A stretch of 64,000 nucleotides of DNA from Candidatus Calescibacterium sp. (GCA_032249135.1 JAVVGL010000008.1:1-64000), one strand, 5' to 3'; positions 1-64,000 are shown, counted from the stretch's first letter. Made by a program: numbers and translations. Notes: generated by a model from the letters alone, not told the origin.

Positions 1-2
1 AG

Positions 3-1382
3 GAGGGATATATAATATCGGATTGGAGAGGTGTGCCGAGGGTTATATATGATGAGGGAGGGAGGGAGGTATGGAGAGGAGAGTTTGGTCCATTTGGAGA
101 GCCATTATATGAAAGAGGTGTTGTAAGCAACTATATTCCATTCAGATTGTATGGTATGTATAAGGATATGGAGACGGGTTTATATTATAATGTGAGGAGG
201 TATTATGATTGGAGAGTAGGAAGGTATTTGCAACCTGACCCTGTTTCTGACTTGAATTTGTATGTGTACGTGAATAACTCGCCCTATGATTTGGTTGATC
301 CATTAGGGATGTTTGAGACAACTATGCAATTATATGGTGCGCTTTGGCATGAAGGTCACTCAGTACATGAAGGAATCACAGAGGATGCTATCAGGGGTCT
401 GAATTATCCGAAATTAAGCCAATATGGATTTAGAGTGGATAACTGTTGGGATAATGGACCATTTACACTTACTGTTATCCCTTCTAACCCTCCTACGGTT
501 GTTGCACTACAATGCAGATGTCCCAGAGACACAGTAGCCCAAGGTGTAAATAGAGCAGATTGTTTTTATGCTTCAGATTCTTCTTACCATTGCGATAATA
601 GCAATTTTGACGGGTGTTCCCAAAAAGCAAAAATGATAGAATCCCCAGTCAGCTCAGGTTTAGTAACTTGCATATGTACCTCACCACCAGGGTGGCAACC
701 TCCACCGCCATCATATCCGCCACCAGCAGGAGGAGGACCAGGAAAAGGTGAGGGCGGGGGAGAAGGTGGAGGTTGTTCAGTTGGGAGACATGGAAGATTA
801 AGTGAGAAATCTCATGCATCTTGTTCTTGCTCCTTCAAAAGTGATTGGAATTATGAAAAATTGGGGAGGTTGCTCCATGCTGTTCAAGACTTTTGGGCTC
901 ATTCTAATGGGGAATTCGTTACAAAATGTAGTAAGAGAGAATGTGTTAGCCGGGTCATTGCTTGTTTGGATTGGGAGTGTGCGGAGTATGAGGTGAAACC
1001 GATATGGAATGGTTCTAATGTACCTTCTGGCTCAACAGCAAATTCCTCTGGAATATTCACAGGATTATTTGGGGGAGGCGGATGGCAAGATTGGGAAGAT
1101 GTTGTATGTGCTCTTCCATATCCTCTATATTCATCGTTAAGGAGGTATCCCCCATGTGATGTAGGGAAAAAAATTATGCCTCATTGTATGCTAAATAAGG
1201 ATTATGAAGGTGGAGATAATGATTGTATGTCTGCATGTGATCAGGGAGATTGGCCAGGTGATTGTGGAGGTAAAGACAACATTCAAAGGAAGGCTTTTAA
1301 TATAGTCAGAAATAGAGCGCAATCATCTTCAAGATTTTACCTGAGGCTTTTTTGTTTTGAAGGAGCTGGGATATGTTATTAG
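3..1382 (+). CDS. Rhs protein, 3' part (5'-truncated by window edge): Rhs-associated core plus Cys-rich Het-C/VWA7-like C-terminal toxin domain
   Basis: Frame is open from base 3 (EGYIISDWRGVP...), upstream of the GTG at 33. Rhs core: FRLYGMYKDMETGLYYNVRRYYD...GRYLQPDP...NSPYDLVDPLG. Tip motifs HEGIT, YHCDN, LGRLLHAVQDFWAHSN, LNKD. Confidence 0.9.
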   Translation, partial: EGYIISDWRGVPRVIYDEGGREVWRGEFGPFGEPLYERGVVSNYIPFRLYGMYKDMETGLYYNVRRYYDWRVGRYLQPDPVSDLNLYVYVNNSPYDLVDPLGMFETTMQLYGALWHEGHSVHEGITEDAIRGLNYPKLSQYGFRVDNCWDNGPFTLTVIPSNPPTVVALQCRCPRDTVAQGVNRADCFYASDSSYHCDNSNFDGCSQKAKMIESPVSSGLVTCICTSPPGWQPPPPSYPPPAGGGPGKGEGGGEGGGCSVGRHGRLSEKSHASCSCSFKSDWNYEKLGRLLHAVQDFWAHSNGEFVTKCSKRECVSRVIACLDWECAEYEVKPIWNGSNVPSGSTANSSGIFTGLFGGGGWQDWEDVVCALPYPLYSSLRRYPPCDVGKKIMPHCMLNKDYEGGDNDCMSACDQGDWPGDCGGKDNIQRKAFNIVRNRAQSSSRFYLRLFCFEGAGICY

Positions 1383-1924
1383 GATTTTTTATGTTTTTTT
1401 TAATTTCTGAGGTTTCCGCTGAAAATTTGGAGCGTAAATATACCTTAGGAATTAATCCTTTGGCTTTAATTGGAGGAGGTGGAACTCCAAGTGTTACGAT
1501 TGTGATTCTGAATGCTGAAATAAATTTTGAATTAAAAATTAAAAATAAGGTTTCTTTAGATTTTAATCTAACCAATTTGTTCTTCATAATTCCAATTGGT
1601 GTAAGATTAGGAGTAAGGGAGTACCTGGGAAAAGAAGGATTCAAGGGTTTTTATCTTCATCAGGGATTGGGAGCATCTTTTGTTTATGATGAGGGAAATA
1701 TTATACCACCAGCAATAACTATACCATATTTTTCCATTAAAGGGGGTTATAAATATGTATCAAAGAGTGGTTTTACGGTCGATCCTTTTTTGGGTTTAAC
1801 TTTGTGGTCCAAGAAGTTGATTCTCAAATCTTCAGAGATAGAAGGTATTTCTTTTATCGGATTACCAGATGCTCCTATTATCCCTTGGCCAAATATAGGT
1901 TTATATTTAGGTTATAGTTGGTAA
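1373..1924 (+). CDS. Small outer-membrane beta-barrel protein (DUF3575-like), putative immunity/partner 1
   Basis: Signal peptide (MLLGFFMFFLISEVSA), alternating amphipathic strands (INFELKI, LGVREYL, GFYLHQG, GGYKYV, GFTVDPFLG), C-terminal beta-signal GLYLGYSW; overlaps toxin stop by 10 nt. Confidence 0.75.
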   Translation: MLLGFFMFFLISEVSAENLERKYTLGINPLALIGGGGTPSVTIVILNAEINFELKIKNKVSLDFNLTNLFFIIPIGVRLGVREYLGKEGFKGFYLHQGLGASFVYDEGNIIPPAITIPYFSIKGGYKYVSKSGFTVDPFLGLTLWSKKLILKSSEIEGISFIGLPDAPIIPWPNIGLYLGYSW

Positions 1925-2250
1925 ATTTTATACAGAATGATTAAACTACTATGATGGATTGGAGAGGAGTGCCAATAGCTATATACGGCGAATTAGGGAA
2001 GGAGATATGGAGAGGGGAATTTGGTCCATTTGGAGAGCCATTGTATGAAAGAGGTGTTGTAAGCAACTACATTCCATTCAGATTGTATGGTATGTATAAG
2101 GATATGGAGACGGGTTTATATTATAATGTGAGGAGGTATTATGATTGGAGAGTAGGAAGGTATTTGCAACCTGACCCTGTTTCTGACTTGAATTTGTATG
2201 TGTATGGGAGTAACTCGCCGTATGATACAGTTGATCCAGTTGGGATGTTT
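1895..2250 (+). repeat. Direct repeat copy A (~355 bp): barrel 3' end, spacer and Rhs core
   Basis: Near-identical to 3875-4230 (offset 1980); the Rhs part from ~2007 also matches 71-314. Confidence 0.95.
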
Positions 2251-3321
2251 AAGACAGAAATGAGGAATTACCCTTTTGTATTCCTTCATATAGGTGATGC
2301 TATACATGAAGGAATTACAGAAGATGCTATTAGGCAACTTGGTTTACTATCTAACCGCGGTTTTAGGGTAAATGAGTGGGATTCAAATACAAGATTTTGT
2401 ATTTCTGGTATATTTTGTGCCGAATGTAGAAAATCTATAGACACAATAGCCCAGGGCGTAAATAGGGCAGATTGTCTTTATGTGTTAGACTCTTCTTATC
2501 ACTGCGATAATAGCAATTTTGACGGATGTTACCAAAAAGCAAAAATGATAGAATCCCCAGTCAGCTCAGGTTTAGTAACTTGCATATGTACCTCACCACC
2601 AGGGTGGCAACCTCCACCGCCATCATATCCGCCACCAGCAGGAGGAGGACCAGGAAAAGGTGAGGGCGGGGGAGAAGGTGGAGGTTGTTCAGTTGGAAGA
2701 CATGGAAGATTAAGTGAGAAATCTCATGTATCTTGCTCTTGCTCTTTCAGAGGTGATTGGAATTATGAAAAATTGGGGCGATTGCTACATGCTGTTCAAG
2801 ACTTTTGGGCTCATTCTAATGCAGTATTTGTTACAAGATGTATTGATAAAGTTGGCATTTTAGACGAGGAGTGTGTAGATTATGAGGTGAAACCGATATG
2901 GAATGGTTCTAATGTGCCTTCTGGCTCAACAGCTAGCTGGTGGGGACTATTCACAGGATTATTTGATGGAAGTGGATGGTCAGCGACGGACGATATCCTC
3001 TGTATCCTCCCATATCCTTTTTATCCAGCAACTCCTCCTGGATATCCAATACCAATTCTTATAGATTTTTTAAATCAGAGAAGACATCCTCCCTGTGATT
3101 TAGGACAAAAAATTATGGCTCATTGTATGTTAAATAAGGATAACCCAGGTTGGGATGGAGATTGTATGCATGCATGTGATCTAGGAGATTGGCCAGGTGA
3201 TTGCGGAGGCGATGATAGTATTCAAAAATTTGCTTTTAACGATGTCAAAAATAGAGCAATAGCATCATCAAGGTTTTATCTGATGCTTTTTTGTGCAGAA
3301 AAAGCAAATATATGCTATTAG
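1951..3321 (+). CDS. Orphan Rhs-CT cassette 2 (Rhs core remnant plus Het-C-like tip)
   Basis: Same Rhs core ending PYDTVDPVG; tip motifs HEGIT, YHCDN, LHAVQDFWAHSN, HCMLNKD; lacks the N-terminal Rhs repeats. Confidence 0.9.
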   Translation: MMDWRGVPIAIYGELGKEIWRGEFGPFGEPLYERGVVSNYIPFRLYGMYKDMETGLYYNVRRYYDWRVGRYLQPDPVSDLNLYVYGSNSPYDTVDPVGMFKTEMRNYPFVFLHIGDAIHEGITEDAIRQLGLLSNRGFRVNEWDSNTRFCISGIFCAECRKSIDTIAQGVNRADCLYVLDSSYHCDNSNFDGCYQKAKMIESPVSSGLVTCICTSPPGWQPPPPSYPPPAGGGPGKGEGGGEGGGCSVGRHGRLSEKSHVSCSCSFRGDWNYEKLGRLLHAVQDFWAHSNAVFVTRCIDKVGILDEECVDYEVKPIWNGSNVPSGSTASWWGLFTGLFDGSGWSATDDILCILPYPFYPATPPGYPIPILIDFLNQRRHPPCDLGQKIMAHCMLNKDNPGWDGDCMHACDLGDWPGDCGGDDSIQKFAFNDVKNRAIASSRFYLMLFCAEKANICY

Positions 3322-3379
3322 GATTTTTTATACTTTCTTATTTCCAATATTTTTGCCTCATGAGAGAAGAAGCATAGGT

Positions 3380-3904
3380 ATGTTATTGTTATTAGGATTT
3401 TTAACATTCGTGTGGATTTTTGGAAATTCATCTGAGTCAAGAAATTTTAGTTATACCTTGGCGATTAATCCTTTACCTGTTCTAGTGGGTATCACACGTG
3501 AAGCATCTATTGTAATTTGGATTCCAGGAATAAATTTTGAGTCAAAACTTAAAGAGAATTTTTCGCTGAATTTTGAATTAAATAATGTGTTTTTAATTTT
3601 CCCCTTTGAACTAGAAGTAGGAGTTAGGGAATATTTGAAGGGAGGAGGTATTAAAGGTTTTTATCTTTATCAAGGAATAGCAGGTACGCTTACCTATTTT
3701 TTTAATGGTAAATTTGAAGTTATACCAAACTTAACACTGACTTTTGGGGATAAATATATTTCTCGGAAAGGTTTTACCTTAGATCGTTTTATAGGTTTAA
3801 AAATAGTGTATGGTGGAGGTTTTTTCAGCGAATATTTGTCTATCGGATCTCTTAAGTTTGGAATTCTGCCAGCCATAGGTTTATATTTAGGTTATAGTTG
3901 GTAA
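3380..3904 (+). CDS. Small outer-membrane beta-barrel protein (DUF3575-like), putative immunity/partner 2
   Basis: Paralogue of 1373-1924; likely start ATG 3380 (MLLLLGFLTFVWIFG) rather than 3293; ends GLYLGYSW. Confidence 0.75.
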   Translation: MLLLLGFLTFVWIFGNSSESRNFSYTLAINPLPVLVGITREASIVIWIPGINFESKLKENFSLNFELNNVFLIFPFELEVGVREYLKGGGIKGFYLYQGIAGTLTYFFNGKFEVIPNLTLTFGDKYISRKGFTLDRFIGLKIVYGGGFFSEYLSIGSLKFGILPAIGLYLGYSW

Positions 3905-4230
3905 GTTTTATGCAGAATGATTAAACTACTATGATGGATTGGAGAGGAGTGCCAATAGCTATATACGGCGAATTAGGGAAGGAGATATGGAGAGGGGAAT
4001 TTGGTCCATTTGGAGAGCCATTGTATGAAAGAGGTGTTGTAAGCAACTACATTCCATTCAGATTGTATGGTATGTATAAGGATATGGAGACGGGTTTATA
4101 TTATAATGTGAGGAGGTATTATGATTGGAGAGTAGGAAGGTATTTGCAACCTGACCCTGTTTCTGACTTGAATTTGTATGTGTATGGGAGTAACTCGCCG
4201 TATGATGCAGTTGATCCGGTGGAAATGTTT
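3875..4230 (+). repeat. Direct repeat copy B (~355 bp)
   Basis: Near-identical to 1895-2250. Confidence 0.95.
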
Positions 4231-5277
4231 GAAGTAGGAGTGAAATGGAGCCCCTATTTTGTGCCGCTTTTGCATGTTGGCGTTGATCCTAACCATGAAG
4301 AAATTACAGAGAGTGCAATTAGTGAACTTTATGGAGCATATCCAGGAAAATATTCAAAATTATACCAATATGGCTTTAGGTTAGATGATTGGAGAGGAGT
4401 GTATTTTAGGATTGGCACTTTGACTTTTCAATGTAGAACTGGTACAGATGTTAGACCTGATGCAGATAGGGTAGCGCAAGGAACAAATATAGCGGATTGC
4501 CTCTTTTTAAATGACTCCTCTTACCATTGTGATAACAGCAATTTTGATGGATGCGATGAAAAAGGGTTTATGGTAATGAACCCGGTCAGCAATGGTTTAG
4601 TAACTTGCCAGTGTAGTGGTGGAGGAGGCAGTGGAGGCGGTGGAGGTAGGGGAAGAGGAGGAGGTGAAGGAGGTGGTGCAGGTTGTTCAGTTGCTAAACA
4701 AAGGTTGAAGAATAAAGGTTATGACCGATGTCAATATTTTTTCCCTTCTAGACCCGAGGAATGTAAGTGCGTTTGTTCTTTTAAGGTAGCTATCTCCCCT
4801 GATATTAGGGATTTGGGGCAAATGGATTACGAAAAACTCGGAAGGTTACTTCATCCTATACAGGACTTTTGGTCTCATTCCACAGCTATATATGTTCCTG
4901 GTTGTAAGACGAAAAAATGTGTTAAAAAAGTTCTTGGTGTATGCCTTGATGAGGAATGTGCAGAGTATTATAGGAATTATAATTGGACCAATCTTGACAT
5001 ACCTATGAGAACTCAAGCAGGAAATGTAGGTCTCAGGACAGGTTGGTTTGGGGCTAATGGATGGTCTGCCTTAGAAGATGTTGCTTGTTTATGGCCCCCA
5101 TGTAATGCGCACTGTATGTTAAATAAAGATGATGGTAGTTTTGATAGGGATGATTTTAGCCCGTGTGACGGAAACATTCAAAAGGATGCTCACTGGGAAG
5201 TAAAAAGCAAAGCAACAGATTCAACGAAATATCATTTAGATCTGTTCTGTAAAGGACTTGGAGGAATATGCTATTAG
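3931..5277 (+). CDS. Orphan Rhs-CT cassette 3 (Rhs core remnant plus more divergent Het-C-like tip)
   Basis: Rhs core as in cassette 2, ending PYDAVDPVE; tip motifs HEEIT, YHCDN, LGRLLHPIQDFWSHS, HCMLNKD. Confidence 0.9.
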   Translation: MMDWRGVPIAIYGELGKEIWRGEFGPFGEPLYERGVVSNYIPFRLYGMYKDMETGLYYNVRRYYDWRVGRYLQPDPVSDLNLYVYGSNSPYDAVDPVEMFEVGVKWSPYFVPLLHVGVDPNHEEITESAISELYGAYPGKYSKLYQYGFRLDDWRGVYFRIGTLTFQCRTGTDVRPDADRVAQGTNIADCLFLNDSSYHCDNSNFDGCDEKGFMVMNPVSNGLVTCQCSGGGGSGGGGGRGRGGGEGGGAGCSVAKQRLKNKGYDRCQYFFPSRPEECKCVCSFKVAISPDIRDLGQMDYEKLGRLLHPIQDFWSHSTAIYVPGCKTKKCVKKVLGVCLDEECAEYYRNYNWTNLDIPMRTQAGNVGLRTGWFGANGWSALEDVACLWPPCNAHCMLNKDDGSFDRDDFSPCDGNIQKDAHWEVKSKATDSTKYHLDLFCKGLGGICY

Positions 5278-5744
5278 GATTTTTAATTCTTTTACTGATA
5301 TCTGAGACTTCAGAAAAAAGGTTTGGTCATAAATACTCACTGAGTATTAATCCTTTGGCTGTTTTTATTGGAGTTGCAGGTCATGCGGGGGGAATAATTT
5401 TACCAAATCCTGGAATAAATTTTGAGGCGAAAGGAGGAGGTAATTGGTCATTTAACTTTGAAATTAATGCAATATTTTTTATTCCTACTGAAATAGAGGT
5501 GGGGATTAGGGAATATTTAAAGAAGGAAAAAGAATTTAGAGGATTTTACCTTTATCAGGGATTAGCTTTTGGATGGACAAATTTCGTATTTGGTTTATAT
5601 ATACCAAACCTAATTTTGGCGGTTGGCTATAAGAATGTTTCTGCAAAAGGTTTTACCATAGACCCAATTTTAGGTTTAAGAGCAGTATATACTGCTTTTG
5701 TAGTATTACCAGTTTTGGGATTATATTTAGGTCGTACTTGGTGA
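5268..5744 (+). CDS. Small outer-membrane beta-barrel protein (DUF3575-like), putative immunity/partner 3
   Basis: Paralogue with MLLGF leader overlapping the toxin stop; ends GLYLGRTW. Confidence 0.75.
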   Translation: MLLGFLILLLISETSEKRFGHKYSLSINPLAVFIGVAGHAGGIILPNPGINFEAKGGGNWSFNFEINAIFFIPTEIEVGIREYLKKEKEFRGFYLYQGLAFGWTNFVFGLYIPNLILAVGYKNVSAKGFTIDPILGLRAVYTAFVVLPVLGLYLGRTW

Positions 5745-5808
5745 GTTTTGTATAGGAGATACGGTACGTTAGAGTATAGTTTTTGAGTGAATTGAAAGCG
5801 ATAAATTT

Positions 5809-6312
5809 ATGCTTCTAATTTTAATATTTGGGTTAATTTCAGAAGTTCGGGATGGAGACTTAGAAATGAGATATAAGTGCACTATATCTACTAACCTTTT
5901 TTCTATTGTTTTTCTGGAGGCAGAACATGGGGTTTTACCTCTTCCTTCTCCCGGGATAAATTTTGAGTTAAGGATTTCAAAGAAGTTTTCATTTAACTTT
6001 GAACTAAATAATGTACTTTTTGTTCTTCCCCATGAGGGAGAATTAGGTATCAGGGAGTATTTAGGGAAGAAAGATTTTGAAGGTTTCTATCTTTATCAAG
6101 GGTTTGCAATTGGATTACCTATATCTTACCGTCCTGATAGATCTTTTATTCCAACTGATCCCAGTTTAGTATTAATAGCTGGTCATAAATCTATTGAAGA
6201 TAGTGGATTTACAATTGATCCTTTTTTGGGAGCAAAGATATTTTATGCGACGGAGGAAAAAAGGATAATTTCTACCCCAGCATTAGGTTTATATTTAGGT
6301 TATAGCTGGTAG
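5809..6312 (+). CDS. Small outer-membrane beta-barrel protein (DUF3575-like), orphan copy 4
   Basis: Paralogue (PGINFE, GIREYL, GFYLYQG, GFTIDPFLG, GLYLGYSW) with no toxin cassette directly upstream. Confidence 0.75.
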   Translation: MLLILIFGLISEVRDGDLEMRYKCTISTNLFSIVFLEAEHGVLPLPSPGINFELRISKKFSFNFELNNVLFVLPHEGELGIREYLGKKDFEGFYLYQGFAIGLPISYRPDRSFIPTDPSLVLIAGHKSIEDSGFTIDPFLGAKIFYATEEKRIISTPALGLYLGYSW

Positions 6313-6660
6313 ATTACGAATTGATTATGTTTCCATTATACATTTGGAATTTACATTCCTACGCAAAACTGTTATTTCAATATCTTTGGTAGCTTACCTT
6401 ATGAAGATAATAAGTTTGCAATTGAACTTGGGTTCTTTATTGTGTCTTTCATTTTATAGGGTGCTGTTGGGAGGTTCCGAGCCTTTTGTCCTTGTACCTC
6501 GTCTTCGCTTTCAAAGAAAGGTAAAGGCGGAAGATAGTGAAAGATGTATCAGCAGGGGGCAAGTTGAAGTCAGCAATAAAGTGGGTCAGCAGAGACAATT
6601 TTGTAAATAAAAACCAGTAACAAACAAAATGAAAAAGATAAAAATAAAATTATTTGATAC

Positions 6661-8244
6661 ATGAGGAAATTAAAGTGGAACGGATGGGGATATGAGGGAG
6701 AGGAGTTCCCGCAAGATAGGGTAAAAAAAATTATTGATATATTGCAATCTTTTTTGGGAATTTCAGAGGAAGATTTCTCTCCATCTATAAATCTTGAACA
6801 AATAAATTTGCCAGAAGCAAAAATAGATTATCAATTGCTTCAGAAAAAATTGAAAGCATCTTCTGTTAGTGTTGAAAAGTACGATAGGGTTTTAAATTCA
6901 TCTGGTAAAAGCTATAAGAACCTTGTGAGATTAAGAAAGGGTACTATAAAAAAATTTCCAGATGCAGTTGTATATGTAAAAGATAAAAACGATGTTTTTG
7001 AAATTCTCTCTTTCTGTGAAAGTGAAAATGTTGCATGTGTTCCTCGTGGTGGTGGAACAAGTGTCGTCGGGGGAGTTGATGTTGAAGAAATATCATCTCC
7101 CGTTTTGGTTTGTGATTTGACTTATCTTAACAAAGTCATTGATGTAGATGTTAGATCTTTGACGGCTCGGGTTCAGGCAGGGGTGAGAGGACCTCACCTT
7201 GAAGAACAACTCAGAAATTATGGTCTTGCCCTGAGACATTATCCTCAATCTTTTCATTTTTCTACTTTGGGTGGATGGATAGCTGCAAGATCTGCTGGGC
7301 ATTTTTCGTCAAGATACGGAAAAATAGAAGATATGATACAAAGCATTGAAGTTATAACTCCTCGGGGGGTTGTAAAAAATTTTGATGTACCATCAACTGC
7401 TTGCGGACCAGATATACCTCGTACATTTGCTGGTTCTGAGGGTATTTTAGGTATAATAACAGAAGTTGTAGTGAAGTGCCATAAAATACCTACGAAAAAA
7501 TTTTCAACAGCTTTTGTTTTCCCTGATTTTGAAACTGCGTGCGATGCAGCAAGAAAAATAGTTCAATCTGAAATATTCCCTCCACTTTTGAGAATACTTG
7601 ACGAAAGAGAGTACATGATATCTTCTATCCTTTCAGGTAGAACATATAATGGCGGAGCCCTTTTACTTTTGGGGTTTGAATCAGATGATGAAACGGAAGA
7701 TATTGTACGAGCTGAGTTTGAAAAGGCATCGCAAATGTGTATAAAATCCGGCGGAAAAGATGAAGGAAAAATGAGATTTGAAGATTGGAAAAAGGAGTAT
7801 TTTGAACAGCCTTATCTTCGCGATGTACTTTTGGATTTCTGTATAGTTGTTGATACTCTTGAAACAGCCACAAGTTGGTCTAACCTTATGAACCTTTATA
7901 GAAGAGTAAAAGAAGCTATAGAGCAAGCTATTTTTTCCGAAACTTTGGGTGGTGTGACTTGTCGTGTAACTCATGTTTACACAACTGGGGCATCTTTGTA
8001 CTATTCTTTTTTTGCAAAAGCTCAAAAAGGAAAAGAGGAGGAGCTTTGGTGGAAAATAAAAAAAGCCGCCTCTGATGCTATATCAAACTATGGAGGAACA
8101 ATCTCTCATCATCACGGGGTAGGGAGGGACCACAAGATTTGGGCTCAAAAAGAGCTGAAAGATTCTTTGATTTTTCTCAAAACTTTGAAAATATCTCTTG
8201 ACCCAAAAAATGTTATGAATCCCGGAGCTGTTTTTGATATGTAA
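6661..8244 (+). CDS. FAD-linked oxidase, alkyl-dihydroxyacetonephosphate synthase-like
   Basis: KWNGWG N-terminus, PRGGGTSVVGG, HYPQSFHFSTLGGW, GSEGILG, SHHHGVG, LDPKNVMNPG. Confidence 0.8.
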   Translation: MRKLKWNGWGYEGEEFPQDRVKKIIDILQSFLGISEEDFSPSINLEQINLPEAKIDYQLLQKKLKASSVSVEKYDRVLNSSGKSYKNLVRLRKGTIKKFPDAVVYVKDKNDVFEILSFCESENVACVPRGGGTSVVGGVDVEEISSPVLVCDLTYLNKVIDVDVRSLTARVQAGVRGPHLEEQLRNYGLALRHYPQSFHFSTLGGWIAARSAGHFSSRYGKIEDMIQSIEVITPRGVVKNFDVPSTACGPDIPRTFAGSEGILGIITEVVVKCHKIPTKKFSTAFVFPDFETACDAARKIVQSEIFPPLLRILDEREYMISSILSGRTYNGGALLLLGFESDDETEDIVRAEFEKASQMCIKSGGKDEGKMRFEDWKKEYFEQPYLRDVLLDFCIVVDTLETATSWSNLMNLYRRVKEAIEQAIFSETLGGVTCRVTHVYTTGASLYYSFFAKAQKGKEEELWWKIKKAASDAISNYGGTISHHHGVGRDHKIWAQKELKDSLIFLKTLKISLDPKNVMNPGAVFDM

Positions 8245-8360
8245 ATTTTGATATAGAATAAATTTTCCGATAACCAATAAAAAACAACTTTTTCTCTCTT
8301 TTGAGATTAAATTTTATTATATAAAAAAATTTTAAATTTATATAGAAGAAAAAGTGAGGT

Positions 8361-10529
8361 TTGAGTTTTATGGTTAGAAAAGAAAAAATATTTCTTTTTT
8401 CTACTATATTTTTTATTTTTCCCCTTTTTTTATTTTTCGTTTTTCCATTTTATTCTTATTCCTCCAAAACTTTTGAGTTAAAGATTGCAGAAGCGACAGA
8501 ATTTTTGAATAAAGGTGATCTTATAAATGCATATGTGAGTTTTTCAATAGCCTATGAGTACGCAGAAAATACCAGACAAAAGGCTGATGTAATGGTAAAA
8601 CTCGGAAATATACTTTTCAAATTGGGAGATACATTCGCAGCAGAAAAAACATATGAGAAAGCCCTAACTCTGGATCCCGGAAATTTTGAGATTTTAAAAA
8701 AGGTCATAGTCAGTAAGGCTGAAAATCTATCCCCGGATTTCAAAGCTTATCTTAAAAAAATCCCAAAAGATAAAATAGATTCTGAGATTTTATATTACTG
8801 GGGAAAATATGTCCTTTTGGCTGAGAAAAATCCAAAAGAAGCGTGTAATATTTTAGATTCTGTAAGGAAAGAATCTGAATTTTTTTATAGAGCTTCTTAT
8901 CTTTGCGGTATAGTCTCGGTTATGAAGGGCGATAGGGATGATGCGGTGAGGAGATTCGAGAGCGCTTCATTATCTCCTGATATAACACTTCGGGACTATT
9001 CTCTTCTTGCATTGGCGAGAATATATTCCGACTCCGGATATTTTCAGAAGGCTTATCATTATTATTCCAAGATTACAGAGGGTTCTCCTGTTTTTTATGA
9101 TGCAAAATATGAAGTTTGTTGGGTTTTGTATGGGCTTGAAAAATATGGGGAGGCGCGCGAATGCGTTGAATATTATAGAAGGTCAGCCCCTAAATCACAT
9201 CTTACAAAGAGAATAGAAGTTCTTTCAGCTTTTTTGACGATGAATGAGGATTTAGTTGGTGCTCTACTTACTTTCACATTTGTCTCTGATTCCGCTGAAA
9301 TGATATTATCAAAAATAGTAGAAGTGGAGAGAATGCCGCTAAAATTTTGGGAGAAAGATTATATAGATTATTTTAGCGCACACGACCCAGATATAGTATT
9401 ATATATACAAGCCTTCCCTGAATATAAAGATTATCTAAAAAAGAAAACATACATAGAGCAGGTGAAAAGTGAGATAAAATCTATAATTCAAGATATGCAA
9501 AAGGTAGGTAGTATGTCCGTTATCGTTGCTGATAAATCACTTAAAAAGTATTTTGAAAGGGTATGGTTTGTTCAGGAGAGAATAATAAATTTGATTTCCT
9601 CTTTTATTGAAAATAGTATGGAATATGGAGAAAAAAATGTTTGGACCACTCTTTATTCTCTTTCCAAAGAATTAAGAAAACTTGATTTTAAGGCAAGAGA
9701 GCTCACCGCACTATCAGCTGTAAAATCTCTGGAATTGTATCGTAAAGGCGAAGAGTTCAAAAATTGGGAGAAGAAACTCGAAGTCTACAGAGGAACGATG
9801 AATTATACTATTGATGAAATTAGGAAATTAGTAGATTATCAGAAAAAATCAGCAAGCTATTTTGTATCGCTTGTAAATGAAATATCATCTGAACATGATA
9901 GAGGAGAAAATACTAAACTCAAAGAACTCATTCAATATTTTGGAACTTCTCAAGATGTTTTTTTTGATTTTGCAAACTTGTGGCAAGATCTTATACAATC
10001 TCTAAATAAATTTCTTCTTGTTCAAGAAAGAAAATTGAGGGGTATGTATTTTGTCCTTGATAATTTCAGCCGTTATCTTGATGATTTCAAGAAATCTCTT
10101 GTGAGATATATTGTCCTCTCTAAACTCAGGCGTGAATTCTTTGAAATATACGCCCTCGCTCAGTACGGTTTTATTGAGGTTGCTTGGATCATCAAAGAGA
10201 GCGAATCCGAAGCATTAAATAGAATGCACTCTATAAGACTTAGGGAAGAGGACAATATCAGAACTAATTTCTCAAAAGTTCAAGATGAATTAAATAAAAT
10301 AGAAATTCAATCAAAGTCAGTAAAATCTGATTCTGTTTTTGAGGAGGAGGTCAGAACTTATGATTCTATATTAAGTGAAATCATAAAAAAAGTGGATACT
10401 TCTTCTAATATTTTTTCACGTGGGAGCACAATCACTTTTACTCCTCCTCAGGATTTATACCAAATTATTAGCGAATTAGAGAAAAAGTCAAAAGAAGAAA
10501 CACAAAAAAAGAAAAAGGGAAGAAAGTAG
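8361..10529 (+). CDS. Exported TPR protein, GltC-like
   Basis: Hydrophobic N-terminus, multiple TPRs (LALARIYSDSGYFQKAYHYYSKI, YEVCWVLY), coiled-coil C-terminal half; start may be ATG 8370. Confidence 0.55.
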   Translation: MSFMVRKEKIFLFSTIFFIFPLFLFFVFPFYSYSSKTFELKIAEATEFLNKGDLINAYVSFSIAYEYAENTRQKADVMVKLGNILFKLGDTFAAEKTYEKALTLDPGNFEILKKVIVSKAENLSPDFKAYLKKIPKDKIDSEILYYWGKYVLLAEKNPKEACNILDSVRKESEFFYRASYLCGIVSVMKGDRDDAVRRFESASLSPDITLRDYSLLALARIYSDSGYFQKAYHYYSKITEGSPVFYDAKYEVCWVLYGLEKYGEARECVEYYRRSAPKSHLTKRIEVLSAFLTMNEDLVGALLTFTFVSDSAEMILSKIVEVERMPLKFWEKDYIDYFSAHDPDIVLYIQAFPEYKDYLKKKTYIEQVKSEIKSIIQDMQKVGSMSVIVADKSLKKYFERVWFVQERIINLISSFIENSMEYGEKNVWTTLYSLSKELRKLDFKARELTALSAVKSLELYRKGEEFKNWEKKLEVYRGTMNYTIDEIRKLVDYQKKSASYFVSLVNEISSEHDRGENTKLKELIQYFGTSQDVFFDFANLWQDLIQSLNKFLLVQERKLRGMYFVLDNFSRYLDDFKKSLVRYIVLSKLRREFFEIYALAQYGFIEVAWIIKESESEALNRMHSIRLREEDNIRTNFSKVQDELNKIEIQSKSVKSDSVFEEEVRTYDSILSEIIKKVDTSSNIFSRGSTITFTPPQDLYQIISELEKKSKEETQKKKKGRK

Positions 10530-10543
10530 GGGGGTAGATTGTT

Positions 10544-13500
10544 ATGTGTAGATTTGGTTGGAAGATAGTTTTCTTCATTTTCCTTTCATCATCTTTTTTT
10601 ATTCCTTGTGGGGTTTTCTCTCAGCAGAGATCGGAAAAACAAATTGGAAATGCAAAAAAGGATGAGCTTGTGGATAAGCTCAGGGAATTGAGAGACAGGT
10701 ACTCGCCGGACTTTTCAGAATATGTAATTGAGAAAGAAATTATTTATGCTAAATCAATTTCAGTTTATGCTGATAGGTTTGAAAAAATAAGGTCCATTAT
10801 GAAAGAACTTTTGGATGTCCGCGCTGGTATTGAAATGACAAAAATATTAGATTATTTCTCTTCCTCCATGGCACCATTTTTGGAAGTTGAAGACCTCAGG
10901 AGGGAAGAGCTCCTCAGCTCACTTGAAAGATATATCAAACTATTTTCAAACTCCCCGCTTGCTCCGTACGCTATTTTAAGATATGCTGAAATACTTTATG
11001 AAAAACTATCATATGAGTATATTCGGGAATATGAGAGAGCAATCATTTTGGGAAATCCTTTACCTCAGAAGAATTACTATCCTGTCGTTAAAGTATATGA
11101 AGATTTCTTGAAAAAATACCCAGATTTTCCAAGGCGTGATATTGTGATGTATCTTGCTGGATACATTCTTGAAGAAATGGATATGGCAGACGAAGCTGTG
11201 GAAAAATATTTTTCCCATTTGTCTAAAATTAGAGCCTCCCCTTTCGCTCCAGAAGCTGCCATGCGTTCTGGAGAATACTATTTCAAAGTAGGTGAACTGG
11301 AAAAAGCAGAGGAGTATTACATTTTAGTGCTTGATTTCCCAGAAAGCCCATTTTATCCGAAAGCTCTGTATAAGCTCGCATGGACGTACTTCCGACGAGG
11401 AGATTATTCTTCAGCCATAGATTATTTTATTGAAACAATAGAAGCATCATATGGGAGGGAAGCATCAGATGAAAAAGTCAACCTTGTAAAAGAATCTATG
11501 GATTACATTATTTTCTCAATTGCAGAGCTTGGTGGATTTGATGCTATTGAAAAATCAAGAAAAGAAGTAGTACTTTCTGTACTGCTCAAAATCTATCCAA
11601 TTGTATCCCAATTTCATGATGAACCAGAAGCTTTTATCCTTGAAGCTCAGGGAAAAGTTTTCCTTGAACAAGGAAAGTATCCGGAAGCTATTTTATCTTT
11701 CAAGAACCTTATAGACAGATTTTATCTTTCTCCAAGGTCAATAAATGCAGCCTTTGGTCTTTTTGAGGCTCTGAAAAAGTCAGGTGATATATCTTCTGCT
11801 GTATCCTGGCAGATCAAGATGGTAGAGAAATGGGGACCCGGTTCGGAATGGGCGCGCAAAAATCCCGAAGAGGCTAAAAAATATGCACAAAAGCTTGAAA
11901 GCGGGCTATTGGAAGGAGCAAAATATTATCACTCAAAAGGTATCCTTGATCAGGCGGAATCTGCATATTTACTTTTCCTCAAACTCTTCCCGGATTCTGA
12001 GTTTTCAGTCGAAGCTCAATTTCTTCTTGGCGAAATATATTTTCAGCAGGGGAAATTTTCCGAAGCATTCAAATATTACAAATTGAATGTTGAAAATGTT
12101 AATGTAAAACAGAATAAGTTCCTCCAAGATGCTGCATGGGGTATGGTTATTTCTGCTGATGAGTTGCTCAAAGCTGGTGAAAAAGATGCGGGAGAAAAAT
12201 TAAAAAGCGCGGCGTTTCTGTACGAAAGGCTTTTCCCTCTTGACAGAAGAGTTCCTGTTGCTTTATATAAAGCTGCGAAAGTCATATCGGCAGAAGGGAA
12301 AAAAGACGAAGCTCTATCTATGTTCTCAAAAATAATAGAAAGGTATCCCGGTTCAGAAGTCGTTGCAGATTCTATGCTTGAGATCTTGAAAATATATGTG
12401 GAGAAAGCCGATTTTAAAAAGGTCCTTGAGTTTTCTATTTCCGCAAGACAGCGTACAGATATATTTTCACAGGATGATATAAACTACATAAACAGCACCG
12501 GAGCAAAGGCTCTTTTCTCCATAGCATTAGATTATGAAAAAAATAAGAACTTCAGCGAAGCAATTTCTCGCTATCTCCAAGTCCCCATTCTTTTTCCTAA
12601 TTCTGATCTTGTAGATGAAGCACTATACAGAGTTATCATGATATACTATGATCTTAAAAAGTTTGACGAGGTTCTAAAATATTCTGGTGAGTTTTTGGAA
12701 AAATTTCATCAATCTGAATTAAGATATGATATTTTGTATGTTAGAGCGTCCGCTCTTTCAAGTCTTTTCTTGTTTGATCAAGCGCTTGAGGTTTTTATAA
12801 AGCTCGAAAAAGATATTAAAAACAAAAAGAATTTATCAGAAATAGAAAAAGATATTCTCAGGAAAACCATTTTATCAGTAGTTTCAATTTATGCTGGGCT
12901 TGGCAAATTTGAGGAGGCTGCGGAATGGACATTAAAATACTATGACGAATTTGGAAAATCAGAAAAAGATCCTCTCATTTATATAAGGAGGGCTGCCGAC
13001 CTTTATGAAAAATCCGGCAACATACAAAAAATGAGGGAACTTCTTTCAAATTTCATAAAGGAGATGGAGAAGCAAAAAAGAGCAAACTCATATGATGTTT
13101 TGTATGCAAAATATAAGATTGCAAAATCTTTTGAGAAATCAAATCCAGCCGAAATGGAGAAAATTTTCTCTGAAATTATAAATACATGGCCAAAACTCTC
13201 GGAAGAAGATAGAAGGAAATCATTGAGTATATATGCGGAAGCTAAATTTCATTTCGCTAAAAAAACTTTTGAAGAGTATAGAAAAATAAGAATAACAGGT
13301 GATGAAAGAAAGAAACAGTTGGCAGATAAGCTGAAAAAGAAATCGGAGATGCTCAAAAAGGTTCAATCAGAGATGGGAGATATAGCAAAACTCGGGGATC
13401 CTGAATGGTCATTCGCAGCTATCTTTTACATGGGATTTGCTTTTCAGGATTTTGCTGATATGCTGATCAATTCTCCTCTCCCACCAGAAATAAAATCTAT

Positions 13501-13960
13501 AAGAGATCCAGAAGAGAGAGCATTAGCAGAAGCTGTTTATAGGGAGGAGTTAGAAAAGCAAGCTTTCCCTCTCGAGGACAATGCAATAAAAATTTTCTCA
13601 GGGGCTATTGATAAAATAAAACAGCTTGGAGTAAGAAATGAATGGACAAATCTTATATTCAAGCATCTGAAGATGTTAGATCCTCTTGCACCTGTTGAGA
13701 TAGAAGATGATAGAATTCAAGATGCTAAATTTGTTCTCTCTATGAGATCAGAGACTATACCACCGGTGGTTGAGGAAAAAAGAGAAGAAAAAACCCTGTT
13801 TGCAAAAAGGAAGGATATATACCTTGCGAGTTCCCCGGAAGTCCTCAGAGTTTCTACTCTTGATGGCATTTTCCAAAACTTCTTTCAAGGATATTTTATC
13901 TTTGAATCAGACGGAAAATTGCTTTATATTAACTTTGATAATGTAAAGGCGAATAGATAA
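10544..13960 (+). CDS. Large exported TPR protein, AgmU/GltD-like
   Basis: Signal peptide; many TPRs (ALYKLAWTYFRRGDY, AQFLLGEIYF); C-terminal block PEWSFAAIFYMG...FADMLINSPLP...YREELEKQAFPLEDNA recalls myxobacterial GltD. Confidence 0.65.
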   Translation: MCRFGWKIVFFIFLSSSFFIPCGVFSQQRSEKQIGNAKKDELVDKLRELRDRYSPDFSEYVIEKEIIYAKSISVYADRFEKIRSIMKELLDVRAGIEMTKILDYFSSSMAPFLEVEDLRREELLSSLERYIKLFSNSPLAPYAILRYAEILYEKLSYEYIREYERAIILGNPLPQKNYYPVVKVYEDFLKKYPDFPRRDIVMYLAGYILEEMDMADEAVEKYFSHLSKIRASPFAPEAAMRSGEYYFKVGELEKAEEYYILVLDFPESPFYPKALYKLAWTYFRRGDYSSAIDYFIETIEASYGREASDEKVNLVKESMDYIIFSIAELGGFDAIEKSRKEVVLSVLLKIYPIVSQFHDEPEAFILEAQGKVFLEQGKYPEAILSFKNLIDRFYLSPRSINAAFGLFEALKKSGDISSAVSWQIKMVEKWGPGSEWARKNPEEAKKYAQKLESGLLEGAKYYHSKGILDQAESAYLLFLKLFPDSEFSVEAQFLLGEIYFQQGKFSEAFKYYKLNVENVNVKQNKFLQDAAWGMVISADELLKAGEKDAGEKLKSAAFLYERLFPLDRRVPVALYKAAKVISAEGKKDEALSMFSKIIERYPGSEVVADSMLEILKIYVEKADFKKVLEFSISARQRTDIFSQDDINYINSTGAKALFSIALDYEKNKNFSEAISRYLQVPILFPNSDLVDEALYRVIMIYYDLKKFDEVLKYSGEFLEKFHQSELRYDILYVRASALSSLFLFDQALEVFIKLEKDIKNKKNLSEIEKDILRKTILSVVSIYAGLGKFEEAAEWTLKYYDEFGKSEKDPLIYIRRAADLYEKSGNIQKMRELLSNFIKEMEKQKRANSYDVLYAKYKIAKSFEKSNPAEMEKIFSEIINTWPKLSEEDRRKSLSIYAEAKFHFAKKTFEEYRKIRITGDERKKQLADKLKKKSEMLKKVQSEMGDIAKLGDPEWSFAAIFYMGFAFQDFADMLINSPLPPEIKSIRDPEERALAEAVYREELEKQAFPLEDNAIKIFSGAIDKIKQLGVRNEWTNLIFKHLKMLDPLAPVEIEDDRIQDAKFVLSMRSETIPPVVEEKREEKTLFAKRKDIYLASSPEVLRVSTLDGIFQNFFQGYFIFESDGKLLYINFDNVKANR

Positions 13961-13993
13961 TTTATTATAATAAATAATTGTTTTCAGAAATTG

Positions 13994-14049
13994 TAAAATT
14001 TATTTAGACGGATTTTGTTTTTAAAATTTGTTTAGACGAATTTTATTTT
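13994..14049 (+). repeat. Tandem 2 x 28 bp repeat upstream of the mltD-like gene
   Basis: taaaatttatttagacggattttgtttt / taaaatttgtttagacgaattttatttt (3 mismatches). Confidence 0.85.
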
Positions 14050-14062
14050 GGAATAAAAGAAG

Positions 14063-15925
14063 ATGAATTTTTTAAAAAAATTTCTGAAATTTATTCCTTG
14101 CACATTTTTTTTATTTTCCCTTGTCCATTGCTCATCATTCCCTTTAATCTCGCCGAAGAAAAAAATCAGTATTTCAGAGGTACAAGAGCAAATTTCAGAT
14201 AAATCTAATAAATCCGAAAATTATGGAAAACCAATTATTGACCTAACAAAAAAAATGGACCAGGAGATGTGGTCCTATGAGGAAATTCCGTTTACTCCCT
14301 CTGACCAAGATGAACCTGTAATTTTACTTGAAGAGGAACCGGAAGAATGGGAAATTGATGAGATAGATAGATCGTTCCAGAGAGCTTTAACACAACCATT
14401 TCCAAAATCTATAACGAAAGTAGAAAAATATTTTGTAAGAGGTTTTGGATACTTTAATATACCTGTTGAGCTTAATGAATATGTTGATTACTATATTTAT
14501 CTTTTTACTGAAACTAAATTCAGACAACATCTTGAAAAATGGCTTAGGAGATATTTTAAGTACGAAAAGGTGATAAGAGATATAATTAAGTCTTATGGCT
14601 TGCCAGATGACCTTATTTTTGTTGCAATGGCAGAATCTGGATTTTCAACTCGTGCGGTCTCTCCTATGAGTGCAGTCGGACCATGGCAATTTATAGAAGA
14701 AACTGCAAGAAGATATAAGCTCAAAATTGATTTGTGGGTTGATGAAAGAAAAGACCTGATAAAATCAACTCACTCTGCTTTGAATTATCTCAAAGACCTA
14801 TATGATATGTTCGGAGATTGGTATCTAGCTTGGGCTGGCTATAACGCAGGAGAAAAGAGGATAGAAAAAGCAATTGAAAGGGCAGGAGGTAAAAAAGATT
14901 ATTGGTATTTTGTAAAAAGAGGTCTTATACCTCGGGAAACTCAAGGATATGTCCCAAAAATAATAGCTCTTGCGCTTATAACAAAAAATCTGGAAAAGTT
15001 TGGATTCTCAAAAGATGATTTCAAAGATGAAAATAAGTTTGAGTTTGATACGGTAAAAATATCAAAGCAAATAGATATTTTTTCTCTCTCTAAAATATGT
15101 GAATGTGATGTTATAGATTTGTGGGAGCTTAATCCTTCTCTTCGCCTCCCAGTTACTCCTCCCTATGAATTTGAGTTGAAGGTACCAAAAGGTAAAGGTA
15201 AACTTGTTGAAGAAAGATTGAAGTTTTTTGAAGCCTTTGCCACTCGCTTTTATCCAGCGGTAAGACATTCTTTCTCACCGGTGCCAAAAGATGATTACCA
15301 GAAAAAAGTTTTAGGTGGATGGCTTTACATAACTCCTATAAAAGATATTAGCGGTAAAGAGCAAATCATAAGCTATGTATCTTTGCAACAAAATTTGAGT
15401 TCAGAAGATCCCTTTCTTGACGATTTAAAAGAATCTATGGAAAAGGGAGAAACTTTTATTCTACCAGTTTATGTTTATATTAAACCTTTCATACTCTATA
15501 AGGTGAGGAAAAAAGTGGAGTCTTTAAGCTCAATTGCTTTACGATTTCAAGTTCCAGTCCAAGAGATTAAGAGGTTAAATGGAATTAGAGGGAACAAAGT
15601 TTATAAGGGAAAAGTTCTGAAAATTCCAACTCATAATTTCAGCTACGCTTCTCAACCAGCAAAAAATTCAAAGTATTATAGTTCAAGGAATTCAGGGTGG
15701 AGCAATACTGTTATTGTGAGTCAAGGAAAGCAAAAACAAGTGAATATATCAAAATTTTATCAGCCTACTAAAAACACTATTATAAGACACAGAGTAAAAA
15801 AAGGTGAAAGCTTATTTTTAATATCAAAAATGTACGGGGTTGAAATACAAAAGATAAGGGAATTGAATAGATTGAGTGGAAACAGAATCTATCCAGGTCA
15901 GGTCCTTCTCATTCCAGTAAACTAA
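14063..15925 (+). CDS. mltD: Membrane-bound lytic murein transglycosylase D (SLT domain plus LysM domains), probable lipoprotein
   Basis: AESGF, AVGPWQFI, AGYNAGE, PRETQGYVPKI; LysM motifs (HRVKKGESLFLISKMYGV...IYPGQVLLIP); lipobox-like SLVHC. Confidence 0.85.
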   Translation: MNFLKKFLKFIPCTFFLFSLVHCSSFPLISPKKKISISEVQEQISDKSNKSENYGKPIIDLTKKMDQEMWSYEEIPFTPSDQDEPVILLEEEPEEWEIDEIDRSFQRALTQPFPKSITKVEKYFVRGFGYFNIPVELNEYVDYYIYLFTETKFRQHLEKWLRRYFKYEKVIRDIIKSYGLPDDLIFVAMAESGFSTRAVSPMSAVGPWQFIEETARRYKLKIDLWVDERKDLIKSTHSALNYLKDLYDMFGDWYLAWAGYNAGEKRIEKAIERAGGKKDYWYFVKRGLIPRETQGYVPKIIALALITKNLEKFGFSKDDFKDENKFEFDTVKISKQIDIFSLSKICECDVIDLWELNPSLRLPVTPPYEFELKVPKGKGKLVEERLKFFEAFATRFYPAVRHSFSPVPKDDYQKKVLGGWLYITPIKDISGKEQIISYVSLQQNLSSEDPFLDDLKESMEKGETFILPVYVYIKPFILYKVRKKVESLSSIALRFQVPVQEIKRLNGIRGNKVYKGKVLKIPTHNFSYASQPAKNSKYYSSRNSGWSNTVIVSQGKQKQVNISKFYQPTKNTIIRHRVKKGESLFLISKMYGVEIQKIRELNRLSGNRIYPGQVLLIPVN

Positions 15926-16013
15926 CAAAATATCATCTCTTTAAGACTTTCTTTAAAATCTTTTACAAGACCTCTATATTAACCTTGGTTTCATACTTAT
16001 TTTCTATTTGAGG

Positions 16014-17201
16014 TCAATATGATCTTGGTAATCCAAGAATGTGTTCTGCTGTAAGGTTGAGAATCATTTCGTTTGAAAGTGGAGCTGTTTTGAGAAGCCT
16101 TGCAGAATCCCATAAAAGTATAAGGAAATTATCTTCCACAAATCCAGCTCCTCCATAAGTTTGTATAGCTCTATCTACTGCCATAAGCAAAAGTTCCGCC
16201 GCAAGATATTTTGAAGAGTTTGCCAAAAACATAACTTCTTGCGGAGGTAAATTTTTATCATAAGCCCATGCTGCTTTGTAAACAACAAGTCTTACAGCTT
16301 CTTGTCTTATTTTCACATCAGCAAGCGGATGTTGAATTGCTTGATAGCTCCCGATAGGTCTCTCCCCGAATACACATCTTTGTTTTGCATATTCTACTGC
16401 TCTTTGCAAACAAAATTCTGTCAGCCCCAATGCTCCAGCACCCGCTAAAATTCTCTCGGGATTAAGTCCGTTGAACATAACAAATACTCCTTGATTTTCT
16501 TCCCCAACCAAGTTCTCCTCCGGAACCTCTACATCTTCAAATACAACTGTGAACTGATTCATACCTTCTATTCCTCTTGTGTTAAGTTTGTGGAGCTTTA
16601 TTCCCTTTGATTTCAGATCAACAAGAAACAAAGACAATCCAAACATTTTAGGTAGTCCTTTTTTTGAAAGTTCTGAATAAGGGATTGTTCTTGTGACAAG
16701 CAGGATATAGTCGGCGACATCGGCTCCTGTGATGTAAGTTTTTTCTCCATTTATTATATATCTATCTCCTTTCTTTTCTGCCAGAGTTTTTATTCTGAAT
16801 GTATTGGTTCCTGCCTCTGGTTCTGTGACGCCAAGTGCACATTTTATTTTACCCTCTGCCATAAAAGGTAGAAATTTCTTTTTGAGATTTTCGCTACCGT
16901 TTCTTACGATGCAAGATTCCGCACATAGTGTTAGGACAAAAATTGCATTTCCTATCCCATATTTTGCAAGTGTTTCTATTGCTACTGCGCTTGCAAGCAT
17001 TCCTAACCCCGTTCCGCCATACTCTGGTGGTACTATTGCACCAGTGAAACCAGCTTGTGAAAGTTCATCCCATATTTCCTGAACGAACTCGTTTCTTCTT
17101 ATTTTTTCGAATATCTCTTTCTTTTTCCCTTCTAATTTTTTGTGTATTTTTTCTGCGGTGTCTTTTGCCATCTGAACCTCTGGAGAAAGCTCAAAATCCA
17201 T
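16014..17201 (-). CDS. Acyl-CoA dehydrogenase
   Basis: PPEYGGTG, TEPEAGT, INGEKTYIT, FGERPIGSYQAIQH, IQTYGGAGF. Confidence 0.93.
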   Translation of the reverse strand: MDFELSPEVQMAKDTAEKIHKKLEGKKKEIFEKIRRNEFVQEIWDELSQAGFTGAIVPPEYGGTGLGMLASAVAIETLAKYGIGNAIFVLTLCAESCIVRNGSENLKKKFLPFMAEGKIKCALGVTEPEAGTNTFRIKTLAEKKGDRYIINGEKTYITGADVADYILLVTRTIPYSELSKKGLPKMFGLSLFLVDLKSKGIKLHKLNTRGIEGMNQFTVVFEDVEVPEENLVGEENQGVFVMFNGLNPERILAGAGALGLTEFCLQRAVEYAKQRCVFGERPIGSYQAIQHPLADVKIRQEAVRLVVYKAAWAYDKNLPPQEVMFLANSSKYLAAELLLMAVDRAIQTYGGAGFVEDNFLILLWDSARLLKTAPLSNEMILNLTAEHILGLPRSY

Positions 17202-17380
17202 TCTTACTTACCTCCTTTTTTTATTTTTTTTCGTTTTTATTTTTTGGTGTTGTAATAAATAATTCACTATGGTAATCAAATTTATTTTTTCTTTTTTTAA
17301 TCTTTTAGTTTTCTTTTTCAAGAATTTTTGAACAAGCGTTCAAATTTTTTTATTTTTTGTGTTGATTGAAAATTTTCAAG

Positions 17381-18346
17381 CTATGTGATAAAAAACACTT
17401 TTGGAGCTGGTTTCAAAATTATTTTTCTTGCAGAATATAAATCTCCATCTATTGTGAAACCTATTTTTTCTTGACTTTCTATCTCAGCACCTCTTGCAAT
17501 TTCATTAAGAGAATCTTTTGGTAGTTTACCAAAGTAAATTAAAGGTAGATAAATGGCAAGTTTAAAAAGGAAGTCGGAGTAAGCTATAAAGTTAAATGAA
17601 TCGCTGCATTTTGGAGCTTTCGGGAAGTTAGAAAAATTCAAACCAAAGGAATGAATTGTAGAAGCTCCTATCAGGAGAAATTCGCCTTCGGTTTCAAGAT
17701 GAGGGATTTCTTCATAAAACGCAACTTTTATTTTACATTTTTGCTTTTTTAGAATTTCCCTTTTTTTCTCTTTTTTGAGCATTTCCGATAATGCAATCAG
17801 TAAAGTTTCGGCACCTCTTATTGGTCCCAATATTTTTCCTGCGTAGTATTTTTCAAGAAAGTTGAAGGGGGTTATGGCTCCGAACAAAAATCCATAGAAG
17901 ACATCTTTTTCTGTTTTTATTTCAATTGGGTTTCTGGGAATAACATCAATTTTTTTGCTTTCTTTTATTTTCAAAAGAATGTTTTCTATTTTTGGGATTT
18001 GAAGACAGGTTGCAATTGTGTTCATAGTTCCGCCGCGCAGATGTCCAACAAGTATTTTTGGAAAGTTCTTTGTTTCTTTCAACTTTTTGAATATTTCTGT
18101 GAGAACTCTGTGAATTGTTCCATCTCCACCGAAAATCAAGAGAACATCTCCGTCATCTGGTTCAAGGTCTATTTTGTTATCTGGCAAAACAAAAATTTTT
18201 TCTGGAATTATTTTCACATCTTCAAATTTTCTCATAAGTTGGATGAATCTTGATGAGTTTGAATTCCTGTTGTAGAAAGCTTTCTTGTTGTAAAAAAGGA
18301 AAATTCTTTTTATTTCAGCTTTTTCCTTTGGGTATTTGTGAAACAT
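17381..18346 (-). CDS. Diacylglycerol/sphingosine kinase family protein
   Basis: GGDGT, GGTMN and IDGD motifs. Confidence 0.8.
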   Translation of the reverse strand: MFHKYPKEKAEIKRIFLFYNKKAFYNRNSNSSRFIQLMRKFEDVKIIPEKIFVLPDNKIDLEPDDGDVLLIFGGDGTIHRVLTEIFKKLKETKNFPKILVGHLRGGTMNTIATCLQIPKIENILLKIKESKKIDVIPRNPIEIKTEKDVFYGFLFGAITPFNFLEKYYAGKILGPIRGAETLLIALSEMLKKEKKREILKKQKCKIKVAFYEEIPHLETEGEFLLIGASTIHSFGLNFSNFPKAPKCSDSFNFIAYSDFLFKLAIYLPLIYFGKLPKDSLNEIARGAEIESQEKIGFTIDGDLYSARKIILKPAPKVFFIT

Positions 18347-18390
18347 ACTTTACTTTAAAGTTTTCTTTTATTTTTTCTTGTGTGTTTTTA

Positions 18391-19164
18391 TCAGTCAAAT
18401 TTAGGTTTTCGTTTTTCAAAGAACGCTGAAATTCCTTCCTTTGCGTCTTTTCCTGCTCTTGCTTCTGCAAGAAAGTGGGATGCGAGGTCAAGTGAGTAGC
18501 TTAAACTTGAATCAAAAATTCTCATAATAAGTTCTTTTGTTTTCCTTACTGCATAACCTGAATTACTTTTTATCTCTTCTATAATTTCATTTACTTTTTT
18601 ATCTAACTCATCTTTTTCGCAGACTATGTTTATAAGTCCAATTTTTTGAGCTTCAAAAGCGTCAATTTCTTTTCCTGAGAGAGCAAGAAATTTCAAGTTT
18701 GACATCCCTATTTTTCTCAGAAGGAAAACGGAGATTACTGCTGGAATTAGACCTATTTTGACTTCTGGTGTTCTGAACTTTGCATTTTTTTCGCAAATAG
18801 ATATATCTGATACAGCTAAAAATCCAACTCCTCCCCCAAAAGCCCCCCCTTGAACTTTCACAATAACCGGGACGGGAAATTTCCATATTGATTCATACAT
18901 TTGAGCGAGCTTTCTTGCATCTGCGAGGTTCTCATCGTATTTGAGTTCTCCTTTTTCTTTCATCCATCTCAAATCTCCACCTGCGCAAAATATCTCCCCT
19001 TCTCCTTGAATCAAAGCTACTTTCAAGCTTTTGTCTTTGCTTTCCTCTGTGAAAACCTCGGTTATTTCGGCTATCATTTTTTCATCTAAAACATTTCTTT
19101 TCTCCGGAACAGAGAGGGTAACTACGAGAATTCCGTTCTGCCTTTCTACCTTTATCTTTTCCAT
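18391..19164 (-). CDS. Enoyl-CoA hydratase/isomerase (methylglutaconyl-CoA hydratase-like)
   Basis: FCAGGDL, GGAFGGGVG, PEVKIGLIPAVIS, EGISAFFEKRKP. Confidence 0.9.
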   Translation of the reverse strand: MEKIKVERQNGILVVTLSVPEKRNVLDEKMIAEITEVFTEESKDKSLKVALIQGEGEIFCAGGDLRWMKEKGELKYDENLADARKLAQMYESIWKFPVPVIVKVQGGAFGGGVGFLAVSDISICEKNAKFRTPEVKIGLIPAVISVFLLRKIGMSNLKFLALSGKEIDAFEAQKIGLINIVCEKDELDKKVNEIIEEIKSNSGYAVRKTKELIMRIFDSSLSYSLDLASHFLAEARAGKDAKEGISAFFEKRKPKFD

Positions 19165-19279
19165 ATTATCTTCCTATTTTCCAAACAAAATAAAACGTAA
19201 TAAGCGAAAGTATTATAGTTATAATTTCCAATATTTTAATTACTATTTCCATATTTTTCGCATCCTTTCCATAAGGAAT

Positions 19280-19540
19280 TTACTCTTTTTCCCCGAGAAT
19301 TTTCTTTGCTAATTTTCTCTTTTCTTCTGGTGTTTCAGCTAAAATCAGGAGGGCAATTAACCTGAAACCTTCATCTATTTTTCGCCCAAGATTATCTATT
19401 TTCTGTCCAAGCTCATCTATTTTACTAACGATTATTGCCGTATTTTCCCTTATGATTTTTCCGTTCCTCCAAGCAAGATAAGTCAAAATAGCTGCAAACA
19501 GTGTAATTCCAATTCCCATTATTGTAACCGCTATTTCCAT
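19280..19540 (-). CDS. Small membrane-anchored coiled-coil hypothetical protein
   Basis: AAGGAG RBS; N-terminal TM helix; heptad repeats KIDELGQ-KIDNLGR-KIDEGF. Confidence 0.7.
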   Translation of the reverse strand: MEIAVTIMGIGITLFAAILTYLAWRNGKIIRENTAIIVSKIDELGQKIDNLGRKIDEGFRLIALLILAETPEEKRKLAKKILGEKE

Positions 19541-19766
19541 ATTTTTTCAACTCCTTTACATATAACTTTAATAACTGAATTTAGATAAGATGTTAAGCGA
19601 ATATATTTGATGCTTTTTTCAGAATTTCAGAAAAGAACATTATTTTTACTTTGGTGCCATAAAGGCAGAATGTCTTATGGCATCATTCGGATGATGCTCT
19701 TTTATTTTAGGAAATTTTGGCTTACAAATAAAACTTTATCCGGAAAACTAAAATTCTTATTATAAA

Positions 19767-22700
19767 ATGGATAAGAAAGAAAAATTCCCTATATCAATAG
19801 TATTCTTATGGATATTAACTGCTATTGCAGTTGGTTTAGCTCTAATTTCACTTATAGGTCTTATAATATCAAAAAATCAAAAGGTGAAAAAATCTTTTTT
19901 GAACACTATAAAAAATAAAACTGGAATTGAAATCCAAGATATAAAAATAAGTTTGTTCCCTCTAACCTATATAGCTGATTTGGAGATAAAACAAGCTAAA
20001 TTTGGAAATTTACATATAAACCAAATCTCAATTTCTCTTCCCAAAAAAATCGTATTGAAAAAATTAAAATTGGGAAATGACTTTATATCAGAAGAAATAA
20101 AAATAAATGGGAACAAAATAGAGTTAAATAACTCAAAGCTGATTATAAAATCATCAGAAAAAAGCGAAATACCTGACTTGAAAATTCTGTGTGAAATAAA
20201 GGAAAAAATTTCTCAATCAAAAATATGGGATATATTTTTATTTTCCCAAAGTTTCATAGGATTTAACATCACTGCAAAAAACTTAGAGGTAATTGAGAAG
20301 AATTTTAAGGCGAATATACAAAAAATTTCGGCTAATGTGGAACAAGCAACAATAAATGGAGAAGCGAAGGGTAAAATATCTATTTCAAATTTAGGACTGA
20401 TAGAAAAAGAAAAAAAAAGAGAAAATGAAATTATCGATGCCAATCTTAAATTCTTTTCATATATAGAAAGCTTTGGAGGTGGAGGTGAGATAATTTTTAA
20501 ATCAGAAACTCTTGCCGGCTCAACTGATTTCTCATTTTTCCTGTGCAAAGAAGCAGAACTTGAATTCAAATCAAAATCTGATATTTCATTCGGTATATCA
20601 AGCCAGGATATTGAATTAGATGGGAATATTCTGGCAAAATTAGAAGGAAAGCTCAAAGACAAAAAAATTTCTTTTGATATATCTTTTAATGTACAATCTG
20701 AAAATTTAAAAATTTATCAGGAAAATATCGGTGAGGTATTTATTTCAGGAGAAGCTCATATCCGTGAAGATAAAATATATGGCAGCGGTGAGCTGAAAGC
20801 TGATGCAATAGAAAAACTTGAATTCTCTTCCGAATACTCCCCCAAAGATAAAAAAGGGAATATAAACTTTTTCTCATCTATTGACCTTTCAGAATCAAAA
20901 ATTCTGAAAAAGTCAGATGGAAAAATAAAGTTATCAGGTAAAATTGGATTTCCCTATATAAAAGGGAAACTTGATTTTGACGTAAAACATAGCGAGATAG
21001 AAAACATATTCAAAATTCAAAGGACACTCGGAAACATAGATATAGAAAACGGGATACTGAAAATAAGTGCGGTCGCATATAATGAAGAAAGCAAGTTTAT
21101 AATAAAAGGGGATTTTAATCCAAAAAATCTTGAAGCGTCAGCGAAAATTGAAGTCGCAAAATCTAAACTCTCAGACCTACTGAAAACAATAAATGTTGAT
21201 GTTCCGTTTGACGGTTATGTTAAGTCAGATAACCTAAAATTCAATTTATATAAAAACACAATAAAATTAAATGGAATCGCATATGCAAAAAACTTTGAAA
21301 TAATATCAGAAAAAATAAAATGCGCAAATGCAAATATCAAAACAGAAGTAGATTTTGAAGGAAACTATAATGTAAAGATAGAAGGAGTAGGTTTTGATGG
21401 AGTAATAATTTGCCCAGAGTATTATTCAGACTTTGAAAACAGTGAATTAAGCAAAGCATCAAAATTTTTCTTTGACGCAACCATAAATCAGAAAACTATA
21501 GATGTTTCATTAGAAGGATTATACAACCTTGAAGACATAGATATAACACCTTTTAAGATGAGAGGTAAAGCTGAATTCAAAGGCAAAGTAATAAGCGACC
21601 ACAAAAATATTGAAAGTTCAATAGATATGAAATCAGAAGATTTTCAAATAGAAGATTATGCTGTAAGTTCATCTTGTGTCATCGGAAAAATTGAATACAA
21701 AGAAAATAAAGTTTTTATATCTGGACAAACTTGTGAAAATTTTCTTTTTGACATAGCTTATAATCCCAAAAAAGAAGAAATTTTTGGAGAAATAAAAAAG
21801 GGTGAAACAGAAATAAAGTTTTTGGGAGATCAAATTCAAGCAAAAGGTGAGATAAAAACTCTGTCGGAAATAGTCCCACTCCTTTATGGAAATGAAGGTT
21901 CATTTTTTGCAAATTACAAAATAAAGGAAAAAAAAGGAGATATTTCTTTATCATCTCCAAAATTCTTGATAGGTAATTTTATTTTGACTGACCTGAAAGC
22001 TTCATCACAAATAAAAGGAAATATTTTAGATTTTAAAGCGAACGCAAAATATCTTGAAGAAGAACTTGAAACAGAAGGAAAATATAACTTGAAAAACAAA
22101 GATATAGATTTGAAGATTAATTTGAAAGGATTTGCTGGTATTCCACTAAAAGGAGATATAAAAGTAGCAGGGAACATATTATCTCCGTATGTCAGCGGGA
22201 ACTTAACAATAGAAAATGTTGATCTGACAGAAAAAACGCTTGCAAAAATCAGAAGTTATCTAAAATACGGAGGTGAATCAAGTGAAAAATTTGATAGAAA
22301 AGAAGAAGAACAGGAAAGAGAATCAAATGAAGAAAAAAAACAGGGAACAATAAATTTAGTTTTGAATATGAAAAACGTTTCTCTAAAATATGATATAATA
22401 TCCACGAATTTATCTGGTAGAATTCATGTTTACGGCAATTTGGACTCACCAAAGGTAAGCGGCATATTAGAGATAAAAGATGGGTCGGTTCCAATCGCAG
22501 AGGTTGAGTTCAAACAGATAAGAGGAATGGGGATAATAGAAGGAGAAAAAGTTTTCCTGAACATACAAGGACAGGCAGAAGTTATAACTTTTGAAAACGA
22601 AAAATATCAGATAAACATAAGAATGATAGGAAATTTAGATTCTCTGAACTTTCACCTAACATCAAAGCCAAGTCTCCCTCAAAATGATATAATGTGTATC

Positions 22701-23057
22701 CTGGTTCTACTGAGAAAATGTAAATCTGTTGAAGATTACAAAGGAGTTCTTGAAGTAGCAGTATATAGAGGACTATATTTAATTTCAAAAAAACTTGAAG
22801 AAAACATAGGAATAGCAAGCACTAACGCAAGACCATTTTTTAAACCAACTGAATTCGGAATCATGGGTAAAGCATACGGACTTAACTTCACTTTCTCACA
22901 AAACATCTTTGAAGGAGTGAATAAATTTTCTCTCTCCCGCGAAATATCAGATAATATCTTTACGACTTTGAGTTGGGATAACAAAAAATACGGATACTCC
23001 CTTCTTGGAAATGTGGGAAATCTCGGTCTTGATGTAAAAACAATTAGAAGGTTCTGA
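19767..23057 (+). CDS. TamB/AsmA-like translocation-assembly protein
   Basis: N-terminal TM, long beta-rich body, DUF490-like C-terminus (GNLDSPKVSG, LTSKPSLPQNDIMCILV, GLDVKTIRRF). Confidence 0.7.
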   Translation: MDKKEKFPISIVFLWILTAIAVGLALISLIGLIISKNQKVKKSFLNTIKNKTGIEIQDIKISLFPLTYIADLEIKQAKFGNLHINQISISLPKKIVLKKLKLGNDFISEEIKINGNKIELNNSKLIIKSSEKSEIPDLKILCEIKEKISQSKIWDIFLFSQSFIGFNITAKNLEVIEKNFKANIQKISANVEQATINGEAKGKISISNLGLIEKEKKRENEIIDANLKFFSYIESFGGGGEIIFKSETLAGSTDFSFFLCKEAELEFKSKSDISFGISSQDIELDGNILAKLEGKLKDKKISFDISFNVQSENLKIYQENIGEVFISGEAHIREDKIYGSGELKADAIEKLEFSSEYSPKDKKGNINFFSSIDLSESKILKKSDGKIKLSGKIGFPYIKGKLDFDVKHSEIENIFKIQRTLGNIDIENGILKISAVAYNEESKFIIKGDFNPKNLEASAKIEVAKSKLSDLLKTINVDVPFDGYVKSDNLKFNLYKNTIKLNGIAYAKNFEIISEKIKCANANIKTEVDFEGNYNVKIEGVGFDGVIICPEYYSDFENSELSKASKFFFDATINQKTIDVSLEGLYNLEDIDITPFKMRGKAEFKGKVISDHKNIESSIDMKSEDFQIEDYAVSSSCVIGKIEYKENKVFISGQTCENFLFDIAYNPKKEEIFGEIKKGETEIKFLGDQIQAKGEIKTLSEIVPLLYGNEGSFFANYKIKEKKGDISLSSPKFLIGNFILTDLKASSQIKGNILDFKANAKYLEEELETEGKYNLKNKDIDLKINLKGFAGIPLKGDIKVAGNILSPYVSGNLTIENVDLTEKTLAKIRSYLKYGGESSEKFDRKEEEQERESNEEKKQGTINLVLNMKNVSLKYDIISTNLSGRIHVYGNLDSPKVSGILEIKDGSVPIAEVEFKQIRGMGIIEGEKVFLNIQGQAEVITFENEKYQINIRMIGNLDSLNFHLTSKPSLPQNDIMCILVLLRKCKSVEDYKGVLEVAVYRGLYLISKKLEENIGIASTNARPFFKPTEFGIMGKAYGLNFTFSQNIFEGVNKFSLSREISDNIFTTLSWDNKKYGYSLLGNVGNLGLDVKTIRRF

Positions 23058-23077
23058 AAGAAAAATGGTAAGAAAAT

Positions 23078-24196
23078 ATGGTAAGCATAATAACTATATC
23101 TAACTCAAGAGAAAAGCTATTGAAAACAGCACAAGGAGTTATAAGAGAATGTAAAAACTTCAATAGTGAATGGGAATATATAATCGTTGAATGTCAAAAA
23201 GAAAATAGTGATAGGAATTACATATCAGAAACAGATGCAAAAACAGAAGCAGATGAACTTGAAAATGAAATAAAAAAAATAAAGGAAGAACTTGAAAATA
23301 AAAACCAAATAAGACATATAAAAGTAGAAAAGTGTGGATTTTCTTATCAGAGAAACATAGGAGTAAGAGAATCAAAACACAAAATTTTGGTATTTGTGGA
23401 TGATGGTATGGATATACCGGAAGGTTGGTTAAAAAAACTAATATCTCCTATAATTTCAGGTGAAGCAGATGCAGTTCTTGGCGGAGTATTACCTAAATTA
23501 GAAAAGGGTAAGACAAAAGAGAATATATTAGCTTTGTGCCAGAGCATTCTGGGTTTTCCAGGTGGAGGTCTAAAATATTATGCGTTGGGTACGCGACCGA
23601 TAGACTCGTTCTCAACTCCAAATTTAGCAATAAGAAAAGACCTCGTAGAGCTCGCTGGTGGATTTGACGAAAAACTCATATTTGGAGCAGAAGACTCTGA
23701 TTTAGCGATAAGAATAAAAAGTAAATTCCCAAATTCAAAGTTTCTTTATAAAAAAGAAGCTTATGTTATAGCAGAACCAAGAAAAAATTTAAAAGAAATA
23801 ACAAGATGGTTTATAAGAAGAGGTAAAGCATTAGCAACACTAAAAATAAAATATTCCAACGGCAAAACGAAAATAAAAGATTTATTAAGTAGAGAACTTA
23901 TTCTCCCAAAAATCTTTATATCATCTTCTATACCTTTGATTTTTCCTTTATTCTCCTTTTCTTATGTGGCCAAGGTGGAAAAAACTCTTTTTTTGGTAAA
24001 AAATAAACTAAAAAATGAAGATATTATACCAAAAGAGTATTCTTTAATTTTGCCAATTGCTCTCCCCATATTTAAGTTTTTAGCTGATATGTGTTTTTCT
24101 ATTGGGTTTTACATTGCTTATTTTTCAGCGGGAAAGAAAATCACGTTATGGAAACGAAAAAATATGAAAAATGCAAAATTTCTTATGAAAGGATAA
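23078..24196 (+). CDS. Glycosyltransferase family 2
   Basis: RNIGV, LVFVDDG, GGFDE, AEDSDLAIRI; C-terminal hydrophobic segments. Confidence 0.85.
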   Translation: MVSIITISNSREKLLKTAQGVIRECKNFNSEWEYIIVECQKENSDRNYISETDAKTEADELENEIKKIKEELENKNQIRHIKVEKCGFSYQRNIGVRESKHKILVFVDDGMDIPEGWLKKLISPIISGEADAVLGGVLPKLEKGKTKENILALCQSILGFPGGGLKYYALGTRPIDSFSTPNLAIRKDLVELAGGFDEKLIFGAEDSDLAIRIKSKFPNSKFLYKKEAYVIAEPRKNLKEITRWFIRRGKALATLKIKYSNGKTKIKDLLSRELILPKIFISSSIPLIFPLFSFSYVAKVEKTLFLVKNKLKNEDIIPKEYSLILPIALPIFKFLADMCFSIGFYIAYFSAGKKITLWKRKNMKNAKFLMKG

Positions 24197-24209
24197 AGAT
24201 ATAAAACTT

Positions 24210-24698
24210 ATGATACCGAAAAAGAGCAAAGAATGGAAAAGGAAAAAATTTGAGGAGCTAAAACAAATGAAGGCAAAATATAATTTTTTCATTTTTTTCA
24301 ATTTTACAGACCTTGATGTACCAGCAATAACCGAAATAAGAGATAAAATGAAGGAAATAGGGAATGAAGTGAAAATATCAAAAAATGCGTTCATAGAAAA
24401 GATACTTGGGGTGAGATTTGAAGATCCGACAGCAGTTGTTGGAATAAAAGATGACCCAATAAAAACTGTAAAAATCCTTTCAAAACTTATAGAAAAGAAA
24501 ATAAAAGGAGCACTAATTGATGGTAGATTTATTGATAGAGAAGAGACAATAAAATTAAAGAACCTCCCAGATACACCCGAATTAAGAGGAATGGTTATAG
24601 GCTCACTTATATCTTTGCTTCACAGATTAATTACTTCTCTTTCATGGTATCCTTCTTCTCTGATTAGTATATTAAAGCAAAAAAGTGAAAAAGGGTAA
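24210..24698 (+). CDS. rplJ: 50S ribosomal protein L10 (divergent)
   Basis: FTDLDVPAITEIRDKM, VKISKNAF, FEDPTAV, IKGALIDG, LKNLPDTPELRGMVIG pattern and length typical of L10. Confidence 0.78.
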   Translation: MIPKKSKEWKRKKFEELKQMKAKYNFFIFFNFTDLDVPAITEIRDKMKEIGNEVKISKNAFIEKILGVRFEDPTAVVGIKDDPIKTVKILSKLIEKKIKGALIDGRFIDREETIKLKNLPDTPELRGMVIGSLISLLHRLITSLSWYPSSLISILKQKSEKG

Positions 24699-24747
24699 AA
24701 AATAGAAGAAGTGATAAATAAAAAACGGGAAAGGAGGTAGAGTAAAT

Positions 24748-25353
24748 ATGCAACAGAGGGAAGATCTGATGGAAAAGGTAAAGGAGTTAAAAGAGATAAC
24801 GGGGGCAGGATTTGCTGATTGTAGGAAAGCTCTCGCCGAAGCCAATGGAGATATTGAGAAAGCAATCGAAATACTTAGAAAAAGGGGGTTAGCAAAGGCA
24901 GAAAAAAAACTGGCTCGCCAGGCAAAAGAAGGAATAGTTGATGCATACATACACATAGGTGGAAGAATAGGGGTTCTCGTTGAAGTCAACTGTGAAACGG
25001 ATTTTGTTGCAAGAAATGAAGAATTCAAAAAATTTGTTCATGAAATAGCTATGCAAATAGCGGCTATGTCTCCGCGATGGATAAAAAGGGAGGATGTCCC
25101 AGAAGAAATAGTGAAGAGAGAGTTTGAAATATATTTTGAGCAAAGTAAAGCCGAAGGAAAACCAGATCATATTGCAGAGAAAATAGCAAAGGGGAAGCTT
25201 GAGAAATTTTTCGAAGAAAACTGCCTCTATGAACAAATATGGATAAAAGATGGTAAAAGCAAAATAGAAGACCTCATAAAATCAATGATAGCAAAATTCG
25301 GTGAAAACATATCGGTCAGGAGATTTGCAAGATTTGAGATAGGAAAAGAGTAA
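24748..25353 (+). CDS. tsf: Elongation factor Ts (short form)
   Basis: [60 protein letters not shown]. Confidence 0.97.
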
Positions 25354-25360
25354 TTTCATT

Positions 25361-25954
25361 TTATTCACTCATATAAAGTCCATTCCTTTCTATATACATC
25401 AGAACTCCGTCTGGAACGAGATATTTTACTGATTTTCCTTCTTTTATAAGTTGCCTTATTCTTGACGATGAAACATCTATTATCTCCGCCTCTATTTTTA
25501 CAAAATTTTTCAAATCAGGAAAATTATGAAATTCATCTTTATTTGGAATATATCTTGGAAACCACGCAACTTTAACTAAATTCAAAATTTCAGAACTATT
25601 CTTCCATGTATGAATTTTTAAAGCTGAGTCTTCTCCAACAAGAAGGAAATATTCATCCGCAGAAATATTTTCACGGAAGAATTTTATTGTATCTATTGTA
25701 TATGATATTCCACCTCTTTCTATTTCGCATGTTGATATAGTAAAATCAGGATGAGGCAAAAGTGCGATACGAAGCATATTTAATCTATGTTCAGCAGAAG
25801 CAACTGGAATTTTTTTATGAGGTGGAATATTTGCGGGAACAAAGAAGACTCTGTCAAGTCCCAATTGTTCAACTGCTCTTCTTGCCATAATAAGATGTCC
25901 AATATGAGGAGGATCAAATGTTCCTCCAAATATTCCTATTTTTCTCAAAATCAT
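25361..25954 (-). CDS. nadD: Nicotinate-nucleotide adenylyltransferase
   Basis: GIFGGTFDPPHIGH, PPHK, SYTIDT, VSSSRIR; ATG at 25954 preferred over TTG at 25969. Confidence 0.95.
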   Translation of the reverse strand: MILRKIGIFGGTFDPPHIGHLIMARRAVEQLGLDRVFFVPANIPPHKKIPVASAEHRLNMLRIALLPHPDFTISTCEIERGGISYTIDTIKFFRENISADEYFLLVGEDSALKIHTWKNSSEILNLVKVAWFPRYIPNKDEFHNFPDLKNFVKIEAEIIDVSSSRIRQLIKEGKSVKYLVPDGVLMYIERNGLYMSE

Positions 25955-26148
25955 AAACGGGGTGATCAAATAGTAATAAAAGTTTCTATTTATCGGAAAA
26001 TCAAAAGATAAATATTAAGATAAGAGCCAAGGCGAAAAAATAATCCTAAAAACTTTTGGTAATCGCTCATTTTATACATTTTCCCAAAAAAATGTAAAAT
26101 TCAGTATTAATGATCTAATTTTGTAAGTTTCTGAAGTTTTGGTAAGAA

Positions 26149-26994
26149 ATGAAAGATAAAATTTGGGGCAAGATTTGGAATTTTGTTTTGCTTGCGAGAC
26201 CTTTTCAGTGGCAAAAAAATATTTTTGTTTTTGCTCCCGTTTTCTTTTCTTTTTCTTTTGAAATACAAAAGCTCATAAAAGTTTTTTGGGCATTCTTATC
26301 TTTTGTATTGGTTTCATCTTCCGTTTACTCTATAAACGATATAATTGATCTTGAAAAAGATAGGGCTCACCCTATAAAAAGTAAAAGACCGGTAGCTTCC
26401 CAGAAAATATCTAAAAACGAAGCTTTAACTTTTGCTCTGTTACTATTTATCATTTCTCTGATAATAGGTTATGTCTCTCATACGCTTTCTATCATAGTTG
26501 CTTATTTCCTTTTGAACATTTTATATTCGCTCTTTTTTAAGGGAATAGAACCTCTTGGTATTTTTTCTGTTGCTTTTGGTTTTGTTTTGAGGGTTTTTGC
26601 TGGTGGTTTAGCAGCTAAAATAACTCCTTCAAGTTGGCTTACAACCTCCACATTCTTCATCTCTCTTTTCATTTCTTCTATGAAGCGTGAAGCGGAGGAA
26701 AAAGAACATTCAAAAATCTATGAACATATAGGGGTTATTTCCGCAACTTTAACAATAATTTTTTACACCTTATACATAATTTTTGAAAGAAGAAGTTTTT
26801 TCCTTCTTATCTCAATAATCCCAGTTATGTTCGGTATAATAAGATACTATATAATATCTGAGGAACAAAAAGGAAAAGACCCTTCTTTACTCATAGTAGA
26901 TCCACAAATATTGATTGCTGCCTTTATATGGGGTGTGATGTTCGTATTGGATAGTATTTTCCCTGATCTGAGAACTATTGATTTTTCAAGATAA
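26149..26994 (+). CDS. UbiA-family prenyltransferase (decaprenyl-phosphate phosphoribosyltransferase-like)
   Basis: RPFQWQKN, YSINDIIDLEKDRAHPIKSKRPVAS, GFVLRVFAG; multiple TM helices. Confidence 0.87.
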   Translation: MKDKIWGKIWNFVLLARPFQWQKNIFVFAPVFFSFSFEIQKLIKVFWAFLSFVLVSSSVYSINDIIDLEKDRAHPIKSKRPVASQKISKNEALTFALLLFIISLIIGYVSHTLSIIVAYFLLNILYSLFFKGIEPLGIFSVAFGFVLRVFAGGLAAKITPSSWLTTSTFFISLFISSMKREAEEKEHSKIYEHIGVISATLTIIFYTLYIIFERRSFFLLISIIPVMFGIIRYYIISEEQKGKDPSLLIVDPQILIAAFIWGVMFVLDSIFPDLRTIDFSR

Positions 26995-28320
26995 TACCAC
27001 CGGCTTTTCTAATTTTTCTGGGAAATTTTCATTTTCCTTATACTTTCTTAATTTTTCTGCTGCTGCAAGGGTTCCAAGTAAAAGCCAGAACATCTCAGCT
27101 GTTTGTAAAATAATGAATGTATTGGCACCCAACATATGAACTAGTATCCCAACAAACCATCCAATTATTCCTACTGATAAAGCTTCAATATTTTTATCCT
27201 CGTAATTTAATTTCGTATTCATTTTCAAAAACTTCCAAATTGTGTATAGAAGATAAATAAAAACTATAAGTCCCAAAGTTCCTGTTTCACCCCAAACTCT
27301 GAAAAATTGGTTATCCATCAAGCCAACTCCTAATATTCCAAATCCAAAAATCGGGCTTTGTGGGAGCTGACCGGTTATAAACCATTCCCATCTTTTCAAT
27401 CTTACAAAAACAGATGATTCAACATATATATCTCCTAATATCTCCCCCCCTCCCTCACCTACAAATGTGTATCTCATTCTCTCTATGACATAATCTGGAA
27501 CTATAAACGGAAATACTGCTACAAGTATGAGCGAGATAATGAAAATATCTTTCCTTCTCATGAAGATTAGCAGGAAAATTAGCCATGTAACTCCGGCTAT
27601 ATATGATGCTCTTGAAAGGGTTCTGAAATAAACCAGACAGGCTGCTGCAAAGATGATTGGGAATAAAAATTTTTTTAATCCTTTTGATTTGAGCATAAAT
27701 GGTAATGCTATTGCCATTATTCCAAGGTTGAATATTCCTACATTCTCTCTACCTCCAAATTTTTTGTGGAAAGGGAACATTATTACATTTCCTATTTTAC
27801 CCTCTATTATTATTTCTTTTAGCCAGTATATTAGAGCTAATGATACACCAAGGAAATAAGCTATTATAACATTTTTGATTTCTTTTTCACTTTTTAGCAG
27901 AGAATAGCTCATTATAAAGTAAAGCCAGTATTGTATAAACTTTGCAAGAAAAAGAAGTTGAGCTTTCCATCTCCAAGGTGATAAATATAAAAAAGTTGAA
28001 ATGGTGTATATGAATGCAAAAAACAAAATTATTGCCGATATTTTTGCTCCATATCCTATCTTTGGAATGTAAAAACCTCTTATTCCCCACGAAACAAATG
28101 TGAGAACGAAAAAAATATCTTCAAACCTTAAAGTTATATCTCTTACACCTGTTTCTCCTACACTTATTGATGGGGAGATTGGAATAAGAAAACATATCAG
28201 ATATATTCCAATTGAAGGATTTTTCAGTATAAGTGGAGCAAATATTGCTGCTGTTACAACTATTGCTGGTAAGTAATCTTTAAGTATTTTCCCTATATTT
28301 ACTTCACTTACTTCCATCAA
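26986..28320 (-). CDS. O-antigen ligase/Wzy_C family membrane protein
   Basis: Many TMs, TLSRAS, PIFGFG, DNQFFRVWGETGTLG. Confidence 0.8.
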   Translation of the reverse strand: MMEVSEVNIGKILKDYLPAIVVTAAIFAPLILKNPSIGIYLICFLIPISPSISVGETGVRDITLRFEDIFFVLTFVSWGIRGFYIPKIGYGAKISAIILFFAFIYTISTFLYLSPWRWKAQLLFLAKFIQYWLYFIMSYSLLKSEKEIKNVIIAYFLGVSLALIYWLKEIIIEGKIGNVIMFPFHKKFGGRENVGIFNLGIMAIALPFMLKSKGLKKFLFPIIFAAACLVYFRTLSRASYIAGVTWLIFLLIFMRRKDIFIISLILVAVFPFIVPDYVIERMRYTFVGEGGGEILGDIYVESSVFVRLKRWEWFITGQLPQSPIFGFGILGVGLMDNQFFRVWGETGTLGLIVFIYLLYTIWKFLKMNTKLNYEDKNIEALSVGIIGWFVGILVHMLGANTFIILQTAEMFWLLLGTLAAAEKLRKYKENENFPEKLEKPVVLS

Positions 28321-28384
28321 AGATAAATTTACTTTTAATTTATTATTTTTTGAAAATTTTTAATTTCGGGATTACATTTTTCAC

Positions 28385-28768
28385 TTGCGTATGAGGAGAG
28401 CTTATTTTTATATTTTTTTATTTTTCCTTTGGTTTTTCAGTGTGATTTACAACGCTTCTTTACCATCTCGTATTCCTGCTGGTTTAGGAAATTTAGATAA
28501 GATTATTCATTTTATCTACTACATTCCTGGAGGATTTTTGGCTTTTATGTACATCAGAGCTTTCGGGCAAATTTCTTTGCTCGCTTCTTTTCTTTTAGCT
28601 CTTTCTGTATCAATTACTGATGAATTTATTCAGTCTTTTATTCCTGGGAGACAGGCTGATTTCTTTGATATAGTTGCAGATGCTTTCGGAATCATTTTAG
28701 GAATTTACTTGGGAATTATAAGAGAGAAATCAAATCAAATCAGAGAAAAATTGAAGAGGGAAAATTGA
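28385..28768 (+). CDS. VanZ family protein
   Basis: DKIIHF, DEFIQSFIPGRQADFFDIVADAFG. Confidence 0.88.
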   Translation: MRMRRAYFYIFLFFLWFFSVIYNASLPSRIPAGLGNLDKIIHFIYYIPGGFLAFMYIRAFGQISLLASFLLALSVSITDEFIQSFIPGRQADFFDIVADAFGIILGIYLGIIREKSNQIREKLKREN

Positions 28769-28977
28769 TTTGACGGAAAAAAAATTCCTAATTTCAGAGA
28801 ATTTTTCTATTTTTTGAAATCAAAATTTTTTGTTTTTTTTATTTTTCTTTCTGATTTTTTTATCATAAAAAAAAATTTTTTGGTTGTAGAATAAATTCAT
28901 AAAAATAAATTCATAAAACAGAAAATTATTTTTATTTTTAAAATTTTTATTTATGAGTTTTGGTTTAATAAAAAAAG

Positions 28978-29427
28978 ATGGAGGAGGTGAGGGGAAAAGT
29001 GGAAAGGAAGTTTCTGGGGACCCACATAATAGCGGAACTTTATGGGTGCGATCCAGCTTTGCTTGACGATGTTGAATTCATAACCTCTACCTTACTTGAA
29101 TCCGCCGAAAAAACAAAAGTTACAGTCGTAGATTATGTTTCAAGAAAATTTGAACCACAGGGAGTATCCGTTGTCGTTATAATATCTGAATCTCACATAA
29201 CAATACATACGTGGCCAGAATTCAAATATGCAGCTTTAGATTTTTATACTTGCGGTGAGGAAGACCCTGAACCTGCTGTCAGAGAAATAGCTCAAAAGTT
29301 CAAAACAAAAGAATTGGTCTTGTTCCGAGCAGATAGAGGAAACATATCTAAAGTGAGGAAATTGATGAAAAGAAAGTTGAAAGGAGATGAACAAATTAGG
29401 ACCGATGAAATGCAAATTCTACTTTGA
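28978..29427 (+). CDS. speD: S-adenosylmethionine decarboxylase proenzyme
   Basis: GTHIIAELYGC, FEPQGVS, SESHITIHTWPE, DFYTCG; adjacent to speE. Confidence 0.93.
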   Translation: MEEVRGKVERKFLGTHIIAELYGCDPALLDDVEFITSTLLESAEKTKVTVVDYVSRKFEPQGVSVVVIISESHITIHTWPEFKYAALDFYTCGEEDPEPAVREIAQKFKTKELVLFRADRGNISKVRKLMKRKLKGDEQIRTDEMQILL

Positions 29428-30301
29428 TTGGACCGATAAATCCTCAGGGTTCTTCTATTCAATAAAAGATGTTATATTATCTAAAAAAACTGAATTTCAG
29501 CAAATAGACCTTGTTGTCCTTGAAGAGGTCGGACTTACTCTAATATTAGATGGAAAAGTACAAATTGCAGAGCTTGATGAGTTTATATATCATGAAACTT
29601 TGGTCCATATACCGGCAATTGCGGTTGGTGATCCCGAAAGTATTCTTATAATTGGAGGAGGAGATGGATGTGCCCTCCGAGAGGCTTTAAAACACAAAAG
29701 CGTGAAAAGGTGCGTCCTTGTAGACATAGATAGAGAGGTTGTAGAAATATCAAAAGAATATCTCAATCACATAAATAAAGGTTCTTTTTTTGACCCGCGA
29801 GTTGAAATATTTTATGAAGACGGACGCAAATTTATAGAAAACACAAATGAGAGATTTGATATAATAATAATAGATACAGTTGATCCTCTTGAATATGGAC
29901 CTTCCTACCTTCTTTTCACAAGAGAGTTCATGGCGTGTGTCAAGCAAAGACTTACAGAAAGAGGAATTGTTGCAATACAATCAAATACGATTTTCCCGGG
30001 GGGCTCAAAATTTCTGCTTGCTATGTATAAGACTTTGGAAACGGTCTTCCCAAAAGTTTCTTTTGCTTGGACGTATCTCAAATCTTTTATGTTAAGTTGG
30101 GCTTTTACTTTCGGTTGCTTGAAAAGAAAACCGGAAGATGTTCCCGATGAGGAAATAGAAAAAGTTTTATCTCAAATTGAAACTCGTTTCCTTACTCCAC
30201 AAGTTTATAAAGCTTGTATAGCTAAACCTAAGTTCTTTATAGAAGACCTCAAAAATTTTGATCAAATAATAACTGACGAAAAACCGCTATTTGTTTATTG
30301 A
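29387..30301 (+). CDS. speE: Polyamine aminopropyltransferase (spermidine synthase)
   Basis: LDGKVQ, DEFIYHETLVH, LIIGGGDG, DIIIIDTVDP. Confidence 0.93.
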   Translation: MNKLGPMKCKFYFDWTDKSSGFFYSIKDVILSKKTEFQQIDLVVLEEVGLTLILDGKVQIAELDEFIYHETLVHIPAIAVGDPESILIIGGGDGCALREALKHKSVKRCVLVDIDREVVEISKEYLNHINKGSFFDPRVEIFYEDGRKFIENTNERFDIIIIDTVDPLEYGPSYLLFTREFMACVKQRLTERGIVAIQSNTIFPGGSKFLLAMYKTLETVFPKVSFAWTYLKSFMLSWAFTFGCLKRKPEDVPDEEIEKVLSQIETRFLTPQVYKACIAKPKFFIEDLKNFDQIITDEKPLFVY

Positions 30302-30369
30302 AATACCAGATATTGTCCTGAAGCTTTGTTTATTTTTTTCTTCTTTTCTCCTTCTTTTTTTCTCCTTTT

Positions 30370-31869
30370 TTACTTTGAATAAAACTTTACAATTTCTTCT
30401 ACAAGAGATTCTATTGTTTGTTTTTTTGACACGATCTCTGGTTTTTTGACATACCTTTCCACTGTCTTTGCGGTTACTTCTCCTATGCAAGCTATCACTC
30501 TATCTTTTATCCAGTCCTTTTCAAAAAATTCAGTAAAATATATGAAAGATAAAGAAGATGTAAAAGTGAGAACATCAGGATTTAAAATTTTTAATTCTTC
30601 TATTTCTTCTTTGGTTTTTTCTTCTTTCTCTATTGAGTATATTTCAACTGTTTTTACATTTTTTCCACTCTGAATAAGTTTATCCTCTATATTTTTTACT
30701 TTTTCTGCTCTTAAAAATACCACATTTTTTTCAGGTCTAATTTTTAACTCTTCGTATAAATTTTCTGTTGTGAAATTCTGAGGTAGTATGTCTGGAATGA
30801 TACCAGATTCAACCAGGGACGAAGCTGTTTTTTCACCTACTGCGGCTACTTTCATTCCCCAGATAGTTCTTGAATCTTTACCTATACTGAAAAGAAAAGA
30901 GAAAAAATTTTGCACACCATTCTGGCTCGTAAAAACCAAGATTGTATCGTTCCTTTCTTCTTTATTTTTAGATTCAATTTCTTCTAAAAATTTTTTTATG
31001 TTTTCTTTGTGCTTTTCTCCGAAGACTATTTTTACGGAGGGAAATAGTATAGGCAAACCTCCGAACTCTCTTATTAGTTTTGATGCGGAATAAGATTGCT
31101 TTAAAGGACGTGTTATCACTATTTTTTTCTGGAACAAAACTTTTTTTTCAAACCAGTTTATTTTCTCCCTAAGCTTTACAACTTCCCCTACCAAAAATAT
31201 CGCCGGAGGATTTATCTTCTCATCTTTTGCTTTCTCAACTATTTTATCTAAGGTAGATATTACTGTTCTTTGTAAGGGAGTAGTTCCATTTTCTATAACG
31301 GCACATGGGGTAGAGGGGGGTAAATTTTCAAGTAGCTTTTTTACTATTTTTTCAAGTGGTTTTACTGTCATAAGGAATATCAGAGTTCCACACTTTGATA
31401 AAGCTGAAAAATCTAATCTTTCTCTCCCTTCTGCCTCACTCCCTGTTGCAACTGCAAAAGATGAAACAAAATCTCTGTGTGTTATTGGAATTCCAGCATA
31501 TGCGGGGACGGAATAAAAAGATGAAACGCCGGGAACCACTTCAAAATCTATATTGTTTTTCCAAAGATATTCGCATTCTTCTCCTCCTCTTCCGAATATA
31601 AAAGGATCTCCTCCTTTTAGCCTTACAACATTTTTCCCTTCTTTTGCTTTTTCAACTAAAAGTTCGTTTATTTTTTCTTGTGAGAGAGTGTGTTTTCCAG
31701 CCTCTTTTCCAACATATATTTTCTCCGCCTTTTCTGCATACATAAGTAGTTCTTGTGGTATAAGATGGTCATATATTACAACATCTGCTTTTTTTAGTAT
31801 TTCTACACATTTTATAGTTGCAAGGTCTGGATCTCCCGGTCCTGCTCCTATTATATAAACCTTCCCCAT
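30370..31869 (-). CDS. cobA: Uroporphyrinogen-III C-methyltransferase/synthase fusion (CobA-HemD)
   Basis: GAGPGDPDL, VVRLKGGDPFIFGRGGEE, followed by HemD domain (ITRP, FTSQNGV, TFTSS, CIGEVTA); start ATG 31869. Confidence 0.93.
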   Translation of the reverse strand: MGKVYIIGAGPGDPDLATIKCVEILKKADVVIYDHLIPQELLMYAEKAEKIYVGKEAGKHTLSQEKINELLVEKAKEGKNVVRLKGGDPFIFGRGGEECEYLWKNNIDFEVVPGVSSFYSVPAYAGIPITHRDFVSSFAVATGSEAEGRERLDFSALSKCGTLIFLMTVKPLEKIVKKLLENLPPSTPCAVIENGTTPLQRTVISTLDKIVEKAKDEKINPPAIFLVGEVVKLREKINWFEKKVLFQKKIVITRPLKQSYSASKLIREFGGLPILFPSVKIVFGEKHKENIKKFLEEIESKNKEERNDTILVFTSQNGVQNFFSFLFSIGKDSRTIWGMKVAAVGEKTASSLVESGIIPDILPQNFTTENLYEELKIRPEKNVVFLRAEKVKNIEDKLIQSGKNVKTVEIYSIEKEEKTKEEIEELKILNPDVLTFTSSLSFIYFTEFFEKDWIKDRVIACIGEVTAKTVERYVKKPEIVSKKQTIESLVEEIVKFYSK

Positions 31870-31934
31870 TTGATTAATAGTATTTTTTCTTGTGCTTTTG
31901 AACAAAAAATCTGTATAATAAAAAATAAAAAGAT

Positions 31935-33446
31935 ATGGCAAAGTTTTATATAACTACACCAATATATTATGTAAATGATGTACCTCATATTGGGCATGCA
32001 TATACTACGATTGCGGCAGATATTATCGCAAGGTTCAAAAGGCTTTTTGGTTACAAAGTTTTTTTTCTTACAGGAACTGATGAACACGGAAAAAAGATTG
32101 AAAAAGCAGCTGAAGAAAAAGGAATTTCACCAAAAGAGTTAGCCGATGAAACTCATAAAAGATTCAAAGAACTTTGGAAAGTATTGAATATCTCTTATGA
32201 CAAATTTATAAGAACAACAGATCCAGAACACGAGGAAGCAGTTATCTATTTTTGGAAAAAGATGAAGGAAAAAGGAGATATATATAAAGGGAAATACGTC
32301 GGTTGGTACTGCATTCCATGTGAATCGTTTTTTCCTTCTTCACAAGTAGAAGAAGGTAAGTGCCCATCTTGTGGGAGACCCGTAGAAGTTTTAGAAGAGG
32401 AAAGCTACTTTTTTTCTGTTCAAAAATATAAAGATAAGCTCAAAGAATTCATGTCAAGTACAAACTTTATCAAACCAGATTTCAGACAGAAAGAGGTTTT
32501 GCATGCCCTTGATGAACTAGGAGATATATCTATATCTCGCCCTCGCAACAGAGTTCAATGGGGAATTCCTGTCCCAGATGATGAGAATTTTACTATCTAT
32601 GTTTGGGTTGACGCTCTTATAAACTATGTCTCTGCACTTGGGTATCCTGATGGTGAAAAAATGGAATTCTGGCCAGCAGATATTCATCTTATAGGAAAAG
32701 ATATATTAAAGTTTCATGCTATATACTGGCCTATGTTTCTTATGTCAGCTGATCTTGAGCTCCCGAGATTAATTTTTGCTCACGGCTGGTGGAAGGTTCA
32801 AGGACAGAAGATGTCAAAGTCTTTGAGAAATGTTGTTGATCCTTTTGAAATATCAGCGGTCTTTGGAGCTGATGCTTTGAGGTTCTTTTTGTTCAGAGAA
32901 ACTCCCTTTGGACAAGATGGAGACTTTTCAGAAGAAGCTATAAGGTCAAGATATGAGAATGATTTGGCAAAAGATTTTGGGAATCTTATTTTGCGTGTTG
33001 CAAAATTTGCAGAAACAAATTTTCCATCTGGTGTGAGAAAATTAGATTTACCAAGTTTTGGAGATTTTTCTCCTGCGGAATTGCTCTCACGATGGAAGAA
33101 TGCAATTGAAAATATAGATTTATTTTCTGCTTTATCTTATTTTTCCTCACTTGTTTCTTTTTCAAATAAGTTTATAGATTCACAGGCTCCTTGGGCAAAA
33201 TTGAAGGCAGGGCAGACGGAGGAAGCTGAAAAAATCATTTATGCTCTCTCATATCTTATCAAAATAATAACTTTTATGATATATCCTTTCTGTCCAGAAA
33301 CTGCTTTGAAAATCTCTAAAAGTTTTGGGTTTGAGTGGCTTTTAGATGAAACCACTAAACCAAAAACGCTTCAAGATGTGCTAACCTATGATGCTGTTTT
33401 CAGAGTAAAGAGTCCGGGAGTTCTTTTCCCAAAAATTGGAGGTTGA
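31935..33446 (+). CDS. metG: Methionine--tRNA ligase (short form)
   Basis: YYVNDVPHIGH, TGTDEHG, Zn knuckle, YVWVDAL, KMSKS. Confidence 0.97.
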   Translation: MAKFYITTPIYYVNDVPHIGHAYTTIAADIIARFKRLFGYKVFFLTGTDEHGKKIEKAAEEKGISPKELADETHKRFKELWKVLNISYDKFIRTTDPEHEEAVIYFWKKMKEKGDIYKGKYVGWYCIPCESFFPSSQVEEGKCPSCGRPVEVLEEESYFFSVQKYKDKLKEFMSSTNFIKPDFRQKEVLHALDELGDISISRPRNRVQWGIPVPDDENFTIYVWVDALINYVSALGYPDGEKMEFWPADIHLIGKDILKFHAIYWPMFLMSADLELPRLIFAHGWWKVQGQKMSKSLRNVVDPFEISAVFGADALRFFLFRETPFGQDGDFSEEAIRSRYENDLAKDFGNLILRVAKFAETNFPSGVRKLDLPSFGDFSPAELLSRWKNAIENIDLFSALSYFSSLVSFSNKFIDSQAPWAKLKAGQTEEAEKIIYALSYLIKIITFMIYPFCPETALKISKSFGFEWLLDETTKPKTLQDVLTYDAVFRVKSPGVLFPKIGG

Positions 33447-34336
33447 ACCTCACCCAGAAGCTTCAAAAATTTTCCCTCATCAAATTCTCCTTTCTTTTTT
33501 CTTATTTTTAGAACTGAGTTTTTCAGAGAGTTTGCAAAATATATAACTTCTGTTCCGGTTGGATCTACAAGCGTCATTTTTGATCTTTCAAAATTTTTTA
33601 TAAAATCTTCTGATGTCTTTTTGGCCATAAAGAAATATTCTTCCATAACTTTTGAATATATGTTTTTACTTTCATGATTTTTCCCGTTGCTGATTTGTTT
33701 GAGCTTTGATTTTATAAGCTCCTTTATTATATTTGCAGAAAGAATTTTCATATAAATTTTGCTTGAGGTTTTTGATGAACCAAAGATTGTTCCTTGTAAA
33801 TTCTCTTCAAGAAATTCAATACAGATTTTATTTTCCGGAATAGATTGCAAATATCTTATTTGTTCCCAGATTTTTTGATTGACAAGATTGTCTGCTTTTC
33901 TTTCAACCTTAAAGTGTAAAATTGAGAGGTTTTTTGGTAGATTATTTAAAAATACACTTGCCACTATAAATTCTGGAATCATGAAATTATGAGCTACTAT
34001 GTCTTGAGCAAGATGTGTCATATAACCTATCATGAAAGCTTTCTTATAATCATCTGAAGCTTTGAAAAATATAGAAAATATAAACTCCCAGTTATGAGGG
34101 TGTTGTTTCCAGTTTGAAAAATTTTTCCCTATGATTATATCTGCCATTATACTCCCCCATAAAAACTGGGGATAAAATTTTTCACATATTTTTGCTATTG
34201 TGCTTCCCATTTTTATAAGATCTATCGCTGAAGTTATGCTAAGATGGGCTCCAGGTCCCCATGCAAAAGCGTCTTGGGAAAAAATGGAAATCAAAGGAAA
34301 AGAAAAGAGTATCAAGAGTAAAATTTTGAACATCAT
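33386..34336 (-). CDS. Zinc-dependent phospholipase C family protein, exported
   Basis: Signal peptide then WGPGAH; MADII, HPHNW, GYMTHLAQDIVAHN, HFKVE. Confidence 0.8.
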   Translation of the reverse strand: MMFKILLLILFSFPLISIFSQDAFAWGPGAHLSITSAIDLIKMGSTIAKICEKFYPQFLWGSIMADIIIGKNFSNWKQHPHNWEFIFSIFFKASDDYKKAFMIGYMTHLAQDIVAHNFMIPEFIVASVFLNNLPKNLSILHFKVERKADNLVNQKIWEQIRYLQSIPENKICIEFLEENLQGTIFGSSKTSSKIYMKILSANIIKELIKSKLKQISNGKNHESKNIYSKVMEEYFFMAKKTSEDFIKNFERSKMTLVDPTGTEVIYFANSLKNSVLKIRKKKGEFDEGKFLKLLGEVQPPIFGKRTPGLFTLKTAS

Positions 34337-34450
34337 ATTAATTTTGCAAAAACAAACCGTTCAAGAAGAATTTTCAAGAAAATAAAAAAAATGATAAAAA
34401 ATAAAGCTTAAGAAATCAGAAACTTAAAAAGAACTTTAAAAAGCTTGGAA

Positions 34451-34981
34451 TCATATATCGACAATTATCGGTAAAAGAAAATATTCGCCCTCTTTTTTCA
34501 GTTCTGCGCCCCCATATGTTACTGCTTTGATATAAATTTTTGGATTAAGATTGTTTTCCTTCAAACTTTCAAATAACATTTCTACTTCAATTTCTGCTTT
34601 TTCTTTATCTTCAATTATTTTAACCTTTTCCAATTTAAATGGTGCAATTTTTTTTGTGTCAAATAAGAAAATTATTTCGTTAAGAAGTGTTATCAAGGCA
34701 TCAACAAAGTCTATTCCATCTGATTTTATTTTGAGCCTTATTTTTTTACCTACACCTTTATTTTTTTTATCTCCTATTTTTTCTATAATATTACCTTCTA
34801 TAATATTATTTTCTATTTCCTCTATTCCTTCTGATTCCTCTCTTTTCTTTTTTTCTTCAAATTTATCTTCTCCAAAATATATATAGTAGAGAGCATCTAT
34901 TGAATCTCTGATTATTTCTTCTTTCGTTTTTGCCTTTACTGTGAATCCAGCTTCGCCTGTATGATCCATTATCTCAAACAT
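34451..34981 (-). CDS. Archease
   Basis: FEIMDHTGE, LLNEIIFLFD, IKAVTY, C-terminal VDI. Confidence 0.8.
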   Translation of the reverse strand: MFEIMDHTGEAGFTVKAKTKEEIIRDSIDALYYIYFGEDKFEEKKKREESEGIEEIENNIIEGNIIEKIGDKKNKGVGKKIRLKIKSDGIDFVDALITLLNEIIFLFDTKKIAPFKLEKVKIIEDKEKAEIEVEMLFESLKENNLNPKIYIKAVTYGGAELKKEGEYFLLPIIVDI

Positions 34982-35043
34982 ATTTTTTTTAGTTCATTAT
35001 ATTATTTTAGTTAAGTTATATTGTTATTCGTTATATTATTATT

Positions 35044-37128
35044 CTATATTATTCCGAATTGTGCAAGCAATCTTTCTAAATTTGTACCCATTATTTGGAT
35101 GAAAAGATTTATTTCAAATTGATCTGGTTTCTTAAAACCTACTATCGGAACATCTCTTGAGAATGTTGAAAGGTATCCTGAGTTTATATATAAAAGCCCT
35201 AAAAAATCTGGGGATTGAAAACCGATATATGGGAAAACGGTTGTCATTCCGTCTTTTTTTATTGGCTCAGGTAGCTTCACTCCTTTAGCAGGAATATATT
35301 TTTTTGATTCATCTTGGGAGAAATGTTCTGAATCTTCAAATCTTATTGTTGATACACAAAATTGTTGAGATTCACCTGATATTCGTTTTAAAATCTTTGT
35401 TTCTGTACAGTATTTGAGACATTTTTCTGTTTTTTCGTCTACAAGTTCGCAAATTTTCATTTGCAATCTACCATCACCTTGACAGCTCTGTACTTCTATT
35501 GGACAATATAGCGAGCAAGTTGTTTCTTGGAGATTGATGAAAGTTTCGTTGCATTCTTGGAGTTTTATGTCGCATGTACCTATATATTTTTTTTCAAAGC
35601 AATATGAAGTTTTTGGCATCTTACAAAATAGCTGATAAATGGGATTACTTTCTGCGAGTGGGATTATGCCCGGGGAATCGGAAAAGCATTCCCACTCAAA
35701 TATGAATCTGTGGTCAGCAGTCCATGCGGGTAATATTGCTCTTATTCCACCTTCTGCTGATGAGAAGAAAGCATGAAAATCAAATTGTAATTCATTTGGA
35801 ATTATACCGGTTATAAGAGAGGAAAGTATTTGAGGGTTTACAAATTGTATTAAATTATTTACAACATTTTGTTGTATACCGACGCCAGTTAAAGATGTTG
35901 TCAGAGCTCTTATTAATTCATCAAAAATACCAGTTCTAACGATTCCTACGATGAAAGTTAATATTGCGTTAATTAAAGATTGCCAGCTCACTCTTTCTGT
36001 GCCCTGAAAACTTTTTGCGATTTGAGAAAAATCATCTTTTAAACTTGCAGGTATTTCAAGTTTTGATCTTGGGAGTTTTCCGAATTCGTTTGATAATTTA
36101 TCATCTACAAAGATTGAAGAAGATGAAGTTGGAATTGCAAAGATATTTTCTCCAGCTTGTGCTATGAAATCATCAGCCTGTGGATCTGTTTCCTGCTTGA
36201 TTGAATCAAGCATCATAGCAAATGCTTCCGCTGAGCTCAAGAAAAGCTCAGGAACTTCTTTCCAGTACACTCTGCCTTTTTTGGGTTCTATACCTAAAAG
36301 ATTTTCTTTTTCGTTCAGCAAAAATGGGATAACTCTTATTATGACATCCCTTACAGAAATTCCACCAGCAGAGACTCTACCTGAGGAAATTTGGAGCTCA
36401 AGTCCGAGTTCTTGAATGAATTGAAACGTTCTTACTACATTCTCTAGTTTCACATCAAGGTCTATTGATAAAATGAATTTTATAAGACCTTGGACTACTT
36501 TTAGGACTCCATACAATAAATTTGCGTCGGCATTATCAAATTCTATGCCATCAAGGTCTAATCTCCACCATTCTTTTCCTTGAAATTCAATTCTCCATGA
36601 GAATTTATCTACCTTAAAGCTCCAATTTTTTTCTTTGCGCGGAATTTCTAAGTTTTCAATTATTTTTTCTGAAATGTCAATTATGTTTCCCTGGAATATA
36701 TCATCAAGGAGTGTGTTTATTGTTGTTTCTGCTTGAATTTGCTTTTCGCTTTGATGTGGTCTTATATGTCGGGGAGAAGTTCCAGATGCCAATTGAATTA
36801 TTATATTTCCCAGCTCAATGGTAACATTTTCAACATTTTTGAGGAGTATTGCGGACTGGGCTAATGCCAGACCGAATCTAATCTCCGGATTATTGGGATA
36901 TATCTTCACTCCTTCTGCAAATATTTTAGCAGCTTCTTGGAAATTACCTTCGCCTAATTTCTTTTTCCCATTTGAAATTATATCATTTACGCTTGGCTCT
37001 TTTTCACCAAATAAAGCATCATTTATTTTCTGGCATTTTATAAAAGGTATTATTATGAAAACCAGAGCTAAAATTAGAGATGTAATAGTTCTTCTTTTTA
37101 TTTTTATTTTTACCGGATTTACTTTCAT
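35044..37128 (-). CDS. Large probable lipoprotein with N-terminal TPR and Cys-rich insert, unknown function
   Basis: Start probably ATG 37128; basic N-region, hydrophobic stretch, Cys (FIKC); TPR (GNFQEAAKIF...PEIRFGLALA); 12-Cys segment. Confidence 0.65.
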   Translation of the reverse strand: MKVNPVKIKIKRRTITSLILALVFIIIPFIKCQKINDALFGEKEPSVNDIISNGKKKLGEGNFQEAAKIFAEGVKIYPNNPEIRFGLALAQSAILLKNVENVTIELGNIIIQLASGTSPRHIRPHQSEKQIQAETTINTLLDDIFQGNIIDISEKIIENLEIPRKEKNWSFKVDKFSWRIEFQGKEWWRLDLDGIEFDNADANLLYGVLKVVQGLIKFILSIDLDVKLENVVRTFQFIQELGLELQISSGRVSAGGISVRDVIIRVIPFLLNEKENLLGIEPKKGRVYWKEVPELFLSSAEAFAMMLDSIKQETDPQADDFIAQAGENIFAIPTSSSSIFVDDKLSNEFGKLPRSKLEIPASLKDDFSQIAKSFQGTERVSWQSLINAILTFIVGIVRTGIFDELIRALTTSLTGVGIQQNVVNNLIQFVNPQILSSLITGIIPNELQFDFHAFFSSAEGGIRAILPAWTADHRFIFEWECFSDSPGIIPLAESNPIYQLFCKMPKTSYCFEKKYIGTCDIKLQECNETFINLQETTCSLYCPIEVQSCQGDGRLQMKICELVDEKTEKCLKYCTETKILKRISGESQQFCVSTIRFEDSEHFSQDESKKYIPAKGVKLPEPIKKDGMTTVFPYIGFQSPDFLGLLYINSGYLSTFSRDVPIVGFKKPDQFEINLFIQIMGTNLERLLAQFGII

Positions 37129-37222
37129 ATTAGAAAATTTAGTCAAGCTTTTCAAAAAAAATGGGAAAATAACAAATTGGAAAAATTGAAAAATTTGGAT
37201 TTCTTTATTAATCTCCAAAAAT

Positions 37223-37651
37223 ATGGAGAATAAAAATACGGAGATGACATGTGTGATAATAAAGCCGGATGCATTTGAGAGGAACCTTACCGCAAGAATT
37301 CTATCTAAAATAGAAGAGAGTGGACTAAGGCTCGTCGCGATAAAAAGTTTGAAGATTTCAAAAGAGCAGGCTGAAAAGTTTTACTATGTGCATAAGGGAA
37401 AACATTTCTTTGAATCGTTAACAAACTATATTTCATCTGGTAAAATAGTTGTCGCAGTATTTGAGGGAGAAAACGCAATAGAAAAGGTAAGGAAGATAAT
37501 GGGAGCAACAGATCCCAAAAAAGCGGAAGAGGGAACTATAAGAAAAATTTATGGAATAGATATAGAAAAGAACTCAATACATGGATCGGATTCACCAGAA
37601 GCAGCTAAATTTGAAATAAGTTTCTTCTTTTCAGTTTCAGATTTACTTTAA
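37223..37651 (+). CDS. ndk: Nucleoside diphosphate kinase
   Basis: IIKPDA, MGATDP, GTIR, NSIHGSDS. Confidence 0.97.
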   Translation: MENKNTEMTCVIIKPDAFERNLTARILSKIEESGLRLVAIKSLKISKEQAEKFYYVHKGKHFFESLTNYISSGKIVVAVFEGENAIEKVRKIMGATDPKKAEEGTIRKIYGIDIEKNSIHGSDSPEAAKFEISFFFSVSDLL

Positions 37652-39112
37652 AGGTTTAAATATTCGTAATACATGGTTTTTATATCTTATTTCTGTTATG
37701 GGTTCAGCAAATCCTAATTCCCTTATCTTATCTTGCGGTAAAGAAATTAGTTCTGGTTTCCCACGAGATGAAGTATAATCTAGGGAGCTTATCACATACG
37801 CGTCGGCTCCATAAGGATTTGTAGTCCATTCTTTCTCAGCATAGAATGTTGCTATTGGGAATGGTTCAAAAATAATTTTGATTTCTCCGTAGTTTTCTCT
37901 TATCCATTTTCCAGCAATCTTATATATTTTTCTTCCTTCATCTGTGTAAAAAGGTCTCAAAGAGTAGAATATATTAAGGAGGATTATAGTTCCTAAGAAG
38001 ATTAGCCGAGCTCTTTTTGATTTTTCAAGCTCAAAAATAAAAAGCGATGAAATAATTGCTATTTGAGGTAAAATTGGTATAAAGAAGTAATCAGCCACGA
38101 TCGCTATTGCAAAGTTGGGCACAAACCATATAACCAAAATAATAAGCAGTATTACCCCGGAACCTTTTAATCTCTCCCAATTTTTTATCAGGTGGAGTAA
38201 TCCAAATCCAAATAAAATGATGTAAGATGATGTGAGGAGACTTGGAAATGCATATTTGTGAAAAAGATGAATGTTTGAAAGAAAAGTTCTTATATACTCC
38301 TTCAAAGAAAGAATCTTGCCCAAACTTTCTATTTGTAAAAGTTTTTTAGGTTCAGAAAGTCTTTCGGGAATTAATTCACCACCCTTGTAAAGAAAAAGTT
38401 TTGATATAATTGATGGAAGATTTCCTTCGTTGAAACTCAATATATGATATGGGGCTGAAGAAATAAAAAATCCAAAGATTGAAATTGCTATTCCTTGAAA
38501 GTTCCTTATAAAAATTGCGGAAATTAAAACAGAGATTATAATCTCTGGTCTGACTATATATCCTATTCCCGCTGATAATCCCGCAAGAAATGAAAGTAAA
38601 AGAAAAATTTTTCTATCAGATATTTTCTTTCTTGCAAGGAAAGACAGAAAGCAGGTTAGTGTAAAAAATAAAGTTGATGTTGTATATGGTAAAGTAGAAG
38701 AGGAAGCCCATACAAACTTTGGGATAAAAGAAAGTAAAACAGAAGATAACAGGGCTAATATTTGGGACTCATAATAAGGAAAGCTTGTAAGAAAAATCTC
38801 TTTTGAGAACAGAAAAGTTATAATTAAAACTCCTAATCCAAAAATTGCAGAAGTTATTCTACCTGCAAGTTCTGTTTCAATACCAAGTTTATAAAACAAA
38901 GATACGAACCAGGAATATCCAGGAGAATAAACAGGATGAGTATATCTTTCACCTTTTGCAGATTTTTCAGCTATTTTCAAATAAAAATATGAATCTGTTG
39001 ACTCTATTGCATCATTTGAATATTTTTTCAAAGATAAAGAAAGCGAGAATATAAACCAAGCTGTACAAAATATAAAAAATAAAATGGAGATTTTTCTTCC
39101 AAAAGAACTCAC
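37643..39112 (-). CDS. GT-C fold membrane glycosyltransferase (ArnT/PMT-like)
   Basis: DSYFY, SPGYS, GYIVRPE; about 11 TM helices. Confidence 0.7.
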   Translation of the reverse strand: MSSFGRKISILFFIFCTAWFIFSLSLSLKKYSNDAIESTDSYFYLKIAEKSAKGERYTHPVYSPGYSWFVSLFYKLGIETELAGRITSAIFGLGVLIITFLFSKEIFLTSFPYYESQILALLSSVLLSFIPKFVWASSSTLPYTTSTLFFTLTCFLSFLARKKISDRKIFLLLSFLAGLSAGIGYIVRPEIIISVLISAIFIRNFQGIAISIFGFFISSAPYHILSFNEGNLPSIISKLFLYKGGELIPERLSEPKKLLQIESLGKILSLKEYIRTFLSNIHLFHKYAFPSLLTSSYIILFGFGLLHLIKNWERLKGSGVILLIILVIWFVPNFAIAIVADYFFIPILPQIAIISSLFIFELEKSKRARLIFLGTIILLNIFYSLRPFYTDEGRKIYKIAGKWIRENYGEIKIIFEPFPIATFYAEKEWTTNPYGADAYVISSLDYTSSRGKPELISLPQDKIRELGFAEPITEIRYKNHVLRIFKPLK

Positions 39113-39117
39113 TATTT

Positions 39118-40686
39118 TTATATTTTAACGAAAGTTGCTCTCAAAACATTAGGAATCTTTCTTATATCCTCAATAACATCATCTGGAGGAATAGAATCTA
39201 TATTAACCAGAGCAATGGCTTTCCCTCCTGGTTTTTCTCTTCCGAGATGAATTGAAGCAATATTTATTCCCTTTTCTCCAAGGTAAGTTCCTATTTTACC
39301 GACGACTCCGGGTTTATCTTCATTTTCGAAAAATATTATGTTTCCCGCTGCGGGTGCCTCAACTCGCATCGAGTTAAGTTCTATAATTCTTGGCTCTCCT
39401 TGAAAAATAATTCCTCCAATTGAGAAAACACCCTGCGATGTAGAAACTTCAACTTTTACCTGAAATTGGGTTCCTGAATCTTTTACTACAGTTTCACCAA
39501 GTAAAATTCCTCTTGACTTTATAATACTTTCTGAGTTGAGTGGAGTTGCTAATTCTTCTCCGAACATATTTTTTGCAAATCCCCAAGCTACCCCAGCTCT
39601 CACAATATATGCTTCATCAATAGTGGTTAAAACTTTTATTTCTTTGATAGTAAATGGATATGCTTGGGCTAAAAAAGAAGCGAGCTTTGTGCCAAGTTCA
39701 AAAAACTGAACTTTATCTTCTGGTATTGGGAAGAAATTGACTGCGTCCTGAATTATTCCATATTTTAAAAACTTTATAACCTTCTGTGCTATCTCCAAGG
39801 AAACATTTCGCTGTCCCTCTACTGTTGAGGCTCCAAGATGGGGAGTTAAAACAACATTATCTAAATGTAAAAGAGGATTATCTGGATCTGGGGGTTCTTT
39901 TTCAAAGACATCTATTCCTGCTCCCCAAACTTTTCCCGCTTTTATATATTTTGCCAGAGCTTGCTCACTTATTATTCCACCTCTTGCACAGTTTATAATT
40001 ATAACTCCATCTTTCATTTTCTCGAATTCCTTCTCGCCTATCATACCTCGTGTTTTTTCAGTAAGTGGAACGTGAACCGTTATTATATCAGATTCTCTCA
40101 GGAGCTCATCAAAATCAACTTTTTTGAATCTCTGATCATCAACATAAGGGTCGTAAAAGATGACATTCATTCCAATAGCTTTTGAAATTTCAGCCACTTT
40201 CTTTCCTATATTTCCAAGACCTATTATTCCTATTGTTTTTCCTGAAAGTTCTCGCCCTATAAATTTATTCTTTTCCCATTTACCTTCTTTTAAAGATTTG
40301 TGAGCTTGCGGAATTTTTCTTGCAACAGCAAAAATCAAAGCGATTGTATGTTCAGCTGTTGTTATAGCCGCTCCCAAAGTATTCATGACTATTATTCCTT
40401 TTTCAGTTGCTGTTTTTACATCTATATTATCTACGCCTATTCCAGCTCTACCTATGACTTTGAGGTTCTTTGCATTTTCTAAAACCCTTCTTGAAACTTT
40501 CGTAGCAGACCTTACAATCAAACCAGAATATTCGCCAGAAGATAAAAGTTCTATTAATTCATCTTCTTCTATTTTCCCTCTTTCTTCGACTTCAAAATGC
40601 TCTCTCAGTAAATCTATTCCGGCTTTGTCTATGCCATCACACGCAAGGACTTTTTGTTTGCCGGTCTGATCATTGCTCTTGACCAT
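39118..40686 (-). CDS. serA: D-3-phosphoglycerate dehydrogenase
   Basis: IGRAGIGVDNID, GLGNIG, NCARGG, TPHLGAST, C-terminal ACT (NEDKPGVVG). Confidence 0.95.
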   Translation of the reverse strand: MVKSNDQTGKQKVLACDGIDKAGIDLLREHFEVEERGKIEEDELIELLSSGEYSGLIVRSATKVSRRVLENAKNLKVIGRAGIGVDNIDVKTATEKGIIVMNTLGAAITTAEHTIALIFAVARKIPQAHKSLKEGKWEKNKFIGRELSGKTIGIIGLGNIGKKVAEISKAIGMNVIFYDPYVDDQRFKKVDFDELLRESDIITVHVPLTEKTRGMIGEKEFEKMKDGVIIINCARGGIISEQALAKYIKAGKVWGAGIDVFEKEPPDPDNPLLHLDNVVLTPHLGASTVEGQRNVSLEIAQKVIKFLKYGIIQDAVNFFPIPEDKVQFFELGTKLASFLAQAYPFTIKEIKVLTTIDEAYIVRAGVAWGFAKNMFGEELATPLNSESIIKSRGILLGETVVKDSGTQFQVKVEVSTSQGVFSIGGIIFQGEPRIIELNSMRVEAPAAGNIIFFENEDKPGVVGKIGTYLGEKGINIASIHLGREKPGGKAIALVNIDSIPPDDVIEDIRKIPNVLRATFVKI

Positions 40687-40825
40687 TTATTTTCCCTCCT
40701 TCCAATTTTTAATTTTGAAAAAGAATAATAAAAAGCAAAATTTTCAAAAGTTATCTTTATAAACTAAAAAATTTTTCCTAAAATCTTAAATTAAATCTTA
40801 AATTAAAAATAAAGGTGGAAAAATT

Positions 40826-41635
40826 ATGGATGGCAGGTTCAAAGACTTGATTATAAAATTCCAAGAAATAAAAAGGGGGCTTTTATCTGCTGAAGATATT
40901 GAGATTATAGAAGGTGAAGAGATAATAAGAAGTTCTGGATGGGGTAAGATAAAATCTGCTCTTGGACTCTCAAATGAGATAAAATTAGCAGAAAGGATAG
41001 AAACGGGAGAGAATGGAGCGAAAAAAGTAATATGGAGATATATAATAAAGGTCTCAACGCAAGATGGAATTTTCTCGGAAGGAGAGGGCATATGCTCATC
41101 GGACGAGTTTGAGGGTAAAACTGAAAACTTCATATCATATATTGCACAAACAAGGGCTTTGAGCAGAGCCGTATCATTTCTTTTGGGAGTAATAAAGATG
41201 TCAGCAGATGAGATTTTACCATACATAACTAAAAAGGAAAAAGGAAAAGCTGGCTTATCTATTCCGGAGGAAATGGCAGAAGAGTGGCATAAAAAAGAAA
41301 GAAGCCTCGAAAAGGAAATGAAAATATACTCAGATGTGATCTCTACACCGGAAGAGAAACAAGAATTATATGAAGCAAAGAGAACGAAAATTGAAGAACC
41401 TGAGGAAGAGATAAGAATTGAGAAAAAGAGATTAACCTCAATTCAAAGGCGAGAAATCTTTTCTCAAATAGGAGAATTTTTGAATAAACTCGGAATGAAA
41501 ACACCAGAAGAAAAAAGAGAATATGTTTCAAAAATTTTGAAAAAACAAGTAGTGAAATCATCTGAACTCCAAGATGAAGAACTTTTACTGCTTTATGAAA
41601 CCCTAAAAAGAGAGTTAGAGAAGAAAATAAAATAA
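40826..41635 (+). CDS. Hypothetical protein, possible ssDNA-annealing (Rad52/Sak-like) fold
   Basis: SGWGKI...SEGEGICSSDE...AQTRALSRAVSFLLG...SADE N-domain plus charged helical C-terminus. Confidence 0.4.
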   Translation: MDGRFKDLIIKFQEIKRGLLSAEDIEIIEGEEIIRSSGWGKIKSALGLSNEIKLAERIETGENGAKKVIWRYIIKVSTQDGIFSEGEGICSSDEFEGKTENFISYIAQTRALSRAVSFLLGVIKMSADEILPYITKKEKGKAGLSIPEEMAEEWHKKERSLEKEMKIYSDVISTPEEKQELYEAKRTKIEEPEEEIRIEKKRLTSIQRREIFSQIGEFLNKLGMKTPEEKREYVSKILKKQVVKSSELQDEELLLLYETLKRELEKKIK

Positions 41636-41740
41636 TAAAGAGGAAAATAAAATAATAAAATAAAAAGGACAAAGCTAAAGACTTACAAAGTTAAAAACTT
41701 ACAAAATAATAGAACAAAAAATAATGTAAAATAAAAATGA

Positions 41741-43411
41741 TTGTTTGATCATAAACAAAAGATGGGTGGAGAATTATATCTGAAAAGCAAATTGTATCTG
41801 AGAAACAAAAATCTTATTTTGAAAGATGTAAAGCTTGTTTCACGGGAAAAAGCTCGTGAACTTGACCAGATAGCAGAAAGAGAATACGGCATACCAACTT
41901 TGCTCCTTATGGAAAATGCGGGAAGAATGATAGCAGAAAATGTACTGAAAATTGTGTCGGAAATAGGATTGAAAAATATTGTGATTGTTGCAGGGAAAGG
42001 AAACAACGGGGGAGATGGATTCTGTGCAGCAAAACATATAAAAAATCAAAGAAAAGAAATAAACATAAAAATCATAATATTAGAAGACGAAGGAAAATTA
42101 AAAGGTGATGCACTTGTAAATTTCCAGATAGCAAAAAAAATGGAAATCCCGATAGTTCAGCTGAAAAATGGCGGAGAATTGAAAAATTTTTTGCCAGAAG
42201 AAGGTATATTAATAGACGCAATTTTTGGGACGGGACTTTCAAAAGATATAGAAGACAAATTTTTTTTAGATGTAATAGAAACAATAAATCTTTGGAAAGA
42301 AGCTGATGAAGAAAAGAAAGATAAAGATAAAAAAAGATTTATTGTAGCAGTTGATATACCATCTGGACTTGATTCAAATCAGGGGATACCTCGCCCGAAA
42401 GCAGTAAAAGCAGATATAACAATAACATTCGCTCCAGCAAAAGTAGGATTATTTGTCGGAGAAGCATCAAAATACACAGGAAAAATAATCATAGAAGACA
42501 TAGGAATACCGGTAGAGCTTTGGGAAAACTCTGAATTTACACTCATATCAAAAGAAATAGTAAGAGGAATTTTGAAAGAAAGAGAAGATCTTTCACATAA
42601 GGGAACTTACGGTCACCTTTTGTGTATAGTAGGAGGACTCGGCAGAGCCGGTGCAGCTGTTCTTTCAGGAAAAGGAGCTCTCCACATCGGCACAGGACTT
42701 GTCACAATCATAACTCCCGATGTAGTTTATAATCCAGTCGCATCAGGAGCAAGGGAGTTTATGGTGATTCCAGCTCCATCTCAAAATAAAACCTTTTCAG
42801 AAAAAGCTTGCGAAGTTATAGACGAACATATTGAAGGCAAAACAGCAATTCTTATAGGACCTGGAATCTGGGATGAAGAAGGTAGCAGAAAAGTTCTAAT
42901 ACATACTATAAACAGAGCAAAGGAGAAAAAAATTCCCATCGTACTTGATGCAGATGCGATAAATATACTTTCTCACTTAGATTTAGGAATTCTTGATGAA
43001 GTACGTGGAGTTATAACTCCTCACCCCGGGGAAGCAGCGAGACTTCTCAAAAAAACAACCTCTGAAATTCAGAAAGATAGAATTCAAAGTGCAAAAGAAA
43101 TAAGTCAAAGAACAAAACTTGTATCGGTTCTCAAAGGATTCAGAACTATAATAACGGATGGGGAAAATTTTTTCATTAACACAACCGGGGGAGCAGAACT
43201 TGCTACTGGGGGAACAGGAGATGTTCTTGCAGGAATAATAGGGGGGCTTTTAGCACAAGGATATTCTTTGATGGAGTCAGCTGTTGCTGGTGTTTTTATT
43301 CACGGACTTGCGGGAGAAATTGTATCAAAAGAGAAAAAGTTCAAACTCTCACTCGCAGAAGAAGTAGCAGAAAACTTAGAAAGAGCTTTGGCTGAGATTC
43401 TTTCTACTTAG
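41741..43411 (+). CDS. nnr: Bifunctional NAD(P)H-hydrate epimerase/dehydratase
   Basis: LMENAG, GKGNNGGDG, DAIFGTG, DIPSG, HKGTYG, TPHPGE, GGTGDVLAG; true start may be somewhat downstream. Confidence 0.95.
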   Translation: MFDHKQKMGGELYLKSKLYLRNKNLILKDVKLVSREKARELDQIAEREYGIPTLLLMENAGRMIAENVLKIVSEIGLKNIVIVAGKGNNGGDGFCAAKHIKNQRKEINIKIIILEDEGKLKGDALVNFQIAKKMEIPIVQLKNGGELKNFLPEEGILIDAIFGTGLSKDIEDKFFLDVIETINLWKEADEEKKDKDKKRFIVAVDIPSGLDSNQGIPRPKAVKADITITFAPAKVGLFVGEASKYTGKIIIEDIGIPVELWENSEFTLISKEIVRGILKEREDLSHKGTYGHLLCIVGGLGRAGAAVLSGKGALHIGTGLVTIITPDVVYNPVASGAREFMVIPAPSQNKTFSEKACEVIDEHIEGKTAILIGPGIWDEEGSRKVLIHTINRAKEKKIPIVLDADAINILSHLDLGILDEVRGVITPHPGEAARLLKKTTSEIQKDRIQSAKEISQRTKLVSVLKGFRTIITDGENFFINTTGGAELATGGTGDVLAGIIGGLLAQGYSLMESAVAGVFIHGLAGEIVSKEKKFKLSLAEEVAENLERALAEILST

Positions 43412-43412
43412 T

Positions 43413-43886
43413 TTACTTTTTCACAATAACCTGAGATTGAACGAACTTTTTTCTACCACCTTCAAAATCAAGAAACCATCCCATAAAATCTCCTTTTTGT
43501 CCATTAATGATTGACATTATAAGGTAAAATAGTCCGTCTACTGCGGCTTCAAGATCGTACTGTGATGCAATAGGAGGATGATCGGGGTGAGTGTGATATA
43601 TTCCAATTATCTCCAAATTTTTTTTGTCTGCCTCATCTTGAATGCGCACGAAATCAAGGGGATCAAGAATGAACCTGATAGGATTGTCGCTTAAATTTTT
43701 TGCTTCTTTAACTTCATTGCTTATAAAAACTATTTCATTTTCATTTTCTTCTACTTTTCCCAAAATTATTCCACAAGCCTCATGGGGGTACTGTCTTTTT
43801 CCATGTTGAGCTATGCAATCAAGTAAGCTCTCATCTATAATAAGTTTTGCTCTTTTTGTTTTTGAAACTTGATTTTCCATATTCAT
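43413..43886 (-). CDS. JAB/MPN (M67) metallopeptidase
   Basis: YPHEACG and YHTHPDHPPIASQYD (JAMM motif). Confidence 0.9.
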   Translation of the reverse strand: MNMENQVSKTKRAKLIIDESLLDCIAQHGKRQYPHEACGIILGKVEENENEIVFISNEVKEAKNLSDNPIRFILDPLDFVRIQDEADKKNLEIIGIYHTHPDHPPIASQYDLEAAVDGLFYLIMSIINGQKGDFMGWFLDFEGGRKKFVQSQVIVKK

Positions 43887-43954
43887 CCGAATTTCCGAAA
43901 TAGATCAAAAATAAAATTTTCTAAAATTTACACACAAATTTTAAAAATATTGAT

Positions 43955-45484
43955 ATGAATAAAAAATTTCTCTTTTTCGCCTTTTTAACTTTATTTGCAC
44001 TGTATGGGTGTAGCAAGGAATCAGAAGGTAAAAATATACAAATCCGTAATCCGATAATAAATGAAATTTTAGGAGAAAAATTGAGTGAAGTTCCTTCTCA
44101 AACACCAAAATTATGCATTTCAGGAGGAATAAATATAGATAACAAAGATGAAATGATAAGGACTATTGATATCTTGAAATCAGCTGGATTTGATGTGATT
44201 CGCCGAGATTTTCTCTGGGAAGAGATAGAACCGGAAGAGAATAAAATAGATGAGGTGAAATTACAAAGATACAAAGAATTTGTAAATGAAGCAAAAAAAA
44301 GAAATATTGAGGTAATATCACTTGTAGTGTATGGGAACTGGTGGGCATCAGATGAATCAAAAATTTGCTACCAAGCCTGTTTGGAATCTGGAAAACAAGA
44401 AGGTGAATGCAAATCTTCATGTGCAAAATTAGTTCCCGATCCACAAAAATATGGGAAATTTGCAGGTTTCCTTGCGGAAAGTTTTCCAGAGATAAATATG
44501 TTTGAGATTTGGAACGAACCTAACTGGATTATCTTTTTGCAACCGAACTTTCCCGAAGCATATGCAGATATTTTCTTTACAGCAAGGGCAAGCATAAAAA
44601 AATATGGTGAGAAAAAGGAAGTAATATTGGGAGGACTTCTTATGCATGAAATAACAAATTTACCAAGCTCGGTTCTGTATAACTGGCGTGAGTTTTTAGG
44701 TAAATTGAGGGAAAGAAGTGTTCTAAATTTAGCAGATTCAGTTGCATTTCATCCTTATATAGGATCAAAGCCTATGCCTTATCCCCCTTCCTTACCACCG
44801 GAGGACTCAAAAAATTCAGCAGGTTCTCTTATATACTACATATCATCTTTGAGGAAGCTTATAAAATCTTTTATATCAGAGGAAAAACCTATTCACATAA
44901 CCGAGATAGGTTGGCCAGCAAATTATTCTGAAAAGACGGGAGAAAGATATGGTTCAGCTCAATACATATCAGAGGAATCGCAGGCAAGCTTTATAATAAG
45001 AGCATTTGTTATTTCTGCTATTCTCGGAGTAAAAACATTTTGCATATACACCTTAAAAGATTTACCAGATGACTTTCAAGTGTATCACGATGCCGAAAAA
45101 TATTTTGGAGTTCTGAGGAAAAATTTTACTCCGAAAAAATCGTATGAAGCAATAAAATTTACTATACCAAAAATAAAAGGAAAATATATAGGGGATGTAA
45201 AGATAGAAATTGTTGATGAAACGGAAAGGAATAAAGAAGAAGGTGAGAGAAAAATAGTATTTTCTCCTGCATTTGAGGGGGGAGATAAAAAATTGCGAGC
45301 TATATTTTGGGTCGTCGGACCGGATGGCACAGAACAAAAAGAAAAAATAAAGGTCAAAGCATACATTCCAGAAAACTCGGAGATATTCTCAATATATGGA
45401 GAAAAAATAACAAATTACGAAAAGGGCAAGGGTTATATAATTTTAGAGATTTCTTCATCACCTCAAATTGCGGAGATAAAATAA
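43955..45484 (+). CDS. Glycoside hydrolase clan A (GH5/GH39-like) lipoprotein
   Basis: Lipobox LYGC; EIWNEPN acid/base, FHPY, ITEIGWP nucleophile. Confidence 0.8.
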   Translation: MNKKFLFFAFLTLFALYGCSKESEGKNIQIRNPIINEILGEKLSEVPSQTPKLCISGGINIDNKDEMIRTIDILKSAGFDVIRRDFLWEEIEPEENKIDEVKLQRYKEFVNEAKKRNIEVISLVVYGNWWASDESKICYQACLESGKQEGECKSSCAKLVPDPQKYGKFAGFLAESFPEINMFEIWNEPNWIIFLQPNFPEAYADIFFTARASIKKYGEKKEVILGGLLMHEITNLPSSVLYNWREFLGKLRERSVLNLADSVAFHPYIGSKPMPYPPSLPPEDSKNSAGSLIYYISSLRKLIKSFISEEKPIHITEIGWPANYSEKTGERYGSAQYISEESQASFIIRAFVISAILGVKTFCIYTLKDLPDDFQVYHDAEKYFGVLRKNFTPKKSYEAIKFTIPKIKGKYIGDVKIEIVDETERNKEEGERKIVFSPAFEGGDKKLRAIFWVVGPDGTEQKEKIKVKAYIPENSEIFSIYGEKITNYEKGKGYIILEISSSPQIAEIK

Positions 45485-45489
45485 AAATT

Positions 45490-45717
45490 ATGGAAATATC
45501 CCCAGAAATATTAGAGAAAGCAAAAAAAGTAGAAGAGCTTATAGCTGAATGGGAAAATGCTCTTGAAGCAAAAGATACGGAAAAGCTCAAAAAAATAGCT
45601 TATGAAATACTGAAAATGGGAGATGAGTTTATGAAAAAAATATGGAAGGATATAAAACCCGGTGAAAAAATTTCTGATGTTGCAAAAAAAGTACTTGAAC
45701 AAAAGGAAAATACTTGA
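45490..45717 (+). CDS. Small helical hypothetical protein (75 aa)
   Basis: ATG 45490 just after the upstream stop; charged amphipathic sequence MEISPEILEKAKKVEELIAEWENALE. Confidence 0.65.
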   Translation: MEISPEILEKAKKVEELIAEWENALEAKDTEKLKKIAYEILKMGDEFMKKIWKDIKPGEKISDVAKKVLEQKENT

Positions 45718-45723
45718 CCTACG

Positions 45724-46737
45724 CTACTCTTTTCTGAGCCAGGGCATCATAGCTCTTAATTTCTCTCCAACTTTCTCAGCCTCTATATTCTCCCATTCTT
45801 TAAGCAATGAATTAAAAACAGGGCGTCCCGACATATTCTCTAATATCCACTCTTTTGCAAATTTTCCCGATGTTATCTCTTCAAGTATTTCTTTCATCTT
45901 TTTTCTCACATTTTCATCTATAATACGGGGACCGCGAGTTAAATCTCCGTACTTTGCTGTATTTGATATATATTTTCTCATCATTTTAAATCCGCCTTCG
46001 TAAATCAAATCGACTATGAGTTTCATCTCATGTATGCATTCAAAGTAAGCGAGTTCGGGTGGGTAGCCGGCTTCCACAAGGGTTTCAAATGCGGCACGCA
46101 TCAAAGAAGTTAGCCCTCCGCACAGCACAACTTGTTCTCCGAAAAGATCTGTTTCTGTTTCGTCTTTGAAGGTTGTTTCTATAACACCAGCTCGTGAGGC
46201 TCCTATTGCTTTTGCATAGGCGAGAGCAACTTGTTTTGTATCACCAGATGGATCTTGATAGACTGCAAGTAAAGCGGGAACTCCTCTGCCCTTTAAAAAT
46301 TCATCTCTGACAAGCTTCCCAGGTCCCTTGGGAGCAACCATAAAAACATTAACATCTTCTGGTGGTACTATTTGTTTGAAGTGTATGTTAAATCCGTGAG
46401 CGAAGGCAAGATATTTTCCTTTTGTAAGACCTTTCTTTATTTTCTCCTCATAAACTTTTGGCTGTTCTTCATCTGGTATAAGAACCATTATAATGTCAGC
46501 CCATTTTGCGGCATCTTCTATCTCCATAACTTCAAGTCCAACTTTTCTTGCTACTTCCCATGAAACTCCTCCTTTTCGCAACCCGACAGCAACTTCAACT
46601 CCGGAGTCTTTGAGGTTTAGGGCATGAGCATGTCCTTGACTTCCGAAACCTATAATTGCAACCTTTTTATCTTTTATGTAAGATATGTCCGCATCCTTGT
46701 CATAGTATATATTGACTTTTCTTCCCTTTTCACTCAT
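45724..46737 (-). CDS. ilvC: Ketol-acid reductoisomerase
   Basis: [39 protein letters not shown] 46737 with AAGGAGGT RBS. Confidence 0.97.
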
Positions 46738-46764
46738 TTTTATTACCTCCTTTATAAAAACCGT

Positions 46765-46801
46765 ATTTGATCTATGTCGCAATCAAATTTGATTTATGTC
46801 G
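46765..46801. promoter_or_regulatory. Tandem 15-bp direct repeat / CRP-FNR-like boxes upstream of ilvC
   Basis: atttgatctatgtcg (46765) and atttgatttatgtcg (46787), 22-bp period; perfect palindrome aatcaaatttgatt at 46781-46794. Confidence 0.45.
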
Positions 46802-46865
46802 AAAAATTATGAAAATACTTAATTCAGAAATAAAAGCTTTTTGCTTAAATATTATTAGTGATAAT

Positions 46866-47228
46866 TTAGTTTGGCTTTGGTATTTTACCAGTTATAAGAT
46901 AATCTGTAAATATAGTTTCGGCATTGAGGATTTTTTCCCTCAAATCCTTCAAAATCTCGCGAGCGTCATCATCATCTCTTACAAGTTTTTCACTTACTAT
47001 AAGGCACGAATCAATAAATTCAAGAAGATCTATTATCTTGACAATCTTTTTTACCCTCAAAGATAGCTCTTCATTATCAAAGAACAAGTCATCTTTATCT
47101 CCTGATAAATTTTCTTCTTTCTCATCTGAAAATAAAACACGAGTCTCTTCATCATCTGATAAAAACCAGTCGCCCGCTAAAAATTCATCTTCTTCTTTCT
47201 TATTCTTGTATTTTTTGTTTTCTTTCAT
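46866..47228 (-). CDS. Acidic hypothetical protein
   Basis: 120-aa ORF with GAGGTG RBS; D/E-rich N-half, helical C-half. Confidence 0.65.
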   Translation of the reverse strand: MKENKKYKNKKEEDEFLAGDWFLSDDEETRVLFSDEKEENLSGDKDDLFFDNEELSLRVKKIVKIIDLLEFIDSCLIVSEKLVRDDDDAREILKDLREKILNAETIFTDYLITGKIPKPN

Positions 47229-47281
47229 ATTTTTTCACCTCTACTCTTATTCTTTCGGAAGTGAATTATTTTTTTTAAGTA

Positions 47282-47752
47282 ATGGAACCGGTAAAGATGA
47301 GGATAGAGGCCGATGAGATTAATATAAGACCCGCTGATGAGAGAGATTTAGAGAAAATACTTGAGATAGAAACAAGATCTTTCAAAAAACCTTGGAGCAA
47401 GAACCTTCTTCTGTATTCAATAAGAGTTGGGGGAATGTTTGTAGCTGAAATTGATGGTGAGATCAGAGGATACATCGCTTTCAGCAAAATACTTGATGAA
47501 GTACATATAGAAAACATAGCGGTTGAACCGGAATGGAGAGGAAAAGGAATAGGTTCGCATCTTCTAAAATTTGTGATAGAAAAAAACAAGGATTGTGATT
47601 TTTTTCTTGAAGTTAGACCCTCAAACCAATCTGCAATTTCACTTTACAAAAAATTTGGTTTCTTTGAAGTGGGAAGAAGAAAAAAATATTATGGAGATGA
47701 AGACGCTATCATGATGGTGAGAAGAAAAGAAATAATAAGGAGAACAAAATAA
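47282..47752 (+). CDS. rimI: Ribosomal protein S18 alanine N-acetyltransferase
   Basis: SFKKPWS, NIAVEPEWRGKGIG, LEVRPSN, RKKYYGDEDAIMM. Confidence 0.9.
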   Translation: MEPVKMRIEADEINIRPADERDLEKILEIETRSFKKPWSKNLLLYSIRVGGMFVAEIDGEIRGYIAFSKILDEVHIENIAVEPEWRGKGIGSHLLKFVIEKNKDCDFFLEVRPSNQSAISLYKKFGFFEVGRRKKYYGDEDAIMMVRRKEIIRRTK

Positions 47753-47768
47753 GAGTATGAAAAGAAAA

Positions 47769-48047
47769 CTAACCTACTGCCTCTTTTTTTCTTTTATAGT
47801 ATTCTGCGTTCTTTTCTATAAAATGCTTCCACTTTTCAGGTAAAGACGATTCTGGGAATATAGCATTAACGGGACAAACTGGCTCGCAAGCTCCACAATC
47901 TATGCATTCGTTAGGGTCTATATAAAGTTGCTCCTCTTTTTCAAAATCAGGTTCATCTTTTTTGGGGTGAATGCAATCAACTGGACAAACCTCCGTGCAA
48001 GCGGTATCCTTTACCCCAATACAAGGCTCTGCAATTATATATGCCAT
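47769..48047 (-). CDS. 7Fe-type dicluster ferredoxin
   Basis: CIGVKDTACTEVCPVDC and CIDCGACEPVCP. Confidence 0.93.
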   Translation of the reverse strand: MAYIIAEPCIGVKDTACTEVCPVDCIHPKKDEPDFEKEEQLYIDPNECIDCGACEPVCPVNAIFPESSLPEKWKHFIEKNAEYYKRKKEAVG

Positions 48048-48087
48048 CTTTTTTCCCTCCTTTCACTTTAATCTAAAAATGTGAATT

Positions 48088-49119
48088 TCATTTTCCAAAT
48101 TTACTGAAATTCATAGGTAAAGAGTTTAGAGTGCAGTAAAAGAGGATATTTTTGTTTTTGAATTCATCTTTTTTTGCAAGGATTGCCGCAAGAGTTTTTG
48201 CCGTATAAGTTTTCTCCACTTTCATATATTTTGAAAAAAATCTCATAGCTTCTATCCCTTCATCAGAAGGGTATCCGTAACCTCTTCCGAGAAAACTGTG
48301 AATTATAGAAAAATTAGAGAAAGCCGATTCCTTTATTTTTGTAAGATCGCTGAGATTTAAAATTTCTTTGAGAACTTTTATTACTTTGCTTATAAGCTTT
48401 TTCGCTAAAAATTCATTACACAGAATCCTTTCAACAACTGCACATCCCAAAATTTTTGTTTTCATTCCACAAATAGCTAAACCACAGGAAAGTCCGACAA
48501 GCGTTCCCATAGTTCCAACTGGCAAAAATATAAAATCTGGTTCCGGAATCTTTCCAGAAAGAACATCTTCTTTTATCTCTATTGCAGCTAAAACAAATCC
48601 CAAAGATGAGATTTCCGATGTAGAGCCTGCTGGCACAAAAAATCCCTTCCTGATTGTAGCCAATACTTTTGAGATAATGAAGGCATGAAGGAAAGTTGGT
48701 ACAAAAACAAATCTAAAAGATAATTTTTTTGCCAATTCAGTATTTTCTCTCACATACACATCTCCCCATTTCCAAAGATATGTAGGAAAGACAAAAGTTG
48801 TGAATTTGATATCTTGGAAAAAATCTTTTGCATATATTAAGTTGGCAAGAATATGGTGAGAGCCTGTTGGACCGAATATAAAAACATCTTTTTTTTGAGA
48901 ATCTTTTATTTGTTTGAATATGAATTCAAGTTTTCTCGGTTTATTTCCTCCATATAAACCTAAAATATCATCTCTTTTTAAAAAGAAATTGAATCCAAGT
49001 TCGGCTGATAAATCTTTGTGAAAGTCTATTCTTGATGGCAGATTTACAAGCTCTACTTTTTTCTGCGATATTCTATCTTTTATTTCATATAGCTTGAGCT
49101 TCAAGGGCGTTCTTTCCAT
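48088..49119 (-). CDS. PLP enzyme, D-cysteine desulfhydrase/ACC deaminase family
   Basis: KRDD, GGNKPRKLEF, GTMGTLVGL, GYGYP, YTAK. Confidence 0.85.
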   Translation of the reverse strand: MERTPLKLKLYEIKDRISQKKVELVNLPSRIDFHKDLSAELGFNFFLKRDDILGLYGGNKPRKLEFIFKQIKDSQKKDVFIFGPTGSHHILANLIYAKDFFQDIKFTTFVFPTYLWKWGDVYVRENTELAKKLSFRFVFVPTFLHAFIISKVLATIRKGFFVPAGSTSEISSLGFVLAAIEIKEDVLSGKIPEPDFIFLPVGTMGTLVGLSCGLAICGMKTKILGCAVVERILCNEFLAKKLISKVIKVLKEILNLSDLTKIKESAFSNFSIIHSFLGRGYGYPSDEGIEAMRFFSKYMKVEKTYTAKTLAAILAKKDEFKNKNILFYCTLNSLPMNFSKFGK

Positions 49120-49963
49120 TCACAATATCTATAAGCTCTTTTGTTATTGCTTCCTGTCTTGCTTTGTTCATTTGTAAGGTCAAAACTTTTATCAACCTGT
49201 CTGAGTTTTGTGTAGCCATATCCATCGCTCTCATTCTCATAGCATGTTCTGATGTGATTGAGGATTGAAATATATAGAAAAGTTTTGCTTTCAGGAAAGC
49301 TTCTGAAAAGAAATCTAAAAGTTTTTCCCGAGAAGGTTCAAAAATTCTTTTTGGTCCCCAGGTTTCATATATATAAATGGGATATATTTTCTCACAAGTT
49401 GGGATTTGAGTTCCCGCACTCTTGAATAAAGTAAAGATACAATAAACCTCTAAATTCCATCCGTCTTCTTCCATTCTCTTTTTTATTTCTGATGAAAGTT
49501 CATCATATACTTTTTCAATTTTCTCATATGATAAGTCTCTCCAAAAATCTCTGAATTCTTTTACATTTTTGTATTTTTTAGAGAGAAATCTTGCTACACG
49601 AGTTCCGAAAGCCCATATGATATCATCTTGTTTTATATAATATTGAGCAAGTCTTAAAATATTACTATTGAAAGCTCCGCAAAGTCCTCTGTCTGAACCT
49701 AAAATTATGTATAGCCTTTTGATCTTATCAGAATTCTTACTTTCGTTGAATTTCATATCAATCAAAAATTCTTCTTTTGGTTCATAAGAAACCGAGAAGA
49801 TTTTCTCTAAGTTTTCAATAAATTCTTTTGAATTCAAAAGTATAGGTTGAGCTTTTCTTAACCTCACAGATGCAACGGTTTTCATAGCTTTTGTGAGCTT
49901 CCTTATGTTCCTTACTGCTCTTATTCTTTTCCTTAAAAATTTTATCCCGCCCTTTAGAGCCAT
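49085..49963 (-). CDS. atpG: F0F1 ATP synthase gamma subunit
   Basis: KLTKAMKTVASVRL, SDRGLCGAFNSN, SEHAMRMRAMDMATQN, NKARQEAITKELIDIVNG; ATG 49963. Confidence 0.95.
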   Translation of the reverse strand: MALKGGIKFLRKRIRAVRNIRKLTKAMKTVASVRLRKAQPILLNSKEFIENLEKIFSVSYEPKEEFLIDMKFNESKNSDKIKRLYIILGSDRGLCGAFNSNILRLAQYYIKQDDIIWAFGTRVARFLSKKYKNVKEFRDFWRDLSYEKIEKVYDELSSEIKKRMEEDGWNLEVYCIFTLFKSAGTQIPTCEKIYPIYIYETWGPKRIFEPSREKLLDFFSEAFLKAKLFYIFQSSITSEHAMRMRAMDMATQNSDRLIKVLTLQMNKARQEAITKELIDIVNGKNALEAQAI

Positions 49964-50066
49964 ATTCTGAAAAATAATATCCAAAATAAGAGTTTTTAGA
50001 ATATTCCAAAAAATTTTGCTCTGTTTTGTCCAGTTTATTTTCTATATCTTTTTTATTTTTTGCGTA

Positions 50067-51068
50067 TCATTTTCCATATATAGCTTCTCGTGGATGAAAA
50101 CCTGATTTTATTATCACATCATCTATTGTTTGGATTGAAACAAGGTGTACTGGTATCAAGATAACTTTAACATCAACTTTTCCGTTGTTCATTTTCTCAT
50201 TATACTGTGGAGTTTTTCCTTGGGAAAGTGCATAAGCAACACGGGCAGCGGATCTTGCAAGTGGTTCTATTGGTTTTAATATATCTATGGTTTGTTTTCT
50301 TTTCACAATTAACCTGCAATTTTCAAGGTCAGCATCTGCTCCTGCGGTAAAGATATTTTTTAAATCTAAACCTTCTTCCTCCAAAGCTTTTATTGCTCCT
50401 CTTATCAAAGATGAGTTATTTGCTAATACAACATTTATATCTTTTGTCTTTTTGAGTAGTTCCTTCATAGTATTATACGATTCTTTTTCATCCCAATTTT
50501 CGTGATAAAAAATTCCTAATCTTTTCATTCCAGGATATTTATCTAAAATTAACAGATTTCCAGCTGTTATTTGTTTTGCAACTGAATGATCTTTGCCTCC
50601 GGACAAAATCACATAATTTCCTTTGCCTCCCGTAAATTTAACTGCTTCTTGGGCTTGAATTATTCCTACCATTTTGCTATCGTGTGTGACGAAAAAATCA
50701 ATATCTGCATCGTATATTATTCTGTCGTATGCAACTACCTTTATTCCTTTTTGTGATATTTTCTGGATTTCAGAACTTATACCAGACGAATCAACAGGTT
50801 GTATGACAAGAACCTTTATACCTTTTCCCTCCAACATCCTGATGAGCTCTTTTTGTTTTTGGATTGAGTTACCTGCGTGTTCATAAAAAACTTTCATACC
50901 AAGTTTTTCTGCTTCATCTAAAAAAAACATCTTATCTTTTTTGTATCTTTCTTCTTTCTCTGTCGCAAGAATAAACCCAACTTTTATCTCATCAGAATAC
51001 AAATTAAAATGAAGAAAGAAGAAAAGAATGAAGAAAAGAAATAAAAACACTACAAAAAAATTTTTCAT
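50067..51068 (-). CDS. Sugar ABC transporter substrate-binding protein (XylF-like)
   Basis: Signal peptide; EERYKKD, VVAYDRII, GADADL, NNGKVDV. Confidence 0.85.
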   Translation of the reverse strand: MKNFFVVFLFLFFILFFFLHFNLYSDEIKVGFILATEKEERYKKDKMFFLDEAEKLGMKVFYEHAGNSIQKQKELIRMLEGKGIKVLVIQPVDSSGISSEIQKISQKGIKVVAYDRIIYDADIDFFVTHDSKMVGIIQAQEAVKFTGGKGNYVILSGGKDHSVAKQITAGNLLILDKYPGMKRLGIFYHENWDEKESYNTMKELLKKTKDINVVLANNSSLIRGAIKALEEEGLDLKNIFTAGADADLENCRLIVKRKQTIDILKPIEPLARSAARVAYALSQGKTPQYNEKMNNGKVDVKVILIPVHLVSIQTIDDVIIKSGFHPREAIYGK

Positions 51069-51302
51069 ATGAAAAAAATTTAAGGCAAATTAAGAAAAAA
51101 GTGAAAGAAATTTGAAAGAAGCAAATCGGATATGAAAAAATTTGGGTGATTACTTAAAATTTTCTACTCATACCTTCTGATTTTACCGATAGATTTGTTT
51201 CCGCAAAGTGGGCAGAAGTTTAACGATTACCAAAATAAATTATCAGACCAAAATCATAATTTCTGAAAGTTTTTCTGATTTATTTTGATTTCATCATTAT
51301 TA

Positions 51303-53486
51303 TTATTCCTTTATTTTCATCAGCATATCTTCTGGGGTATAAGATGGTGCTTTACATATCCACTCTGAACATACATATACTCTTACATCATCTTGTGGCG
51401 AAATATCAATGTGTTTTATAAAAGTCAAATCTTTTATTCTTTCGCTGTATAGTATTACGATTTTGTTTGGAATGTATGTTTCTCTCAATTTATCAAAAAA
51501 TGGTTCTACACTTTTTGGTGTTTTACTATTATTTATTTCATGCTTTGGAGGAACTATTACTATCTCGTATGTCGGACCTGCGAGAAAATCTAATGCACAG
51601 AGTGTGTTACCAAATCCAAAAGAAGAATTTTCAATATAATCAATAATGCTCATCAAGACACTTTCAGCTAAATTTTTGAATTTTTCTTTTCCCGTTATCT
51701 TGTAGAGCTTCAAAAGACAAATTATAGCCACAGAGTTTCCAGATGGTGTTGACAGATCATATAAATCTCTGATTTTTGATAAGACGTAATCTGAGTTTTC
51801 TTTTTCTTGCATAAAGAAGCAGCTTTTTGACTCATCATAAAACTTTTCAATTAATTTTTCAGCGATTTCAACTGATATCTCCAAGAATTTTGTTTTTTGT
51901 GTTGAAAGATAAAGTTCTAAAAGACCTTGTAGTAAAAAAGCCCAATCATCTAACATACCCTTAGTATAAACTTTTCCGTCTTTGAAGCAGTGATATAGAT
52001 TTTCTCCGTCAAACATTTTTGATAAGATAAATTCTGCTGTGTTTTCTGCTGTTTTTATCATCTTTTCGTTTTTGAGTATAAATCCTGCTTTTGCAAGAGA
52101 GTAAATGAGGAGAGAATTCCAATCGGTAAGTATTTTTGTGTCTTTGAAAGGTGGAACTCTTTTTTTTCTTTCTTCTTTGAGTTTTTTTCTGCCCCATTCT
52201 ATTATTTCTTCTATTTCTGATTTATTTTTTCTATAAAATTGAGCTATTTTGTCTTTGTTTGCTGATATGTGAAGGATATTTTTATTTCCAAAATGTGGTG
52301 TGTTTCCTGAAAAAGAAACTCCAAAATGTCTCATAAATATCTCTGATTTTAGATCATCTCCGATTACATTTTTTATTTCTTCAGCTGTCCAAAGATAGTA
52401 TTTTCCTTCTTCTCCTTCTGATTCTGCATCTTGTGCTGAAAAAAATCCGGAAGTTTTTTCATCGTAAAGTTCCTCAAGAAGATATTCAAATGTTTCATCT
52501 ACAACTCTTTTATACTCTGGTTTTTTTGTTATTTGGTATGCTTCTGAATATACATCAATAAGTTGAGCTTGATCATAAAGCATCTTTTCAAAATGTGGAA
52601 TAAGAAATGCTCTATCTACTGTGTATCTGTGAAAACCTCCTCCTATTTGGTCATAAATTCCTCCTTGATGCATACTATCAAGTGTTTTTTCTACCATAAG
52701 GAGTGCTTTTTTATTTTTTGTTCTTTTCCAGTATCTCAATAGAAAGAGAAGGTTGGGAACATTTGGAAATTTTGCTCCTGATCCAAATCCTCCATATTCT
52801 TCATCAAAGGAGTTTTCAAGATCAAAAAAAGCTTTTTGCTCTAATTCAACTATTGACTTTGTACTTAATTTTGATTTATCTTTTGTTTCTGGGACCTCTT
52901 CGTTGATTTTGGTTATAAAATCCAGTATTTTGAGTCCATTTTGATATATTTTATCTTTTTCTTTCTCCCATATTTCTTTTATTTTTGGAATGAGGTCTGT
53001 GAGTCCTAAAATTCCTCTTTGTGTTGTCGGGGGTAGATATGTTGCCACAAAAATCGGGAGACCATCGGGAGTGAGTATAACATTAAGGGGCCATCCGCAA
53101 TTTCTGATTGTTATTTCGCATATCATCATAAAAATTCTATCAAGATCAGGTCTTTCTTCTCTATCTATCTTTATCGCAACAAAATTTTCGTTTATAAGTC
53201 TGGCTATTTCTGGGTTTGAAAAAGATTCTCTTTCCATCACATGACACCAGTGGCATGTTGAATACCCTATTGATACCAAAATCAATTTGTTTTCTTTTTT
53301 TGCTTTCTCAAATGCTTCCTTACACCATGGCCACCAGTCAACAGGATTATCTTCGTGCTGTTTTAGATAAGGGCTATTTTCAAAGTATAATCTGTTTTTT
53401 CCCGGTGGAGGATCTTTTAGAACATACTCTTTGCTCTCTAAAACCTCAATAAAATATTTTCTTTGATTTTGTTCTCCTTGAAACAT
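51303..53486 (-). CDS. YyaL/SSP411-family thioredoxin-domain protein
   Basis: [42 protein letters not shown]. Confidence 0.93.
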
Positions 53487-53589
53487 CAGTTAATTTTTGC
53501 TTTCTTGATTTTTTTTTCAGTTTCAGCAGATTTTTTGTTTTTCTTTGATTTATGTTTATTTTTAACTTTACTTATTTCTTTTTTGTTGT

Positions 53590-55017
53590 TTATTTCTTTT
53601 CTTGATTTTCTTCTATTTTTGGTTTGAGGTTTTCAATCTTTGAAATTATTTCTGTTATTCCTGGTGGGAAGATATAGACTGATTTTTCACTTTCTTCTGC
53701 TCCTATGATTCCTTTTTCTGTTTTATCTCCTAAAACGAGCAAGTATGGAGTTAATCTCCCATCTACATCTACTCTAACTCTTATTTTTGGAGTTTTTACA
53801 AATTTTGTTATATCTGTGTTGTCTTCTACAAAATCAACAACTTCCACATTTGAAAGCTGTGATAATAAATCTTTCACTTGTGATGAATCTAATTCTTTCT
53901 TTTCGTTTCCGGACACAAGGTAGAATTTGTCTGTGTTTACTGGATCTCTTTGAATTATTGTTATTTTTTGTTCTCTTTCTATTGAGACATTTTTTACTCT
54001 CCACACATAAAATCCTAAGATTTTTCTTTCTCTGTAAAGGGATGCAAAGAGAGTGTTATAGAAATCTTTTTGAATTTCAACAGAGAATATGTTGGGTCTA
54101 TCAGGTTTTTTTGCATATATTTTACCAGGTTGAATTTTGAGTAGAAGATTATATTTTTCTCCATCTGACATTGTAGCTTCAATTGAGAGATCCGGGTTTT
54201 CAAGACCATAAAGGTTTTGAGGGTGAGTGGAATCTGAAACGAATTCTGTTATTTTTATTCCATTTATTGCATAAAGTAGGTCTCTTACTTGGCTTTCCCT
54301 TGCTTTGACATATGTTGTATTTTCTGGAAATCTTATATACCAATCTCCTCCTTCTCTTTTCTCAAATATATACTCTTTTTTGTTTGCAGCTTCTTCTTGT
54401 TTTCCGTTTTTTACTATCACAAGTTTTTTGACATCTGGGACGACAAAGTCCATAGGTTTCTTTTCTCTGAAATCTTGTAAATTTTTATCTATTACTGCTT
54501 CCAGAGATGCGCTTATGAGGACTATTCTGTTTTCTGGGTCATCTTCTCTTTTTGCGTAAATGCTGTATCCAACTTTTGATTTTTCTCCTATAAGTATAAC
54601 TATGCTTTTTTCTTCTTCTTTTTCGTCTTTTACTTTGAGCTCAACTTTGAATCTTGGTGGTATGAAACCGAATTCTTTTAGTTTTTCTTCATCTACTACA
54701 TTTTTCTCAATAACTCTTTCTATTTCAATTGATGAGTATCTTGAAGCTATTGGATTTACGGAAAATTTATCTGCCTCTGCCCATATGGGATATATTATAT
54801 CCCACTTTGAATTTACTCTTTTGAACCCAATTTTTTCTCCATTTTGCTTTGTAATCCATATTTCACTTATTTTTGAACTATCTACATTTACGATTTTCTT
54901 CTCTTGTTCTTCTTTTTGTTTTTTCTTCTCCTCTGATGGTTTTATAACAAGAAAATATACTCCTAAAATGACCAAAAAAGCAACCAAAAGAATGATCGTT
55001 TGTCTGAAAACTCTCAT
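53590..55017 (-). CDS. DUF4340-domain membrane-anchored protein
   Basis: N-terminal TM, three repeated domains (W...P...AD; YGLENP); downstream of a GldG-like gene. Confidence 0.75.
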   Translation of the reverse strand: MRVFRQTIILLVAFLVILGVYFLVIKPSEEKKKQKEEQEKKIVNVDSSKISEIWITKQNGEKIGFKRVNSKWDIIYPIWAEADKFSVNPIASRYSSIEIERVIEKNVVDEEKLKEFGFIPPRFKVELKVKDEKEEEKSIVILIGEKSKVGYSIYAKREDDPENRIVLISASLEAVIDKNLQDFREKKPMDFVVPDVKKLVIVKNGKQEEAANKKEYIFEKREGGDWYIRFPENTTYVKARESQVRDLLYAINGIKITEFVSDSTHPQNLYGLENPDLSIEATMSDGEKYNLLLKIQPGKIYAKKPDRPNIFSVEIQKDFYNTLFASLYRERKILGFYVWRVKNVSIEREQKITIIQRDPVNTDKFYLVSGNEKKELDSSQVKDLLSQLSNVEVVDFVEDNTDITKFVKTPKIRVRVDVDGRLTPYLLVLGDKTEKGIIGAEESEKSVYIFPPGITEIISKIENLKPKIEENQEKK

Positions 55018-55091
55018 GGTTTATACTTTTTTCTTTTTCTTTTTTTTACATGTAATTTCTTTAAATGTAATTTCTGGAATTATTTTTATAA

Positions 55092-56522
55092 TTATAATTT
55101 TCTTTTTCTGATATACATTACAATTGCCAATGCAAAGGAAATTGTTGGTAAAGCAATAAGGAATATGTTTCTTAGCGTTGATATGTTCTTTGGAGTAAGA
55201 ACCAGAGTTCTTGCTTTTCTTTCTTTTGGTCTTATTGATATGAGTTCTCCTCTTTCTGCCACCCAATTTACTGCATTCAAAATAAGGTCTTTATTTCCAA
55301 GAATTTCTATCATACCATTTGAGATAAAATCAGAGTCTCCGAATACGACTAATCTTGCTTGTGTAGTTACCGGGTTTTGCATCGTTCCATATACTGCTTC
55401 ACCACCTTTTGTTCCCGGAATTCCAGATGCTGCGACTGCAACTGGAACGGGACCTTTTATATCTTGAGGGTCGAATTTTACTTGCCCTGATTGCCAATCA
55501 AAATCAGCCCACGAGTTTTCTGATGTTTTAGCTATTTCGGTTGCATCTACTCCTGAAACATTCTTTGATATGAATACTCTTCTTGCTGTTCTCATAAGAA
55601 CACCGAATCTGAAATCTTTTGTTATTGGGTGCTCATTATCATAATTTACTATTATGGGATGAGCAGGAGAAGCGCCAACGGCTCTGGAAGCAAGGTCTAT
55701 TATAAGAGATTTATCTAACTCTATTCCCCATGCTTTTACTATTTCAGCTATATTGTCTTTTGAGTCTGGGTCAGAGAGAAATATTGCTCTTCCGCCTGTC
55801 ATAAGATAATCTGAAATTTTTGTTATTTCATCGGGAGTGAATCCAATCTGTGGTCCGGCAATTATTAGCACATCGCAAACAGATTCTATTGGAGTTGGAT
55901 CCCATGTTCTTATTTTTCCAACTTGAAAACCTTCATTTCTGAGAAATTCTCCTAATTTTGATATTCCTAAAATTTCGGTGTCGTTTGGGTCTTTTTCACC
56001 GTGTCCTTCTGTGAAACAAACTCTTGGTTCTATAACCCTTACTATTTTCAGTATAGCGTTTGAGATTTGGCTTTCAGGGGATTTATCTTTGTCTTGCATG
56101 TTTATATCTAATTTTATTGTCTTTTCTCCATATGATATAACAACAGTTCCGAGTGTTTTTATTTCATATTTTGTTGCAAGTTGAGGTTTTTTTTCCGGAT
56201 CTATGATTTCCCATTTTATGCTTTTTGAGTTATATTCGTATTGCCTCATAAGTCTTTCAAATTCTCTTGTTTCTTCGTCTCCTTCTCGCATGAATGCAAT
56301 TATTTCAAGTTTTTTATTTTCAACTTTGGCTTTCTGATCAAGTTCCTTTAGTATTTTTTTTGTTTGGTCAGAAAGGGAAAGAAGTTTTTCTTCTGTCATG
56401 TCTTTTAAAATATAGTATTTATTTGAGATTATATTCACCACAACCAATATTCCAATAAGTAAAGCGAAAGAGACACCAAAATTTGACCAAAAAGAAACCT
56501 CTCTTTTTGTTATCTTCGGCAT
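55092..56522 (-). CDS. GldG-like ABC transporter auxiliary component
   Basis: DMTEEKLLSLSDQT, FTEGHGE, LIIAGP, VVFGDSDF, LNAVNW, C-terminal TM. Confidence 0.85.
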   Translation of the reverse strand: MPKITKREVSFWSNFGVSFALLIGILVVVNIISNKYYILKDMTEEKLLSLSDQTKKILKELDQKAKVENKKLEIIAFMREGDEETREFERLMRQYEYNSKSIKWEIIDPEKKPQLATKYEIKTLGTVVISYGEKTIKLDINMQDKDKSPESQISNAILKIVRVIEPRVCFTEGHGEKDPNDTEILGISKLGEFLRNEGFQVGKIRTWDPTPIESVCDVLIIAGPQIGFTPDEITKISDYLMTGGRAIFLSDPDSKDNIAEIVKAWGIELDKSLIIDLASRAVGASPAHPIIVNYDNEHPITKDFRFGVLMRTARRVFISKNVSGVDATEIAKTSENSWADFDWQSGQVKFDPQDIKGPVPVAVAASGIPGTKGGEAVYGTMQNPVTTQARLVVFGDSDFISNGMIEILGNKDLILNAVNWVAERGELISIRPKERKARTLVLTPKNISTLRNIFLIALPTISFALAIVMYIRKRKL

Positions 56523-56655
56523 AATATTATTTTCCTTATATCTCTTTAATATATTTTATTGATTAGTCAAAAAAATTCCAAAAATAAAGGAAAAGGTATG
56601 AAGAATTGTTTAAAAATTATGTATTTGAATTTGAATTCGGAAAATTAAATTTATT

Positions 56656-57240
56656 ATGTGCTTGAAGAAAATAAATATTTTGTTTATTTTGGGTATTGTT
56701 GTGGGTTTGTTATCTTTTTTTTATTTTTATTCTATCGGTTCTCTTTCGTTTGCTCAGCAACAGAGGCAAGGTCTGAAAATAGCTTATGTTGATATAGCTA
56801 AGGTTATTCAGGAAGCTGAAGCCGCTCAGGAGGCAAAAAGGAAACTACAAGGAGAGTATGAAAGAAGACAGGCAGAACTAAAAAAGATGCAAGATGAAAT
56901 TCTGAAAATGCAAGATGATTTTATGAGTAAAGTAAAGTTTATGAGTCAGCAGGAGGCAGATAAAAAGAAAGCAGAGATTGAAGCTAAGCAGAACGAGTTC
57001 ATGCAAAAATTGAGACAAGCTGAACTTGAAATCCAAAGTCTTGATGCTAAACTCACCCAGGGCGTAATAGAAGATATAAGAAAAATAGTAGAAAGGATTG
57101 CTCAAAGAGAGGGATACGATATTGTGCTGGAAAAAAATCAAATAATTTATGTTAAAGACGCTGATGATATAACTTTCAGAATAATAGATGAGTACAATAA
57201 ATCTTGGAGAAAAGAAAAAGAAAAGAGGGAAAAGAAATAA
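56656..57240 (+). CDS. skp: Periplasmic chaperone Skp/OmpH
   Basis: KIAYVD, long coiled coil, GYDIVLE, DIT; upstream of lpxD. Confidence 0.9.
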   Translation: MCLKKINILFILGIVVGLLSFFYFYSIGSLSFAQQQRQGLKIAYVDIAKVIQEAEAAQEAKRKLQGEYERRQAELKKMQDEILKMQDDFMSKVKFMSQQEADKKKAEIEAKQNEFMQKLRQAELEIQSLDAKLTQGVIEDIRKIVERIAQREGYDIVLEKNQIIYVKDADDITFRIIDEYNKSWRKEKEKREKK

Positions 57241-57282
57241 AATTTTGGTAAGTGTAATCACTAAAATTGGTATGAGCAAATA

Positions 57283-58353
57283 ATGGAAAAATCTTTCAGT
57301 TTAAAATATATAGCTGATTTCCTATCCGGCGAGCTTATAGGCGATCCCGATGAAAGGGTTTTTTCACCAAAAAATATAGAGGAAGCAAAAGAAGGAGATA
57401 TTTCCTTTTTGGTAAATCCAAAATATGAAAAATTTCTTGAAAAAACATCTGCAACTTGTCTTGTGGTAGAGAAAGGTTTCTTCCTGAAAAAAAAAGATAA
57501 AATAGAATCCGGAAAAATAAAGACAAAGAACTTCATAGAGGTTGAAAATCCTTACATTTCTATGATAAAACTTTTGTCTCTGTGGGAGTACAAATCTTCT
57601 TTTCCGGAAGGTGCAGAAAATCTGTCTTTTATTTCTAAATCTGCAAAAATAGGGAAAGATTGCCTTATTTTTCCTTTCTGCTACATAGGTGATGACGCTG
57701 AAGTAGGTGAAAACTCTATTTTGTTCCCCGGTGTTTTCGTGGGAGATAAATCTAAAATAGGGAAAGGAGTCGTTGTTTTTCCAAATGCTGTTATATATCC
57801 ATTTACGGAAATAGGCGATAATTCAATAATTCATGCAGGAGCAGTAATAGGAGCTGATGGGTTTGGATACATTTCTTATTTTGGAGATATACTGAAAATA
57901 CCACAAGTTGGTAAAGTGAAGATAGGAAGTAGAGTTGAAATTGGAGCTAACTCCTGTGTAGATAGAGCTACTATGGGGCAGACAGAAATAGGAGATGATG
58001 TCAAAATAGATAATCTTGTCCAAATAGCTCATAATGTCAAAATAGGAAAGGGGACAAGAATAGCTGCTTTGTGTGGTGTAGCAGGTAGCTCTAAAATAGG
58101 AGAATATTGCGTCTTTGGAGGTCAGGTAGGAGTTGTAGATCATGTAAGTGTAGGGGATTTTTCCATAGTTGCTGCAAGAGCTGCGATTATTTCTGATGTG
58201 GAAGGCGGAAAAGTAATAATGGGAGAACCTGCTATGGATAGAGCGAAATTTCTAAAAATTCACGCTTTATATCTTAAACTCCCTGAAATCTATGAAAAAA
58301 TCAAAAAACTTGAGTCAGAAATTCGAGAACTGAAAAATAAAGAGAAAAAATAA
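57283..58353 (+). CDS. lpxD: UDP-3-O-(3-hydroxyacyl)glucosamine N-acyltransferase
   Basis: Hexapeptide repeats, [26 protein letters not shown]. Confidence 0.96.
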
Positions 58354-58399
58354 AGAAAACTACAAGAATAAAAATAAGACACACGAAAAATAAAAAAAG

Positions 58400-58749
58400 T
58401 GGGTAGGTTGGGGCAAGTGTAAAAAGTTAATTTTTAATTATTATTGTTTTGGTGCTTCTTCTTTCTTTTCTTCTTTTTTGTGTTCTTTTTTCTTATGTTC
58501 CTTCTTTGCTTTTTCTTCTTTTTTCTCTTCTTTCTTTGGCTCAGCCTGCTGTTGCTGTTGTGGCTGAGCTGGCTGTTCCCCAGGTTCCTGGGCAAAAACA
58601 ATACCGCTTGATACTCCGATGAAGCTAACTAATGTAATTAAAGAAAGTATTTTCTTTACCATGTTTTTTCACCTCCTTTCTTTGTTTTTTGTTGATATTT
58701 TTATGAAAAAGAAAAGAAAGAGAGAGTATAGTTAGCCCCAACCTACCCA
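58400..58749. repeat. Perfect 15-bp inverted repeat enclosing the small gene at 58441-58662
   Basis: tgggtaggttggggc (58400-58414) and gccccaacctaccca (58735-58749). Confidence 0.92.
58441..58662 (-). CDS. Small secreted low-complexity protein (Gln/Lys/Glu/His-rich, Asr-like composition)
   Basis: Strong RBS AAAGGAGGTG; signal peptide ending VFA; mature QEPGEQPAQPQQQQQAEPKKEEKKEEKAKKEHKKKEHKKEEKKEEAPKQ. Confidence 0.85.
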   Translation of the reverse strand: MVKKILSLITLVSFIGVSSGIVFAQEPGEQPAQPQQQQQAEPKKEEKKEEKAKKEHKKKEHKKEEKKEEAPKQ

Positions 58750-58752
58750 TGT

Positions 58753-58780
58753 ATATTAGGAAATATGGTTTAATAAACAA
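58753..58780 (-). promoter_or_regulatory. Putative sigma70-type promoter for the small secreted-protein gene
   Basis: Minus strand TTGTTT-N16-TAATAT, ending 3 nt before the inverted-repeat arm. Confidence 0.35.
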
Positions 58781-58986
58781 TTTATTTTTGTGTTATTTTT
58801 CAATTTTTTTTTCTTTTTTATTTTTGTGCGAAATTTTGGAATTGTAAGTGTTTGTGATTGAAAGATTTGAATGGAAAATATTGCAGAAAATATCGGTTAG
58901 TGAGGTAATATTTCGGATAATTTCATACTTTTGGATCAGATTGTAAAATTTGATAGTAGAAAAAATAAAAAAGGAGGTTTGAAGAT

Positions 58987-60177
58987 ATGGGAAATGGTAG
59001 CAACAAAGTAGTATATATAGTTGATGCAGTAAGAACTCCTATGGGGCGTTTCCAAGGAGCACTTGCTAAATTCAAAGCATCGGAACTTGGTGCAAAAGTT
59101 ATTTCTGCTCTTTTGAAAAGAAATAATTTGAAGGGAGATGAAATAGATGAAGTTATTATGGGAAATGTTTTGCAAGCCGGTGTTGGTCAAGGTCCTGCAA
59201 GGCAGGCTGCAATATTGGGTGGTGTTTCTCCTTCTGTTCCGGCTGAAACTATAAATAAAGTTTGCGGTTCAGCTCTCAGAGCTGTTATTCACGGTGCTGA
59301 GGAGATTTTGCTTTCAAGAGCAAATGTGATTATTGCAGGTGGTATGGAATCTATGTCAAATGCCCCGTTTCTTATTCCAGCTGAGACAAGGAGAGGTTGG
59401 AAGTTTGGGAATATTTCAGTTCAAGACCATATGATTTATGATGGTCTGTGGTGCGCTTTTGAAAATAGACACATGGGAGAACTTGCAGAGTACACGGCTG
59501 AGAAAGCGGGGATATCAAGGGAAGAGCAAGATAAATTTGCATATGAAAGCCACATGAAGGCTGTAAGGGCATCTGTTGAGGGATTTTTCAGGAACGAAAT
59601 AGTTCCGATTGAGTTAGGAGATGGTCAAATTCTTGACAGAGATGAAACTCCGCGTCAAGACACATCTTTGGAGAAGTTAGCAAAGCTAAAACCTGCATTC
59701 AAAAAAGATGGAACTGTAACTGCAGGAAATGCTTCTTCTTTGAATGATGGGGCATCTGCTGTTTTGTTGATGTCAGATAAAGAGGTTGATAGGAGGGGAA
59801 TAAAACCTATTGCGAAGATTGTTGATTGGGCAGTTGCTGCTGTTCCTCCGAAAGAAATATTTTTTGCTCCTATCTTCTCAACTAAAAAGCTTCTTGAAAA
59901 GCTCGGAATGAAAATTTCTGATATAGATCTTATAGAAATAAATGAAGCTTTCGCTTCTCAGGTACTGGCAGATGGAAAAGAATTAGGATTTGATTGGTCA
60001 TGTGTTAATATAAACGGTGGGGCGATAGCTCTCGGTCATCCAATAGGTGCATCGGGTGCACGAATTCTTACTACTCTGGTCTGGAATATGAAGAGATTGA
60101 ATGCAAAAAGAGGGTTGGCAACAATATGTATAGGAGGAGGTATGGGAATATCACTTTTGGTTGAGCTTGTACAATAA
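58987..60177 (+). CDS. Acetyl-CoA C-acyltransferase (thiolase)
   Basis: NKVCGS, NEAFA, GHPIGASG, CIGGG; all catalytic motifs intact. Confidence 0.95.
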   Translation: MGNGSNKVVYIVDAVRTPMGRFQGALAKFKASELGAKVISALLKRNNLKGDEIDEVIMGNVLQAGVGQGPARQAAILGGVSPSVPAETINKVCGSALRAVIHGAEEILLSRANVIIAGGMESMSNAPFLIPAETRRGWKFGNISVQDHMIYDGLWCAFENRHMGELAEYTAEKAGISREEQDKFAYESHMKAVRASVEGFFRNEIVPIELGDGQILDRDETPRQDTSLEKLAKLKPAFKKDGTVTAGNASSLNDGASAVLLMSDKEVDRRGIKPIAKIVDWAVAAVPPKEIFFAPIFSTKKLLEKLGMKISDIDLIEINEAFASQVLADGKELGFDWSCVNINGGAIALGHPIGASGARILTTLVWNMKRLNAKRGLATICIGGGMGISLLVELVQ

Positions 60178-60322
60178 AACTTTTCAATCAAAAACTCAAA
60201 ACATAAAGATTATGCTCCGCTTAAAAAATCCTGCATATTTTGTAAAGGAATTACTATAATTTATAGAAAGGTAAAATAAAAAATGATTACATCTTCCGGG
60301 TCGGCAGAAAGAGGGATAAAAC

Positions 60323-61429
60323 ATGGCTATTAGAAAAAGGTATGTAGGAAGAATAAAAGTTGTTGATACACCTCGGGAGATTTTTGTTGAATCCGTTGGA
60401 TTATCTAAATTTGAGAGAAAAAAAAGGAGAAGCATATTAGATGATTTGCACGAATTACTTTTTTCAACACTTGAAGGGGTGAAACTATCACTTGAAGATA
60501 TAGATGCTTTTGTTGTGGCAAATTCTATGGGTGGGATTTTCGGTATTCCAGAATTTATGCGCTATGTGGTTCCTTCTGTTGTTGGAAATCACAGAACATT
60601 TTTTGAGGTAAATTGTGAGGAGGCAGGAGGTCTATGCGCTGTAGTTAAAGCGTATGAGCTTATAAAATCTGGTCTTGCAAATAGAGTATGCGTTCTCGCA
60701 GCAAACAAGGTGAACATTGAAGACATTGATGAAATTGCAAACTTAATTTTTATGGACATTTTACAGTTTCTTCAAGAATTTATGAAAAAGCATATTGAGG
60801 AGGGAAAATTGAAGCAGAAAGATTTACATGAAATCTTTTTGATCGCTTACGAGAAAGCAAAGAAAAATCCTTTTGTGAAAGCTGAACTTCCAAAAAAAAT
60901 AGATTATTTGGAGACTTTACCTAAATTTAATGATGGAGCTGGTGTTGCCATAATTTCTTCAAGTGAGGTTGCGAAATCTAAACAAATAAAAATAATTTTT
61001 GCAGATGAAAGAACAGAACTCGTTGATATTGATCAAAAAGATGATGAGATAAAGGTTGTCGCTTCCCTTGCAAAAGCTTTATGCGAAAAACTAAAAATAT
61101 CCTCTTTGGAAGATAATATATCTATTTTTGAGGTGTATGATTTTAATCCTCTCATTGGGGAGGTGATAGCAGAATCTCTGGGGTTGAAAGGAGGATATTT
61201 GGCAGACAGGGGAAATAAAAATGGGAGAACCAAAGAAAGTAAAATTGATTTTAATCCGTCTGGAGGAGTTTTCTTTGAGAATTCTCCTCCTGTATCTGCG
61301 TTTTCAAGATTTGCTCACTCTTTCTTTTCTCTCAAAAACAGAAAAGGTGTGAAAAGAGCTTTAAGCCTTGCTATATCTTTGAGAACTTTATCGCATGCAT
61401 CTTTGGTTGTACTTGAAAAATTAAGATAA
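60323..61429 (+). CDS. Degenerate SCP2-type thiolase-fold protein
   Basis: Fold motifs DGAG, FEVYD, NPSGG present; catalytic Cys and GHP motifs altered; precedes a DUF35 gene. Confidence 0.7.
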   Translation: MAIRKRYVGRIKVVDTPREIFVESVGLSKFERKKRRSILDDLHELLFSTLEGVKLSLEDIDAFVVANSMGGIFGIPEFMRYVVPSVVGNHRTFFEVNCEEAGGLCAVVKAYELIKSGLANRVCVLAANKVNIEDIDEIANLIFMDILQFLQEFMKKHIEEGKLKQKDLHEIFLIAYEKAKKNPFVKAELPKKIDYLETLPKFNDGAGVAIISSSEVAKSKQIKIIFADERTELVDIDQKDDEIKVVASLAKALCEKLKISSLEDNISIFEVYDFNPLIGEVIAESLGLKGGYLADRGNKNGRTKESKIDFNPSGGVFFENSPPVSAFSRFAHSFFSLKNRKGVKRALSLAISLRTLSHASLVVLEKLR

Positions 61430-61478
61430 AACTTTGATTAGATTTGAAATAAAATAAATGGGGAGGAGCTAATAAAAA

Positions 61479-61931
61479 GTGAAGAGGGTTGCAAAATTAA
61501 GGACACAAAAAGGTAAAAAGATTATAGTGAATTATCAGAAGGATATCACTCAAATTGAGGAAAGATTTTATGCTGAGCTGAAAAAAGAGAAAATAAAAGC
61601 GGCAAAATGTAGGAAGTGTAAAAAAATAATCTTTCCTCCGACTCAGTATTGCCCATGGTGTTCTGGTCCTATATCCTCTTCTGATCTTATAGATGTGGGG
61701 AATTCAGGTAAAGTTATTTCTCAAACCACAGTCCATTATCTCCCATCAGAAGATTTTCCTCTTTCTATCCCATTTTCTATACTTGCTATAAAGGTGGGAA
61801 AATCTGATTCCGTTTTTATACTTCCAACTCAGAGAACAGATATATATCTTGGGGATAAAGTTAGGATCTTTCTCAAAAGACAAAAGGAAAGAAGAGGTGA
61901 TATTTTTGATATAGATGTTGAAAAATTATAA
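61479..61931 (+). CDS. DUF35 Zn-ribbon/OB-fold protein
   Basis: CRKC...FPP...CPWC followed by GKVISQTTVH OB-fold. Confidence 0.88.
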   Translation: MKRVAKLRTQKGKKIIVNYQKDITQIEERFYAELKKEKIKAAKCRKCKKIIFPPTQYCPWCSGPISSSDLIDVGNSGKVISQTTVHYLPSEDFPLSIPFSILAIKVGKSDSVFILPTQRTDIYLGDKVRIFLKRQKERRGDIFDIDVEKL

Positions 61932-61961
61932 TTTTAGTATAGATGTTAAAAAATTACAATT
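61910..61961 (+). repeat. 24-bp direct repeat (28-bp period) duplicating the DUF35 gene end
   Basis: tatagatgttgaaaaattataatt / tatagatgttaaaaaattacaatt. Confidence 0.75.
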
Positions 61962-61968
61962 GATAAAC

Positions 61969-62598
61969 ATGCAAAATGAATTACAAAGTGTAGTAGAGAT
62001 TCCTGATTGGTTGAGACCACGTAGAGGCATCCCAAGAATGTTTGAAAATGAAATTCTTGAGAGACTAAGTCATGTTCACCCTATAACTCCTCACATTATA
62101 TATGTTCCTGTGATAAGCTATATGCTTTGGAAATCATTCAAGCTTTTCGAGTTTTCCAAAATAATTTTGCTATTTTTCTTTGGAATTTTTATCTGGACCA
62201 TTATGGAATATACATTACATAGATTTGTTTTTCATTTTACACCAAAGAGTGAAATAGGTAAAAAGATACATTTTATAATTCATGGTGTGCATCATATGTA
62301 TCCGTGGGACACAACAAGGTTAGTTATGCCACCCGCTGTATCAATACTGATAGCCATAGTAGTTTTCTCTATAATGAGTTTTATTTTCGGGGACAAAACT
62401 TATCCTATCTATGCAGGAACAGCTTTGGGATATCTTATTTATGATACAACACATTTTTCTGTGCATTACTTTAAAGCACCAAAAAACAGAATATTGAGGT
62501 ATTTGTGGAAACATCATCTGCAACACCATTTTCAGAATCCAAACAAGAAATTTGGAGTAAGTTCCCCACTTTGGGATATAGTTTTTAGGACAAAATAA
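61969..62598 (+). CDS. Fatty acid hydroxylase/sterol desaturase family protein (FA2H-like)
   Basis: His boxes EYTLHRFVFH, HGVHH, YDTTH..VH, HHLQHH; RLVMPP; FGVSSPLWD; start probably ATG 61969. Confidence 0.88.
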   Translation: MQNELQSVVEIPDWLRPRRGIPRMFENEILERLSHVHPITPHIIYVPVISYMLWKSFKLFEFSKIILLFFFGIFIWTIMEYTLHRFVFHFTPKSEIGKKIHFIIHGVHHMYPWDTTRLVMPPAVSILIAIVVFSIMSFIFGDKTYPIYAGTALGYLIYDTTHFSVHYFKAPKNRILRYLWKHHLQHHFQNPNKKFGVSSPLWDIVFRTK

Positions 62599-62663
62599 GA
62601 CAAAATAATTTTCCTTTCCTCTGAACCTTTATCATTCTTATTTTGGTCAAAACCCTTATTACC

Positions 62664-63362
62664 TTAAACTTTTCTATTTTCACATATTGTTATTGTAACT
62701 ATTCCGAATGTTAGATTTATATGTTTTATATTTTCAAAGTTAAAGCTTTTGAGAAAATCTGTAAGTTCTTCTTGTGTCATATAATTTAGGATGCTTTTTG
62801 CCATGTAAATGTACTCATTTTTTCTACCTAATAGTATGCTCGTTATAGATGGTATAATGTAAAGGAGGTAGAATTTGTAAAATGGTAAGATTGCTGAATT
62901 AGGTTTCAAAGTATCTATACTTATAAATTTACCTCTGTTTTTGAGAACCCTTTTTATCTCTGATATTGCAGAAGAAAGATTTTCAAAATTCCTTAAACCG
63001 AAAGCTACACAAACTGTATCAAATGTATCATCTTTGAACGGGAGACTTTCAGCATAACTTGCAACAAAATTTACCTCCCTGCAAAACTTTTTGTTTTCAA
63101 TCCCCCATTTCATCATTTTTTTGCTCATATCAGCTCCGAAAACTTTTGAAACAGAGTTTTTACAAGAAAATCTGCTTGTCATCTCTCCTGTACCGCAAGC
63201 TAAATCAAGCACTACTCCTTCAGCAAAATCTGCAAGTTTATCTCTCCATTTTTTATCTAATCCCAAAGATAAGACCTTATTTGTGGATTCATAATAGGTA
63301 GAAATAGAGTCAAAAAGGTCCTTAAGTTTTCTCCGACTTATAAGCTGATTATAAATTCTCAT
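62664..63362 (-). CDS. UbiE/MenG-family methyltransferase
   Basis: NKVLSLGLDKKWR, LDLACGTG, LPFKDDTFD, AFGLRN. Confidence 0.88.
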   Translation of the reverse strand: MRIYNQLISRRKLKDLFDSISTYYESTNKVLSLGLDKKWRDKLADFAEGVVLDLACGTGEMTSRFSCKNSVSKVFGADMSKKMMKWGIENKKFCREVNFVASYAESLPFKDDTFDTVCVAFGLRNFENLSSAISEIKRVLKNRGKFISIDTLKPNSAILPFYKFYLLYIIPSITSILLGRKNEYIYMAKSILNYMTQEELTDFLKSFNFENIKHINLTFGIVTITICENRKV

Positions 63363-63590
63363 AATACTTAAAAGGAATATATATCATAAGAAAAAAGGAT
63401 ATAAAAAAGCAAGAAAATGAAAAAATAGAATAAGGGAAAAGAAAAAAAGAATAGAAAAATATTTGAAACCATTTGAAAATCCGAACTAAAAATATAAGCA
63501 GAGAAGTTAGAATGGAATGAACACAATAATAAATAAAAAAGAAAGATAAAATAAATAAAATAAATAAATTAATTAAATAATATAGAAAAT

Positions 63591-64000
63591 ATGAGAAAAC
63601 TTCACTTTTTCAGGGAAAAGATAAAGGCTTCCGTTTTTTTCCTGATAATATCAGTAATTGGAACAATAATTATTTTTGATAATCTACAAGCACAAGAATA
63701 TACTTTAAAGCTTGGAACACTTGCACCGGCAGGTTCATCTTGGTTTGATAAACTTTCGGAGTTCAAAAATGAAGTTGAAACAAAAACCAACGGCAAAATC
63801 AAAATAGTCATATACTCCGGTGGAGTAGCAGGAGATGAGATAGAGATGGTGAGAAAAATGCAATCAGGAAAAATTCAAGGAGCAGCCCTGATAATAAAAG
63901 GTATGAAAGAAATAGCCCCAGAACTTGATTTTTTAGATATACCCTTTATGTTCAAAAACTACGATGAAGTAAGAAAAATATATAACAGAATGGAAAAAGA
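63591..64000 (+). CDS. dctP: TRAP transporter substrate-binding protein DctP (3'-truncated by window edge; absent from the ORF track)
   Basis: Hand translation from ATG 63591: signal peptide, then LKLGTLAPAGSSW...YSGGVAGDEIEMVRKMQSG. Confidence 0.85.
   Translation, partial: MRKLHFFREKIKASVFFLIISVIGTIIIFDNLQAQEYTLKLGTLAPAGSSWFDKLSEFKNEVETKTNGKIKIVIYSGGVAGDEIEMVRKMQSGKIQGAALIIKGMKEIAPELDFLDIPFMFKNYDEVRKIYNRMEK

Follow-up and report, generated by a model that had tools for sequence, protein, structure and literature searches.

The window analysed here is a stretch of 64,000 nucleotides from the hot-spring bacterium Candidatus Calescibacterium sp., and the feature under study occupies its positions 1-6312. 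ORF calling showed that this region contains three modules of Rhs core plus tip, together with four small genes paralogous to one another and termed partners below, all on the plus strand (Table 1). The initial annotation had described three Rhs-CT modules, each followed by a small paralogue, and the Rhs assignment was borne out by TIGR03696 (Rhs_assc_core), which matched all three modules above its cut-off (62.3, 57.1 and 53.1 bits against 32.5; E 4.7e-17 to 3.4e-14). Two observations were added to that annotation, namely that the window begins at the first base of its contig and that the same genome contains a second array, on contig C3. Because the contig begins at the Rhs core, the Rhs body is missing from the window. 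The C3 array, with four tips and seven partners, lies at a contig end and is broken there within the same Rhs core sequence; the genome encodes 11 partner paralogues. RNA-library contigs bridge the tipD/B3 junction, which we count as weak evidence. The fourth partner, B4, is probably an orphan remaining from a lost cassette; second-position partners form no clade of their own, and in locus L036 a B4-type partner stands first behind a fragmented tip.

Table 1. Coordinates of the Rhs modules, tips and partner genes in the window
Feature	Coordinates	Strand	Description
tipA ORF	3-1382	+	5'-open, 459 aa
Main Rhs gene, C-terminal core	3..308	+	TIGR03696 E 4.7e-17; ends in PxxxxDPLGM autocleavage motif (predicted); body lost at contig start
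tipA toxin domain (putative)	309..1382	+	357 aa, 23 Cys; Het-C-like, predicted Zn-PLC / S1-P1 nuclease fold
B1 partner	1373..1924	+	183 aa; signal-like helix and 8-stranded barrel in model; start overlaps tipA stop
tipC ORF	1951-3321	+	456 aa
Orphan cassette 1, retained Rhs core from ATG	1951..2244	+	TIGR03696 E 1.9e-15; 300-nt repeat 91% identical to 20-319
tipC orphan toxin tip (putative)	2245..3321	+	21 Cys; 73% identical to tipA; mosaic
B2 partner paralogue	3380..3904	+	174 aa from ATG 3380; ORF open from GTG 3293 (203 aa)
tipD ORF	3931-5277	+	448 aa
Orphan cassette 2, retained Rhs core from ATG	3931..4224	+	TIGR03696 E 3.4e-14; repeats D1 and D2
tipD orphan toxin tip (putative)	4225..5277	+	21 Cys; 51% identical to tipA
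B3 partner paralogue	5268..5744	+	158 aa; start overlaps tipD stop
B4, second partner after tipD	5809..6312	+	167 aa

In the Rhs core, P94-YDLV-D99-P-L-G-M103 and Q-P-D79-P show no variation across the three window modules. The core motif P-x4-D-P-L/V-G-M agrees with the PxxxxDPxGL autocleavage motif that, in the available part of the report, is described together with an upstream Asp for RhsA of Pseudomonas protegens (PMC8765631), and cleavage is predicted on this basis. The repeat shell, absent from the window where the contig starts at the core, was found upstream of the same tip type in the metagenome locus L028 (RHS_repeat 38.6 bits, cut-off 22); there, this tip type sits on an ORF of 1809 aa or more that contains RHS repeats and precedes two partner genes. 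A 300-nt direct repeat across the Rhs core occurs in three copies at 89-91% identity, and two cassettes share, at 98% identity, a second 300-nt repeat that runs from the end of a partner through the spacer into the start of the core. This repeat structure is not due to chance.

The tips had been credited with the motifs HExIT, HCD, LHxxQDFW(A/S)HS and NKD and with 21-23 cysteines. Each motif (the third as H..QDFW.HS) occurs once in each of the three window tips, and the cysteine counts of the tip proper fall in that range (Table 1). Among 30 tip sequences, D84, D96, D194, H198, H292 and D298 never vary, and conservation reaches at least 90% at H20, E21, H94, H190, N296 and 15 Cys positions. 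The Tox-HET-C signature H, [DE], HxD, HxxxDxxxH, Nxx[DE], as given in the accessible part of a survey by Zhang et al. (2012, PMC3482391), is present and conserved in the form of H20-E21, H94-C-D96 and H190-xxx-D194-xxx-H198, and its last element, N296-K-D298 (NxD), deviates from Nxx[DE]. In the same part of that survey, nuclease and phospholipase activity are both left open for Het-C. At the level of domain models, a Pfam/NCBIfam scan gave no model that reached its cut-off, either for the tip domain or for the window partners. Below threshold, VWA7_N (PF25107) matched all 30 tips at E up to 1 (best E 8.6e-5), with 15.3-21.5 bits against a cut-off of 27.5 and about 20 residues covered in the window tips, and PF07217 (Het-C) was not among the Pfam matches listed. 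Language-model features, which served as a lead only, placed the tips with Het-C/VWA7_N clusters.

The AF2 model of tipA (pLDDT 81.8) contains extra beta elements, including beta-hairpins, and a 36-residue low-confidence Pro/Gly-rich linker. When this model was compared by VIA-align with 48,161 chains, the best six rows all belonged to the Zn-PLC / S1-P1 superfamily (Z 7.7-5.2) and the next, at 3.6, was unrelated, although a best Z of 7-8 is, by the tool's own note, also typical of models without true relatives. Ranks 1-3 were the Zn-phospholipases C 1olp_A (Z 7.7, rmsd 3.9, 156 aligned), 1ah7_A (Z 7.6, rmsd 4.3, 172 aligned) and 8cqm_B (Z 7.3, rmsd 3.7, 162 aligned), and ranks 4-6 were S1/P1-type nucleases (Z 5.6, 5.5 and 5.2). 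Foldseek of the tip model against the PDB returned no match, and neither did a PDB search with the tip at the sequence level. The proposed Het-C/VWA7/Zn-PLC relationship stood in the structural alignment and in the sub-threshold VWA7_N matches but not in Foldseek, and the model lends moderate support to a fold shared with Zn-PLCs and S1/P1 nucleases.

The partners had been annotated as outer-membrane barrels with a terminal aromatic strand serving as a beta-signal, and were expected to have eight strands and a link to DUF3575; the models and alignments agree with this description. B2-B4 are 39-43% identical to B1, and the four window partners end in GLYLGYSW (three) or GLYLGRTW (one), matching the GLYLG(Y/R)(S/T)W first noted. 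The AF2 model of B1 (pLDDT 83.2) has a helix at residues 2-11 and eight strands, and its best Foldseek rows, at a probability of 1.00, were the OmpA TM domain (E 7.9e-4), Ail, OmpW, OprF-N (TM 0.71 on the target) and NspA; PsbO-type soluble barrels also occur in the list. The last residue is aromatic in 73 of 75 unique partners (W in 61, F in 8, Y in 4; 2 otherwise), and 66 of the 75 have an uncharged run of at least 10 residues. Counted from the first ATG, the hydrophobic segment at the partners' N-terminus has no basic n-region. None of the four window partners matched PF12099 (DUF3575) at E up to 1. In alignment A6 (34 members), three matched it at E up to 1, with P0067 at 32.5 bits against a cut-off of 21.1; the partner profile reaches a protein above the Pfam DUF3575 cut-off, and hhalign joined alignments A4 and A7 with a probability of 99% and E 5e-18, A7 having been chosen among the partner profile's own hits. 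By sequence, the partner family thus appears to be distantly related to DUF3575. It is a tiny family, for which a set of 1.84 billion proteins yielded 37 representative clusters, and is tied to Rhs tips. Mean pairwise identity is 16% in the loops versus 56% in the rest of the protein; in the usual topology of such barrels, the long loops lie on the cell-surface side.

The host has the means to build an outer membrane, as indicated by an LpxC match of 227.9 bits and by an Omp85 plus POTRA protein (insertase-type) encoded on contig C3. On contig C39, a Rhs protein (RHS-repeat match 87.3 bits) carries a second Het-C-like tip, which is Cys-poor. The 474-aa ORF behind it has a hydrophobic segment at its N-terminus; this, too, indicates action outside the cytoplasm. 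TssC and PAAR were searched for in the 87%-complete genome, and neither was found.

The tip-partner linkage seen in the window is conserved in metagenome contigs. In the 39 stretches surveyed, the gene behind a tip unit is a partner in 63 cases and never anything else, and in five further cases the tip unit closes its locus. The reading frames overlap, with a median gap of -7 nt. Two partners follow in 29 of the 63 units and three in one, which immunity on a strict one-to-one basis would not account for. When both are clustered at 90% identity, the 24 tip clusters and 16 partner clusters form exactly 24 combinations. In divergent cassettes, tip identity and partner identity are uncorrelated by rank (Spearman -0.01), and the Pearson coefficient of 0.60 is driven by near-copies. 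The tipA-B1 cassette reappears in locus L015 beside other neighbours, and cassette order varies between strains, as L015 and the window show. Four loci (L004, L019, L045 and L049) contain partners only, second partners lack a tip of their own, and partners persist beside fragmented tips in metagenome loci. Recombination also reaches into the tip. The middle of tipC is near-identical to tipA, while its N-terminal third and residues 196-285 differ, and in natural chimeras partners that are 95-97% identical stand behind tip N-terminal halves that are 17-62% identical (15-residue windows). This second breakpoint lies within the tip, at the LHxxQDFWxHS motif.

Binding between tip and barrel, which the initial annotation had proposed to check, was modelled for one of the 3x4 pairs put forward there, a cognate pair with B1 as the partner, and scored 0.78 (runs 0.75, 0.78 and 0.79) against 0.00 for the best of three controls; by the tool's note, close cousins of a true partner pass as well. 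Among solved complexes, 58 of 80 attain the score mark, as do 2 of 110 mismatched pairs; these counts serve only as a rough calibration because our own alignments were used for the prediction. Contact agreement between runs was at least 91%, and partner pLDDT at least 84. In the model, the partner contacts listed all lie in or beside loops L1-L4 and those of the tip include H20, D84, H94, H198, H292, N296 and D298, such that the long barrel loops would cover the tip's conserved His/Asp residues. Hairpin 47-68 of the tip forms the centre of the modelled interface and falls in the half that varies among the chimeras. Since near-identical partners stand behind differing tip halves, either the contact tolerates change or the modelled interface is partly wrong.

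Overall, we propose, with a probability of roughly 0.6, that the locus encodes a polymorphic Rhs toxin whose immunity protein is an outer-membrane barrel. The gene order, folds, conserved linkage, variable loops and predicted interface are computational results, from which we infer toxicity, substrate, membrane insertion and orientation, protection and delivery route. They support the initial reading of a disulfide-rich envelope effector with an integral outer-membrane barrel as partner. Positions 1-6312 would cover the downstream part of a locus for a polymorphic Rhs toxin, with one expressed tip and two orphan cassettes that could be swapped in through recombination across the conserved Rhs core. 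The tip would belong to the Zn-phospholipase C / S1-P1 nuclease / Het-C superfamily as a metal hydrolase rich in disulfides. It would be freed from the Rhs shell via aspartyl autocleavage after DPxGM, and we favour lipid over nucleic acid as its substrate. Each tip would be co-inherited with one or two small exported proteins, which would insert in the outer membrane as eight-stranded barrels of the DUF3575 superfamily and act as cognate immunity proteins. Their hypervariable long loops, on the surface side, may clamp the tip and cover its metal site, so that toxin from a sister cell would be neutralised at the envelope. Against this reading, outward-facing loops could give no protection from a toxin injected into the periplasm.

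A more specific version, which we offer tentatively and think rather doubtful, locates immunity at the cell surface, where the exposed hypervariable loops would catch a Zn-PLC-type Rhs toxin and plug its metal site before it reaches its lipid target. In Zn-phospholipases C, the N-terminal Trp is a Zn ligand; autocleavage after DPxGM would expose a Phe in its place, and it is a possibility that release doubles as enzyme activation. An outer-membrane barrel as antidote is of a kind not described for Rhs toxins, and, if immunity at the cell surface is true, the partners would constitute the first family of immunity proteins against toxins of the Het-C type and would provide the first function for a DUF3575-like barrel.

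Alternatively, the barrel could be the outer-membrane receptor or target of the tip, with the cassette carrying a resistant allele, as for BSAP-1 of Bacteroides fragilis, whose toxin gene, in the available part of the study, adjoins a non-targeted outer-membrane-protein orthologue (PMC4999547). The concentration of variability in the partner loops would suit a receptor under diversifying selection. However, the genome holds 11 paralogues side by side instead of one replaced locus, and receptor-based sensitivity would be dominant, so that many alleles would add risk rather than protection. Moreover, the cognate pair is predicted to bind, which a resistant replacement should not do, and partners persist beside fragmented tips as immunity genes do; we consider target replacement unlikely. 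The barrel might also dock the cleaved tip on the surface of the producer and hold it inactive until target contact, as a carrier instead of or besides an immunity protein. A predicted interface that covers the metal site on the loop side of the barrel, overlapping frames (median -7 nt) that fit co-translation, and T6SS parts not found in the 87%-complete genome are consistent with such display, but partner-only loci and tipless second partners are easier to understand as orphan immunity genes. We know of no precedent for a holding partner and regard this explanation as quite unlikely.

The presence of S1/P1 nucleases within the six best structural rows (Z 5.2-5.6) and of PsbO-type soluble barrels in the partner's Foldseek list, together with the two Het-C activities left open in the accessible text of Zhang et al. 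(PMC3482391), would be compatible with a cytoplasmic nuclease tip and a soluble beta-barrel inhibitor. Against this stand the higher scores of the phospholipases C (Z 7.3-7.7), the N-terminal hydrophobic helix of the partner, its terminal aromatic residue in 73 of 75 cases, its best Foldseek rows among outer-membrane proteins and its apparent kinship to DUF3575; additionally, an oxidising compartment would suit the 21-23 Cys of each tip, of which 15 are conserved to 90% or more. We find a cytoplasmic nuclease improbable. Kin recognition without toxicity, the alternative raised in the initial annotation, with the tip as an adhesion ligand and the barrel as a polymorphic receptor, would equally predict variable loops, variable tip segments and binding, but the candidate metal ligands, either invariant or conserved to 90% or more across 30 sequences, point to catalysis, Rhs encapsulation with an autocleavage motif is a feature of toxin delivery, and orphan cassettes and decayed tips beside intact partners form a toxin-immunity pattern. 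We consider this reading very improbable.

Immunity by an outer-membrane barrel can be set beside several known systems. The locus resembles Rhs polymorphic toxins, as characterised in the available parts of two reports (PMC3482391, PMC8765631), in its core with PxxxxDPxG(L/W/M), its variable C-terminal tips and the small gene directly downstream, and in orphan-cassette arrays that repeat the core as a recombination site. It differs in that the downstream protein of those systems is soluble, in the cytoplasm or periplasm, whereas here it is a predicted integral outer-membrane barrel, in that a search of the 87%-complete genome revealed no T6SS parts, and in the extra breakpoint inside the tip. 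With Tox-HET-C, Het-C and VWA7_N (PF07217, PF25107), the tips share the signature H, [DE], HxD, HxxxDxxxH and a predicted Zn-PLC / S1-P1 fold, but they have N-K-D instead of Nxx[DE], 21-23 Cys, added beta-hairpins and a sub-threshold match of about 20 residues. In the accessible part of Zhang et al. (2012, PMC3482391), the table row for Tox-HET-C has no entry for RHS repeats or for an immunity protein. The best structural matches, over model residues 2-355, were Zn-PLCs (B. cereus PLC 1ah7, the clostridial alpha-toxin N-domain 1olp and Listeria PlcB 8cqm) and S1/P1 nucleases, although sequence identity is 12-15% and the tip model has extra beta elements and the Pro/Gly-rich linker. The conserved His/Asp of the tip presumably follow the same chain order as the metal ligands of these enzymes.

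With DUF3575 (PF12099), the OmpA TM domain, Ail, OmpW and NspA, the partners have in common a barrel of eight strands, a hydrophobic helix at the N-terminus and an aromatic final residue, and profile comparisons connect them distantly to DUF3575; in contrast, the window partners do not match PF12099 and their family is tied to Rhs tips. In the available portions of the literature naming DUF3575, no role linked to Rhs tips was seen. The closest parallel in gene arrangement is BSAP-1, for which, in the part of the study at hand (PMC4999547), the toxin gene adjoins a resistant orthologue of the targeted outer-membrane protein, and that barrel determines resistance. There, resistance is an escape from recognition at a single locus, and the toxin is a diffusible MACPF protein, whereas the system described here would combine predicted binding, 11 paralogues and a Rhs-borne toxin.

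In window 1-6312, seven ORFs lie on the forward strand, nearly without spacers, and form an array of three Rhs toxin tips (tipA, tipC and tipD) and four small paralogous partner genes (B1-B4), as the initial annotation had described. The first ~100 residues of all three tips match the RHS repeat-associated core TIGR03696 (E 4.7e-17 to 3.4e-14), the motifs HExIT, HCD, H..QDFW.HS and NKD occur once in each tip, and the annotated cysteine counts proved exact (23, 21 and 21). Because the window opens at the first base of contig C8 (the genome comprises 2.10 Mb in 51 contigs and is 87% complete), the Rhs body expected before tipA is simply unassembled. The core stretch closes with P-x4-D-P-L/V-G-M, the same form as the autocleavage motif PxxxxDPxGL of RhsA, for which the accessible part of PMC8765631 places the cut after the fifth residue (W1350, after D1346). 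Three copies of the core form a 300-nt direct repeat at 89-91% identity, and cassettes 2 and 3 are 98% identical over the partner end, the spacer and the core start; both repeats would be ready substrates for cassette exchange. One metagenome locus (L016) is collinear with the window. Another (L015) has the tipA-B1 cassette in common with it (B1 100% identical) while both flanking cassettes differ, and cassettes are therefore shuffled between strains.

Coordinates of the toxin array and of other ORFs discussed in the text
Feature	Sequence	Position	Strand	Remark
tipA	window	3-1382	+	ORF, 5′-open
B1	window	1373-1924	+	ORF
tipC	window	1951-3321	+	ORF
B2	window	3380-3904	+	ORF open from 3293
tipD	window	3931-5277	+	ORF
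B3	window	5268-5744	+	ORF
B4	window	5809-6312	+	ORF
527-aa ORF	window	6661-8244		directly after the array
722-aa ORF	window	8361-10529		hydrophobic N-terminus
Omp85/POTRA protein	L001 (contig C3)	279-1754	+	near the second array
Other Het-C-like Rhs	L002 (contig C39)	1556-8230	-	complete, 2224 aa
474-aa ORF	L002 (contig C39)	131-1555	-	follows the contig C39 Rhs

A promoter and terminator scan of window 1-6800 gave sites no commoner than in shuffled sequences, Rfam returned no match on the whole window, and the two short tandem-repeat arrays of the window are both distant from the toxin locus. No sign was seen that the 527-aa and 722-aa ORFs belong to that locus. Parts of tipA, B2, tipD, B3 and B4 are covered at 95-99% identity by contigs from four metatranscriptome libraries of hot springs, each belonging to a different study by its code; the uncovered parts are uninformative, and two of the contigs span the tipD/B3 junction. 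The library contigs derive from related strains, show neither strand nor level and may include DNA carry-over; they are a weak hint at most that the array is transcribed.

A tblastn search of the genome revealed a second such array, which lies at one end of contig C3 and is likewise cut in the core at the same residues. It comprises four tips of 465, 495, 440 and 300 aa, the last of these truncated, and seven partners, of which one is short at its N-terminus; the genome thus has 7 tips and 11 partners in total. Judged by sequence, two of these tips look degenerate: one has Y instead of H in the HCD motif, and the 300-aa tip lacks its N-terminal third and has Q instead of the first H in HxxxDxxxH. 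An Omp85/POTRA gene lies ~3.8 kb past the far end of this array, a proximity that may be due to chance. Among 41 genomes searched, partners turned up in two, this one and another of the same genus; tips were detected in one of seven family genomes, all of which are 82-87% complete, so that not found does not mean absent.

The linkage of tip and partner, predicted to be conserved elsewhere, was surveyed in the window, the contig C3 array, one same-genus locus and the 36 loci that the partner profile retrieved from metagenomes. A partner on the same strand came next after 63 tip units and no other gene came next after any in the surveyed stretches, although these counts are not independent, many loci being from related populations. 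Five further units were last in their locus (four cut by its end, and a 91-position fragment with 471 bases remaining). The median distance from tip to partner was -7 nt, and 33 tips were followed by one partner, 29 by two and one by three. An ORF of at least 1809 aa in L028 combines RHS repeats with this tip type and precedes two partners. The simplest reading of the extra partners is that they are orphans from cassettes that have lost their tip. Tips split over two or three frames beside intact partners (L024, L027, L031, L033, L036 and L038) suggest decay in these metagenome loci; in L036 a B4-type partner comes first after the fragmented tip, and in L004, L019, L045 and L049 the 1.5-5.9 kb upstream of the partners contain no tip. 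The L045 pair (5926-7032, no tip within 5.9 kb upstream) consists of two tandem, more distant homologues (E ~1e-33) and sits after a DEAD-box helicase gene and before a BpsA_C polyamine synthase gene. We also considered whether second-position partners form a clade of their own and rejected this, as they are interspersed with first-position partners on the tree (8 label changes against a shuffled mean of ~11; 10-11 of 500 shuffles as low).

The tip family is small: of 5.8 billion proteins, 31 match at E <= 0.001, and none of these has an E above 2.6e-31; they are mostly metagenomic, and the source given for one is Candidatus Calescibacterium sp. No protein of 710-2025 aa bearing the tip was found, which is weak evidence. 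The annotation had assigned the tip to the Het-C/Zn-phospholipase C fold. Against PDB sequences the tip profile gave only chance antibody matches (E 0.8-1.1), and Foldseek of the AF2 model (30 sequences; pLDDT 81.8, below 50 only in the Pro/Gly-rich linker 133-168) gave no PDB match at E <= 0.001. However, a Foldseek-independent search of 48,161 chains ranked three Zn-phospholipases C first (1olp_A, Z 7.7; 1ah7_A, Z 7.6; 8cqm_B, Z 7.3), although, according to the search tool, models without relatives also commonly reach a best Z of 7-8. Ranks 4-6 were three S1/P1-type nucleases (Z 5.6, 5.5 and 5.2), and the next match was an unrelated protein at Z 3.6. The match gains weight because the six top rows (rmsd 3.7-4.3 over 156-172 residues, spanning model residues 2-355) belong to one superfamily and are followed by a clear gap. 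With the M of DPxGM as residue 1, D84, D96, D194, H198, H292 and D298 are invariant in tips, and conservation is 90% or higher at H20, E21, H94, H190, N296 and 15 Cys positions. These residues give H, [DE], HxD and HxxxDxxxH, elements of the Tox-HET-C signature in the accessible part of Zhang et al. 2012 (PMC3482391), which predicts kinship with Zn-phospholipase C and S1/P1 and leaves the activity, phospholipase or nuclease, undecided. Pfam VWA7_N matches the HxxxDxxxH stretch in all 30 tips examined, always below threshold, and language-model features place the tip near VWA7_N/Het-C clusters at 0.90-0.92, a lead only. We thus regard the tip as a predicted Het-C/Zn-phospholipase C-like enzyme that, by its sequence score, falls outside the Pfam families at the curated threshold.

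In five of the six top rows the structural alignment, known by its ranges only, starts at tip residue 2, a Phe that would be N-terminal after the predicted cleavage. By the same ranges, this residue falls on chain residue 1 in 1olp_A and 1ah7_A, and in 5fb9_A, 8qjl_A and 3w52_A on the residue with which the mature enzyme presumably begins. Zn-phospholipase C and P1 nuclease use their N-terminal Trp as a Zn ligand, and Rhs autocleavage could therefore complete the active site of the tip. Against such activation stands the Rhs on contig C39, which has the same G-L-F junction but whose Het-C-like part begins ~350 residues later.

The partners had been proposed to be eight-stranded outer-membrane barrels of the DUF3575 type, and the first half of this proposal was supported by modelling. 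In the AF2 model (pLDDT 83.2) eight strands accompany a helix at residues 2-11, and the best Foldseek matches of this model are the OmpA transmembrane domain, Ail, OmpW, OprF-N and NspA. Among 75 unique complete partners, the last residue is W, F or Y in 73, the mature part is Cys-free in 62, and an uncharged N-terminal run of at least 10 residues is present in 66; read from the first ATG, a basic n-region is absent, which is the weak point of the signal-peptide assignment. LpxC and an Omp85/POTRA protein are both encoded in the genome, which therefore provides for an outer membrane and its insertase. The link to DUF3575 is distant. The four window partners match nothing in Pfam or NCBIfam, and their profile matches no PDB sequence. 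An exhaustive search of 1.84 billion representatives gave 37 proteins at E <= 0.001; P0067, in the weak tail of matches, passes the DUF3575 cut-off (32.5 bits against 21.1), and two further tail proteins have sub-threshold DUF3575 or OMP_b-brl matches. B1 adjoins DUF3575 clusters by language-model features (0.97-0.98), and hhalign of the partner profile with four tail proteins, chosen by that same profile, gave a probability of 99%. P0052, P0053, P0059 and P0060 form a distinct partner-like barrel subfamily of ~158 aa, marked by NYERK, YKWI and PDSFGIY.GKSW; scans of genome contigs with the partner profile and with that of this subfamily yielded no confirmed locus in either case.

One pair was modelled as a complex, tipA (357 aa) with mature B1 (residues 17-183). 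It scored 0.78 (runs 0.75, 0.78 and 0.79; best of three controls 0.00). Of 80 solved complexes, 58 reach the mark on this scale, as do 2 of 110 mismatched pairs; these figures are a rough guide, since our own alignments were used. The runs agreed in at least 91% of contacts, with a partner pLDDT of at least 84, and the model supports binding, without showing it. All listed B1 contacts lie in or beside the four loops at one end of the barrel (28-49, 69-75, 102-117, 143-164 and 172-176), none in the three short turns or the N-terminus. Such barrels usually have both termini in the periplasm and the long loops outside; therefore, the tip-binding end of B1 would face the medium. On tipA the contacts include H20, D84, H94, H198, H292, N296 and D298 as well as segments 1-16, 47-68 and 254-274; in the model the barrel thus caps the metal site like a lid.

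Clustering at 90% identity yields 24 groups of tips and 16 of first partners; exactly 24 pairings are seen between them, so every tip cluster has a single partner cluster. Two tip pairs are 86% identical, with partners only 43-44% identical, and their differences are almost confined to residues 196-285. Where the partners are 95-97% identical, in three tip pairs, the tips agree at 93-100% from residue 181 onwards in most windows, whereas their N-terminal halves are only 17-62% identical. The mosaic tips compared were window 309-1379 with L022:1573-2670, and L025 and L029 with L020 and window 4225-5274. The recurrent breakpoint lies at the conserved LHxxQDFWxHS motif, near residues 181-196. It follows that a partner and the C-terminal half of its tip move as a unit, with free exchange of the N-terminal half. 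Physical linkage alone can explain this joint movement, but the pattern does mean that any cognate specificity has to reside in the C-terminal half. Partner loops are on average 16% identical, against 56% for the rest of the protein. Regional tip-partner identity correlations peak at tip residues 31-75 and 196-300, overlapping the predicted contact segments; we dropped them as support, the Spearman coefficients being near zero and the C-terminal peak being explained by linkage. In the model, hairpin 47-68 pairs with loop L4, yet it swaps without partner change in the chimeras; either this contact depends chiefly on the backbone or the interface is modelled incorrectly there.

The many conserved Cys of the tips and the predicted export of the partner favour action outside the cytoplasm, and therefore a lipid over a nucleic-acid substrate. 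A further argument of this kind comes from the Rhs on contig C39 (RHS_repeat 87.3 bits), whose tip is longer and Cys-poor and keeps the four motifs in variant form (VWA7_N sub-threshold, E 4e-4). The 474-aa ORF after it is not a barrel and has no Pfam match, but its hydrophobic N-terminal segment makes it look exported; it may represent another kind of immunity protein against this toxin fold, unrelated to the barrels. Phospholipases C also outscore nucleases in the structure search. TssC (VipB) and PAAR were not found in the 87%-complete genome.

Overall, the interpretation in the initial annotation, a toxin acting at the cell surface or envelope and neutralised or recognised by an outer-membrane barrel, was supported by every computation run. 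We put the probability that the barrel is the immunity protein of the Rhs tip at roughly 60%, on the basis of models and gene order in an uncultured lineage. The array would then be a polymorphic Rhs toxin system whose candidate immunity protein is new in both class and location. If so, self-protection would be possible on the cell surface, a branch of the uncharacterised DUF3575 superfamily would gain its first role, and a thermophile would supply a compact, testable toxin-inhibitor pair (357-aa tip, ~165-aa barrel). Since fungal incompatibility proteins and vertebrate VWA7 share the Het-C fold, a bacterial member with a defined activity and inhibitor would be useful beyond this system.

Rhs cassettes and Tox-HET-C are already known. 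To our knowledge, the immunity proteins of Rhs, CDI and T6SS toxins are soluble or lipid-anchored and reside in the cytoplasm or periplasm. No description of an integral outer-membrane barrel as a toxin immunity protein was found in the literature searched, including the accessible parts of PMC3482391 and PMC12419801. The table of Zhang et al. 2012, as far as accessible, lists neither an immunity protein nor RHS repeats for Tox-HET-C, although the supplements may list neighbourhoods (PMC3482391); the barrel would name the missing partner in that empty column. The accessible text of the lipocone paper gives periplasmic, BamE-like and other immunity proteins for lipid-directed toxins, and no outer-membrane barrel (PMC12419801). 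The nearest precedent is BSAP-1, whose gene adjoins that of a resistant outer-membrane-protein orthologue in the accessible part of PMC4999547. However, the mechanism there is the opposite, since resistance comes from a barrel that is not bound, whereas here we propose that protection would come from a barrel that is.
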